NCBI GenBank assembly: GCA_905478845.1
Contig: CAJQKG010000155.1
Location: 1 to 52,187 of the forward strand
Source of the DNA: an uncultured Luminiphilus sp.
GTDB taxonomy: Bacteria > Pseudomonadota > Gammaproteobacteria > Pseudomonadales > Halieaceae
Length of the DNA: 52,187 nucleotides
Reading direction: 5' to 3'
Shown: positions 1 to 52,187 of the stretch, one piece after another
Numbering within the stretch: position 1 is the stretch's first letter
How the letters are laid out: each line of letters starts with the position of its first letter
Translations under genes and position numbers: made by a program
Notes under the pieces: model-generated
Seen by the model: the letters and a program-made list of their open reading frames with translations, nothing else
Database searches by the model: none
What the model was told of the DNA's origin: nothing

Positions 1-2001
1 CAACCGGTTGAGCCGCTCAGTGGGGTTCTCGGCGTTCACCATGACCGACTCAAAGAAATCGTCCACCGGTGCCCGCAGTGTTGCCAGTTGTTCCAGTGCG
101 GCTCGATAGTCGCGCGCGTTGATCAGCGGTGTGAGCGCCTGTCCCGCATTGATAACGGCGTTGTGGAGGGTGTGCTCAGCCGGCTCTTGAAATAGCGATG
201 AATCGGGTGGCGCCACATCCTGTTCGCTGGTTTTAGCGAGTATATTGGCCACACGTTTGTTGGCAGCCGCGAGTTGCTGCGCCGTGTCGGTTTCGGCAAA
301 TGCGGCCAATGCTTTGATCCGCAGATCGATATCATGAAGATGCCGGCTTTCCACCGCCAATACGGCGCGCACCACCTCTACGTGAATAGATTGGCTTTCG
401 TACCAGCTATCGAGCCGTTCCAGCATGTAGTGCAAGACTTGATCGGCTGTATCGGGCGCCAAGGTCGCGCTGTGCTGAGCGCAGGCACTCTCCAACAGGC
501 TATCGAGGGATAAAGGACGATCACAGTCGATGAGCATTCGGATAATGGCTAATGCTGCGCGTCGAAGTCCAAAGGGATCTTTAGAGCCTGTTGGTGGCTG
601 ACCGACGCCAAAAATGCCGACTAATGTATCGAGGCGATCGGCCAAGGCCACTGCCGTCGCTTCCGGAGAGGAAGGCAAGGCGTCGCCGGCGAACCGCGGA
701 TAGTAATGCTCCTCGATAGCGTGAGCGACTCGATCCGGTTCACCGTCGTGCCGAGCATAATGTGCGCCGGCTATGCCCTGCAGTTCAGGAAACTCGAGCA
801 CCATCTCTGACACCAGATCGCATTTGGCGAGTGCTGCTGCGCGCGTGGTGACATCGTGGTCCGCGCCTGTGGCGTCAGCCAGTCTTGCCGCTAATGTTTC
901 CATGCGATGCGTCTTGTCGAGCAGACTCCCCAGCTGGCGTTGAAAGACGACACTACTGAGGCGGTCTTGCCTTGATGACAACGTCGAGCGCTTATCATTG
1001 GCAAAGAAAAAGGCGGCGTCGCTGAGTCGGGGCCGGATCACGCGTTCGTTGCCGGCGATGACCTCTGAGGGTTGTTGACTCTCGATATTGGCGACGGTGA
1101 TAAACGCAGGCAGCAGCGCACCGGTCTCCTGATCGGTGATATGAAAATACTTTTGGTGTGTTTTCATCGCGGAAATCAGTGCTTGAGAGGGCACGTCAAG
1201 GAAGCTTTTATCAAAGCTGCCGCGCAGTGCGACAGGCCATTCGACCAGACCGGTGACTTCACTGAGCAATTCCTGAGATAACGCAACTTGCTCCCCTTTA
1301 CCCTGGAGCTGAGATACTTGCTCTGCAACTCGCGCACGGCGCTCATCGACATCCGCTATCACCTTTGCTTGATGTAATGCTGCCGAGTAATCACGCGGCG
1401 CCGCAATACTCACCGAGTGGTTGGCGTGAAAACGGTGGCCCCTGCTTTCACGACCACTGCTTCGTCCAAATAGTTCAAGCGGGAGGATCGTGTCTCCCAG
1501 CAGGAGCACCAGCCATTGAACAGGTCGTAAAAAATCATACCGGGTGCGTCCCCAACGCATCCGCTTGGATACGGGCAGGGCGTTGACAGCGGCGCTGACG
1601 ATATCCGGGATAACGGACGCTGCCTCGACACCCACTTGGGCAATGTTGGCAACGATCCGTTCAACACCTTGTTCCTCCCTGACGACTAGGGCATCGAGGG
1701 TGACGCCTTGTTTGCGAGCGAATCCTTCAGCCGCCTTGGTCCAGCCGCCTGCTTCGTTGCGCGCGGCAGAGGCAGGCGGACCGACGACGGTCCGTTCGAT
1801 GTCGGGGCCTTTGAGTGTGACCTCGGTGATCAACACCGCCAGTCGGCGTGGGGTAGAGAAGCAATGGGCGTGCGCAAAAGGCAGTCCGTGCTCTGTTAAA
1901 CCATTCCTGATACCCGCTGACAAAGCTGTCACGAGTGGCTCAATCTCTCCCGCGGGCAGTTCTTCTGTTCCCAATTCAAAGAGCAAATCAGCGGTGCTCA
2001 T
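1..2001 (-). CDS. glyS: Glycine--tRNA ligase beta subunit (3' end runs off the window)
   Basis: Absent from the ORF track, consistent with the frame running off the window edge. Manual translation from ATG 2001 gives [16 protein letters not shown]...STPRRLAV...KRMRWG...[11 protein letters not shown]...[11 protein letters not shown] overlap with the glyQ stop. Confidence 0.97.
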
Positions 2002-2942
2002 GAGGTAGGCTCCTTCGCAGCGTTGAGTTGCGCTAATGCGGCGGCGGCAAGGTCAGGATCTGCCTGAGGGAAACCGAGAGCGGCTCTCGCGGCAACATAG
2101 GCTTCTGCTGCCGCTCTTGCCAGCGTGCGGACCCGTAAGATATAGCGTTGCCGCTCGGTCACGCCGATAGCGTGTCGCGCGTCCAACAAATTAAAGGTAT
2201 GAGATGCCTTCATCACTTGCTCATAGGCGGGGAGGGGTAGCTGCTTATCGGCTAAGCGGATCGCCTCCTGCTCATAAAAGGCGAACTGGGTGAATAAGTT
2301 CTCGACATCGGCCTCTACAAAATTAAACGTCGACATCTCCACCTCGTTTTGGTGGTAGACATCACCGTAGGTGACAGGCCCCGCAGGGGTCTCTGCCCAG
2401 ACGAGGTCATAGACTGATTCGACCCCTTGCAAATACATAGCGATTCGCTCGATGCCATAGGTCAGCTCGCCGGTTACCGGGTAGCATTCTAGTCCGCCCG
2501 CCTGCTGGAAATAGGTGAACTGGCTGACTTCCATGCCATTTAACCAGACCTCCCACCCTAAACCCCACGCGCCTAGCGTGGGTGACTCCCAGTTATCTTC
2601 AACGAAGCGTATATCGTGTATCAGCGGGTCTACACCCAGCGCATAAAGACTGCCCAGGTAAAGCGCTTGAAAATCGGATGGCGACGGCTTCATGACGACT
2701 TGGAACTGATAGTAATGTTGTAAACGGTTCGGGTTTTCGCCATAGCGACCGTCGGCAGGTCGCCGGCTGGGTTGCACGTATGCCGCATTCCAATTTTCTG
2801 GCCCCAATGCGCGTAAAAAGGTGGCGGGGTGAAACGTGCCTGCGCCCACTTCCATGTCCAGCGGTTGCAGCACAACGCAGCCGTGACCGGCCCAATAGTT
2901 CTGTAAGCGCAGGATGATATCTTGAAAAGTTGGGGGACCCAC
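1998..2942 (-). CDS. glyQ: Glycine--tRNA ligase alpha subunit
   Basis: [60 protein letters not shown]. Probable start GTG 2942; the track's extension to 3215 overlaps lpxL on the other strand. Confidence 0.98.
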
Positions 2943-3012
2943 GGGAAATAACCTAAAACGAAAGACAAGCATTAGTATAACTGCGTTGTGCGCGCCATAA
3001 TAAGCTTTCCCA

Positions 3013-3996
3013 ATGTGGATCTTACTGAGCCTTCGTATTGCTATGGCTGTGACATCAAAACCCGTTTGGCTGGAATGGACGGTGATCTCGCTCGTGAGAG
3101 TGTTGATGACTGTGACGCGAATCATTCCGATTCGTTGGTCACGAGCGTTCGGTAGGGGAGTGGGCAGTGTCTTGTACCGGTTCAATACGAGGATGCGCCG
3201 CGTCGCTATTCGCAATCTTGAACTGGCCTACCCTGACTGGGCCCCAGAGACCCGGCGGGCAGTGGCCCGTCAAAGCGTGCAATCGACGGCGGAATTAATG
3301 ACCGAAATTGGCCCGTTGTGGTCCCGTGCGTGGTCGACAACCTCTGCCATGTTAACGGTCGAGGGGGTTGAGGCAGTTACCGAGCCACTAGCCTCTGGCC
3401 GGGGTGTCATTGTGTTGGGCCCGCATTTGGGTAACTGGGAGTTGTTGGGGATGCACCTTGCGACGCTCGGAGATTTAGTTGCGCTGTATGAGCCCTTGGC
3501 GTTGACGAAGGTGGATCAACTCGTGCATCAAGGTCGACAGCGCACAGGGGGTCGGTTGGTCCCCACCACCCCACGCGGCATTGCCGAGCTGGTTCGGTCT
3601 GTTCGCCGCGGCGGTATTACGGGGATCTTGCCTGATCAGGTCCCTAAAGACGACAAGGCAGGACTCAATGCGCCTTTTTTTGGTGTGGATTGCTTTACTG
3701 CCACACTGGCCTACAACCTCATCAAGCGATCAGGTGCGGCGGCGGTTATGGGCACGGTGCTCCGCACCCCAACGGGCTTTCGCGCGATTTACCGGGCAAC
3801 CGAGAACGGCGTTTATAGCGATGACCCGTTGCAGGCTTTGACGGCAATCAACCGTGGGGTTGAGAATCTGATCGCCGGTAACGAAGCGCAATATCAGTGG
3901 CAGTACAAGCGGTTTCGTTGCCGTCCGCCCGGTCCGATCGATCATTACGATTGGCTCAATTCACCGCTTATCGATGAGATTAGGGTGTCACCATGA
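3013..3996 (+). CDS. lpxL: Lipid A lauroyl/myristoyl acyltransferase (LpxL/HtrB family)
   Basis: [38 protein letters not shown]. Start uncertain (3013 or 3043). Confidence 0.85.
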
Positions 3997-4814
3997 ATAG
4001 GATTATCGGCAAGTGCATAGCGGGTGCCATTGGTTTTTTTGCCTTTGGTCCTGCCGGCTTATTATTTGGTTTGGTGTTGGGCCACGCTTTTGATCGAGGC
4101 TTATGGCGCGCGTTGCAGTTGTCTGGCCCTGAAGCGATCCCCATGATGCGGACGCAGTTTTTTGAGACCACCTTCACCTTATTAGGATTCGTTGCCAAAG
4201 CGGACGGGCGGGTTTCGGAGGCCGAGGTGGCACAGACCGAATCGCTATTCATGCAACTCAGACTGACGGCGGTGCAACGCCGTAATGCGATTGATCACTT
4301 TAAGGCGGGGTCCTCGTCTGGTTTTGATCCCGCCCCGACGGTAGCGCGCTTCACCGAATGTTTAGGGCCGCGGAGGCAGGCGCAACATACGTTAATGGCA
4401 TTTTTGATCGGCATTGCCCTTGCCGACGGCACCTTTTCGGATCACGAGCGCGGGGCTTTGTATCAAGTGGCGGCGCTGCTCTCACTGCCACAACGTGAAG
4501 TGGATCAACTGATTTCAATGGCAAACGCGCAAGCACAGTTTCAGCAACGCCATTCATCACAGTCGGACTATCGCCGCTCTGGGCAGGGCAGCGCATCAAC
4601 CGCATTGCATACCGCTTACGCTGCGCTGGGTTTGCAAGCCGATGCCACCCCCGCGGAGATTAAGCGTCGATATCGAAAGTTGATGAGTGAAAACCACCCG
4701 GATAAATTGATCGCGGAGGGCGTGCCTGACGAGTTACTGCGGGTGGGTACCGAGCGGGCCCAAGAGATCACCGCTGCTTATGAGGTCATTCAAGAATCAC
4801 GAGGCTTAAAGTAG
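3993..4814 (+). CDS. djlA: Co-chaperone DjlA (N-terminal TM, TerB-like domain, C-terminal J domain)
   Basis: GLVLGHAFD, AKADGRVSEAE, J domain YRKLMSENHPDKL with the HPD motif. Confidence 0.93.
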   Translation: MNRIIGKCIAGAIGFFAFGPAGLLFGLVLGHAFDRGLWRALQLSGPEAIPMMRTQFFETTFTLLGFVAKADGRVSEAEVAQTESLFMQLRLTAVQRRNAIDHFKAGSSSGFDPAPTVARFTECLGPRRQAQHTLMAFLIGIALADGTFSDHERGALYQVAALLSLPQREVDQLISMANAQAQFQQRHSSQSDYRRSGQGSASTALHTAYAALGLQADATPAEIKRRYRKLMSENHPDKLIAEGVPDELLRVGTERAQEITAAYEVIQESRGLK

Positions 4815-4830
4815 CGGCGTGGGTCATCTA

Positions 4831-6279
4831 TCAATGACGCCAAAATGCGGGGGTGAATAACACCAGCAAGGTGAACACCTCTAATCGTCCCATGAGCATC
4901 GCTAGGCACAAGATCAATTTCCCTATTTCACTGACAGATCCGTAATCGCCGGATACTTCGCCCAAGCCGGGTCCTAAGTTATTCATGGTCGCGACAACGG
5001 CTGAAAACGCGGAAATAAAATCGAGATTAGTGGCCAGCAATGCCAGCCAAATCATGACAAAACAAAACATATAAACGGCGAAAAAACTCCAGACCGCGCT
5101 GATGACTTCTGTCTGGACTCTCCGCGCGTCCAGCTTGAGTGGAATAACGGCATTGGGGTGTAGGAGTTGCCGAAGTTCTCGCATACCTTGGCGGAATATC
5201 AGCAAGATTCGCATCGCCTTCATGCCGCCCCCTGTTGACCCGACGCACCCTCCCATAAAGCTCAGCATTAATAACAGGATGGGTAAAAACAGGGGCCATA
5301 CTGAGAAGTCTTGGGTGGTAAACCCTGTTGTTGTGGCGATGGAAACCGTTTGAAAAACGCCATGTATGAGGCTGTCTTCTACGCCCAGCGTTTCGGTAGT
5401 CAGTAACAAGCTGCAGGTGACGACGGTGGCGAGCGCGATCACGGTGATGAAAAAAGCGGTTTCGGAATCGCGCGCATAAACCCGCGCAGTACGGCGTTGC
5501 AATGCCACAAAGTGCAGGCCGAAATTGATCGCTGAGAACAGCATAAATAACGAACTCACTAACAAAATACCGTGTTCTTCGTAGTAACCTAAGCTCGCAT
5601 CGTGGGTCGAAAACCCGCCGATCGCGACCGTTGAAAAGGCATGACACAGCGCATCAAACGGCGACATCCCAGCGGCAAAGTAACTCAGTGCACACGCTAC
5701 GGTGAGCAGTAAATAGATACCAAAAAGCGCTTTTGCGGTGCTAGTAATGCGCGGTGTGAGCTTACGATCTTTGGAAGGTCCCGCACTTTCTGCACGGTAT
5801 AACTGCATGCCACCAATGCCTAGCATTGGGAGTATTGCCACGGCTAAAACGATAATGCCGATACCGCCCAGCCATTGGAGTAACTGCCGATAGAGCAAGA
5901 TTGACTGAGGCAGTGCATCGAGGCCCGTGATGACCGTTGCACCTGTCGTGGTTAGCCCCGATATCGATTCAAAAATAGCAGCGACGGGGGATAGGCTGAG
6001 CTGTGGTGTGATCCACAGGGGAATAGCGCCAAATAATCCTAGAACAATCCAAAATAAGGCGGTCACTAGAAAGCCATCGCGGATGTTGAGATCCCGACGC
6101 AGAAGCCGATTCGGCAGCCACAGCAGTATGCCTGCCGCCAGTGTTGCACCAAAGCCAATCGCAAAGGCCGATTCGATTCCGTCTTGGCTGACTAATGATA
6201 AAAACAGCGAGGGCAGCATTGCGCTGCTGAACAATATCAGCAGCACACCGATAATTTTGAAAGCCATCGCAAACTGCAT
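4831..6279 (-). CDS. trkH: Trk potassium uptake membrane protein
   Basis: FESISGLTTTGAT, LQWLGGIGII, GGCVGSTGGGMK, NNLGPGLG, MGRLE. Confidence 0.96.
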   Translation of the reverse strand: MQFAMAFKIIGVLLILFSSAMLPSLFLSLVSQDGIESAFAIGFGATLAAGILLWLPNRLLRRDLNIRDGFLVTALFWIVLGLFGAIPLWITPQLSLSPVAAIFESISGLTTTGATVITGLDALPQSILLYRQLLQWLGGIGIIVLAVAILPMLGIGGMQLYRAESAGPSKDRKLTPRITSTAKALFGIYLLLTVACALSYFAAGMSPFDALCHAFSTVAIGGFSTHDASLGYYEEHGILLVSSLFMLFSAINFGLHFVALQRRTARVYARDSETAFFITVIALATVVTCSLLLTTETLGVEDSLIHGVFQTVSIATTTGFTTQDFSVWPLFLPILLLMLSFMGGCVGSTGGGMKAMRILLIFRQGMRELRQLLHPNAVIPLKLDARRVQTEVISAVWSFFAVYMFCFVMIWLALLATNLDFISAFSAVVATMNNLGPGLGEVSGDYGSVSEIGKLILCLAMLMGRLEVFTLLVLFTPAFWRH

Positions 6280-7655
6280 TAGATAAAGCCAAAGCCCACT
6301 GCAAAAAGCTTTTCCACGGCGGAAATCTGCGTGCGGTCAGTCAAAAACAGAATCACGTGGTCGTTCGCTTCGACGACGACGTTGCCATGTGCAATTAACA
6401 CATCATCACCACGCAAAATGGCACCGACCGTGACACCTGATGGCAGTTTTAGTGCGTCAAGACGCTGGCCGACCACTTTAGAAGAGCGCGCATCACCGTG
6501 CGCCGTGAGTTCAATGGCTTCAGCCGCACCACGGCGAAGAGAGTGAACGGCGCTGATATCGCCGCGGCGAACATGTGCCAAGAGACTGCTGATGGTGATT
6601 TGCTGCGGTGAAATGGCGATGTCAATTTCTTCACCGATTAAATCCGCATAGGCTGAATTCGTGATCAGCGTGATGACTTTTTTAGCACCTAAGCGTTTGG
6701 CTAGCATCGACATCATGATATTGGATTCATCGTTATCGGTGAGCGCGCAAAACACATCGGTATTTTCAATGTTCTCCTGCCGCAACAGCATGGGTTCATT
6801 GCCACTGCCGTGTAACACGATGCTGTCCTCTAACAAATCCGATAGCGTTCGACATCTTTCATAGGATCGCTCAATTACTTTTACTTGATACTGCTTTTCC
6901 AGTCGACCCGCTAGCGTCGCACCGATGTTGCCACCGCCGGCAATCATGATGCGGTGATAGGGCTTATCGATGTCCCGTAGTTCGGCGGTGACCTCACGAA
7001 TATGTTCTCGCGCTGCGATAAAGAAGACTTCGTCATCCGGTTCGACAACGGTGGAGCCCTCTGGAATGATCGGGTCACCGAGACGCCGAAAAATAGCGGC
7101 AACCCGGGTATCCACTCGCGGCATGTGTTCGCGAATTTCTTGTAGCTCTCGACCGACAATGGGGCCTCCCTCCACCGCCCTGACTGCGACGAGCCGAATC
7201 CGGCCCTCGGCAAAATCAAGGACTTGAAGCGACCCGGGATTGGCAATGAGTTGCTCAATATTGCGGGTGACGAGCTGTTCCGGGCCAATGATTACATCAA
7301 CTGGAATGGCGCCAGAGGCGAACAAAGCGGTGTGCTTCGATAAATAGTCGGTAGACCTCACTCGACTGATTTTGGTCGGGGTGCGAAACAGCGTGAAGGC
7401 CACTGAACAGGCCAGCATGTTGATTTCATCGCTATCGGTGACTGCGATGAGCATATCGGCATCGTCAGCACCTGCGTTCATGAGCGTTGAGGGATGGGCG
7501 CCGTTACCTAATACCGTGCGGATATCCAGCCGCTCTTGCAGCCGCTTCAGCGTCGCCGCCCGTTCGTCGACAACGGTAATATCGTTTTGCTCGTCGGCGA
7601 GGTGCTCTGCGAGCGTCCCCCCCACCTGACCTGCTCCGAGGATAATGATTTTCAT
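6279..7655 (-). CDS. trkA: Trk potassium uptake NAD-binding protein
   Basis: 458 aa with two RCK-N Rossmann motifs (GAGQVG, GGGNIG) and SLRRGAAEAIE. Confidence 0.97.
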   Translation of the reverse strand: MKIIILGAGQVGGTLAEHLADEQNDITVVDERAATLKRLQERLDIRTVLGNGAHPSTLMNAGADDADMLIAVTDSDEINMLACSVAFTLFRTPTKISRVRSTDYLSKHTALFASGAIPVDVIIGPEQLVTRNIEQLIANPGSLQVLDFAEGRIRLVAVRAVEGGPIVGRELQEIREHMPRVDTRVAAIFRRLGDPIIPEGSTVVEPDDEVFFIAAREHIREVTAELRDIDKPYHRIMIAGGGNIGATLAGRLEKQYQVKVIERSYERCRTLSDLLEDSIVLHGSGNEPMLLRQENIENTDVFCALTDNDESNIMMSMLAKRLGAKKVITLITNSAYADLIGEEIDIAISPQQITISSLLAHVRRGDISAVHSLRRGAAEAIELTAHGDARSSKVVGQRLDALKLPSGVTVGAILRGDDVLIAHGNVVVEANDHVILFLTDRTQISAVEKLFAVGFGFI

Positions 7656-7752
7656 CGACCCCTGGGCCCTCTCAGCGACTCGAGCACACCTTAAACTATG
7701 TCAAACCCACCACGCCATGTGGATTACTCACGTTGCGGGTGATGCGAGGTGA

Positions 7753-9045
7753 TTAATCTGCCGGTTTGCACAGTAACGAAAAGTAGAGACCGTCACCCCC
7801 TTCTACCTCGGGCATCACTTGCCAACCACAGTCCCGCGCGATGCCTCGCTCCATCACAATCGGCGTGATATCAACGTTGTGTTGTTGAGTAAATGCTTTG
7901 ACGACGCCATCGTTTTCAGCATCGAGTATTGAGCAGGTCACGTAGAGCAGTCGTCCGCCTGGTTTTAACGCCGGCCATAGCCCTTGCAAAATAGCTAACT
8001 GTTGTTCCGCAAACTGACTGATATCAGCCGCTCGGCGCAAGATTTTGATGTCTGGATTGCGGCGCATCACACCCGTGGCCGAGCAAGGCACATCTGCCAA
8101 AATGGCATCGAACCCCGGCGATGACAGGTTAGCAGGTAGCGCGCGCGCGTCTGCTTCGACAACGGTTGGGTTTAGGCCCAGCCGTTTGCTGTTTTCCACA
8201 ATCCGCTGCAAACGACTCGGACTCGCATCACAAGCGACTAACTCTTTCAGGCCGGGTTGGCGCTCTAAGAGGTGGCAGGCTTTTCCACCGGGTGCTGCGC
8301 AGGCATCAAGAATCCGCTCACCGGGCTGCGGGTTGATGAGATCAACGACGCGTTGTGCCGCGCCGTCCTGAACACTGACTAGCCCATCGGAAAAGCCTGG
8401 CAGGGCCGTCACATCAACGGGTTGTTGCAGCGTAATACCATTACACAGATGATCGAGGGGGTGAGCCGAAAGCCCAGCGTCTGTTAATAAGCTGAGGTAA
8501 GCGTCTCGTTCGCTGTGGATTTGATTGACGCGGAGTGTCATGGGGGGGCGGTGACGTGATGCCTCCGCAATGGCCTCTAAGTGGTCGTTGTATTCTTGCC
8601 CAATCACCGTATCAAGCCAGCTCGGTAACGCTCTCCGTTGCGCTGGCGCCAAGTCGATAGCAGATAGTGACTCCGCGCGCTGAAAGGACCGCAAAACGCC
8701 GTTGACCAATCCGGATGCCCACTGTTTTTTCATGAGGCGAACGGTGTTGACGGTTTCTGAAACTACGGCATGCTTTGGGGTGCTGAGTTGAGTGAATTCG
8801 TACAGCGCGCTGCCGAGTAAGGCGAGCACGTCATGATCTTTTTTTCGAAGTGGTTTTTTGACAAAGCGGTCGATAATGCCCTGAAGCATGGGCCACTCTC
8901 TGAGCGTACCGTAGACTAATTCCTGACACAGTGGCCTCTGGCCGTCAGCGACTGCATCCAATGCCGCCGGGAGTAGCTGATTCAAAGACTCCCCATTCAG
9001 AACACGACCGATGATGTCGGCTGCCACTTGGCGCGCGCTAGACAT
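7753..9045 (-). CDS. rsmB: 16S rRNA m5C967 methyltransferase
   Basis: NusB-like N-terminus, VQDGAAQ, LDACAAPGGK, DVPCSATGV, YVTCSI. Start probably ATG 9045 (track: 9063). Confidence 0.96.
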   Translation of the reverse strand: MSSARQVAADIIGRVLNGESLNQLLPAALDAVADGQRPLCQELVYGTLREWPMLQGIIDRFVKKPLRKKDHDVLALLGSALYEFTQLSTPKHAVVSETVNTVRLMKKQWASGLVNGVLRSFQRAESLSAIDLAPAQRRALPSWLDTVIGQEYNDHLEAIAEASRHRPPMTLRVNQIHSERDAYLSLLTDAGLSAHPLDHLCNGITLQQPVDVTALPGFSDGLVSVQDGAAQRVVDLINPQPGERILDACAAPGGKACHLLERQPGLKELVACDASPSRLQRIVENSKRLGLNPTVVEADARALPANLSSPGFDAILADVPCSATGVMRRNPDIKILRRAADISQFAEQQLAILQGLWPALKPGGRLLYVTCSILDAENDGVVKAFTQQHNVDITPIVMERGIARDCGWQVMPEVEGGDGLYFSLLCKPAD

Positions 9046-10009
9046 GATCGACTTGGCCGGCAAAGGCGAATCGCTTGCCAGGCGTTAGTTTGTCTTGATG
9101 GCCATTCAGCAGCGTTGTCACGGTTTGTGGTGTGCCGCCGGGCATTTGCGCCTCCGTAATGACGAGCACACCCTTTCCACAGGCGACGCTCAGCCCGTCG
9201 CTATTGGCGCTCATAATCTCACCGGTGGCAGCACCGTGCGACTGATGAAGGGCGTGTGCCGCCCACACCTTAAATCGATCACCGTTTAGCAACGTATAGC
9301 AGCCGGGTGAGGGCAGTAGCGCACGGACTTTACGATCGATATCAACGGCGCTGAGACTCCAGTCGATGGCGGTTTCGGCTTTATCGATCTTCCTTGCATA
9401 AGTCACCTGTTGTTCGTCCTGCACTTGTGCGGTTAGGAGTCGCGACGCAATGTCCATGAGACAGTCCGTGAGCGCTTGTGTCCCTACCCCCTCAAGATCG
9501 GCCAGCAGTGTGCCGGCGGTATGGTCGCCGGTAATAGTGACTTCGCGACGCAACAGGACGGGTCCTGTGTCAAGGCCGGGCTCCATCATCATAATGCTGA
9601 CCCCGGTTTTACGATCCCCAGCCTCGATGGCTCGTTGCACTGGCGCCGCGCCGCGCCATCGAGGCAATAGCGATGCATGAACATTAATACAGCCGATACG
9701 AGGTATCGCCAATATGCCTGCAGGTAACATCAATCCGTAGGCGACGACTACCATGACATCCGCACCGTAAGAGGCTAGTTGTGCCTCGCTTGCCGGATCT
9801 TTCAGCGTGTCAGGTTGCCAAAGTGGAATGCCTGCGGCGAGCGCCACTGATTTGACAGCGGATGGCTGAAGTCGTTTACCACGACCTGCGCGCCGATCTG
9901 GCTGGGTCAACACAGCGACGATGCGATGGGGCCCTTTTATCAGGTAGGTGAGATGCGCTGCGGCAAATTCAGGCGTGCCTGCAAAAATGATATTGAGTGG
10001 CGAGGTCAT
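9038..10009 (-). CDS. fmt: Methionyl-tRNA formyltransferase
   Basis: FAGTPEFA, INVHASLLPRWRGAAP, GLDTG. Confidence 0.98.
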   Translation of the reverse strand: MTSPLNIIFAGTPEFAAAHLTYLIKGPHRIVAVLTQPDRRAGRGKRLQPSAVKSVALAAGIPLWQPDTLKDPASEAQLASYGADVMVVVAYGLMLPAGILAIPRIGCINVHASLLPRWRGAAPVQRAIEAGDRKTGVSIMMMEPGLDTGPVLLRREVTITGDHTAGTLLADLEGVGTQALTDCLMDIASRLLTAQVQDEQQVTYARKIDKAETAIDWSLSAVDIDRKVRALLPSPGCYTLLNGDRFKVWAAHALHQSHGAATGEIMSANSDGLSVACGKGVLVITEAQMPGGTPQTVTTLLNGHQDKLTPGKRFAFAGQVDHV

Positions 10010-10519
10010 CTAGTCGTCGCGACGCTTTTGATCTTTAACCAGTTTGCCGCGAATGCGTTGCCGCTTTAATGCCGAGAGGTAGTCGACGAATAGCTTTCCC
10101 TCAAGGTGATCGATCTCGTGTTGCAGGCAGATAGCCATTAGGCCGTCTAGCTCCTCAGTAAAGGGATGCCCGTCGCGATCCAAGGCGTTCACAGCAACGA
10201 TTTTGGGACGCTGAACTGTTTCATAAAAACCCGGCACGGATAGACAACCTTCGTCATAGGAACCTAAATCCTCGTCAATCACGGTGATCTCTGGGTTGAT
10301 GAAGACCCGTGGAGCTGAGTGGTCATCGGATAAGTCTATGACGATGATGCGCTCGTGCACATCGACTTGGCTGGCTGCCAACCCGATCCCGGGTGCGGCA
10401 TACATGGTCTCGAACATATCATCGATCAGCCTTTGGATACGCTCAGTGACTTGGTCCACGGGTAGTGCCCGTGTGCGCAGTCTTGGGTCAGGAAATTCGA
10501 GGATTTGAAGTAGCGCCAT
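10010..10519 (-). CDS. def: Peptide deformylase
   Basis: [22 protein letters not shown] motifs. Confidence 0.98.
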
Positions 10520-10724
10520 GCTGGGTGATTCCGGTTCGAAGCGTGTTCGTCAGCGTAGAAAAGTGTTCGGATTTGGTCTTGCCCTGTGCTCGACAGCCTC
10601 GCACACTGACAGTATACCGCGATGGCACTGATCTGCATGGATTGCAGATGGGGTGCTTCTCAACGGATTGAGCCGCGCGGAATCCAATGGAGTGGAAGCC
10701 TTGGCAAAAAGCAAACGGATTGCG

Positions 10725-11783
10725 ATGCTGCAACAGAAAGTCGGGCGCCTAGGGCGTGCTGGCTTGTTGATGACCCTACTCATGCCAATCGGGCGGCTCG
10801 ACGCGGCGCCCGCGGACCCACCGTTGGTGCTGAACACGAATGCGCCCGAGCACTACACCGTGCAGGCCGGCGATACGTTATGGGGTATTGCATCCCTGTT
10901 TTTGCGAGATCCATGGCAGTGGCAAGATCTGTGGGTGAGCAATGAACACATAGAAGACCCTCACGCGATCGAGCCTGGCGATGTCTTGAGCCTTGTTTGG
11001 CAGCATGAAACGCCGACACTTCAAGCAGCAGAGCAAGGCGATGTGACGTTATCGCCGACTCTGCGTCGCGGCCCGCTGCAGGCGGCCATACCCGCTATTC
11101 CTCAAGCACAAATTGCCCCTTTTTTGCGGCAGCATCGCGTGGTGGAGTCTGCCGCGCTAGCGCGCGCCCCGTATGTGGTGGCGAGTGACGCAGGCCGGCT
11201 CCTCAGTAGCGTTGGGGACACCCTCTACAGCACGGGTCTTGAACGCAACACAGGCACCTATCACTTGGTGCGGCAGGTCGCGGCGCTGAGTGACCCGCTG
11301 ACAGAGGAGGATCTCGGTATCTTTGCGAGTGATATTGGACGGGCCAGCGTAAACAGCGGACTGAGTTCAGAGGGCCTGAGTGCGCTGGTGGTGACGCAAG
11401 CGCGACAAGAAATTCGTCTGGGCGATCGCCTTTTGCCTGCCGAGGAGGAAATGGTTCAAGCGGCGTATCACCCCCAGGTGCCTGCCGTGTTGATTGACAA
11501 TGCACAAATGATTGCAGTGGCCAGCGGTATGGCGCAGATCGGCGCACTGGACATTGTTGCGATCAATCGTGGCGCACGAGAGTCGTTGCGCAAGGGCGAT
11601 GTACTGGTGATTCAGCAACGATTGCCCCCAGTAGAGGACCCGTTGACGGCCGAGTCTGTGCACCTGCCCGATCGTCGGGCCGGGGTGTTAATGGTTTTTG
11701 CCGTGTTTGAGCGTGCCAGCTTTGGGCTGGTGATGGAGGCCAGCCGGCCGTTAGCGGTCGGCGACACCCTGAGGAATCCTTAA
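10725..11783 (+). CDS. LysM peptidoglycan-binding protein (TsaP-like, secretin-associated)
   Basis: YTVQAGDTLWGIASLFLRDPWQW...IEPGD LysM domain, in the conserved position divergent from def and upstream of dprA. Start uncertain (10653-10770). Confidence 0.85.
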   Translation: MLQQKVGRLGRAGLLMTLLMPIGRLDAAPADPPLVLNTNAPEHYTVQAGDTLWGIASLFLRDPWQWQDLWVSNEHIEDPHAIEPGDVLSLVWQHETPTLQAAEQGDVTLSPTLRRGPLQAAIPAIPQAQIAPFLRQHRVVESAALARAPYVVASDAGRLLSSVGDTLYSTGLERNTGTYHLVRQVAALSDPLTEEDLGIFASDIGRASVNSGLSSEGLSALVVTQARQEIRLGDRLLPAEEEMVQAAYHPQVPAVLIDNAQMIAVASGMAQIGALDIVAINRGARESLRKGDVLVIQQRLPPVEDPLTAESVHLPDRRAGVLMVFAVFERASFGLVMEASRPLAVGDTLRNP

Positions 11784-11861
11784 TACAGCCGATCTCAGCA
11801 TTACTCGCTGGTGCAGTGTGGTATTCGAACAGGGTTGTAGTTCGTAGATTGAGGAGCTTTT

Positions 11862-13019
11862 ATGGCACACCAACTCGGGCTGGACGCTCAGGCTGACGCG
11901 CGCTGGATTGCGCTCACGCAAATGATCGAGCGTGGCGCTGGTTGGCTTGACCAGGTGCTACAGCGTTGGCCGACACCGGACTTGATACTGGGCGAAAGCG
12001 ATATTAATCGTGTTTTGGACAGTGGAGTGAACAGTGGTGTGCACAATGGCCCTGCAGAATGGGCAGCTTTACAGCGGGTGATCGACAACGCGTCTCCCAA
12101 TCAACTGCTGCGCTGCCTGCCAAAATCGTCCCCACTGTTTCTTGTGACGACACGCGATCCCCTTTATCCGCCGCTGTTGGCTGAGTGCAATGATCGCCCT
12201 CCGTTTCTCTTCGTGCAGGGAGACCTGGATAGCCTTAACAGCACCACACTGTCTGTGGTGGGAACGCGTAAGCCCTCCTTAGATGGGCAACGCGCAGCAA
12301 TGGACTTGACCCGTGCGGCCATCGCGCTAGGTCTGACGGTCGTGAGTGGCTTGGCGCTCGGTATCGACGGGATTGCGCACCAAGCGGCACTGTCGGCAAA
12401 CGGTAAGACGATCGCGGTGTTGCCCTCGGGTCTCGATCAGATCTACCCATCGAGACATCGCCAATTGGCAGCGAATATTGCGAAGGCCGGTGCCGTTATT
12501 AGTGAGTTTCCGCTGGGCACTCCGCCAAGGAAGCATCATTTTCATCGTCGCAATCGGACCTTATCGGGATTCAGTACCGCGACGTTGGTGATTGAGGCTG
12601 GGCGGCCGAGCGGGACGCTGATCACCGCCTCGGCTGCAGCCGATCAGGGTCGCGACGTGATGACATTACCTTGGTCGATCTATCACCCCGAAGGGGCGGG
12701 ATGTCGATATCTTCTCGATGCGGGTGCCACGCTCATTCAGTCGCCAGAGGACCTCGCTCACTGCTTAAATATCGCGATGCCACCTCAATGGATGACCCAT
12801 TCGGCGGGGTATAACGCCACCGCCGTGCCGGCACAGCCCCCAGCCTTGTCGCTGGATCAGCGGGCAGTACTCTCGTTACTAGGGCGCGAATCTCACCCGG
12901 CAGAGGCCCTAGCCCTGCGACTGAATTGGGATATGGATCGTTGTTTAGCGTGCTTGTCTGGTCTGGAAGTACAAGGCTGGATACAGAGGGGGGCAAAAGG
13001 TTACGGTGCGACGCGCTGA
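11862..13019 (+). CDS. dprA: DNA-processing protein DprA (Smf)
   Basis: YPPLL, VVGTR, VVSGLALGIDGIAHQAAL, FHRRNR, EAGRPSGTLITA, C-terminal winged helix. Confidence 0.95.
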   Translation: MAHQLGLDAQADARWIALTQMIERGAGWLDQVLQRWPTPDLILGESDINRVLDSGVNSGVHNGPAEWAALQRVIDNASPNQLLRCLPKSSPLFLVTTRDPLYPPLLAECNDRPPFLFVQGDLDSLNSTTLSVVGTRKPSLDGQRAAMDLTRAAIALGLTVVSGLALGIDGIAHQAALSANGKTIAVLPSGLDQIYPSRHRQLAANIAKAGAVISEFPLGTPPRKHHFHRRNRTLSGFSTATLVIEAGRPSGTLITASAAADQGRDVMTLPWSIYHPEGAGCRYLLDAGATLIQSPEDLAHCLNIAMPPQWMTHSAGYNATAVPAQPPALSLDQRAVLSLLGRESHPAEALALRLNWDMDRCLACLSGLEVQGWIQRGAKGYGATR

Positions 13020-13084
13020 AAAGTGCGTTGGCTCCCTACCCACAGCGTGCGGTAAAATAGCGGTTTGACACGTTAGCGACGATT

Positions 13085-13663
13085 ATGGACCCACTGCATC
13101 AAGCCCCGCTTTATGCGCAATGGCGCCTACCGTTGCTCCGGTCTGTTTTGGAGCGTGGTGGGGTCGTAGCGTGCCCTGCGGAGGGGGTTTGGGGACTCAG
13201 TTGCGACCCTTACAGCGAGGCCGCGGTTGCAGATCTATTGACCCTTAAACTGCGCTCGGTGCAAAAAGGGCTCATTGTGGTGGCCGCTAATGCGGCGATG
13301 TTTGATGAGGTTCTGTCATACCTGTCGCCGGACGAGCGTCACCGGTTGCGCGCATCCTGGCCTGGCCCTAACACTTGGTTGGTGCCCAATCACGGGGTTT
13401 TCCCGGACTGGATAACAGGGGAGAGTCGTGACGTCGCGATTCGCGTCACGTCCGCGCTACCGCTCAGACGGTTGAGCGAGTCCTTTGGTGGGCCACTGGT
13501 GTCAACCAGTGCCAATCCGGCGGGATTACCGCCCCCTCATTATTTGTGGGCATTGCGGCGACACTTTGGGGTAACGTTACCGGTACTGCCGGGGCGGCTT
13601 GAGCAAGCGGGTAAACCGTCAACGATTCGCCGCATAGGAGATGGCACTATTGTCCGACCTTAG
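13085..13663 (+). CDS. tsaC: L-threonylcarbamoyladenylate synthase (Sua5/YrdC family)
   Basis: [10 protein letters not shown], KxR (LKLR..KGLI), [15 protein letters not shown]. Confidence 0.9.
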
Positions 13664-13682
13664 CCAGCACAAGGAGAGCCCG

Positions 13683-14609
13683 ATGGATGTATCGGCTGTA
13701 GAGACCTATCTCACGACCTTGCAGCGTCGCATTTGTGAGCGTCTAGAGTTGATCGATCAGAGCGCGGTTTTTAAGACGGAGTCCTGGGATCGTCCAGAGG
13801 GTGGGGGCGGTGTGAGTCGTGTCTTAGCGGATGGCGAAGTGATTGAAAAAGGGGGGGTTAATTTCTCCCATGTCGTGGGGTCAGCAATGCCCGCTTCGGC
13901 GACGCAGCATCGCCCCGAGTTGGCGGGTAGAAGCTTCCGCGCGTTGGGCGTTTCCTTGGTGATTCATCCTCGCAACCCCCATGCCCCTACGTCGCATGCC
14001 AACGTACGCATGTTTATGGCGGAAAAACCTGGTGCAGAGCCTGTCTGGTGGATGGGGGGCGGTTTTGATTTGACGCCCTATTATGGCTATGAAGAAGACG
14101 CCGTATCGTGGCACACACAGGCGAAAGCCGCCTGTGATCCGTTTGGGGAGGAGATCTACCCCCGATTCAAACAGTGGTGTGATGATTACTTTTACATCCC
14201 GCACCGGCAGGAACCTCGGGGTATTGGGGGGCTCTTTTACGATGATCTGAACGAGTGGGGGTTTGATCAAACCTTCGCGTTTATGCGCAGTGTGGGCGAC
14301 GGTTTTCTGAATGCTTACGCTCCCATCCTTGAGCGGCGCAAAGACATGCCGTGGACTGAAGCAGAGCGACAGTGGCAGCTTTATCGTCGCGGGCGCTACG
14401 TCGAATTTAATCTAGTACACGACCGCGGCACTCTATTTGGTCTGCAAACCAACGGGCGAACGGAGGCCATACTGATGTCACTGCCTCCCTTGGTGCGCTG
14501 GGAGTATGGCTTGACGCCCAGTGAGGGCACGCCAGAGGCGCGGCTGATGAGTGATTTTCTGCCGCCACGCGATTGGCTTGGTGTTGCAGGGCTGACGCAG
14601 AACGCATGA
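13683..14609 (+). CDS. hemF: Oxygen-dependent coproporphyrinogen III oxidase
   Basis: [47 protein letters not shown] 13683 follows AGGAG. Confidence 0.98.
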
Positions 14610-14667
14610 CCGGTTATTGCGGCCGTGTGTCACCGATCGTTAACCGCTTGAGTGCTCAGGGAGGGTT

Positions 14668-15519
14668 ATGACCAGCACGCAAACCTTTCGTGATCGATTT
14701 GCTGTCGTCGGTAACCCGATTGGCCATAGCTTATCGCCGGCCATCCACACGGCTTTTGCGCAGCAAACGAACCAGGCGATCGATTACCGGACAGCGCTGG
14801 TGGAGGTAGATCTGTTTGAGCAGTGGGTCCATCAGTTTTTCGACGAAGGGGGCCACGGTCTTAATGTGACGCTGCCGTTTAAAACACGTGCTTTTGCGCT
14901 GGCAAATCAGGCTTCCCCGCGTGCTCAGGCGGCAGAGGCTGCCAATTTTTTAATGCGCGACGAGGCGGGCGATATCATTGCGGATAATACTGACGGTAGA
15001 GGACTCGTGACCGATATGACGGTCAATGCTGGCTGGCCTTTGCACGATGCGCGCATTCTCATACTGGGTGCAGGTGGGGCTGTTCGGGGGGTGCTACCCG
15101 CCCTACTAGCTGAGGCACCGCAATGCGTATTTGTGGCGAATCGGACCCCCGAGCGCGCCCAGCAATTAGCCGAGCGCTGGAGTTCCGATGCGATAGCAGT
15201 CTCGGGCGGCGGTTACCACGATGTGCCTTTAGTAGCCTGGGATGTGGTGATTAATGGCACCAGCACGGGCCTGAGTAATGAAATGCCCGCTTTATCGAGC
15301 TCGATGATATTTGCGCCACAGTGTCGAGGTTATGACATGGCTTACGGGCGGGCACCGACCCCTTTTATGGCGTGGGCGAGGGAACAGGGCGTCGCCGAGG
15401 TCATGGATGGTTTGGGTATGTTGGTTGAGCAGGCAGCAGAAAGTTTTTTCCTCTGGCGTGGTGAATATCCAGAGACCCCGTCAGTGGTCTCGTCGCTACG
15501 CGCCGAGTCGGGGGGTTGA
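14668..15519 (+). CDS. aroE: Shikimate dehydrogenase
   Basis: GNPIGHSLSP, NVTLPFK, DNTDG, GAGGA, GLGMLVEQA. Confidence 0.97.
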   Translation: MTSTQTFRDRFAVVGNPIGHSLSPAIHTAFAQQTNQAIDYRTALVEVDLFEQWVHQFFDEGGHGLNVTLPFKTRAFALANQASPRAQAAEAANFLMRDEAGDIIADNTDGRGLVTDMTVNAGWPLHDARILILGAGGAVRGVLPALLAEAPQCVFVANRTPERAQQLAERWSSDAIAVSGGGYHDVPLVAWDVVINGTSTGLSNEMPALSSSMIFAPQCRGYDMAYGRAPTPFMAWAREQGVAEVMDGLGMLVEQAAESFFLWRGEYPETPSVVSSLRAESGG

Positions 15520-15522
15520 GTC

Positions 15523-16086
15523 CTAGCTGCTGCTGTCGAGGTATCGCTGCTTCAGTGAGACATAACCATCGGCGCTGTATTGAAGGAACCGCTGCTCGCT
15601 TTCGGACAGGGTGCGGACCTCGCGTGCAGGGCTTCCTGCATATAGGTGCCCGCTGCGGAGCACCTTCCCGGGTGTGACCAGTGAGCCTGCCGCGATCATC
15701 ACCTCGTCTTCTACGACGACTCTGTCCATAATAATGGCGCCCATCCCGACCAAAACGCGATCACCCACGGTGCAACCATGCAGCAGTGCTCGGTGTCCTA
15801 CCGTGACATCCTCGCCGATGTGCAGTGGATATCCGTCGGGGTTATACGGGCCCTCATGGGTGACATGTAATACGGTGCCGTCTTGGATGTTGGTGCGCGC
15901 GCCAATGCGGATAATCTGCACGTCACCTCGCATCGCGGCGTGAGGCCACACGCTGGCATCGTCACCGAGGCAGACGTCACCCATGACGACAGCGGTAGGG
16001 TCAATCAGCACTCGCGCGCCGAGCTTGGGTGTTACCCCAAGTGCCTCACGGATGTGTGCTTCGCCTTTGAAATTAATGTGGGTCAC
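15523..16086 (-). CDS. Gamma-class carbonic anhydrase family hexapeptide-repeat protein (YrdA-like)
   Basis: RGDV, TNIQDGTVLH, VTVGHRALLHGC, GSPA. Confidence 0.92.
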   Translation of the reverse strand: MTHINFKGEAHIREALGVTPKLGARVLIDPTAVVMGDVCLGDDASVWPHAAMRGDVQIIRIGARTNIQDGTVLHVTHEGPYNPDGYPLHIGEDVTVGHRALLHGCTVGDRVLVGMGAIIMDRVVVEDEVMIAAGSLVTPGKVLRSGHLYAGSPAREVRTLSESEQRFLQYSADGYVSLKQRYLDSSS

Positions 16087-16149
16087 CCTTGGCCTCCTGT
16101 GCCGATTGAACTTGTTACACTATGACGTCCTTGATAAGGCGACGTGAGT

Positions 16150-16395
16150 ATGTCTGATTCTCAGCCTGACACCAATCAACGGCCCCGCTTTGTCGCCGGT
16201 GCCGTCTGCCCGAGCTGTCAGGAACAAGATCGTATTGTGATCGACATGGGTGCCGATGAGCGTCGCTGCGTGGCATGTGGATACGTCGAGGCGCGCCCCG
16301 TTGCACCGGCTGATCTGCCGGCCACTCGCGTCACACGGGCGGCGGCAAGGCGTGTCGAGACCCCCTCGGACCCGGTCAAACTCATTGACGACTGA
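16150..16395 (+). CDS. YheV-family zinc-ribbon protein
   Basis: RFVAGAVCPSC...CVACGY signature. Confidence 0.85.
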   Translation: MSDSQPDTNQRPRFVAGAVCPSCQEQDRIVIDMGADERRCVACGYVEARPVAPADLPATRVTRAAARRVETPSDPVKLIDD

Positions 16396-16536
16396 CCGGC
16401 TGATTTTCTGTCCGTTATAACCTGTAATCATGTAGCGGATTCACTAAAAGCATTGTTTTTTAGAAAGGCGACGTCAAACCCACTGCATTCTGGGCTGGCT
16501 GTGCAGTTCTGCCCATGTATTTTCTTGTAACTTCGT

Positions 16537-16550
16537 TATAATCCCCGCGC
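16537..16550 (+). promoter_or_regulatory. Putative sigma70 -10 element (TATAAT) with GC-rich discriminator upstream of the cox operon
   Basis: Perfect TATAAT at 16537-16542 followed by ccccgcgc, about 70 nt before the coxB start. No clear -35. Confidence 0.5.
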
Positions 16551-16612
16551 TTTTGTTCACCCCTTTGTGGCTCGGGGTTCGGCGCCACATCAAAAATTGG
16601 AGTACGCACGCG

Positions 16613-17725
16613 ATGGGAAGAATCTTCTCAGGGGTGCCTTTGGCATTGTTTGCGTCGCTTGCGGCGGCACAAAATCAGGTCAACATGTCGCCCGGTGTCA
16701 CCGAGATTGGCGCAGACATCTTTGAGCTTCACATGTTGATTATGTGGATCTGTGTGGTGATCGGCGTCGCGGTTTTTGCGGTGATGTTTTACTCCATCTA
16801 CGCGCACCGCAAGTCACGCGGGCACGAGGCATCGCAGTTCCACGAAAGCACCAAGGTGGAAATTGCTTGGACGGTCGTCCCGTTTTTGATTTTGATCGCT
16901 ATGGCGGTCCCCGCAACGTCGACGTTGTTAGAGGTGTATGACAACGACGAGGCGGAGCTCGACGTGCTGATAACGGGACATCAGTGGAAGTGGAAGTACG
17001 AGTATTTGGATGAGACCGGCGACAATATCGCCTTTTTCTCTAATTTGACGACGCCACAAGAAGAAATCTACAACACGGCGGCCAAAGGCGATCATTACTT
17101 GCTGGAGGTCGACGAGCCTTTGGTGATCCCTACCAATACCAAGGTGCGGTTTTTGATCACGGCGAACGATGTCATCCACTCTTGGTGGGTACCTGAGCTT
17201 GCCGTTAAACGGGATGCGATTCCGGGGTTTATTAACGAAGCGTGGACTCGCGTGCCGCAAGAAGGCATTTATCGTGGTCAGTGCACCGAGCTGTGTGGCG
17301 CGTATCACGGGTTTATGCCGGTCGTCGTTCACGCCGTTTCGCCAGAGGAATTTCAGGCATGGCAGGCCGCCAAACGCGGCGCCGCTCAGGCTGAAAGCCA
17401 GCTTGCCATGCAAACGCTCTCCTCCGATGAGCTGATGACACAGGGTAAAGCGGTTTACGAGACAGCCTGTGTCGCTTGCCACGGTGCCCAAGGGGAGGGC
17501 GGTATTGGTAACGCCATCGCCGGCAGCGCAGTGGTGATGGGCGATCTTTCGCAGCACATGGCGATTGTCGCGAAGGGCGTTGCCGGAACGGCAATGCAGG
17601 CGTTTGATGCGCAGCTGAGCCAGGTAGAGCTGGCCGCGGTGCTTACATACCAACGTAATGCCTTTGGCAATAACACGGGCGATATTGTCCAACCGGGCGA
17701 TGTCGCCGGAATGAACAACGGATAA
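16613..17725 (+). CDS. coxB: Cytochrome c oxidase subunit II with C-terminal cytochrome c domain (caa3 type)
   Basis: EIAWT, QWKW, DVIHSW, CuA motif CTELCGAYHGFM, C-terminal CVACH. ATG 16613 follows GGAG. Confidence 0.96.
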   Translation: MGRIFSGVPLALFASLAAAQNQVNMSPGVTEIGADIFELHMLIMWICVVIGVAVFAVMFYSIYAHRKSRGHEASQFHESTKVEIAWTVVPFLILIAMAVPATSTLLEVYDNDEAELDVLITGHQWKWKYEYLDETGDNIAFFSNLTTPQEEIYNTAAKGDHYLLEVDEPLVIPTNTKVRFLITANDVIHSWWVPELAVKRDAIPGFINEAWTRVPQEGIYRGQCTELCGAYHGFMPVVVHAVSPEEFQAWQAAKRGAAQAESQLAMQTLSSDELMTQGKAVYETACVACHGAQGEGGIGNAIAGSAVVMGDLSQHMAIVAKGVAGTAMQAFDAQLSQVELAAVLTYQRNAFGNNTGDIVQPGDVAGMNNG

Positions 17726-17739
17726 AGAGGTAAAACACG

Positions 17740-19320
17740 ATGGGTGATCATCATCACGGGCCAGCAGCAGGGGTGACGCGTTGGTTGTTTACGACCAACC
17801 ACAAGGACATTGGTACGATGTACCTGTGGTTCTCTTTTGCCATGTTCTTGCTGGGGGGCTTCTTCGCCATGGTTATTCGGGCGGAGCTTTTCCAGCCAGG
17901 GATGCAATTGGTTGAGCCCGCGTTTTTTAATCAGATGACCACTCTACACGGGCTAGTCATGGTGTTTGGCGCCATTATGCCGTCCTTTGTGGGCTTGGCT
18001 AACTGGCTGATCCCAATGATGATTGGCGCGCCCGATATGGCGCTGCCACGCATGAATAATTGGAGCTTCTGGATTTTGCCACCGGCTTTCTTGATGCTCG
18101 CTTCAACCCTGTTCATGGAGGGGGGCGCACCCGCCTTTGGTTGGACATTTTATGCCCCACTGTCAACGACTTACGCGCCGCCTTCGGTCACCTTCTTTAT
18201 TTTCGCCATCCATATTCTGGGTGTGTCATCTATCATGGGGTCAATCAATATTATCGCCACTGTGATGAACATGCGTGCCCCGGGCATGACCTACATGAAG
18301 ATGCCCATGTTTGTTTGGACGTGGTTGATTACCGCTTTCTTGCTGGTCGCAGTGATGCCGGTGTTAGCGGGCGCCGTGACGATGATGCTAATGGATATTC
18401 ACTTTGGTACGAGCTTCTTTTCAGCGGCCGGCGGTGGTGATCCGGTGCTGTTCCAGCACATCTTCTGGTTTTTTGGTCATCCAGAGGTCTACATTATTAT
18501 TTTGCCGGCATTTGGTGTGGTCTCGCAGATCATTCCCGCTTTCTCTCGCAAGCCATTATTCGGCTACGCCTCGATGGTCTACGCTACTGCGTCGATCGCC
18601 TTTTTATCGTTCGTCGTATGGGCGCACCACATGTACACCGTGGGCATGCCTGTTGCCGGCGAGTTATTTTTTATGTACGCGACTATGTTGATTGCGGTGC
18701 CAACCGGCGTGAAGGTGTTCAACTGGATATCAACCATGTGGCGTGGCTCGCTGAGCTTTGAAACGCCCATGTTGTTTTCGATTGGCTTCTTAGTGCTGTT
18801 TACGTTGGGCGGGTTTACGGGCTTGATGCTCTCAATCGCTCCGGCAGACTTTCAGTACCACGACACCTACTTTGTCGTGGCTCACTTTCACTATGTGATG
18901 GTGGCCGGTGCGGTATTTTCGATGACGGCGGCGGTGTATTACTGGCTGCCGAAGTGGTGTGGCCGCATGTATAGCGAGTCGATGGGTAAGATCCATTTCT
19001 GGATTTCCTTCATTGGTTTCAATATCACCTTCTTTCCGCAACATTTTGTGGGGCTCGCCGGCATGCCTAGGCGAATCCCCGACTATGCGTTGCAGTTTGC
19101 GGACTTCAATATGATGTCTTCGATTGGTGCTTTCATATACGGCGCGTCTCAGCTGCTATTTTTGTATAACGTGATTGCAACAATCGTGTCGGGTGAGCGA
19201 GTCAGTGATGAGAAAGTGTGGGACGGTGCAGAGGGTCTTGAGTGGACCGTTCCAACGCCAGCGCCTTACCACACCTTTGAAGAGCCACCGTTGGTATCAA
19301 AGCCAGCGGGAACGTTTTAG
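17740..19320 (+). CDS. coxA: Cytochrome c oxidase subunit I (A1 type)
   Basis: TNHKDIG, WFFGHPEVY, WAHHM, VAHFHY, GMPRR. Confidence 0.98.
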   Translation: MGDHHHGPAAGVTRWLFTTNHKDIGTMYLWFSFAMFLLGGFFAMVIRAELFQPGMQLVEPAFFNQMTTLHGLVMVFGAIMPSFVGLANWLIPMMIGAPDMALPRMNNWSFWILPPAFLMLASTLFMEGGAPAFGWTFYAPLSTTYAPPSVTFFIFAIHILGVSSIMGSINIIATVMNMRAPGMTYMKMPMFVWTWLITAFLLVAVMPVLAGAVTMMLMDIHFGTSFFSAAGGGDPVLFQHIFWFFGHPEVYIIILPAFGVVSQIIPAFSRKPLFGYASMVYATASIAFLSFVVWAHHMYTVGMPVAGELFFMYATMLIAVPTGVKVFNWISTMWRGSLSFETPMLFSIGFLVLFTLGGFTGLMLSIAPADFQYHDTYFVVAHFHYVMVAGAVFSMTAAVYYWLPKWCGRMYSESMGKIHFWISFIGFNITFFPQHFVGLAGMPRRIPDYALQFADFNMMSSIGAFIYGASQLLFLYNVIATIVSGERVSDEKVWDGAEGLEWTVPTPAPYHTFEEPPLVSKPAGTF

Positions 19321-19340
19321 CGGGCAAAGGATAACTGACG

Positions 19341-19907
19341 ATGGCCTACGTGCGCCTCAGTAAGGTTCCCGCTATCGATACCGCCTTGAAGTTAAGCGGT
19401 GTCGCAGTGGTGATGTTTGCTTTTGTGTTTGTAGTGATGGTGCCGCTTTATAACGTCCTGTGTGATGTATTGGGCATCAATGGCAAGACGGCAGGGACGG
19501 CCTACACGGCGGTACCGGTGATGATTGACGAAAGTCGAGAGGTCACCGTTCAGTTTGTCGCCATCAATAACAACGAAATGCCCTGGGGCTTTGCTCCTGA
19601 TGCGAGGGTGATGCGAGTCCATCCCGGTGCAGCCAATGGCACGATATTCCGCGCTACTAATCCGACTAATGCGCCCATGGTAGCGCAGGCTATTCCCAGT
19701 ATTTCACCAAGCCGTGCTGCCGCGTATTTTCATAAGACCGAGTGCTTTTGCTTTGAGCAGCAGGGGTTGGCAGGATTGGCGACCGCCGATATGCCACTCC
19801 AGTTCATTGTTGATCAAGACCTGCCTCGCGATATCCATACCATCACGCTGTCTTACACGCTGTTTGATGTTACCGCCTCGGTGACTGACCAGGTCGTTGC
19901 GCGTTGA
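19341..19907 (+). CDS. ctaG: Cytochrome c oxidase assembly copper chaperone CtaG/Cox11
   Basis: VPLYNVLC, KTECFCF, ITLSYT. Confidence 0.95.
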   Translation: MAYVRLSKVPAIDTALKLSGVAVVMFAFVFVVMVPLYNVLCDVLGINGKTAGTAYTAVPVMIDESREVTVQFVAINNNEMPWGFAPDARVMRVHPGAANGTIFRATNPTNAPMVAQAIPSISPSRAAAYFHKTECFCFEQQGLAGLATADMPLQFIVDQDLPRDIHTITLSYTLFDVTASVTDQVVAR

Positions 19908-19930
19908 TCGCGGCACTCTAGGAGACATCT

Positions 19931-20911
19931 ATGTCCAATAACTCATCCACCGCAAGCGGGCACGAAAAGTATTACGTGCCCGAGTCTTCCAGCCTCGCCG
20001 TCAGGGCAACGATTGGCTTGTTGCTCTCGGTATTCGGTGGTGGCTTGATGCTAAACGAAATGACCTACGGGTCGGCGGACGACGCCAGTTACTCGGGGTG
20101 GGTGCTGACTGCCGGTCTGGTCTTTTTCATCCTGACGTTGACCAGCTGGTTTAGAACGGTGATTAAAGAGAACATCGCGGGCCTCAATAGCGGGCAAGTG
20201 AACCAGAGCTACGTTTTGGGCATGTTTTGGTTTATTTTTTCCGAAGTGATGTTTTTTGCTGCCTTTTTTGGCACCTTGCTTTACGTGCGACAACTCGCGG
20301 GTCCTTGGCTTGCGGGAGAGGGCGAAGGTGGGCGGATGAACGACTTGTTGTGGCCCGGTTTCGAATTCACTTGGCCGCCTTCTATCACGCCACAGGAAAC
20401 GGTGGGCGGAGCCGATGCGCAGCTCATTGCCAATAATGGCGATTTTGTTTCTCAGGAAAAATCGATGGCGCCTGCCGATGCCCACGCGTGGTATGCCTGG
20501 TTACCAATGTGGAACACGATTATCTTGTTAAGTTCGAGCGCGACGGTGCATGTGGCGCATACGGCAATTCTGGCGGGCGATCGCGCAAAATTTAACCGCT
20601 GGCTGGGTATTACGGTGGGACTCGCGCTGATTTTTCTGGCATTGCAAGCCGCGGAGTACTACGAGGCTTATGTCCTTTATGGACTGACACTGAACTCCGG
20701 TATTTACGGCTCGACGTTTTTTATGTTGACCGGATTCCATGGCTTTCATGTGGCCATGGGGATGACGATGTTGCTGATTCAGTTAGTGCGCTCTGTGAAG
20801 AATGAGCATTTCACGGCATCGGATCATTTCGGGTTCGAAGCCTCTAGCTGGTATTGGCACTTTGTCGATGTCGTTTGGGTCTTTTTGTTTTTGTTCGTTT
20901 ATATTTTATAA
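19931..20911 (+). CDS. coxC: Cytochrome c oxidase subunit III
   Basis: FIFSEVMFF, GSTFFMLTGFHGFHV, WYWHFVDVVW. Confidence 0.96.
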   Translation: MSNNSSTASGHEKYYVPESSSLAVRATIGLLLSVFGGGLMLNEMTYGSADDASYSGWVLTAGLVFFILTLTSWFRTVIKENIAGLNSGQVNQSYVLGMFWFIFSEVMFFAAFFGTLLYVRQLAGPWLAGEGEGGRMNDLLWPGFEFTWPPSITPQETVGGADAQLIANNGDFVSQEKSMAPADAHAWYAWLPMWNTIILLSSSATVHVAHTAILAGDRAKFNRWLGITVGLALIFLALQAAEYYEAYVLYGLTLNSGIYGSTFFMLTGFHGFHVAMGMTMLLIQLVRSVKNEHFTASDHFGFEASSWYWHFVDVVWVFLFLFVYIL

Positions 20912-20930
20912 GGCCCTCTGGCGCGGGACT

Positions 20931-20953
20931 AAGGGCGCTGCGGCGCCCTTTTT
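20931..20953 (+). terminator. Intrinsic terminator after coxC
   Basis: AAGGGCGC-tgcg-GCGCCCTT perfect stem followed by TTT, between convergent coxC and the DUF2909 gene. Confidence 0.8.
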
Positions 20954-21029
20954 GATGATCGCTTGCGGCAGCGAGCATCCAGTCTGTGAAGAATGTGATT
21001 GAGGGCGTGAAGGCGTGAGATGAGAGACG

Positions 21030-21281
21030 TCACTCCGGGGTGCTCAGTGAACTTTCTCGCATGGGTTCTGCGTCCCATGGATTGCGGTGGCCCAACTGGC
21101 CGGTCATTACCCCGTATAGGATCACGCACAGCAAAGAAAAGCCAAGCCCGAGGCGAATACCCAATGAGTTGAATAATCGGCGTTTGTCAGTGTTACCTTG
21201 ATCCGATAAAAGAAACACCAAGCCTGACGCTAGGCTCACTACAAGGGCTATCATGAGTAGGATTATCAGCGTTTTCAGCAT
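21030..21281 (-). CDS. DUF2909 / twin-transmembrane-helix small protein of cox clusters
   Basis: MLKTLIILL...SLASGLVFL..D...NSLGIR. Usual antisense position between coxC and SURF1. Confidence 0.85.
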   Translation of the reverse strand: MLKTLIILLMIALVVSLASGLVFLLSDQGNTDKRRLFNSLGIRLGLGFSLLCVILYGVMTGQLGHRNPWDAEPMRESSLSTPE

Positions 21282-21307
21282 CGGTTTACCCTTTCTGGTG
21301 AGGCCCG

Positions 21308-22114
21308 GTGAGTGTCACTTTCCAGACCAGCGTGGAGGAGCAGAGCGTGCAGTTTAACGGAAGCATCGGACGCTTGGAGATTAACGTTGATGTGCGGGCA
21401 TTCTGCGCCGGCGCAGTGCTGTTGGTCCTGTTACTGAATCTGGGTTTTTGGCAGCTTGGTCGGGCAGAGGAAAAAAACTCACTGCAAGCTCGCTGGGAAG
21501 CGCGGAGCGCGCTACCGGCCGCCGCGCCTTTGGCGCTGTTGCAAACCGCTGATGTCAGTCAATATGCGGATCGCCGTGTGCGTTGGCAGGGCGTGCTGGA
21601 CCCTGAAGCCTATGTGCTGCTGGATAATCGTTTGCACCGAGGGCGCGTGGGCTATCATGTCGTCGCGTTGATTGAGGCCGATGACTGGTTGGTGCCGGTG
21701 AACCTGGGTTGGTTAGCAGGCGATCCATCGCGTCGAACGATCCCAGTTCCTCAGTTAGTGGAGGGCCCCGCGTTAATCGAGGGGCAGGTCTATCTTCCTA
21801 GTGCGAAGCCGATAATACTGCAAAAACAACTTCCGCCCGATCGCCTGCCGGCCACCTCACAGACTTTGTACTGGGATCAATGGTCGGACACGTTGGCGGC
21901 GCTGACCGGGCAGTCTGTTTTTCCTTACGAAGTGAGGATTGATCCAGCCTCGCCGTTAGCCTTAGAAGCCGAATGGCCGGTTGTAAATCAGTCGTCTGCT
22001 AAACACGTCGGGTACGCGGTCCAATGGTTTGCCATGGCGGCGGTTTTGACACTAATCGGGGTGCTGCTGATGTCGAACATACGAGATATTGTTGCCGGTC
22101 GGCCCTCGTCATGA
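21308..22114 (+). CDS. SURF1-family cytochrome oxidase assembly protein
   Basis: LGFWQLGRAEEK, LLDN, GYHV, VNLGW, HVGYAVQWF. Start uncertain. Confidence 0.92.
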   Translation: MSVTFQTSVEEQSVQFNGSIGRLEINVDVRAFCAGAVLLVLLLNLGFWQLGRAEEKNSLQARWEARSALPAAAPLALLQTADVSQYADRRVRWQGVLDPEAYVLLDNRLHRGRVGYHVVALIEADDWLVPVNLGWLAGDPSRRTIPVPQLVEGPALIEGQVYLPSAKPIILQKQLPPDRLPATSQTLYWDQWSDTLAALTGQSVFPYEVRIDPASPLALEAEWPVVNQSSAKHVGYAVQWFAMAAVLTLIGVLLMSNIRDIVAGRPSS

Positions 22115-22797
22115 GTGCGGGTAATGACGTTGTGAAGCGACAACAGGGACGCCGGGTATTACTGCTCATTGCAGGAATCCCACTGAGCATGATGTTGGCA
22201 GCAACGCTGTTGTGGTGGGCTGTGGCAGAAGGCCAGTTTGATATTGTTGGCGCCGTGGGGACGGCTAACCATGGCGAGTTGATCGTGCCGCCAAAAAGTG
22301 TGTCGCAGAGTACTTTTTCTGACGACGGTGCTGCCGACCTGCTTTGGGAGGATCTTCCGGCGAAATGGCACTTGTTAATTGTCCACCGCGGCGAATTGTG
22401 TGAGGCAGTCTGCCAGCAGCAACTCTACCAGACTCGGCAGATTCACATTGCCCTTGGAAAAGACTTCAACCGAGTAGGACGTGTTCTATTGACTGATCTG
22501 CCTGCAGACGCCATTGCTGTGACGTCTACTGCTGAGGCAGCATCAGAGGCAGTCGGGGTAGCCCCGAGCGTTGATGCCACCTTGGCCGACTGGATTGCAG
22601 CCGAGCATGCAGGTGTGACTGCACTGACGCTACCTCTCGCCGAAATGGAACAACTGATACCAACGACGCTGGCGCCAAACGGTCATTGGTATGTTGTTGA
22701 TCCGGCAGGCTGGATCATGATGCAGGTGGCCAATGATCTTTACTATAAAGACGTGATTAGTGATCTTCGGTTTTTATTAAAGAACTCGGGCAGCTAG
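22111..22797 (+). CDS. Conserved cox-cluster membrane protein of unknown function
   Basis: N-terminal TM, NHGELI, CxxxC (CEAVC), VVDPAG..MM, DLRFLLK. ATGA overlap with SURF1. Confidence 0.8.
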   Translation: MSAGNDVVKRQQGRRVLLLIAGIPLSMMLAATLLWWAVAEGQFDIVGAVGTANHGELIVPPKSVSQSTFSDDGAADLLWEDLPAKWHLLIVHRGELCEAVCQQQLYQTRQIHIALGKDFNRVGRVLLTDLPADAIAVTSTAEAASEAVGVAPSVDATLADWIAAEHAGVTALTLPLAEMEQLIPTTLAPNGHWYVVDPAGWIMMQVANDLYYKDVISDLRFLLKNSGS

Positions 22798-22878
22798 CAC
22801 AGCGTTGGTTGCCCGCTTGCGGATGCGGGGATTTTGTTAAGTGGCGCGCGGTTGAAGCCGAGAAAAAAGGAGTGATGG

Positions 22879-23529
22879 GTGACTGAACCGGATCGACGAG
22901 GGATTCGCTGGACCATTTTTGGCGTACTGGTGTTTATGGCCATTGTGGTGGCGAGCTTTGTTCATCGCGTGGGCGAGCCCCGTGTGATGAGCCTTGCTGA
23001 GAGTCGTATCAACGGATTATTTCTATTTGATACCCCTCGTGATGTGGGCAGTTTTTCGTTGATCGACCATACCGGCGCGCCCTATACCGCCGATCGTTTA
23101 CAGGGCCACTGGACCTTAGTTTTTTTTGGCTTTACGCATTGCCCTGATATTTGTCCGACCACGCTCGCTGAGTTAGCCGAGCTAAAACAGCAGCTGCAAG
23201 GCACCGAGGCGGATGAGACCGCTGTGGTCATGCTGTCGGTAGACCCCGCTCGAGATACACCCGAGAGGCTGTCGCAATATGTTCCGTACTTTCACCCCGA
23301 TTTCCTCGGTGTGACGGGTGCCTTTGAATCGATTCTGAGTGTCACCCAGCGCTTAAACGCGCCGTTTCGCAAAGTCACCGCAAACGACGGCAGTTACCAA
23401 ATGGAGCACAGTGCCAACGTGGCGCTAATGAATCCGAGGGGGGATTACCATGGCTTCTTTCGTGCCCCCCTCGACATACCCAAAATGCGGGTAACATTAC
23501 GATCCGCTCAGTATCTCTGGGACCATTAA
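22879..23529 (+). CDS. SCO1/SenC copper chaperone
   Basis: FFGFTHCPDICPTTL, SVDPARD, YQMEHS. Strong AAGGAG RBS. Confidence 0.95.
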   Translation: MTEPDRRGIRWTIFGVLVFMAIVVASFVHRVGEPRVMSLAESRINGLFLFDTPRDVGSFSLIDHTGAPYTADRLQGHWTLVFFGFTHCPDICPTTLAELAELKQQLQGTEADETAVVMLSVDPARDTPERLSQYVPYFHPDFLGVTGAFESILSVTQRLNAPFRKVTANDGSYQMEHSANVALMNPRGDYHGFFRAPLDIPKMRVTLRSAQYLWDH

Positions 23530-23533
23530 CATT

Positions 23534-26296
23534 ATGTTAAATCGCCTTATTCTGGTGGATGGCTCTTCTTATTTATTCCGCGCATACCACGCGTTACCCC
23601 CACTGACCAACTCAAAGGGCCTGAATACTGGCGCCGCAAAGGGCGTGATTGGGATGATTCGTAAGTTGGTCGCTGACTATGATGGCGATCAGGTGGTGGT
23701 GATCTTCGATGCCAAAGGACCCACCTTTCGTCACGAAATGTATGCGGATTACAAGGCTAACCGGCCTCCTATGCCAGACGAGCTGCGTGAACAGATTGAG
23801 CCGATTCACGCCGCTATTAAAGCGATGGGCCTGCCTTTGATCTGCATAGGCGGCGTCGAGGCAGACGACGTGATCGGGACGTTGTCTGTGGAGGCGGCGA
23901 GCAGTGGTCGCGAGGTAGTGATTTCGACCGGCGACAAAGATATGGCGCAGCTGGTCAACGACAAAGTCACGCTGATTAACACCATGAATAATACTGCTAT
24001 GGACAGTGCCGGCGTCGTCGATAAGTTTGGCGTGCCGCCAGAGCTGATTATTGATCTGCTCGCCTTAATGGGCGACAAAGTCGACAACATTCCCGGGGTG
24101 GCCGGTGTCGGCGAGAAGACAGCAACGGCGTTATTACAGCACCTTGGTGGCATGACTGCGATCTATCAACAACTGGATGCGGTTGCCGCATTGCCGATTC
24201 GGGGCGCTAAGAGTCTGGCGAGTAAGCTGGAGCTCGCACGTGACGAAGCGTTGCTGAGTTATGAATTGGCGACGATCAAAACAGACTGTGAGCTAGGGTT
24301 GGAAACGGGCGCACTGAACTCGACTTTGCCCGATAACGAGACGTTGATTGCCTTGTTTCGCGATCTTGAGTTTAAAAATTGGCTGGAGGCGTTACTCGAT
24401 AATGGCTTGGGCGCCCTGGTGCAAGCCGCCTCCAACGAGTCAACAGCGGACACCCCTGCAGAAGACAGGCCACCGGAGGTCGGCGCCCCTCTCAACGTAA
24501 TTACCATATTGGATTCCGCAACATGGGACGATTGGTTCAGCGCACTCTCCGCCGCCGATTTTTTCGCCTTCGATACCGAGACGACCAGTCTTGATTACAT
24601 GGTGGCAGAAGTGGTGGGCGTTTCCTTTGCGGTAGAAGCTGGCACCGCCGCGTATGTGCCATTGGCACATGATTACCCCGGCGCGCCAGAGCAGCTAAAC
24701 CGCGATCAGGTGTTGGCTCAGTTAAAGCCCTTATTAGAGGATGAGACAAAAGGAAAGCTAGGTCAGCATCTAAAATATGATGCCAATGTCCTGATGAACC
24801 ACGGTATTACACTGCGGGGTATTCGTGAGGATACGATGCTCGAGTCTTACGTGCTTGACGCGACCGGAAGTCGTCATGACCTAGATACTTTGGCGCTTAA
24901 ATATTTGGGACAACGCACTATTCACTTCGAAGATATCGCAGGGAAAGGTGTTAAGCAGATCACCTTCAACCAGGTGCCGATTGAACAAGCAGCCCCTTAT
25001 GCAGCCGAGGATGCTGACGTCACCTTGCGGTTACACGCATTGCTGTCCGCTCGCCTGGAGGCGGAGCCCTCCCTTTACCAGCTGTACCGTGAGCTGGAGG
25101 TTCCGCTAGTGCCTGTGCTGTCTCGTATCGAGCGAAACGGGACATTGGTGTGTCGAGAGCAACTGGCGGCACAAAGTGCTGAGCTGGGTCAGCGAATGTT
25201 GGTGCTCGAGGCTAAGGCTCACGAACTCGCGGGTGGCCCGTTTAACCTCGGTTCACCCAAGCAGTTGGGCGAAATATTATTCAATAAACTTGAGCTCCCC
25301 GTGCTGAAGAAAACCCCTAAGGGGGCGCCTTCGACAGCGGAAGAGGTGCTGGCGGAATTGGCTTTGGATTACCCCTTGCCCGCCGTGTTGATGGAATATC
25401 GAAGCCTCAGCAAGCTTAAATCGACTTATACCGACAAGCTCCCCGGAATGATCGACGCTAAAACAGGGCGGGTACATACCTCTTATCATCAGGCCGTAAC
25501 AGCGACGGGTCGGCTGTCGTCTTCTGACCCCAATTTGCAAAATATCCCGATTCGCACAGAAGAGGGCAGACGCATTCGACAAGCGTTTATTGCCGCCCCG
25601 GGCTGCAAGATTGTTGCGGCGGACTACTCGCAAATTGAGCTGCGTATTATGGCGCACCTGTCTCAGGATCCCGGCCTATTGGCCGCCTTCGCAGAAGGCC
25701 TCGATGTTCACAGTGCTACCGCGGCTGAAGTATTCGCGGTTGATATTGATCACGTATCGGTTGATCAGCGACGCAAGGCGAAGGCGATTAACTTTGGTTT
25801 GATTTACGGTATGTCGGCTTTTGGACTCGCAAAACAACTGGGTATCGGGCGTCACGAGGCGCAACAATATATCGACGTGTACTTTGCACGTTATCCAGGC
25901 GTTGCCGATTACATGGCGCGAACGCGCGCCCTCGCGCATGAGAAAGGTTATGTTGAAACACTTAAAGGAAGGCGCTTATACCTGCCTGAAATCAATGCCC
26001 GTAATCGACAGCGGCAACAGGCAGCCGAGCGCACCGCCATTAATGCGCCGATGCAAGGGACTGCCGCGGACCTGATTAAATTAGCCATGCTCGCGGTAGA
26101 CGCGTGGATTGATGCGTCAGGGGTGGATGCGCGATTAATGATGCAAGTGCACGATGAGCTGGTATTTGAGGTGGCTGACGATGCTGTCGCCGGCCTGAGC
26201 GAAAAGGTGGCGGCATTGATGTCAGACATCGGCTGGCTTGATGTCCCGCTAGTGGTGGATGTCGGTACGGGTGATAACTGGGATGAGGCGCATTAA
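23534..26296 (+). CDS. polA: DNA polymerase I
   Basis: LVDGSSYLFRAYHA, EADDVIG, FDTETT (3'-5' exonuclease), TGRLSSSDPNLQNIP, ADYSQIELR, QVHDEL. Confidence 0.99.
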   Translation: MLNRLILVDGSSYLFRAYHALPPLTNSKGLNTGAAKGVIGMIRKLVADYDGDQVVVIFDAKGPTFRHEMYADYKANRPPMPDELREQIEPIHAAIKAMGLPLICIGGVEADDVIGTLSVEAASSGREVVISTGDKDMAQLVNDKVTLINTMNNTAMDSAGVVDKFGVPPELIIDLLALMGDKVDNIPGVAGVGEKTATALLQHLGGMTAIYQQLDAVAALPIRGAKSLASKLELARDEALLSYELATIKTDCELGLETGALNSTLPDNETLIALFRDLEFKNWLEALLDNGLGALVQAASNESTADTPAEDRPPEVGAPLNVITILDSATWDDWFSALSAADFFAFDTETTSLDYMVAEVVGVSFAVEAGTAAYVPLAHDYPGAPEQLNRDQVLAQLKPLLEDETKGKLGQHLKYDANVLMNHGITLRGIREDTMLESYVLDATGSRHDLDTLALKYLGQRTIHFEDIAGKGVKQITFNQVPIEQAAPYAAEDADVTLRLHALLSARLEAEPSLYQLYRELEVPLVPVLSRIERNGTLVCREQLAAQSAELGQRMLVLEAKAHELAGGPFNLGSPKQLGEILFNKLELPVLKKTPKGAPSTAEEVLAELALDYPLPAVLMEYRSLSKLKSTYTDKLPGMIDAKTGRVHTSYHQAVTATGRLSSSDPNLQNIPIRTEEGRRIRQAFIAAPGCKIVAADYSQIELRIMAHLSQDPGLLAAFAEGLDVHSATAAEVFAVDIDHVSVDQRRKAKAINFGLIYGMSAFGLAKQLGIGRHEAQQYIDVYFARYPGVADYMARTRALAHEKGYVETLKGRRLYLPEINARNRQRQQAAERTAINAPMQGTAADLIKLAMLAVDAWIDASGVDARLMMQVHDELVFEVADDAVAGLSEKVAALMSDIGWLDVPLVVDVGTGDNWDEAH

Positions 26297-26305
26297 TCGT
26301 GTGCT

Positions 26306-26971
26306 TTAGGGCCCGTCGGACGGCGATTCAGCCTCATCGGGTAAGACCGATTCATCGGTTAGCCATCGATTAATCTGCTTACCTAGAATGTCTACTCCTT
26401 GGCGCTTAAGTGATGAAAACAACTGTACTCGGACCAGTTCTTCATGCTCACGGAGCTGACTTTGAACGGACAGTAGCGTGTTTTGAGCGGGGCCTCTCTT
26501 GAGCTTGTCGGCTTTGGTTAACAAAATATGGACCGGCATCGTGGCAGAGATCGCCCAGCCCAGCATCTGTTGATCTGGTTCAGTGAGTGGATGACGAACA
26601 TCCATCAGCATGACCAGTCCCCGGAGACTTTGTCGGTGCTGCAGGTAACGTTCGAGCTGCTGGTTCCACTTTTTTTTGACCGCGAGGGGGACTTTGGCAA
26701 AGCCATAGCCGGGTAAATCGACCAATCGTTGGTTTTCCGTTAGTGAAAAAAAATTAATTAACTGCGTACGCCCTGGCGTACGGGAAGTACGTGCCAGCTT
26801 GGCCTGCTCCGTTAACGTATTGATTGCACTAGATTTTCCGGAGTTAGATCGGCCGGCAAAGGCCACTTCCCAGCCGCTATCGGCCGGTGCATTTTCAATA
26901 GCGCTGGCACTTTGGAGAAAGGTCGCATCACGAAACCTGAGTTTGGCGGGAGACGTAGTTGGCTCGGTCAT
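26306..26971 (-). CDS. engB: GTP-binding protein EngB/YihA
   Basis: [30 protein letters not shown]. Probable start ATG 26971. Confidence 0.96.
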
Positions 26972-27001
26972 TTTGCGATTTGTGCCACGACACGGAACGT
27001 C

Positions 27002-27007
27002 TATAAT
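27002..27007 (+). promoter_or_regulatory. Putative -10 element (TATAAT) for the cytochrome c5/c4/dsbA unit
   Basis: Perfect TATAAT with TTGTGC 16 nt upstream. Confidence 0.4.
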
Positions 27008-27189
27008 GCCACGCTGTCCCACTAGTGGTGCAGGTTAAAAGTGTAAATTGCTGCAGGAAGTGAGTGTACGATGGCGTTGAGCAGCGAGGTGTCCCTTGCG
27101 GCCATTGTCACGATGGCAACATTGACCTACAGACCGTGCACGACCGTATTTCAACAATGAGATAGAAGAAGCTTTCAGAGGGTTTGATC

Positions 27190-27507
27190 ATGAAAACAAT
27201 CGCACTTACTCGCGCCGCTATGCGCCTTGCTGCTGGTGCTGCATTGGTTGTTGCGCCAACAGTCTTCGCAGGCGATCCACCGGCACAATATGCTGCCTCA
27301 TGTGGTGCTTGCCATTCGGTGGGCGTGGCGGGAGCGCCGGCAACAGGCAATGAAGCTGCCTGGGCGCCGCGAATGGAAAAGGGTATGGATGCGATGGTGG
27401 CGTCAGTCCGTAATGGCTTGGGTGCGATGCCTCCGGGTGGGCTGTGTAATAGTTGCAGTGACGAGGATTACGCTGCACTCATTACTTACATGTCCACTGC
27501 ACAATAA
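27190..27507 (+). CDS. Cytochrome c5-family protein
   Basis: Signal peptide, CGACH, GAP, W.PR, MPPGGLCNSC (c5-type cysteine pair). Confidence 0.92.
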   Translation: MKTIALTRAAMRLAAGAALVVAPTVFAGDPPAQYAASCGACHSVGVAGAPATGNEAAWAPRMEKGMDAMVASVRNGLGAMPPGGLCNSCSDEDYAALITYMSTAQ

Positions 27508-27522
27508 TTTCGGCGAACGAGA

Positions 27523-28179
27523 ATGACTATGTTTCAGCGAGTGGCCCACAAGACTCAAGGTTTACTTTTTATTGCATTGTTAAGCACTGGTGCGGCGGTT
27601 AACGCTAGTAATGGTGACGCCGAAGCGGGCCAGAGTAAGGCCGCAACATGCGTTGCCTGCCACGGTGTCGATGGCAACAGTGCCGTACCCACGTTCCCTA
27701 AATTGGCGGGGCTGGGCCACAAATATTTGCTCAAGCAGATGCAAGATATTCGCGATGGTCGTCGCCCGGTCGCACTCATGGCAGGGCAGGTCGACAACAT
27801 GACCGATGAAGACTTATCGGATATTGCTGCTTTTTATGATGCGCAAGCGCGATCGGGTGGCATGAGTGATCCCGATAAAGTGGCGTTGGGTAAGAAGGTT
27901 TATTTAGCCGGTATTGCTGAGAGGCAGGTGCCCGCGTGTTCGGGTTGCCACAGCCCCACTGGTAACGGTAACAGCCTAGCGGGATATCCCTCTCTCGGCG
28001 GACAGCATGCCGAGTACATCGCGTCGCAGCTTAAGATGTTCAGAAAGGGTTATGAAGACCCAGCGGGCCGCACAAATGGTGGCGACGCAAAGATCATGCG
28101 CACCACGGCGTTCCGGATGAGTGACATGGAAATTGAGGCGGTGGCGAGCTACATTGCGGGACTGCAACCTACCCCATAG
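27523..28179 (+). CDS. Diheme cytochrome c4
   Basis: Signal peptide and two CXXCH motifs (CVACH, CSGCH), P.LAG, YL.KQ. Confidence 0.94.
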   Translation: MTMFQRVAHKTQGLLFIALLSTGAAVNASNGDAEAGQSKAATCVACHGVDGNSAVPTFPKLAGLGHKYLLKQMQDIRDGRRPVALMAGQVDNMTDEDLSDIAAFYDAQARSGGMSDPDKVALGKKVYLAGIAERQVPACSGCHSPTGNGNSLAGYPSLGGQHAEYIASQLKMFRKGYEDPAGRTNGGDAKIMRTTAFRMSDMEIEAVASYIAGLQPTP

Positions 28180-28234
28180 CTACCCCACAGTAGTGGCGGA
28201 TGACAGTAAGCATCAGTTCCAGAGAGGGATCTCT

Positions 28235-28888
28235 ATGATCAACATCACAACTCGACCCGTTTTTTGGTTTATTTGCGCCGTGTGCGTTGCCCTGACCACG
28301 TTGAGTGGCAGAGGGTTGGCAGAAGAACGTTGGGTGGAGGGGCAACACTATCAAAAACTGACCCCCCCTGTTGCCACAGGTCGCTCGCAAGACGTGGTGG
28401 TGACCGAGTTCTTTTGGTACGGCTGTGGGCACTGCTATACCTTTGAGCCTATGCTCACGGCATGGGGCAAGCAATTACCAGCGGGTGCAGTGGTGCAGCC
28501 CTCACCGGCGGTCTGGAATGACGGCATGAAAATCCACGCCAAGGCGTATTACATTGCGGAGGTGTTGGGGGTCAAGGAAACCGTTCACCCCATTATCTTT
28601 GATGCCATGCATGTGAAGCGCGAACGCCTCACCTCCCGACTCGCTTTGCGCGATTTGTTCGAGGACAGCGGTGTCGACCCCGTACAATTCGATAAAGCAT
28701 TTGATTCATTTGGTGTCGATTCTCAGGTTCGACAAGCGGACGCGCGCGCGCGATCCGCAAAAATATCGGGTACACCGTCGTTAATGGTGGCGGGAAAATA
28801 TCTGATTGAGACACGATCTGCCGGCAGTCAGACCAATATGCTGGATATTGCCCAATATCTGGTTGAAAAAGAGCTAGCTGCCCAGTAA
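28235..28888 (+). CDS. dsbA: Thiol:disulfide interchange protein DsbA
   Basis: EFFWYGCGHCY, GTP cis-Pro loop, GKY. Start ATG 28235 after GAGGG. Confidence 0.92.
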   Translation: MINITTRPVFWFICAVCVALTTLSGRGLAEERWVEGQHYQKLTPPVATGRSQDVVVTEFFWYGCGHCYTFEPMLTAWGKQLPAGAVVQPSPAVWNDGMKIHAKAYYIAEVLGVKETVHPIIFDAMHVKRERLTSRLALRDLFEDSGVDPVQFDKAFDSFGVDSQVRQADARARSAKISGTPSLMVAGKYLIETRSAGSQTNMLDIAQYLVEKELAAQ

Positions 28889-28896
28889 CTCGAGTG

Positions 28897-29373
28897 TCAA
28901 ACGCTGACGGCAGTGCGGGATAGCACTCGCCGTAACTCAAAACTCGAGTGGACCGCACTGACCCCAGGGATACGCGTGAGTGTCCCCAGCAGAAATTGCT
29001 CATAGTGGGCCATGTCTCTCACCACCGCTTTCAGCAGGTAATCAGCGCTCTGACCTGTTACGACGCAGCAGTCCACCACTTCGGGGACATCTACGATCGT
29101 TTCTTCAAAGGCTTCAAAGCGATCTGGTGTATGTCGATCCATGGTGACGCTCACGTGCGCAGTGAGATGTAGGCCGAGTTTTTTGGGGTCTACCATCGCG
29201 ACCTGATGAGTAATAATGCGTTCAGTCCAAAGGCGTTTTACCCGCCGAGCACAGGGCGTAGGCGATAGGCCGACACGCTCGGCAAGCTCCAGATTGCTCA
29301 GCCCACCTTCACGTTGCAGCACCTGCAAAATTTGACGATCAACGCGATCGAGCCTGAGGTCATTTGTATCCAT
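28897..29373 (-). CDS. Lrp/AsnC-family transcriptional regulator
   Basis: LDRVDRQIL, SNLELAERVGLSPTPCARRVKRL helix-turn-helix, VTG..ADYLL. Confidence 0.95.
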   Translation of the reverse strand: MDTNDLRLDRVDRQILQVLQREGGLSNLELAERVGLSPTPCARRVKRLWTERIITHQVAMVDPKKLGLHLTAHVSVTMDRHTPDRFEAFEETIVDVPEVVDCCVVTGQSADYLLKAVVRDMAHYEQFLLGTLTRIPGVSAVHSSFELRRVLSRTAVSV

Positions 29374-29524
29374 AATGCACCCATGCTTGGTGATATAAAA
29401 CGCAATAATACATAACTTTGGTCTTTATCACTCACTTTTTGGGATATATCGCGAATTTAAGTGAGTATCCCTCACGTGACCTAGTTACACTACGCCACGC
29501 TTTTATTCTTGTAGGAAGATCATC

Positions 29525-31201
29525 GTGAGCATGCCGCGCTTTGACCACCGTAAGTACCGCGCTTTCGAGCCCATTGCCAAGCCTGACCGTCGTTGGCCGG
29601 ATCAGCGCATTAAGCAGGCCCCCCAGTGGTGTTCAGTCGATCTGCGTGATGGCAATCAGGCCTTGGTTGAGCCCATGAATGCGGCGCAAAAACTGCGGCT
29701 ATGGGAACTGTTGGTGTCCATTGGTTTTAAAGAGATTGAAGTGGGGTTTCCCTCGGCATCCAGCCATGACTTTGCCTTTTTGCGTAAATTGATTGAAGAG
29801 GATCGCATTCCAGCGGACGTCACGGTGCAAGTACTGACACAAGCCCGCCCCGATTTGATTACGAAGACCTTCGCGGCACTAACGGGTGCGCGTCGGGCGG
29901 TTGTTCACTTTTATAACAGCACCTCGACGGTTCAACGTGAATATGTATTCGGCCTAGATCGGGAGGGCATCACTGAGATTGCGGTGACTGGCGCACAGTT
30001 GGTGAAGGCGGCTGCCGAGGCGCGACCCGAGACAGAATGGGTCTTTGAGTACAGCCCGGAAAGTTTCACTGGGACCGAGTTGGAGTTTGCGGTGACGGTT
30101 TGCGACGCGGTGAATGCGGTACTGGCCCCTACGCCTGAGAAGCCGGTCATTATTAACCTGCCTGCCACCGTTGAGATGAGCACCCCCAATATTTATGCCG
30201 ATCAAATAGAGTGGTTTAGTGACCATGTGCGGCATCGTGACTCGTTGATTTTGTCATTACATACCCATAATGATCGAGGTTGTGCAGTAGCGGCTTCTGA
30301 ATTGGGTCTGATGGCGGGTGCTGATCGGGTGGAGGGCACGTTGCTCGGCAATGGTGAGCGCACCGGCAACATGGACATTCTTACCATGGCGATGAATTTG
30401 TACAGCCAAGGCGTCGACCCCGAGCTTGATTTCACCCATATGGATGAGATCTGTACGGTGGCGCGCGAGTGCACTCAATTACCAGTTCATCCCCGGCATC
30501 CATACGCGGGAGAGCTGGTGTTCACGGCTTTTTCAGGCAGTCACCAGGACGCGATCCACAAATGCCTGTCAAAGCGTGACCCTGAAAGTAGCTGGGATGT
30601 TGCCTATTTGCCCATCGATCCGGCGGATATCGGCCGGACGTATCAGGAGGTGATTAGAATCAACAGTCAATCGGGTAAGGGCGGCGTCGCCCATGTGTTG
30701 CGGCGAGACTATGGTCTTGAGTTACCGCGCTGGTTGCAGGTTGATTTTAGTGCTGCGGTGCAAGGCTTAGCAGAAGACAGTGAAGCAGAAGTGTCCTCAG
30801 ACGATATTTATGCGCTGTTTCAGCAAACCTACTTAATGACCGCCAACCAATGGCAGCTTGGGAATTACCAGCTATTAAGGCAAGACGGCAGCGACGGTTT
30901 AGAGGTTACGCTGAAAGGGCCAAGCGGTGAGGTTGCGCTGAGCGGTCAAGGGAGTGGTGTGGTCGATGCCTTTGTTCAGGCCATGGAGTCCATCACCGGT
31001 CGACACATCGTGGTAGTAGAGTATTCTGAGCACACTTTAGGCCAGAGTGCGGATGCGGAGGCAGTGTGTTACGTCCAGCTCAATATCGATGGCGAACGGC
31101 CCTGCGGTGTCGGTCGCAGCCACGACATCGTGCACGCGTCACTAGCCGCCATTCTCTCTGCTCTGGACGGCCGCGGATTGCTCTTAGCCAACGTCGCTTG
31201 A
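29525..31201 (+). CDS. leuA: 2-isopropylmalate synthase (yeast/actinobacterial type)
   Basis: WCSVDLRDGNQAL, EYSPESF, LHTHNDRG, GNGERTGN, AFSGSHQDAI, RINSQSGKGG. Confidence 0.96.
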   Translation: MSMPRFDHRKYRAFEPIAKPDRRWPDQRIKQAPQWCSVDLRDGNQALVEPMNAAQKLRLWELLVSIGFKEIEVGFPSASSHDFAFLRKLIEEDRIPADVTVQVLTQARPDLITKTFAALTGARRAVVHFYNSTSTVQREYVFGLDREGITEIAVTGAQLVKAAAEARPETEWVFEYSPESFTGTELEFAVTVCDAVNAVLAPTPEKPVIINLPATVEMSTPNIYADQIEWFSDHVRHRDSLILSLHTHNDRGCAVAASELGLMAGADRVEGTLLGNGERTGNMDILTMAMNLYSQGVDPELDFTHMDEICTVARECTQLPVHPRHPYAGELVFTAFSGSHQDAIHKCLSKRDPESSWDVAYLPIDPADIGRTYQEVIRINSQSGKGGVAHVLRRDYGLELPRWLQVDFSAAVQGLAEDSEAEVSSDDIYALFQQTYLMTANQWQLGNYQLLRQDGSDGLEVTLKGPSGEVALSGQGSGVVDAFVQAMESITGRHIVVVEYSEHTLGQSADAEAVCYVQLNIDGERPCGVGRSHDIVHASLAAILSALDGRGLLLANVA

Positions 31202-32079
31202 CGGGACTGCACCGCTCAGCCGGTGTGAATCGTCCTGCCGGCGGGTCGCTGAAATTGCTACTGTGCCTGATACTTTGCTTGGTATCGGGCTGCTCGGCGA
31301 CCCAATTTATTTATAACCGAGTCGATATTGTGATTCGGTGGTATCTCGACGATTACGTCACGCTCAGTCGTGATCAGCAGGCGCAATTTGATGAGCGACT
31401 TGACGACTTACTGTCTTGGCACCGTCAAGAAGAGCTGCCCGGTTATGTCAGCCTCTTAGATGACACCTTGGTCATTCTCGACGAGGGTGTTCCCCTTGAG
31501 TCTGCGCGGTTGATGGCGGCCAGTATTGAAGCGGCGGCTAACCGAATTCAGGGCCCCTTTTTAGAGTTGTTATTGAGTACCGGACAGACGCTCGATCTCT
31601 CGCAGCGACAGGGCTTTGTCGATGCTTTACTCACCAAACAAGACGAACTGGAAGCAGATCGATTAGCGCGGGACGACGAGGATTATCGTAATGACGTTGA
31701 GGCGCGTTTTGATGAGCAGCTGTCGGATTATCTCGGGCCGTTGTCAGATCGACAGACAGAGCGTATTCGCAGCGGTGTGATGGAGATGACACGACTCGAC
31801 ACGTTTTGGTTAGCGGATAGACGGGTCTGGATTACGACGTTGTCGGAGATTCTGATTGCGGATAGCCCCGAGTGGCCGCAACAGGTGCGAGCACTGATCG
31901 CTGGCCGTGATGAGGCGCAGTTGCCCGCCTACCGAGAAGGCATTGAGCACAATGGTGAGGTGATCCTGCAACTCGTTCGCGGTGTGCTCATTGAGCGCAG
32001 CAGCAAGCAAGACAAAAAGCTAAGACGACGACTCAGCGCCTTACGCGACGACCTGGCTCAACTTGCCAGCGTGGAATAG
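31198..32079 (+). CDS. Putative lipoprotein (DUF6279-like)
   Basis: Lipobox LVSG-C followed by YN..D..I.WYLDDYV.L...WHR..ELP.Y. Start TTG 31198 or GTG 31225. Confidence 0.7.
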   Translation: MTGLHRSAGVNRPAGGSLKLLLCLILCLVSGCSATQFIYNRVDIVIRWYLDDYVTLSRDQQAQFDERLDDLLSWHRQEELPGYVSLLDDTLVILDEGVPLESARLMAASIEAAANRIQGPFLELLLSTGQTLDLSQRQGFVDALLTKQDELEADRLARDDEDYRNDVEARFDEQLSDYLGPLSDRQTERIRSGVMEMTRLDTFWLADRRVWITTLSEILIADSPEWPQQVRALIAGRDEAQLPAYREGIEHNGEVILQLVRGVLIERSSKQDKKLRRRLSALRDDLAQLASVE

Positions 32080-32085
32080 CAATGC

Positions 32086-33930
32086 TTATCCGTCAATCAG
32101 GCTGATATCGCGAATAGCCCCTTTGTCGGCACTGGTGACCATGCTGGCATAGACTTTGAGTGCAGTAGAGACTTTTCTCGGTCTCTCATCCACTGGCTTC
32201 CATCCTCCCGGTCGACTATCGAGGGCGTCTCGGCGTGTTGCCAGCGTCGCTTCATCGAGCAGCACGTTGATCTGACGTGCGGGGATATCAATCTCAATGA
32301 TATCACCGGGTTCAATCAGGCCAATCGCCCCGCCAGCTGCTGCCTCGGGTGAGACGTGACCAATCGATAAGCCGGATGTGCCGCCCGAGAAACGGCCATC
32401 CGTAATCAGGGCGCATGCTTTACCGAGGTCTTTTGATTTCAGATAACTGGTGGGGTAAAGCATCTCCTGCATACCGGGTCCGCCACGCGGCCCCTCGTAG
32501 CGGATGATCACCACATCCCCAGCCTTTACACGGTCTTCGAGAATATCGCTGACGGCGGCCTCTTGGCTTTCGCAAACATGTGCGGGGCCGCTAAAGCGCA
32601 ACGAAGCGTCATCGACGCCGGCGGTTTTGACCACGCAGCCCGATTCAGCGATGTTGCCAAACAAGACAGCGAGCCCGCCTTCTTGAGAGTAAGCATGCGC
32701 CATATCTCTGACACAGCCCGAGTGTCGATCGGTATCTAGCGTTGGCCAACGGACCGCTTGGCTGAAGGCCTGTTGCGTGGGAATGCCGGCAGGGCCAGCA
32801 GCATAAAGGGTGCGCACATCGTCTCGCTCAGTTTGCATAATATCCCAGTCTGATAAGGCACTGGCCAGGCTATCACTGTGCACCGTGGGGCAATCGAGGT
32901 GCAGTAAGTTGCCGCGCGCCAATTCGCCCAGAATCGCCATGACGCCGCCAGCTCGGTGGACATCTTCCATGTGGTAAAGCGGAGTACTCGGCGCGACCTT
33001 ACATAGCTGTGGCACCTTGCGTGACAGCGTATCGATGTCTGCCATATCAAAATCCACCCCCGCCTCTTGTGCTGCTGCAAGCAGGTGCAGGATCGTATTG
33101 GTCGACCCCCCCATCGCAACATCTAGGGTCATGGCATTCTCAAAGGCCTTTTTACTGGCAATTTCCCGGGGCAAGGCCGTCTTATCGTCCTGCTCATACC
33201 AACGCTTAGCGACCTCTACGATCAAACGTCCAGCGCGCAAGAAAAGCTGTTCACGATCAGCATGTGTGGCGAGTAGAGAACCGTTACCTGGTAAACTCAA
33301 ACCGAGTGCTTCGGTCAGGCAATTCATTGAGTTGGCGGTGAACATGCCGGAGCATGAGCCACAGGTGGGACAGGCTGAGCGCTCATAGGCGTCTACTGTC
33401 GCATCATCGGCACTCGAGTCGGCCGCAATGACCATGGCATCCACTAAATCGAGCTTGTGCTCTGACAGGGCGGTTTTTCCTGCTTCCATGGGGCCACCCG
33501 AGACGAATATCACCGGGATATTGAGGCGCATAGCGGCGTTGAGCATCCCCGGCGTGATTTTATCGCAGTTAGAAATACACACCATGGCATCGGCACAGTG
33601 CGCATTGACCATATATTCGACCGAATCCGCAATGAGATCCCGAGAGGGCAAGCTGTAGAGCATCCCGTCATGGCCCATGGCGATGCCATCGTCGACGGCA
33701 ATGGTATTAAATTCTTTTGCGACGCCACCTGCCGCCTCGATTTCTCGTGCGACCAGCTGACCGAGATCTTTGAGGTGCACGTGCCCAGGTACAAACTGAG
33801 TGAATGAATTGACCACCGCGATAATGGGTTTTTCAAAGTCACCATCCTGCATGCCGGTGGCGCGCCATAGCGCGCGAGCACCTGCCATGTTGCGCCCGGC
33901 GGTCGAAGTGCGGGATCGGTATTGGGGCAT
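32086..33930 (-). CDS. ilvD: Dihydroxy-acid dehydratase
   Basis: [48 protein letters not shown]. Confidence 0.98.
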
Positions 33931-33981
33931 TGAAATCTCCCAGTGCTAAAAAAAGAGGACTAGCTTATCACTGGCAGGCAT

Positions 33982-35289
33982 TCAGTGTGACACTGGCCGA
34001 ATCAGGACGGCTGCATTACGTTGCCAGTTATATAATTGCTGTTTCTCTACGGGCAATGCCTCTTGCGTTGTCGCTGCAAAGCCTTGCTCAAGAAACCAGT
34101 GTGTCGTTTGCGTGGTAAGCGCAAACACGTGCGTCAGAGCGGACTCTGCGGCCTGGCTCAGCAGCGCCTGAAGCAGTTGCTCAGCCCGGCCGGCGCGCTG
34201 GTAATCGGGGTGGGTTGCCACACAGGCGATTTCGCCCACCTTTTCGTCTGGATAAGCATAAAGTGCCGCGCAGGCGACCACACGACCATCACGCTCGAGA
34301 AGGGAAAAATGCTCGATCTCTTCTTCGAGCCGCTCGCGTGACCGCCTGACTAAGGCGCCGCTGTCCTCTAGTGGACGAATGAGTTCTACAATACTCGCGA
34401 TGTCGTCAATCTGCGCGCGTCTGGCTTGCTCATACTGATTTTGCGCGATCAGCGTGCCGGATCCATCGTGAGTGAACAGTTCTTCCATCAATGCATCTTC
34501 GCGTTCGAAGCTGATGATATGGCTGCGCTCCACCCCAGCGGCACAGGCGCGGCAGGCGGCGTCCCGAAGTCGCTTTTGCTCATGATCATCGATGACAAAT
34601 TGTTCTGCGGCGGCGACGGTGCATTGTCTTATCAGTTGGCCGTCGGCCGTCATCAGCCCGTCGTATCGATCGAGGAATAGCAGTTTATCTGCGCCGATGG
34701 CCACTGCGACCGCTTCGGCGACTTCACTGGCACTGACGCTAAACAGCTCGCCTGCGGGTGAGTAGCCTAATGGTGAAATGAGGGCAATCGCGTCATTCTC
34801 CAGCACCGACAAAATGCCCTCAGCATCGACTCGTCGCACCGCGCCACTGTGAAGATAGTCAATGCCATCATAGATACCCAATGGACGGGCGGTGACAAAA
34901 TTGCCGCTCATAACGCGCAACCGTGCACCCAGAAGGGGGGTATTGGGCAGCCCCGTCGACATCATGCGCTCTAAGCGCAGCCGTTGATGTGACGCCGCAT
35001 CGCTAGCAATTGCCAGCGTGTCGTCATCGCTAATGCGAACGCCGTGATGAAATTGCTCAGGTGTATTATTTGCGGCTAGCTTCTCACCTATGGCTTCGCG
35101 GGTGGCGTGGACCAGCACGAGGCGGACCCCGAGTGAGTGCAGTAAAGCCAAATCATGAACGAGTGTGACGCATCGCGGCGCATCGAGTGCACCGCTGCCG
35201 AGGTAAACCACAAACGTTCGCCCGCGGTGTGCCTTAATATAAGGGCCCGTGTAGCGAAACCATGCGATGTTGCTGTCTTCTGAAGTCAT
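33982..35289 (-). CDS. argA: Amino-acid N-acetyltransferase (N-acetylglutamate synthase)
   Basis: WFR...PYI.AHRGRTFV, amino-acid-kinase-like domain, ELFTHDGSGT, C-terminal GNAT domain (HWFLEQGF, YNWQRN). Confidence 0.96.
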   Translation of the reverse strand: MTSEDSNIAWFRYTGPYIKAHRGRTFVVYLGSGALDAPRCVTLVHDLALLHSLGVRLVLVHATREAIGEKLAANNTPEQFHHGVRISDDDTLAIASDAASHQRLRLERMMSTGLPNTPLLGARLRVMSGNFVTARPLGIYDGIDYLHSGAVRRVDAEGILSVLENDAIALISPLGYSPAGELFSVSASEVAEAVAVAIGADKLLFLDRYDGLMTADGQLIRQCTVAAAEQFVIDDHEQKRLRDAACRACAAGVERSHIISFEREDALMEELFTHDGSGTLIAQNQYEQARRAQIDDIASIVELIRPLEDSGALVRRSRERLEEEIEHFSLLERDGRVVACAALYAYPDEKVGEIACVATHPDYQRAGRAEQLLQALLSQAAESALTHVFALTTQTTHWFLEQGFAATTQEALPVEKQQLYNWQRNAAVLIRPVSH

Positions 35290-35523
35290 GATTGCCTAGT
35301 CGTGTGTCGATGCGGTGAGCCATTAATACACTGCTAAATAGGGCCCTCCCTTGGGGGATCGCATCCTACCTGAGTCATGACACCTCAAGAAAGAGTAAAA
35401 AAACCGCAGCCTGAAGACAACGGTGGGATCTGACTGGTAGACGTCCCAAGTTGCGGCTAGTCTAGCCCCATGACGTGCAGCAAAGTCGACTGCGGCGAAC
35501 CGCCGCTACTACAGGACTGTTGA

Positions 35524-38418
35524 ATGCCCCCTCCGATCGCTCCTGCAACTGAAGCGCTTGCCACAGATTGGTTTGATGACAGTATTAGCGCGTCGGAAAT
35601 CCGATTGGCCGCCCGAGTCGGCAGTACGGCTTATGAAGCCCTTTGTGAGGTCGTTTTGACGGCTGGTCAAATGGACTCTTTCCGTACCTTAATGGCGAGC
35701 AGCGATTTTTTTGTCGAGCAGGTTGGCCGGCAATCCGCTTACCTGTGCCACGCCCTCGCTGAGGGCACTCTGTTGGCAACGCGCGAATGGACCACTGAGC
35801 AGTGGGACGCAGCCTTTGCCATCTTGAATGCGCCTGAAGCGACTGAGTCTGATTGTCTGGCAGCGTTGCGCACGTTTCGACATCGGCACCTGGTCCGCAT
35901 GCTGTGGCGTGAGGCCGCGCAGCTGGCGACAGTGGAGGATACTTTCGCTGAGTTGAGTGGCCTTGCCGATTGCTGCGTTCGCGCTGCGGTCGCTTTCTCC
36001 GTGGCAGCGCTGCGACCGAAATACGGTTTACCAATGGGACAAGAGTCAGGCGACGAACAGTCTTTGGTCGTGCTGGCAATGGGGAAACTCGGCGGCAACG
36101 AATTAAATCTTTCCTCTGATATTGATCTCATTTTTGCTTACCCCGAGGCGGGTGAGACAACCGGCGGAAGGCAGCCGCTCGCCAATCAGTCCTATTTTAT
36201 TAGGCTAGGGCAGATGGTTATTCGGTTGCTCGACGCGGTGACCGAGGACGGTTTTGTTTTTCGAGTCGATATGAGATTGAGGCCCTATGGTGACAGCGGT
36301 GCCTTGGTGGGCTCCTTCAACGCGTTAGAGCTCTATTACCAGGAGCAGGGTCGCGAGTGGGAGCGTTACGCCATGGTAAAAGCGCGGCCTATCACCGGCA
36401 CTGCAGCAGCGAAAACGAGCCTAATGTCCATGCTGTCTGCCTTTGTCTATCGACGTTATACCGATTTTTCGGTCATTGCCGCCTTGCGGAATATGAAATC
36501 GATGATGCGTGCCGAGGTGGCGCGGTTGGGGATCGATGCCGATGTGAAACGCGGCTCGGGCGGTATTCGCGAGATTGAATTTATTGCACAGAGTCTGCAG
36601 TTGATTCACGGGGGGCGCATGCCAGCGCTGCGGCTGCCATCACTCCTGCCGACTTTGCAGGCCCTGACGCAGGCTGAGGTATTGCCGACACAAGAAGCCC
36701 AGTGTTTAGCCGATCACTATCGCTTGCTCAGACGGGTGGAGCACGGATTACAGGGAATGGCGGATCGACAGACCCAAGCGTTGCCGGCTGAGCCGCTCCA
36801 CAGAGCTAAATTGGCCGTCTTGGTGGGGTATTCATCGTGGGAAGCATTGGAAAGCGATCTAGCGGGTGCGCGCCATGAGGTCGATGCCCTATTTACTGAT
36901 CTGATCGCTGACCCAGCTGACCATCCAAGTAACGAGCTTGCGTCATCTCGAACGCGCTTTTCTGCGCTCAATGCAGAGACGCTGACAGCGCTAGGTTATC
37001 GGCAACCTGAGTTCACTTGGGAGACGGTGGGATCACTGCTCGATAGCCCTTGGGTGGCGAGTTTACAAGGGGAGGGGCGCCACCGCTTTGAGGCGTTTCT
37101 GCCGCTACTGTGCGAGATGGCCGCCCATGAAGCCAATCCAGACGCAGCGTTAACGCGTGCACTGCCCTTTGTGAGAGCCGTTTGCCGGCGCAGTGCCTAT
37201 CTCGTGTTACTGCAGGAGAACCCCGCCGCCCTAAAACATTTACTGTCCCTTGTCGCGGCCAGCACGTGGGTCGCTGATCGCTTGGCGGCGCGCCCAGAGC
37301 TATTGGATGAGCTACTCCATGAGGCACAGCTTTTCAGCGCGCCAAGTCGCGACGAGATAAAATCTCTGGTGCGGCAACAGCTGCTGCGGATACCAGAGGA
37401 GGATCTCGAAGCGCAAATGGGCGCATTGAGCCGCATTAAGGAGGGTGTGATATTGCGAGTCGCTGCCAGTGAGCTCTCTGGCACGCTCCCAGTGATGCAG
37501 GTGAGTGACAATTTGACCTTTCTCGCCGAAGTAATGATCGAGCAAGCCATCGCAGTCGCTCGCGCTGAATTAGTCCAACGATACGGTGAGCCCCAAGCAG
37601 AGCACGCTGGGTTCGCTGTCATGGCCTATGGCAAATTGGGTGGCATCGAGCTGAGTTATGGTTCAGATCTTGATTTGGTCTTCGTATTCAACGGTGCCGA
37701 CGGCGAAACTGCGGGCCCTAAGGTGATCGACAACAGCCGTTTTTATACGCGACTGGCCCAGCGGGTGACCCACGTGCTGTCGGCGCAAATGTTTTCCGGA
37801 CGACTCTACGAGGTGGACCTCCGATTGCGCCCGGACGGTGATTCGGGGTTGGTTGCTGCGACGCTCACGGGTTTTAGGCGCTATCAACTCGAATCTGCAT
37901 GGACCTGGGAGCATCAGGCTTTGGTGCGAAGCCGCACGGTCGCGGGTGATCCCGCGCTCAGGGCGTCGTTAGAGCAATTGCGGCGGGAGGTACTGACCTT
38001 GCCGCGGCAGGTGCCCGCACTGTCAGCCGCTGTGCGGGATATGCGTCATAAAATGCGGGCTGAGCAGGCCTCGATGACCCGCGGCAATGAGCGCTTTGAT
38101 ATAAAGCGCGATCAAGGTGGTATTGTCGACATCGAATTTGTGGTGCAATACCTTGTGCTAGCCCATGCGGCTGAGCATCCGGCGCTAGCGCAGTGGTCAG
38201 ATGTGATCCGTTTATTGGAAACCCTCGAGCAAGTTGGGGTCCTGACTGCGGATCAGGCGTCTGTGCTGTCGAGTCGTTATTTGACCTATCGAAGCGCATT
38301 ACACGGGCTTGCGCTGCAAGGCGCAGACACACAGGTTGAGGCGGCCCCGCATGTGACGGGTCGTGAGCAGGTAAAGCGGGTGACAGAGGCATTACTGCCC
38401 GGTCTTCAAGCAACATAA
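35524..38418 (+). CDS. glnE: Glutamine synthetase adenylyltransferase/deadenylylase
   Basis: Two nucleotidyltransferase domains (MGKLGGNELNLSSDIDL; YGKLGGIELSYGSDLDL), VDMRLRP and VDLRLRP. Confidence 0.97.
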   Translation: MPPPIAPATEALATDWFDDSISASEIRLAARVGSTAYEALCEVVLTAGQMDSFRTLMASSDFFVEQVGRQSAYLCHALAEGTLLATREWTTEQWDAAFAILNAPEATESDCLAALRTFRHRHLVRMLWREAAQLATVEDTFAELSGLADCCVRAAVAFSVAALRPKYGLPMGQESGDEQSLVVLAMGKLGGNELNLSSDIDLIFAYPEAGETTGGRQPLANQSYFIRLGQMVIRLLDAVTEDGFVFRVDMRLRPYGDSGALVGSFNALELYYQEQGREWERYAMVKARPITGTAAAKTSLMSMLSAFVYRRYTDFSVIAALRNMKSMMRAEVARLGIDADVKRGSGGIREIEFIAQSLQLIHGGRMPALRLPSLLPTLQALTQAEVLPTQEAQCLADHYRLLRRVEHGLQGMADRQTQALPAEPLHRAKLAVLVGYSSWEALESDLAGARHEVDALFTDLIADPADHPSNELASSRTRFSALNAETLTALGYRQPEFTWETVGSLLDSPWVASLQGEGRHRFEAFLPLLCEMAAHEANPDAALTRALPFVRAVCRRSAYLVLLQENPAALKHLLSLVAASTWVADRLAARPELLDELLHEAQLFSAPSRDEIKSLVRQQLLRIPEEDLEAQMGALSRIKEGVILRVAASELSGTLPVMQVSDNLTFLAEVMIEQAIAVARAELVQRYGEPQAEHAGFAVMAYGKLGGIELSYGSDLDLVFVFNGADGETAGPKVIDNSRFYTRLAQRVTHVLSAQMFSGRLYEVDLRLRPDGDSGLVAATLTGFRRYQLESAWTWEHQALVRSRTVAGDPALRASLEQLRREVLTLPRQVPALSAAVRDMRHKMRAEQASMTRGNERFDIKRDQGGIVDIEFVVQYLVLAHAAEHPALAQWSDVIRLLETLEQVGVLTADQASVLSSRYLTYRSALHGLALQGADTQVEAAPHVTGREQVKRVTEALLPGLQAT

Positions 38419-38455
38419 TAGAGTCGGCGCTAGGCGGCGCAACTAAGGAAGTAGC

Positions 38456-39379
38456 ATGGATCTCTCACAACTCACTGGCCATATTTGGCTCGATGGCGAA
38501 ATGGTGCCCTGGCAGGAAGCGAAGGTGCATGTCTTGACCCATACCTTCCACTACGGTTTGGGTGTTTTTGAGGGTGTACGCGCCTATAAAACGCCTGAGG
38601 GCGCGTCTATTTTTCGTTTGCAGGAGCATACCGATCGATTGTTTCGTTCCGCCCACATTCTGCGCATGGAGATGCCCTTCGACAAGGTGACCCTGAGTGA
38701 GGCGCAACGCCAGGTGGTGCGTGCCAATGGGTTAGATGAGGCGTATATCCGTCCGATGTGTTTCCTCGGTTCGGAAGGAATGGGATTGCGCGCCGATAAT
38801 CTGAAAACACATGTGATGGTGGCCGCGTGGGCATGGCCTTCGTATATGGACCCTGAAGCGCGAGATCGCGGTATTCGTGTCGCGACGTCGAGCTATACGC
38901 GTCATCACGTCAATATCACGATGTGTAAGGCCAAAGCCAATGGCAACTACATCAACTCTATTCTCGCGTTGAGGGAAGCATTGGATGCCGGCTTCGAAGA
39001 AGCGCTGCTGCTCGATAATGAGGGCTACGTTGCTGAAGGCAGTGGCGAGAACGTCTTCTTGGTGCGCAATGGGGTGTTGTACACGCCAGAATTGACCTCT
39101 TGTTTAGAGGGCATTACGCGCGACAGCATTATGCGCATAGCGGCAGATCAGGGTCTTACCGTGAAGGAAAAGCGCATTACCCGCGATGAGGTCTATATAG
39201 CCGACGAGGCCTTTTTTACTGGCACCGCGGCTGAGGTCGTCCCCATTCGTGAAGTCGATAACCGCACGATTGGTACCGGGGTTCGCGGGCCTATTACCGA
39301 AACATTACAGCGTATTTATCTCGACTCCGTGCGCGGCGAGCAAGCGGAGTATGCTGACTGGCTGGCGCCCGTCGCATAG
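38456..39379 (+). CDS. ilvE: Branched-chain amino acid aminotransferase
   Basis: HYGLGVFEG, KAKANGNY, EGSGEN, LEGITR, GTAAEV. Confidence 0.97.
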   Translation: MDLSQLTGHIWLDGEMVPWQEAKVHVLTHTFHYGLGVFEGVRAYKTPEGASIFRLQEHTDRLFRSAHILRMEMPFDKVTLSEAQRQVVRANGLDEAYIRPMCFLGSEGMGLRADNLKTHVMVAAWAWPSYMDPEARDRGIRVATSSYTRHHVNITMCKAKANGNYINSILALREALDAGFEEALLLDNEGYVAEGSGENVFLVRNGVLYTPELTSCLEGITRDSIMRIAADQGLTVKEKRITRDEVYIADEAFFTGTAAEVVPIREVDNRTIGTGVRGPITETLQRIYLDSVRGEQAEYADWLAPVA

Positions 39380-39439
39380 CGGTATTGCCGGGTTGAAAAT
39401 GCAGTGCATGACGGCAGTCGACGTCGCGTAGCGAACGTC

Positions 39440-39472
39440 AGGTGCGTTGAACAGCGCAGCAGTGCGCCTTTT
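39440..39472 (+). terminator. Possible weak intrinsic terminator after ilvE
   Basis: AGGTGCGTTG...CAGTGCGCCT stem with three G-U pairs, followed by TTT. Confidence 0.3.
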
Positions 39473-39480
39473 CGGTAGCA

Positions 39481-40314
39481 ATGTTCGAGTTAGGTGGAGA
39501 TCACATTATGGAAACCTTGTCTTCGGGCATTCAGTATCGGCATTGGCCCGTACAAGAGGCAAAAGCCTGCATTTTGTTGATACATGGGCTGGCTGAGCAT
39601 ACGGGTCGGTACGAGCGTCTGGCGGCTTATTTTAATGCGAGAAGCATCGCCGTCGTGGGTCCTGATCATATCGGCCACGGAGCGTCGCCGGGGACTCGCG
39701 CTTATGTCGCTCAGTTCAGCGAGTATCTTGCGCCCCTCACCGAGCTGCGTGATGCGATCACGGGTTGGTATCCCGATACGCCCACTTTTATGCTGGGGCA
39801 CAGCATGGGCGGTTTAATTGCCGCGCACCTCCTGCTTCAGGACGCGCAGTCTTACCGAGGCGCTATGCTCTCTGGCCCGGCGTTTGCCGCAGACGAGGCC
39901 GTTTCGCCCGTCACGCTGTGGTTGGGCCGGCTATTTCGCGCCGTATTGCCCAAAATGGGCATGATGAGCTTAGAAGCGAATCAGGTCAGTCGTGATCCCG
40001 CGGTGGTGGCCGATTATATTGCCGACCCTTTGGTCTATAACGGCAAAATAACCGCCGCATTGGGGATGGAAATACTGAGCGCGATGGACGAAGCCATCGC
40101 GGGCGCGCAGCACATTACTTTGCCGGTTTACATTGCCCACGGGGAAGCAGATGTCATGGCGATGCCTGAGGGATCGCGCGCCTTTTTTCAGGCATTGGCC
40201 TCTGAAGATAAAACGCTGGATTGGTGGCCTGAGCTGTACCATGAGATTTTTCATGAACCCGAGTCCGAAGCAGTGATGGCCCGATTCGCAGAATGGTTGG
40301 AAGCGCATTTGTGA
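39481..40314 (+). CDS. Alpha/beta hydrolase, lysophospholipase/monoacylglycerol lipase family
   Basis: IHGLAEH, DHIGHG, GHSMGG nucleophile, HGEAD, LYHEIFHE. Confidence 0.9.
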   Translation: MFELGGDHIMETLSSGIQYRHWPVQEAKACILLIHGLAEHTGRYERLAAYFNARSIAVVGPDHIGHGASPGTRAYVAQFSEYLAPLTELRDAITGWYPDTPTFMLGHSMGGLIAAHLLLQDAQSYRGAMLSGPAFAADEAVSPVTLWLGRLFRAVLPKMGMMSLEANQVSRDPAVVADYIADPLVYNGKITAALGMEILSAMDEAIAGAQHITLPVYIAHGEADVMAMPEGSRAFFQALASEDKTLDWWPELYHEIFHEPESEAVMARFAEWLEAHL

Positions 40315-41192
40315 GTCATCCGCTGGCGCTGGTGCTCGGAGCAGGCGGGCAACTTGGGCAGGCCTGTCTCGCGGTGGTGCCACCACAACTGCGCGTGCAG
40401 GGGCTGACTCGAGCGCAATGTGATGTGACGGATCATGAAGCACTGCGTGATTGTTTACAGCGCCTGTCGCCGCAAATGGTCATTAACGCCGCTGCCTACA
40501 CGGCGGTGGATGCGGCAGAAGAGGATCGCCACCGTGCGCAGGTGCTCAACGCTGAAGCGCCGAAACACTTAGCCACGCTCTGCACCGAGCGGGGGATTCG
40601 TCTCGTGCATGTATCGACTGATTTTGTGTTTGATGGCGCCGCAACTACCCCTTACTTAACGACGGAGACGCCAGCGCCCATTGGGGTTTATGGCAAAACG
40701 AAGTTACAGGGAGAACAAGCAGTACTCGCCAGTGGGGCAGCTCATGCGGTGGTGCGCACAAGCTGGGTTTATGCCCCTCAAGGCAAGAACTTTATGCTCA
40801 CTATGCTGCGACTCATGGGAGAGCGCGGCGCGGTGAGCGTCGTCAGCGACCAAGTCGGTGCCCCGACGGCAGCATCCAGCTTAGCCCATATTTGTTGGCT
40901 ACTAGCTCAGAATGCTGAGGCGCAGGGTCTCTTCCATTGGAGCGACGAGGGGGAAATCAGTTGGTATGAATTTGCCTGTGCCATACGCGACGAGGCGACG
41001 GCGATTGGGTTGTTAACGACCCCGGTTACGGTAGAGCCGATTACTACCTCGGCCTTTCCGACTGCCGCCAAGCGGCCCGCTTATAGTGTGCTGAATGCAA
41101 AACAAACGTGCAACAGACTAGGGGTGGCGCAGCGCCCTTGGCGTGATGCGCTGCGTGACACTTTACAGGCAGTCGAGGCAAGGGAGTCTTAA
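40311..41192 (+). CDS. rmlD: dTDP-4-dehydrorhamnose reductase
   Basis: GAGGQLG, NAAAYTAVD.AE, STDFVFDG, YGKTK, RTSWVY, RPAYSVL. GTGA overlap with the upstream gene. Confidence 0.96.
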   Translation: MSHPLALVLGAGGQLGQACLAVVPPQLRVQGLTRAQCDVTDHEALRDCLQRLSPQMVINAAAYTAVDAAEEDRHRAQVLNAEAPKHLATLCTERGIRLVHVSTDFVFDGAATTPYLTTETPAPIGVYGKTKLQGEQAVLASGAAHAVVRTSWVYAPQGKNFMLTMLRLMGERGAVSVVSDQVGAPTAASSLAHICWLLAQNAEAQGLFHWSDEGEISWYEFACAIRDEATAIGLLTTPVTVEPITTSAFPTAAKRPAYSVLNAKQTCNRLGVAQRPWRDALRDTLQAVEARES

Positions 41193-41196
41193 TATC

Positions 41197-42261
41197 GTGA
41201 CAGAGTCTTTAATGGTGACAGGTGGCGCAGGATTCATTGGTGTGAACTTTGTGAATCATTGGACGCAAGCGCATCCAGAACACGCTTTAGTGGTATTTGA
41301 TGCCCTCACCTATGCGGGAAATCGCGCCAGCTTGGCGCCCCTGGAGGACAGTGGCCGCATTCAATTTGTGGAAGGGGATATTTGTGACGCGGCCCTCGTG
41401 GCCCGTGTTATGGCCGATTATCGTGTCGATACCATCGTGCATTTTGCCGCAGAGAGTCATGTAGACCGATCGATTACGGGCCCCGATGAATTTATCCGCA
41501 CGAATCTTCAGGGCACCCATGTTTTGCTTGCCGCTGCCCGGAACGCCTGGTTGTCGGGCTCGGGTTGCGAGCATCGTTTCCATCATGTTTCCACTGACGA
41601 GGTATACGGATCACTCAATGCCAGTGATCCCGCTTTTACCGAGACCACGCGCTATGAGCCCAATTCCCCTTATTCCGCGAGTAAGGCGGGCAGTGATCAT
41701 ATGGTGCGGGCTTATCACCATACTTATGGACTGCAGGTCACCACGAGCAACTGTTCGAACAATTACGGGCCCTACCACTTTCCTGAAAAATTAATCCCGT
41801 TGTGCCTGACGCGTATTTTAGATGGTGGCGCGCTGCCCATTTATGGCGATGGCACTAATATTCGCGATTGGCTTTATGTGGGTGATCATGCCCGGGGCAT
41901 TGCAGCCGTGCTTCAGGGGGGCATTCCCGGGGAAGTCTATAACATTGGTGGTCAGAACGAATGGGCTAACCTCGATATCGTGAAATTGTTGTGCCGAGTA
42001 TTGGATGAGCGCTTTGCGGCGGACGAGTCCTTAACAGGACGATTTCCCAACGCACCTCAGGCAAGAGGTTTGCCCAGCGAGAGCCTGATTGAATTTGTGA
42101 CGGATCGCGCCGGCCACGATTGGCGGTATGCGATTGATGCATCAAAAATTGAAGCTGAGCTGGGCTTTGTCCCAGAAGAAACTTTTGAAACTGGACTCAG
42201 CAAAACCGTCGATTGGTATCTGGATAATGAACACTGGTGGCGACCGCTGCTGTCACGCTGA
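41197..42261 (+). CDS. rmlB: dTDP-glucose 4,6-dehydratase
   Basis: TGGAGFIG, LTYAGN, HFAAESHVDRSI, HVSTDEVYG, YSASKA, DRAGHDWRYAID. Confidence 0.97.
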   Translation: MTESLMVTGGAGFIGVNFVNHWTQAHPEHALVVFDALTYAGNRASLAPLEDSGRIQFVEGDICDAALVARVMADYRVDTIVHFAAESHVDRSITGPDEFIRTNLQGTHVLLAAARNAWLSGSGCEHRFHHVSTDEVYGSLNASDPAFTETTRYEPNSPYSASKAGSDHMVRAYHHTYGLQVTTSNCSNNYGPYHFPEKLIPLCLTRILDGGALPIYGDGTNIRDWLYVGDHARGIAAVLQGGIPGEVYNIGGQNEWANLDIVKLLCRVLDERFAADESLTGRFPNAPQARGLPSESLIEFVTDRAGHDWRYAIDASKIEAELGFVPEETFETGLSKTVDWYLDNEHWWRPLLSR

Positions 42262-42292
42262 CGGATCAGTCGGCGACCGTGTTAGCCGCTTG

Positions 42293-42331
42293 GGTCAGTT
42301 GCTGAGGTCAGTCGCTGAGGTCGCTCGCTGA
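42293..42331 (+). repeat. Degenerate 13-bp tandem repeat x3
   Basis: ggtcagttgctga / ggtcagtcgctga / ggtcgctcgctga. Confidence 0.75.
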
Positions 42332-42442
42332 AAGCGTGCCGCGGTCAGGGTGCGTCGGCCGATGGTCTGACTGCCGCTCAAGAAACAGCGATAAATGCCT
42401 TAGTGAGCGCATCAGAGAATACTGCCACTGCGGGGGTTTGGC

Positions 42443-42472
42443 GTGCTCAGACACTGTGCTCAGACACTGTGC
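42443..42472 (+). repeat. Perfect 13-bp tandem repeat x2.3
   Basis: gtgctcagacact gtgctcagacact gtgc. Confidence 0.8.
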
Positions 42473-42485
42473 CTGGAATAGGTGG

Positions 42486-43055
42486 TTATGGCTGACTGAG
42501 CGCGGCAGTGCTGAACAAGGGCAGGGCATCCCAGTGAAGACCGCGGCAGTCCTTGTCCGATACTTGCGGTGGGGTCCCGCTGGAAATAGGCCAATCGATA
42601 CCCACGGTCGGGTCATCCCAGGCAAGCGTGATTTCACTGCTGGGATGGTAGTAGTCAGTGCACTTGTACAAAAAGTCGGCGCTGTCGCTTAAAACATAAA
42701 AACCATGAGCGCAGCCCGGTGGCACCCAGAGCTGTTCATGGTTTTCCGCTGTCAGGGTCACGCCATACCACTGTCCGCAACTGGGAGAGTCGGCGCGGCA
42801 ATCGACGATCACATCAAAGACTTCACCTGAGGTCACCCTGACGAGCTTTCCCTGAGGCTGCGTTGTCTGGAAATGCAGTCCGCGCAGAATGCCGCGTGAA
42901 GACCGGCTGTGATTATCTTGAACAAACGGCCGTTCAATGCCCGCTTCGGCATAACGATCGGCGCGCCACGTCTCAAGAAAAAATCCACGGGCATCCCCAT
43001 GGACGGTAGGGCGCAGCAGGGTCGCGCCCGTTATCGGTGTGGGCTCAATCTCCAT
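42486..43055 (-). CDS. rmlC: dTDP-4-dehydrorhamnose 3,5-epimerase
   Basis: DARGFF, VQDNHS, LRGLHFQ, QGKLV, HGFYVLS, YKCTDYY. Confidence 0.97.
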
Positions 43056-43953
43056 CGAAGATCAATTCGCCTTCATTCACGAGCCTTTCTAAATAGACGC
43101 CGTAACCGCTTTTGGTTAGCGGTGCAGCTAATGCCAACACCTGTTCGGCATCAATGTAGCCAAGCCGAAAAGCAATTTCCTCTAAGCAAGCCACCTTGAG
43201 GCCTTGCCGTTCTTCTATCACGCGGATGAAGTTGCCTGCATCGAGTAATGATTGATGCGTGCCGGTATCGAGCCACGCGGTGCCTTGCCCCATGACTTCG
43301 ACTTGTAATGTACCCTGCGCAAGATAGTGGCGATTAATATCGGTAATCTCGAGCTCTCCCCGCTCAGAAGGGCGGATACCTTTGGCGACCGAGACGACGT
43401 CGTTATTATAAAAATACAAACCGGTGACGGCATAGTGTGAACGAGGCTGGTCCGGCTTTTCTTCAATTCCAACGGCACACCCTTCAGTATCAAATTCAAC
43501 AACACCGTACCGCTCTGGGTCGTTGACGTAGTAAGCAAACACAGAAGCCGCATCACTGCGTTGTGCCGCGCGCCTCAGTTTAGTCGTGAGACCAGCGCCA
43601 TAAAAAATGTTATCGCCCAGAATCAAACAAACCGGAGCATCGCCAATAAAGTCCTCTCCCAGTAAAAAGGCTTGTGCTAAGCCGTCTGGGCTGGGTTGGA
43701 CCGTGTACTGAATACTGATGCCCCACTGGCGGCCATCTCCCAAGAGATCGGCATAGGCCAATTGATCTTGTGGTGTGGTGATGATCAGCACATCGCGGAT
43801 GCCCGCTTGCATCAGGGTGGCAAGCGGGTAGTAGATCATGGGCTTGTCATAGACGGGCATCAGCTGTTTGCTGACGGTCGTGGTCAGTGGATGCAGCCGA
43901 GTGCCGGATCCACCGGCGAGGATGATGCCTTTATACTGAGTAGATATCGACAT
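43045..43953 (-). CDS. rmlA: Glucose-1-phosphate thymidylyltransferase
   Basis: [49 protein letters not shown]. Start ATG 43953. Confidence 0.98.
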
Positions 43954-44105
43954 GTTTGAGTGGTTTGGATTAGGGTCACGCAGTTTACAGTTCGCTGGCA
44001 GGCTTGGCGAGTGGGCGATACACTCAGCGCCGCTGTACTTTGACGTTGGCAGTCGATATTGTGGCAGAGAAACTGCCATTAGTTTTCGCGACCCTGGAGT
44101 AACCC

Positions 44106-45392
44106 ATTAACGCGCCGATTTATTCGCCCGATCCTGCGCCCACTGCCCTGGATCAGCGCCCTGAGGGGGGTCTCCGCATTGCGCTGTTAGGTTATCGGTC
44201 TGCGCCCTTTTCGGGCGGGCAGGGCGTTTATCTGCGCTACCTCAGTCAATCGCTAACGGCACTCGGTCATGAGGTGACGGTGATTTCGGGGCCGCCATAC
44301 CCTAACCTCGTCGAGCCTGTCAGGCTGGTTAAGTTACCAAGCCTTGATCTCTACGCCCGAGATGTAGGGAGCGTGACACGACGTGAATTGCGCGACCCTT
44401 TGAATCGACGAGAGTGGGTGAGCAAGTTGAGCGGTGGTTTTGCAGAGCCTTGGACTTTTGGCGAGCGTGTTCGCGATTGGTTACTGGCTCATGCCCAGCA
44501 GTTCGATGTCATACACGATAATCAGACGCTGGCAGATGGCATTCTTGACCTGCAGCAGGCGGGCCTCCCCGTAGTGACCACGATTCATCATCCTATTAGC
44601 CGCGATTTGAACGTGGCTTTGGTCGGTGCGTCTGGCTGGCGCACGCGATTATTGGTTCGCCGCTGGCACTCTTTTTTAACGATGCAGGCACGAGTGGCTG
44701 CGCAACTGAATCACATTGTGACCGTCTCGAGTGCGTCGGCCGCTGATATTGCCACCGACTTTGGTGTGCTGCCGAGTGCGATAAAGGTCATACCGAATGG
44801 GGTCGATACTGAGCTCTTTCGAGCGTTACCGGATGTCATTCGAAAACCCGCGCAGTTGATCGCGACGGCGTCCGCTGATGCGCCCTTAAAGGGCTTGGCT
44901 GTCCTGTTACAGGCTTTCAAAATACTCAGCACCGATCGTCCCACGCTGCAGTTGATATTAATTGCCTCACCGAAGCCCGGCGGTGACACCGAGGCGCTCA
45001 TCCGTCAGCTAGCGCTCGGTGACCGCATTCAGTTTGTGGGGGGAGCGTCCCATGCTGACATCGTTCGTCTTTACGCAGAGAGCACCGTGGCAGTGGTGCC
45101 TTCGCTTTACGAGGGATTTGGCTTGCCGGCTGTCGAAGCGATGGCGTCGGGTATTCCACTGGTATCGAGTGACGGTGGTGCCTTAGCAGAAGTGGTGGGA
45201 GAGGGGGGGTTATTAGTCCCTGCCGGCGATACCAAAGCGCTTGCTGGGGCTATCGACGCGGTGTTATCCGATGCTGATTTAGCCGCGGAGCTGGTAAAGC
45301 GCGGGCAACAACGCGCGCACCGCACTTTCTCCTGGTCGGTCTGCGCACAACAGATGGTCGAGCAGTATCAGCAGTGCATTGATTTATGCTGA
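44106..45392 (+). CDS. GT4-family glycosyltransferase, similar to mycobacterial MMP mannosyltransferase ManT
   Basis: The reading frame extends upstream of the track start (44274) through [20 protein letters not shown]. Also contains [31 protein letters not shown] and [16 protein letters not shown]. No ATG/GTG/TTG in frame before the conserved N-terminus; ATT 44106 follows GGAG. Confidence 0.85.
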
Positions 45393-46093
45393 CGCTGGAC
45401 CTAGACACTCTAGCGCTGGGGCCAGGTGATCTGTGCTTGGATATCGGTTGTGGCGAGGGTCGGCATTCGTTAGCCGCGTATTGTTTGCCCGGTGTTTATG
45501 CGCTCGGTATCGACCTCTCTGAAAAGGATCTCGCGACTGCTAATGAGCGAACGAGCGACATGCTTTGCCATGCCCCTCAGGGTGAGATTGGATTTGGTGT
45601 GGGTGATGCGACGGCGTTACCCCTCGCCGATAATACCGTCGATGTCGTGATTGCCAGTGAGATTTTAGAGCATGTTCCGAACTACTTGCGGGTGCTGGAA
45701 GAGGCCATGCGGGTCTTAAAACCGGGAGGAAAAATGGGGATTAGCGTGCCTCGCCAATGGCCAGAGTGGGTTTGCTGGCAACTGAGTGAGGGCTATCGCA
45801 CGACCCCCGGTGGGCATATTCGGATTTTTGACGCGACGCATCTCCGTCGCGAAGTCGAGCGTCTTGGCATGGTGTGCGAGGGTCGCGGCAGCGCCCACGC
45901 CTTACACGTGCCGTACTGGTGGCTAAAGTGCCTCTTTTGGCGCCACGAGCGAGCGCCTTGGTTGGTCAGGGCCTATCACCGATTACTGGTGTGGGACTTG
46001 ATGAAAAGGCCATGGCTGACCCGAGCGATAGACGGGTTACTCAATCCGTTTATGGGTAAAAGCATCATCTTGTATTTTACCAAGCCCGCATGA
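45386..46093 (+). CDS. Class I SAM-dependent methyltransferase, similar to the putative MMP 3-O-methyltransferase MeT3
   Basis: [65 protein letters not shown]. Overlaps the glycosyltransferase stop. Confidence 0.8.
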   Translation: MLTLDLDTLALGPGDLCLDIGCGEGRHSLAAYCLPGVYALGIDLSEKDLATANERTSDMLCHAPQGEIGFGVGDATALPLADNTVDVVIASEILEHVPNYLRVLEEAMRVLKPGGKMGISVPRQWPEWVCWQLSEGYRTTPGGHIRIFDATHLRREVERLGMVCEGRGSAHALHVPYWWLKCLFWRHERAPWLVRAYHRLLVWDLMKRPWLTRAIDGLLNPFMGKSIILYFTKPA

Positions 46094-47184
46094 TGACCGA
46101 GCGACCCGTGCAGACCACGCGATTGGGCCCCGGCGCGTATCCCGAAGCGTGGTTGCGGCCAACGGTCGACTTCATCCTCAATACCCAAAGGCCATCGGGG
46201 GAAATACCCTGGTTCGAGGGGGGCCATACTGACCCCTGGGACCATACCGAGGCAGCTATGGCGCTGAGTATTGCCGGAGAAATCAGTGCGGCCGAGCGCG
46301 CGTATCAGTGGTTATCAGAGGCACAGCTTGGCGATGGTAGCTGGTGGGCCTGTTATCGCGCGGGGCAACCCGATCGGACAGTGGAGCGACGAGAGACCAA
46401 CTACGTGGCCTATATTGCGACGGGTATTTGGCATCACTTTCTGATTGCGCAAGATCCCCTATTCCTCGAGCGGATGTTCCCCGTCGTCGTTCGCGCATTA
46501 GACTTTGTGTTGCGCTATCAGGGTCCAGAGGGCGAGATTGATTGGGCAGTTGACGGTGCGGGTGCCCCATTGGGCGACGCGTTAGTCACCGGTTGCAGTT
46601 CCATCTACAAATCGCTGGAGTGCGGCATAGTGATCGCGGATCAGCTGGGTCAAAAAAAGGATCATTGGGAGCGCGCGAGATCCCAACTGGGCGACGCATT
46701 ACGACATAAGCCGGCACGCTTCGATCGCACTTGGGAGAGTAAGTCCCGCTATGCCATGGACTGGTTTTATCCCATTTTAACCGGAGTGGTGGACGGGGCA
46801 GCGGCGCGACAGCGGCTGAGTAGTCGTTGGTCAGAATTTGTTGAGCCCGGGATCGGCTGTCGCTGTGAAAATCATCAGCCTTGGGCCACCGTCGCAGAAT
46901 CTTGTGAGTTGACCTTGGCATTATTGGCCGCGGGGCAGCGAGATCAGGCAGCTGAACTATTCAGCTGGTTGGCGCAGTGGCGAGACGATGATGGCGCATG
47001 GTGGACTGGATATCAGTTTGCTGAGCGGACGCTCTGGCCATTAGAAAAGCCCACTTGGACCGCGGGTGCTGTGTTGCTGGCAGCAGATGCATTGACCGAG
47101 CACACTGGAGCCTGTCGCTTATTTACGAGCTCAGCCCTGCCTGTTCCGCTCGATACGCCTGCGTTGGAAGTGGGTTCTAGTTAG
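46090..47184 (+). CDS. 'Prenyltransferase'-annotated alpha-barrel protein, similar to MMP hydrolase MmpH
   Basis: GEIPWFEGGHTDPWDHTEAAMAL, QLGDGSW, ETNYVAYIATG.WHH, MDWFYP, TVAESCEL, WPLEKPTWT. ATGA coupling to the methyltransferase. Confidence 0.72.
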   Translation: MMTERPVQTTRLGPGAYPEAWLRPTVDFILNTQRPSGEIPWFEGGHTDPWDHTEAAMALSIAGEISAAERAYQWLSEAQLGDGSWWACYRAGQPDRTVERRETNYVAYIATGIWHHFLIAQDPLFLERMFPVVVRALDFVLRYQGPEGEIDWAVDGAGAPLGDALVTGCSSIYKSLECGIVIADQLGQKKDHWERARSQLGDALRHKPARFDRTWESKSRYAMDWFYPILTGVVDGAAARQRLSSRWSEFVEPGIGCRCENHQPWATVAESCELTLALLAAGQRDQAAELFSWLAQWRDDDGAWWTGYQFAERTLWPLEKPTWTAGAVLLAADALTEHTGACRLFTSSALPVPLDTPALEVGSS

Positions 47185-47188
47185 CGCG

Positions 47189-47800
47189 TTAGTCAGCCAG
47201 CCGCCGCAGCGCACGTAGGCTTCCCTGAGTTCCCTCAGGGGCAAAGAGTCCTGATTGTTGTGCTAATCGCCAAATCGTAAATGGCGCTTGACCGCCGTCA
47301 GCGGGGTCTGGAAAAACGTCGTGAATGGCGAGGATGCCGCCCGGTCCGATGCGCGGTGCCCAGTGGCGATAATCGGCGAGTGCTGCCTCGAGGCTGTGAC
47401 CACCATCAATAAAAACGACACTCAATGGGCCCGCCCAATGAGTGGCGAAGTGTTGACTGCTCGCTACGATGGGGATGACAACGTGCTCGAGATCAGCCTC
47501 GGCAATATTGCGTCGAAAAGCGGCAAAGGTATCGAACAAGCCTTCGGCGTTCACCAACGTCGCATCATGATGGCTCTCGCCTATTTGATGTTCCTCGGAG
47601 CCGCGATGATGGTCTATTGCGAAGACAGCGGTTTGCCGCGCTTGTGCGGCTTGGCCTAACCAGATTGTTGAGCGACCACAGTAGCTGCCAATTTCCAGAA
47701 GGGGACCCGAAGCGGTCGAGGCCAGCGCCCATTGGTAAAGTTGCAGGCCTTCGTCGTCTGGCAAAAATCCACGGACAGCGGCGTCGGGTGGTTGTGGCAT
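47189..47800 (-). CDS. Class I SAM methyltransferase (Methyltransf_24), similar to MMP 1-O-methyltransferase MeT1
   Basis: GFLPDDEG, EIGSYCGRST, DHHRGSEEHQ, FDT, FIDGGH, HDVFPDPADGGQAP, GSLR. Confidence 0.82.
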   Translation of the reverse strand: MPQPPDAAVRGFLPDDEGLQLYQWALASTASGPLLEIGSYCGRSTIWLGQAAQARQTAVFAIDHHRGSEEHQIGESHHDATLVNAEGLFDTFAAFRRNIAEADLEHVVIPIVASSQHFATHWAGPLSVVFIDGGHSLEAALADYRHWAPRIGPGGILAIHDVFPDPADGGQAPFTIWRLAQQSGLFAPEGTQGSLRALRRLAD

Positions 47801-47840
47801 GGTAGGCTCCCTCTGATCAGTTTGAGAGTATACGATTGTC

Positions 47841-49157
47841 TTGAGCGTTCGAAACCGGTGGTCTCTTCCTATTAATCGCCCTGTTTATTCGTGGGTGATG
47901 CGGCTGTTAGTGCCCTTATTGTTGGCTCGTCTATGGTGGCGTGGGCGCGATCAACCGGGTTATCGAGCGCATTTAGGGCATCGCTTAGGTTGTTATGGCA
48001 CAGCGGTTGCGTCTCGGCCGCACAATTTGATCTGGATTCATGCCGTCTCTGTCGGTGAGACGTTGGCAATCGCACCCCTCATTGAACGGTTGCTGAGCGA
48101 TCGAGAAGATCTCCCGCTGCTCATTACATCGACGACGCCAACCGGCGCCGCTCAGGTTCAACAGCGTTTTGGTGAGCGGGTTTTCAGCGACTGGGCTCCC
48201 TTTGATACGCCGGGGGCTGTGCGTCGTTTTCTCGATCATTGGAGGCCCACTGTCGGTGTATTCGTTGAGACTGAGATTTGGCCGAACATGGTGACGCAGG
48301 CGAACGCCAAGGCCATCCCGATGGTGTTGCTGAATGCACGGCTGTCTCGGCGGTCTGCCAGAGGCTATGCGCGGGTACCGAGATTGACCCGTGAAACAGT
48401 GGCTCATTTTTCGGTGATTGCCGCGCAGCAACGCGCTGATGCAAAACGTTTAGTGACGTTAGGTGCGCCTCCTGACAAGGTCGTCGTGACGGGGAATTTA
48501 AAATTTGCCCTGGATACGGTTGCGCTGCATACGGCCTGGCAGGCAGAGCGTCAGCGAGTAGGCGACGGACTGCAAGACCGACCGGTTTTCCTCGCTGCCA
48601 GCACGCACCCCGGTGAGGAAGCGGTCGTGCTATCCGCATTTTTGGCTCTGAGGGGCGAGCGCCCGAATGCGTTATTGATGCTGGCGCCTCGTCACCCAGA
48701 CCGAGCCGTCTCGATCCTTGCAATGACCCCCATGCAGGCTTTGCAGGTGGTGCGCCACAGTGAGCAGCGTGCTATTCAACGATCAGATGACGTGATGCTG
48801 ATTGATACTTTGGGGTCTTTGGGCGCCTTAACAGGTTTCGCTGATCTGGTATTCGTTGGCGGGAGTCTAGTCCAGCACGGCGGCCACAATCCGCTAGAAG
48901 CGGCGGCGTGGCAGTTGCCTATTCTGACCGGCCCTCACACAGTTAACTTTGCAACCATTTACCGTGAGTTAGTGCGGTGTGGCGGCGCGCAACAAATCGA
49001 GATCAAGACGCTAACCGATGCCGTTGTGTCATTGATTGGAGCTGACTCAGACCAGTCCCACGCTACAGCAATGGGCGCTCGCGCTGGGGCGTTCCAGTCA
49101 GCGCAAAGCGGTGTGATAGAGGCGCAATGGGCGGTGTTGAAAGCCCACTTACCCTGA
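47841..49157 (+). CDS. waaA: Kdo transferase
   Basis: IWIHAVSVGE, TTPTG, ETEIWPN, NARLS, ASTHPGEE, PRHP, GGHNPLE. Confidence 0.97.
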   Translation: MSVRNRWSLPINRPVYSWVMRLLVPLLLARLWWRGRDQPGYRAHLGHRLGCYGTAVASRPHNLIWIHAVSVGETLAIAPLIERLLSDREDLPLLITSTTPTGAAQVQQRFGERVFSDWAPFDTPGAVRRFLDHWRPTVGVFVETEIWPNMVTQANAKAIPMVLLNARLSRRSARGYARVPRLTRETVAHFSVIAAQQRADAKRLVTLGAPPDKVVVTGNLKFALDTVALHTAWQAERQRVGDGLQDRPVFLAASTHPGEEAVVLSAFLALRGERPNALLMLAPRHPDRAVSILAMTPMQALQVVRHSEQRAIQRSDDVMLIDTLGSLGALTGFADLVFVGGSLVQHGGHNPLEAAAWQLPILTGPHTVNFATIYRELVRCGGAQQIEIKTLTDAVVSLIGADSDQSHATAMGARAGAFQSAQSGVIEAQWAVLKAHLP

Positions 49158-49158
49158 G

Positions 49159-50595
49159 TTACTCAGAAGCAGACGCGGTCGGTGCGACAGGCGGCAGTAA
49201 AAAACCCTCCAGTCGAGCGATATCCTCGGGCGATAGCGTGCCCGCGACCTCTTTGAGCTTCAGTGAATTGATGATGAAGTCATAGCGGCTATTGGCGTAG
49301 TCACGTTGCGCTGCAAACACCTTATTTTGTGCATTGAGCACGTCTACGATGTTACGCGTGCCGACCTCGTAACCTGCTTGTGTGGCGTCGAGCGCACTTT
49401 GGCTAGAGACAATGGACTGCTGTCGAGCCCTTACCCTTGAGACATCTGATACGACGGTCATGTGCAGAGATCGCGCTTGGGTAACGGTATTGCGGGTCAG
49501 ATTGATCCGTGATTCACGCGCAACATTGAACTGTTCTGCGGCGCGTCGCCGGTTAGCGCTGACAGCGCCGCCCGAAAATAACGGCATATCAAACCTGACC
49601 TGCCACGTCTCATTGGTTTGATCCGAGTTAGGTGGCAGATTGAACAGGCTAGGGGGGTTTTGATCAATGCTGCCAGTGGTTTCGGTGTCTTGATACCGAT
49701 AACTCGCGGTGACCGTCGGTGCGTGTTCCATCTTAGAAGAGGTGGCATTTTGACGCGCGGCTTCTTCGGCATAACGAGCGGCGGCCAGCTCACTGTTATT
49801 GGCTAGCGCAAAATCGACCCATTCCGCTCGGTCGCTGGGCTCGGGCGTCCTAGGGTTAAACTGTTCCCCTAATACATACAGCGCGCCCGGAGCCTGACCG
49901 GTTAACACCGATAGATTCTCTTTGGCCACGGCCACGTTATTTTCGTCCACGATACGGGTGACTTGGGCCAAGTCTCTGGCCGCCTCTGCTTCATACACAT
50001 CGGTGATGGCAATAAGCCCCACCTCAAAGCGTTGGCGAGTCTGCTCTAGCTGGCGCTCAAAGGCGCGCTCTTGGGCTTGCGAAGCCCGCAGATTGTCCTG
50101 TGCCCTCAAAACCGCAAAGTACGCTTGCACCACGCGTACAATCAGATCCTGCTGCGCTGCAGCGAGGTTCGCTTCTGCTTGCCGTGATGTTTCTTTACCC
50201 GCTCGCCAGCCGAACCAAGCCGATAGATCAAAAAGCGTTTGTGACAGATTGACGTCATATCCCTCGTTATCGACATTTCTTACCGAATTGCCATCAATGA
50301 CCACAAAACCCAGGTTGGGGTCCTGAATAATGGTCGGAGACGTGTTGTCTGTTTCGGTTTCCGATATCTGATACCCCGCTATTGCTTGCGGTAGCAAGGG
50401 CGCGAGCGCAAGATTCTCGAGCTCTAAATCGGCACCATACTGCGCCACCTTGGCTTTTAACAGCGCGTCATTATCCAGTGCCAGCTCATAAATATCGGCC
50501 AGCGTATCGGCCTGTGCAGTGAGGCTGACGCAGCTGAGCACAACAGCGGCCAAAGGGGTGAGCAGAGCGCAAAATCGGCTTGGGAGCTTCATCAT
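49159..50595 (-). CDS. tolC: Outer membrane efflux channel TolC
   Basis: Signal peptide, ADTLADIYELAL, RFEVGLIAITDV, GYEVGTRNIVDVL. Conserved position between waaA and yqiB. Confidence 0.92.
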   Translation of the reverse strand: MMKLPSRFCALLTPLAAVVLSCVSLTAQADTLADIYELALDNDALLKAKVAQYGADLELENLALAPLLPQAIAGYQISETETDNTSPTIIQDPNLGFVVIDGNSVRNVDNEGYDVNLSQTLFDLSAWFGWRAGKETSRQAEANLAAAQQDLIVRVVQAYFAVLRAQDNLRASQAQERAFERQLEQTRQRFEVGLIAITDVYEAEAARDLAQVTRIVDENNVAVAKENLSVLTGQAPGALYVLGEQFNPRTPEPSDRAEWVDFALANNSELAAARYAEEAARQNATSSKMEHAPTVTASYRYQDTETTGSIDQNPPSLFNLPPNSDQTNETWQVRFDMPLFSGGAVSANRRRAAEQFNVARESRINLTRNTVTQARSLHMTVVSDVSRVRARQQSIVSSQSALDATQAGYEVGTRNIVDVLNAQNKVFAAQRDYANSRYDFIINSLKLKEVAGTLSPEDIARLEGFLLPPVAPTASASE

Positions 50596-50720
50596 GTGGG
50601 GTGGTACCTAAAGGGTATAAAGGGGGCGAGTCTAACACTGTGAGCGGCGTTTTTAAGCTCCCAAAGCCGTTAACATTTTGGCTGTTCGCGGGGGGGTAGG
50701 GCCTTGCTACACTCACTACT

Positions 50721-51206
50721 ATGACTGAAAAGAAAAACCAGACCGCAGTGCGTCGGCGATCGCGTCGCGGATATCAAATAGATCTGGCCGATTTGCACGC
50801 GCTTTGTGAGGTGAACTACCATCGCCTTATGCGCTTGTTTCCGGATTACGAGCAGCGCGCTGACTGGGATTTTGCGGCGGGTGATGTCACGGTGGCACTT
50901 GAGGTCACGGCCCGTGGCCGCTATACCACTGATATGCGGCTACGTTATCAAAGTGCCACGCCTAGAGTGTGGGCGGGCAGTTATTTTGATCTCAGGCTTT
51001 ATCACGATGCCAGAATGGCGGAGATAGTGCATTGCAGTACGTCACGCCGTTTCGAGGCCCGGTATCGGTACCCGAACCCTGATATGTTGCAACGGGACGA
51101 AAAATATCAACAAAATCGCTTTGCCGCCGAGCTGTTGTCGTTTTGTCTAACCCACGGACGTTCAGCCGACACGGTGTTGCCTGGCGTTGATATTCCAGCG
51201 CCGTGA
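50721..51206 (+). CDS. DUF1249 (YqiB-like) protein
   Basis: CEVNYHRL, YTT, RLYHDARMAE, YPNPDM.Q.DEK.Q.N. Confidence 0.88.
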   Translation: MTEKKNQTAVRRRSRRGYQIDLADLHALCEVNYHRLMRLFPDYEQRADWDFAAGDVTVALEVTARGRYTTDMRLRYQSATPRVWAGSYFDLRLYHDARMAEIVHCSTSRRFEARYRYPNPDMLQRDEKYQQNRFAAELLSFCLTHGRSADTVLPGVDIPAP

Positions 51207-52027
51207 CCCCGCTGAGCGGTGAGACCGCGCTCGCCACGTCTGGATCGGCCCGAGTGATCCAGCTGTCAGATACGCATCTCATGGCGGAACCCGGGGGGCG
51301 ACTGGTGGGCATTGATACCGATCAGTCATTGGCGGCGGTTTGCCGTCTGATTGCCCAGCAAGAGCACGTCGACGCACTGTTATTAACCGGTGACTTGGCC
51401 GGCGATGAAAGTGAGAAGGCCTACGAAAGATTGTGTAGCCTGATAGAGCCGCTCGGCATCCCCAGCTTTTGGCTGCCGGGGAACCATGATTCAATTTGGC
51501 CGGCGAGCCATCCGTTGGCGCATTACTTTAGACGCGACATTCGACTGTCCCACTGGGATATTGTCATGCTGAATACGCAACAACCAGGAGAGGTCGCGGG
51601 TCTGCTGGCTGAGTCGGAGTTGACAGCGTTGCGCGTTGCGGTTGCGAAAGCGATCAAAACCGATAGACCGCTGCTCGTTGCAACACATCACCCATTGATG
51701 CCGGTCGGGTGTGCGTGGCTCGATGAACAAAGCGTTCGTAACGCTACCGAGGCGCTCGCGGTATTGGCCCCATTGGGCAATCGGGCAACGGTGGTATCAG
51801 GACATGTTCATCAGGATTCTGTTCAGGCGCATCGCGGCGTACAATGCCTGACCGCGCCCTCCACGTGTGTCCAGTTTGCGCCCCAGTCCGCTCATTTTCA
51901 GGTGGACGATGTGGCACCGGGGTGTCGTTTATTAGTGCTACATGATGACGGGCAGTGGGCAGCGGACGTGCTGCGAGTGGTTGATGAGGCCTTTACGGTC
52001 GATCTGGCCTCGCGCGGTTACGCCTAA
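51203..52027 (+). CDS. cpdA: 3',5'-cyclic-AMP phosphodiesterase
   Basis: Metallophosphoesterase motifs SDTH, TGDL, PGNHD, THHP, GHVHQ, PSTCVQF. Confidence 0.92.
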   Translation: MTPLSGETALATSGSARVIQLSDTHLMAEPGGRLVGIDTDQSLAAVCRLIAQQEHVDALLLTGDLAGDESEKAYERLCSLIEPLGIPSFWLPGNHDSIWPASHPLAHYFRRDIRLSHWDIVMLNTQQPGEVAGLLAESELTALRVAVAKAIKTDRPLLVATHHPLMPVGCAWLDEQSVRNATEALAVLAPLGNRATVVSGHVHQDSVQAHRGVQCLTAPSTCVQFAPQSAHFQVDDVAPGCRLLVLHDDGQWAADVLRVVDEAFTVDLASRGYA

Positions 52028-52114
52028 ATAGGATGCGTTGAAAGGGGGCTGATCGCTTACTAGAGCGGCTTCGATCCAGGGCAACGACGACAGAGACACC
52101 AACAGTGGTAGGCC

Positions 52115-52187
52115 ATGACCGAATATAACGCTGATGCGATCGAGGTACTGACCGGGCTAGATCCAGTCCGTAAGCGGCCTGGCATGT
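52115..52187 (+). CDS. parE: DNA topoisomerase IV subunit B (5' end only)
   Basis: MTEYNADAIEVLTGLDPVRKRPGM, in the usual position downstream of cpdA. Confidence 0.9.
   Translation, partial: MTEYNADAIEVLTGLDPVRKRPGM

What the first reader, a model, noticed from the sequence alone, without database searches (positions are those of the whole stretch)
44106..47800. Complete mycobacterial-type methylmannose polysaccharide (MMP)-like cluster in a gammaproteobacterium
Seen: a coupled GT4 -> methyltransferase -> alpha-barrel 'prenyltransferase' operon, plus a convergent second methyltransferase ending 4 nt away. Knowledge (recalled): non-tuberculous mycobacteria make cytoplasmic 3-O-methylmannose polysaccharides with four clustered enzymes. 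These are ManT (GT4 alpha-1,4-mannosyltransferase), MeT3 (3-O-methyltransferase), MmpH (MMP hydrolase) and MeT1 (1-O-methyltransferase). All four proteins here carry motifs I associate with those families. Inference: this organism may make an intracellular methylated alpha-glycan that binds long-chain acyl-CoA or fatty acids, which I know of as chemically characterised only in Actinobacteria. Alternatively the module may have been redeployed for envelope glycan methylation, given the neighbouring rml and waaA genes.
Basis: partly seen in the sequence, partly recalled or inferred. Interest (0 to 1): 0.92.

Follow-up and report, generated by a model that had tools for sequence, protein, structure and literature searches.

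The report
Methylmannose polymer genes plus hidden acetyltransferase
This marine bacterium and most of its relatives carry the four genes that mycobacteria use to build and recycle a small methylated mannose chain inside the cell, together with a fifth, usually distant acetyltransferase gene that is almost always present with them, so they likely make an acetylated form of a polymer so far isolated only from actinobacteria.

Summary
Observation confirmed. The four intact genes (44106-47800) are counterparts of mycobacterial manT, pmeT3, mmpH and meT1, in the same order and orientation. Best solved-structure hits are 7QSG (E 1.6e-100), 7QSJ (2.8e-94, sole hit) and 6G7D (7.6e-54, sole hit), and the mutation-tested MmpH and ManT residues are kept. 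The host is a Luminiphilus-like Halieaceae. MmpH is in 24 of 24 genus-mates and 74 of 201 genomes of the order, and in the tree it lies outside the actinomycete group.

New here: an unlinked hexapeptide sugar O-acetyltransferase (G000:C55) is in all 74 MmpH-positive genomes and in 1 of 127 negatives (probably an assembly gap). It sits beside the cluster in several families, which points to an acetylated polymer. manT starts at a conserved ATT/ATC codon.

Against: no polymer or activity is shown; ManT Asp293 (guanine contact) is His or Thr; the cluster often lies among LPS-core genes. Acyl-CoA binding is inferred only.

The MmpH authors noted proteobacterial homologues in their peer-review file without following up. 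This scan found the cluster before on other DNA (55 notes).

The parts
44096..44108 (+). Shine-Dalgarno GGAG (44096-44099) and non-canonical ATT start codon (44106-44108) of manT; likely lowers or regulates ManT translation (inferred)
   Evidence: GGAG 6-8 nt before ATT/ATC-AAC-GC in the window and 16 of 16 readable relatives; ATG never at that place; no canonical start before the conserved N-terminal motif in the window, L027 or L031
44106..45392 (+). manT counterpart: GT4 retaining glycosyltransferase, predicted alpha-(1->4)-mannosyltransferase (428 aa)
   Evidence: 7QSG (M. hassiacum ManT) E 1.6e-100, next hit 3e-28; G15, H142, K240, E313, G314, F315, L317, E321 kept; L291->A and D293->H
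45386..46093 (+). pmeT3 counterpart: class I SAM methyltransferase, predicted 3-O-methyltransferase (235 aa)
   Evidence: 47-50% to the gene in the same position in five mycobacterium-like genomes, E 1e-57 to 1e-68; model pLDDT 94, nearest fold RebM (TM 0.68-0.70), with AtmM among the top hits; no biochemically proven MeT3 exists to compare with
46090..47184 (+). mmpH counterpart: (alpha/alpha)6-barrel endo-alpha-(1->4)-mannosidase that recycles the polymer (364 aa)
   Evidence: sole PDB hit 7QSJ E 2.8e-94; 10 of 11 published active-site residues identical, F102->Y
47189..47800 (-). meT1 counterpart: 1-O-methyltransferase that caps the free reducing end (203 aa)
   Evidence: sole PDB hit 6G7D E 7.6e-54; E78, H79 and H144 of that chain are matched by E70, H71 and H135 (their catalytic role is recalled, not read)
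40293..43953 (.). context, not part of the pathway: rmlD-rmlB (+) and rmlC-rmlA (-); rmlA is head-to-head with manT
   Evidence: rmlA over the TIGR01207 cut-off; rmlB/C/D named by my reading of the sequences; rmlA next to manT in only 11 of 71 genomes, families f1, f25 and f33
47841..49157 (+). context: waaA-like Kdo transferase, divergent from meT1; marks the LPS-core slot of the chromosome
   Evidence: PF04413 E 1.9e-66; synteny

Best explanation
The four genes are the counterparts of the mycobacterial MMP cluster and likely build and recycle a soluble, cytoplasmic alpha-(1->4) chain of 3-O-methylmannose that is probably also O-acetylated by a fifth enzyme encoded elsewhere in the genome (G000:C55:6476-7195). 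Inferred steps: ManT adds mannose from GDP-mannose to a pre-existing oligomannoside; pMeT3 methylates O-3 of each new unit; MmpH cuts mature chains into primers; MeT1 caps new reducing ends with a methyl group; the hexapeptide enzyme transfers acetyl from acetyl-CoA to the chain. The most likely job, less certain than the chemistry (about even odds), is to hold long-chain acyl-CoA or fatty acids in cells that live on lipids. Shown here: genes, orthology, residues, order, distribution and co-occurrence. Not shown: product, donor, acetylation site, function, expression.
For: PDB hits to ManT, MmpH and MeT1. The residues whose mutation kills or cripples the M. hassiacum enzymes (MmpH D47, D50, E262; ManT K240, E313, E321; PMC9883506 sections 11 and 14) are kept in the window and in every gammaproteobacterial sequence covering them. 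Same order and convergent meT1 as in mycobacterium-like genomes. Three-gene operon in 70 of 71 and all four adjacent in 55 of 71 order genomes; meT1 present elsewhere in 5 of 5 tested genomes where it is not adjacent. No hydrophobic N-terminus or membrane-like stretch in any of the five proteins. The genome holds ManC/PMI over cut-off and a phosphomutase. One metagenome locus reads manT-pmeT3-mmpH-acetyltransferase-manC, and its ManT has Thr at position 293. Acetyltransferase: 75 of 201 genomes against MmpH 74 of 201, all 74 shared. It agrees with MmpH in four mixed families completely and in the fifth but for G147, which also lacks manT and the neighbouring hldE, so probably an assembly gap. 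Its own neighbour gene does not follow the pattern (42 of 201, 23 shared). It is adjacent to the cluster in 10 of 71 genomes. Searched on its own, it sits right after mmpH in 4 of 13 metagenome loci at 40-48% identity, against 0 of 65 generic hexapeptide loci. Nearest folds are maltose and polysialic-acid O-acetyltransferases, with His127 and Trp149 invariant in 25 sequences. Streptomyces griseus is reported to make an acetylated MMP (passages of PMC9883506 and PMC4555173). MmpH-positive genomes are richer in acyl-CoA dehydrogenases (median 21, the count cap, against 9).
Against: No chemistry or enzyme assay. ManT Asp293, proposed to read the guanine of GDP-Man, is His in the window and in 17 of 19 Halieaceae-level loci, and Thr in 59 of 71 order genomes. 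It is Asp in 43 of 43 Streptomyces and 4 of 4 mycobacterium-like sequences, so the donor could differ. pMeT3 is itself only putative in mycobacteria. LPS genes are neighbours in 30 of 71 fetched stretches. manC was adjacent in only 1 of 164 loci. 40 of 46 MmpH-positive actinomycete genomes, including the one Streptomyces tested, have no match to this acetyltransferase at E 1e-22, so it is probably not the S. griseus enzyme; 1 of 3 other proteobacteria also lacks it. The acyl-CoA role is doubted in vivo even in mycobacteria (PMC2674218 passages). The dehydrogenase excess is inconsistent inside the five mixed families, and 20 of 127 negatives are just as rich; kin are not independent. Transcription was not shown.
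Confidence: 0.66

Rival explanations
1. Same pathway logic and location, but a different sugar or donor: the enzymes would make a soluble methylated alpha-glycan from another nucleotide sugar (for example ADP- or UDP-glucose), or only short oligomers.
For: The guanine-contact Asp293 is His, Thr, Asn or Glu in nearly all Pseudomonadales ManT, and MmpH F102 is Tyr in this genus; identity to the proven enzymes is only 44-50%.
Against: All residues proposed to hold the mannosyl ring (E313, G314, F315, L317) are kept. The contact was inferred from PimA, not tested by mutation. A Thr-type ManT shares a gene run with manC in L256. GDP-mannose genes are in the genome.
Confidence: 0.15
2. The module has been redeployed to make or decorate an envelope glycan (LPS outer core or O-chain of methylated, acetylated sugars), with rml and waa genes as partners.
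For: The cluster lies in the glnE-ilvE...waaF-waaC...hldE...waaA-tolC slot in several families (L148/L149, L162, L167, L195); LPS genes within the fetched stretch in 30 of 71; rmlA head-to-head with manT here. An O-chain of 3-O-methylmannose is known from Oligotropha (PMC9883506 introduction). Hexapeptide acetyltransferases also act on surface glycans.
Against: MeT1 needs a free anomeric OH, which a lipid-linked chain lacks, yet it is kept in 55 of 71 loci and elsewhere in 5 of 5 others. No transporter, polymerase or ligase lies between or beside the four genes in the window. The same cluster works without LPS in actinomycetes (46 of 151). rml adjacency is limited to three families, and Cellvibrionaceae and Endozoicomonas loci have none of the probed LPS genes nearby. 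G183 keeps hldE without the cluster.
Confidence: 0.12
3. The four genes make plain MMP, and the acetyltransferase is only a fellow traveller of the same lineages or acts on something else.
For: The gene is unlinked in this genome, between a TrmB-like gene and a kinase, and was not seen beside the cluster in 61 of 71 fetched stretches. Mycobacteria make MMP without a close relative of it. Kin share genes.
Against: Presence and absence agree inside five mixed families, the neighbour control does not, and it is physically joined to the cluster in separate lineages in three different arrangements.
Confidence: 0.07

Closest known systems
Mycobacterial MMP cluster manT-pmeT3-mmpH / meT1 (M. hassiacum MHAS_04402-04405; M. 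smegmatis MSMEG_6484-6481; PDB 7QSG, 7QSJ, 6G7D; PMC9883506)
   Same: Four genes, same order and convergent meT1; 44-50% identity to mycobacterium-like genomes; mutation-tested residues of MmpH and ManT kept; no export signals.
   Different: Gram-negative marine host; ManT D293->H (T in most of the order); MmpH F102->Y; ATT/ATC start of manT; placed in the LPS-core slot; accompanied by a hexapeptide acetyltransferase not found in the mycobacterium-like genomes sampled; product unverified.
Acetylated methylmannose polysaccharide (AMMP) of Streptomyces griseus (Harris and Gray 1977; seen only as cited in PMC9883506, PMC4555173 and PMC9890503)
   Same: Predicted product type: an alpha-(1->4) 3-O-methylmannose chain bearing acetyl groups. 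Streptomyces loci carry the same three-gene operon at 42-53% identity.
   Different: No close relative of this acetyltransferase was found in the one Streptomyces genome tested (best E 1e-14, partial); S. griseus itself was not examined; meT1 lies several kb away or out of view in Streptomyces loci.
Maltose / galactoside O-acetyltransferase family (left-handed beta-helix; PDB 1OCX, 2IC7) and polysialic-acid O-acetyltransferases NeuO / OatWY
   Same: Hexapeptide fold; the His and Trp aligned are invariant in the new family.
   Different: Only 21-40% identity over part of the chain; extra N- and C-terminal helices; below every NCBIfam cut-off shown; a distinct family that follows mmpH.

Membership tests
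MMP biosynthesis and recycling cluster | Four genes manT, pmeT3, mmpH, meT1 in the conserved arrangement | tested here: met
   same order and orientation as four mycobacterium-like genomes (L241-L244).
MmpH alpha-endomannosidase | Catalytic D47/D50/E262 and site residues W49, N101, F102, T163, M215, Y219, E265, W315 | tested here: met
   10 of 11 identical, F102->Y; numbering mapped by eye from the 7QSJ alignment, offset +1.
ManT alpha-(1->4)-mannosyltransferase | Catalytic and mannosyl-binding G15, H142, K240, E313, G314, F315, L317, E321 | tested here: met
   All identical; offset +26 in 7QSG.
ManT alpha-(1->4)-mannosyltransferase | Asp293 proposed to contact the guanine of GDP-mannose | tested here: not met
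   His316 in the window; Thr in 59 of 71 order genomes; Asp in 43 of 43 Streptomyces and 4 of 4 mycobacterium-like sequences. The contact was inferred by the authors from PimA, not tested by mutation.
MeT1 1-O-methyltransferase | Sequence family of 6G7D with E78, H79, H144 | tested here: met
   Sole hit E 7.6e-54; residues matched and invariant in 28 of 28 gammaproteobacterial sequences. Their catalytic role is recalled; the paper was not held.
pMeT3 3-O-methyltransferase | Orthology to the gene between manT and mmpH; 3-O-methylating activity | tested here: inconclusive
   Positional orthology met at 47-50%; activity is unproven even in mycobacteria; fold nearest RebM.
MMP biosynthesis and recycling cluster | Cell contains an 11-14-mer of alpha-(1->4) 3-O-methylmannose with methyl aglycon | not testable with these tools
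   Needs extraction and mass spectrometry.
MMP biosynthesis and recycling cluster | GDP-mannose supply in the genome | tested here: met
   TIGR01479 over cut-off (618 bits; gene split over the ends of contigs C195 and C290) and a PGM/PMM next to it.
AMMP (acetylated MMP) | Acetyl esters on the polymer, put on by a dedicated transferase | tested here: inconclusive
   Candidate gene co-occurs in 74 of 74 and is sometimes linked; activity and site untested; no close relative in the Streptomyces genome tested.
LPS core / O-antigen module | Flippase or ABC exporter, polymerase, ligase or membrane anchor in the module | tested here: not met
   None among the four genes or their direct neighbours in the window; the rest of the genome was not searched for such genes.

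The most novel reading that the evidence does not exclude
Abundant marine Pseudomonadales (Halieaceae/OM60 and some twenty other families) make an acetylated methylmannose polysaccharide by a five-gene pathway that is old in Gram-negative bacteria rather than borrowed from actinomycetes. Its O-acetyltransferase is the hexapeptide family identified here, ManT output is throttled by a conserved AUU/AUC start in Luminiphilus, and the polymer serves as a cytoplasmic carrier for acyl chains in lipid-feeding ocean bacteria.
Probability: 0.35. Interest if true: 0.82.

Novelty: new variant of a known kind. Interest (0 to 1): 0.62.

Why it matters
MMP has been isolated only from actinobacteria, and its job in the cell is unsettled. 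If marine gammaproteobacteria with 2-3 Mb genomes keep the whole pathway, the polymer matters to cells that have no mycolic acids, and it may be a common unrecognised glycan in ocean biomass. Named marine strains that carry the cluster (HTCC2080, Simiduia aestuariiviva, Pseudomaricurvus hydrocarbonicus) offer a system in which to test function. The co-occurring hexapeptide gene is a concrete candidate for an MMP O-acetyltransferase, an activity for which I found no assigned gene in the passages read.

Tried and rejected
Prenyltransferase or cyclase reading of the barrel: rejected. It has only a weak squalene-cyclase score (E 0.004) against MmpH E 2.8e-94.

Recent transfer from mycobacteria: rejected. 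GC3 is like the neighbours, 24 of 24 genus-mates carry MmpH, most families form their own groups in the three-protein tree, and the 18 actinomycete MmpH lie on one side of a branch (SH-aLRT 97) with no gammaproteobacterium inside. The trees are unrooted, no clade test was run, and families f1, f18, f21 and f51 are split, so the direction of any old transfer is open.

Viral carriage: no match to the six peptide patterns in viral contigs (finds close relatives only).

Expression: inconclusive. Two RNA-labelled runs cover all 30 bins evenly, like DNA. A third small cDNA run has contigs on 45202-45762 and 46337-46632 but also on many other genes (16 of 30 bins). Contigs cannot show strand or level.

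Promoter and terminator scans were near chance (2 vs 2.1; 9 vs 4.6 +/- 2.2).

manC linkage as a general rule: only 1 of 164 loci.

The first residue count for position 293 read the wrong column and was redone.

Not held: the 2019 PNAS MeT1 paper and the 2009 JBC review. The main supplement of PMC9883506, with the homologue alignments, was too large to read. Either could already list proteobacterial clusters.
Full report
1. Observation. The window holds four intact ORFs as described: GT4 44106-45392(+), methyltransferase 45386-46093(+), barrel 46090-47184(+) and a convergent methyltransferase 47189-47800(-), 4 nt from the barrel's stop. The first three overlap at their stop and start codons, which suggests one translationally coupled operon (inference). 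The ORF finder starts the GT at a GTG at 44274, inside the conserved N-terminal motif. The real start is most likely the ATT at 44106: a stop lies two codons upstream, GGAG lies 6 nt before it, and the same ATT/ATC-AAC-GC start with GGAG at 6-8 nt is found in 16 of 16 readable relatives (of 18 loci), although its distance to the conserved core varies from 22 to 44 codons. Each gene is single-copy and has the base composition of its neighbours. The nearest named loci are Halieaceae/Luminiphilus (88% and 75-78% for the barrel).

2. Identity. Against solved structures, the GT's best hit is 7QSG (E 1.6e-100; next 3e-28). The entry is named only as a glycosyltransferase, but its sequence carries every ManT residue given in PMC9883506 at offset +26. 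The barrel's only hit is MmpH 7QSJ (2.8e-94). The last gene's only hit is 6G7D (7.6e-54), which I take from memory to be MeT1. From PMC9883506 I read the abstract, sections 4, 11, 14 and 16, search passages and part 4 of the peer-review file. Of its 11 MmpH site residues, 10 are identical and F102 is Tyr. All eight catalytic and mannosyl-binding ManT residues are identical. L291 (main-chain contact) is Ala and D293 (proposed guanine contact) is His. The second gene has only generic hits. It is 47-50% identical to the gene in the same position in five genomes whose ManT motif matches 7QSG and which show meT1 convergent after mmpH. Its model (pLDDT 94) is nearest to RebM, with AtmM among the top hits; both are sugar O-methyltransferases by my knowledge. 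Two cluster representatives are methyltransferase-MmpH fusions (P0170, P0176).

3. Distribution. MmpH is in 24 of 24 genus-mates, 74 of 201 genomes of the order (17 families wholly positive, 31 wholly negative, 5 mixed), 5 of 301 in a phylum-wide draw (two of them this genus) and 46 of 151 actinomycete genomes. I fetched stretches of 4-20 kb from 71 of the 73 other positive genomes of the order, leaving out two fragmented ones. Of these, 70 show manT-pmeT3-mmpH (the miss is a contig end) and 55 show meT1 next. In 5 of 5 tested genomes without adjacent meT1 it lies elsewhere. In a three-protein FastTree most families group together, while f1, f18, f21 and f51 are split. In a 52-row MmpH tree the 18 actinomycete rows form one side of a branch (SH-aLRT 97), with two deltaproteobacterium-like metagenome rows beside them and no Pseudomonadales inside. 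This argues for long residence with losses and some transfers; without a root it gives no donor.

4. A fifth gene. In Pseudomaricurvus, Simiduia, Pseudoteredinibacter and Endozoicomonas loci a hexapeptide-repeat gene lies beside or near meT1. The window's genome has its orthologue on another contig (G000:C55:6476-7195, 42%, E 6e-60). Searched over the same 201 genomes at E 1e-25, it is in 75: all 74 MmpH-positive genomes plus G147; the weakest best hit is 1e-50. G147 also lacks manT and hldE, which its three genus-mates keep beside the cluster, so an assembly gap is likely. G183, of the same family, has hldE and lacks both genes. As a control, the TrmB-like gene next to it in this genome is in 42 of 201, only 23 of them MmpH-positive. 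It is adjacent to the cluster in 10 of 71 stretches. In a metagenome scan made with it alone, 4 of 13 loci at 40-48% identity have mmpH directly upstream, against 0 of 65 generic hexapeptide loci. Two of the four continue into a B12 radical SAM gene and meT1, and one continues into manC. Outside the order it is in 2 of 3 MmpH-positive proteobacteria. Among actinomycetes only weak matches exist (7 of 151 at 1e-22, six of them MmpH-positive), so 40 of 46 positives lack it. Its nearest sequences and folds are maltose, galactoside and polysialic-acid O-acetyltransferases, with His127 and Trp149 invariant in 25 sequences. Kin are not independent, but agreement inside mixed families and repeated physical linkage make membership in the pathway likely.

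5. Mechanism. By transfer from the proven mycobacterial enzymes, MmpH would cut mature chains, MeT1 would cap new reducing ends, ManT would extend from GDP-mannose and pMeT3 would methylate O-3; the hexapeptide enzyme would add acetyl esters. The five proteins show no hydrophobic leader or membrane-like stretch. The genome encodes ManC/PMI and a phosphomutase. The open point is the donor: position 293 is Thr in 59 of 71 order genomes, His in this genus and Asp in all actinomycete rows read. A Thr-type enzyme shares a gene run with manC in one locus, which fits GDP-mannose but is a single case of 164. This is suggestive only.

6. Envelope rival. The cluster often sits between ilvE and waaA among waaF, waaC and hldE (30 of 71, a lower bound given short flanks), and this genome has heptosyltransferase-family matches on other contigs. 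However, rml adjacency is limited to three families (11 of 71), several lineages have no probed LPS gene nearby, MeT1 needs a free reducing end, and the same cluster works in actinomycetes without LPS. I give this 0.12.

7. What is known. Searches of the held library found one paper on MmpH, none holding both Halieaceae and methylmannose, and no occurrence of 'proteobacteria' in the main text of PMC9883506. Its peer-review file states that MmpH has 40-51% identical homologues in some Proteobacteria with conserved site residues, and that this was outside the study's aims. The 2019 PNAS paper and the main supplement could not be read, so prior mention of whole clusters cannot be excluded. This scan's own notes hold 55 findings of the cluster in at least 54 genomes. 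One of them describes an acyltransferase beside it in a Syntrophales-type genome and shares words with the acetyltransferase. A word search for hexapeptide co-occurrence in Halieaceae returned none.

8. Verdict. A real, orthologous MMP-type cluster in a Gram-negative marine lineage, with a probable fifth acetylating enzyme and a conserved non-AUG start: a new variant of a known kind. The chemistry is likely (0.66), the function is open, and it is directly testable in cultured strains. Interest 0.62.

Noticed in passing
G000:C55:6476-7195 (L112:1483-2223, P0122), outside the window: Hexapeptide O-acetyltransferase that follows mmpH in 74 of 74 genomes; likely fifth pathway gene.
   Followed up: yes
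window 44096-44108: Conserved ATT/ATC start with GGAG in the window and 16 relatives; annotation pipelines will truncate manT here.
   Followed up: yes
L247:5729-7318 and L251:6738-8306: Metagenome contigs read manT-pmeT3-mmpH-acetyltransferase-B12 radical SAM, with meT1 convergent, suggesting further methyl tailoring in probable anaerobes.
   Followed up: partly
L256:2881-8201: manT-pmeT3-mmpH-acetyltransferase-manC in one orientation, next to his genes; meT1 not in view.
   Followed up: partly
L036:1918-2892, L042:1853-2812, L044, L045:1979-2857: An MmyB-like HTH regulator lies head-to-head with manT in several Cellvibrionaceae-type loci; an ArsR-methyltransferase fusion is inserted between mmpH and meT1 in L042.
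   Followed up: no
P0170, P0176 (cluster representatives): Natural fusions of the pMeT3-type methyltransferase with MmpH, about 600 aa.
   Followed up: partly
P0123-P0272: In 48 of 74 full-length MmpH representatives Asp50 is Asn while Asp47 stays (65 of 74), which favours Asp47 as the catalytic acid left undecided in PMC9883506.
   Followed up: partly
window 39481-40314: Hydrolase_4 (monoacylglycerol-lipase-like) gene between ilvE and rmlD, seen in the same slot in two other Halieaceae (L150, L152).
   Followed up: no
G000:C195:3963-4175 and C290:1-1296: manC/PMI is split across two contig ends that overlap in model positions 35-71, so the contigs are probably adjacent.
   Followed up: no
L150, L152, L025-L030: waaA is missing from its usual place between meT1 and tolC in several Halieaceae; its presence elsewhere in those genomes was not checked.
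   Followed up: no
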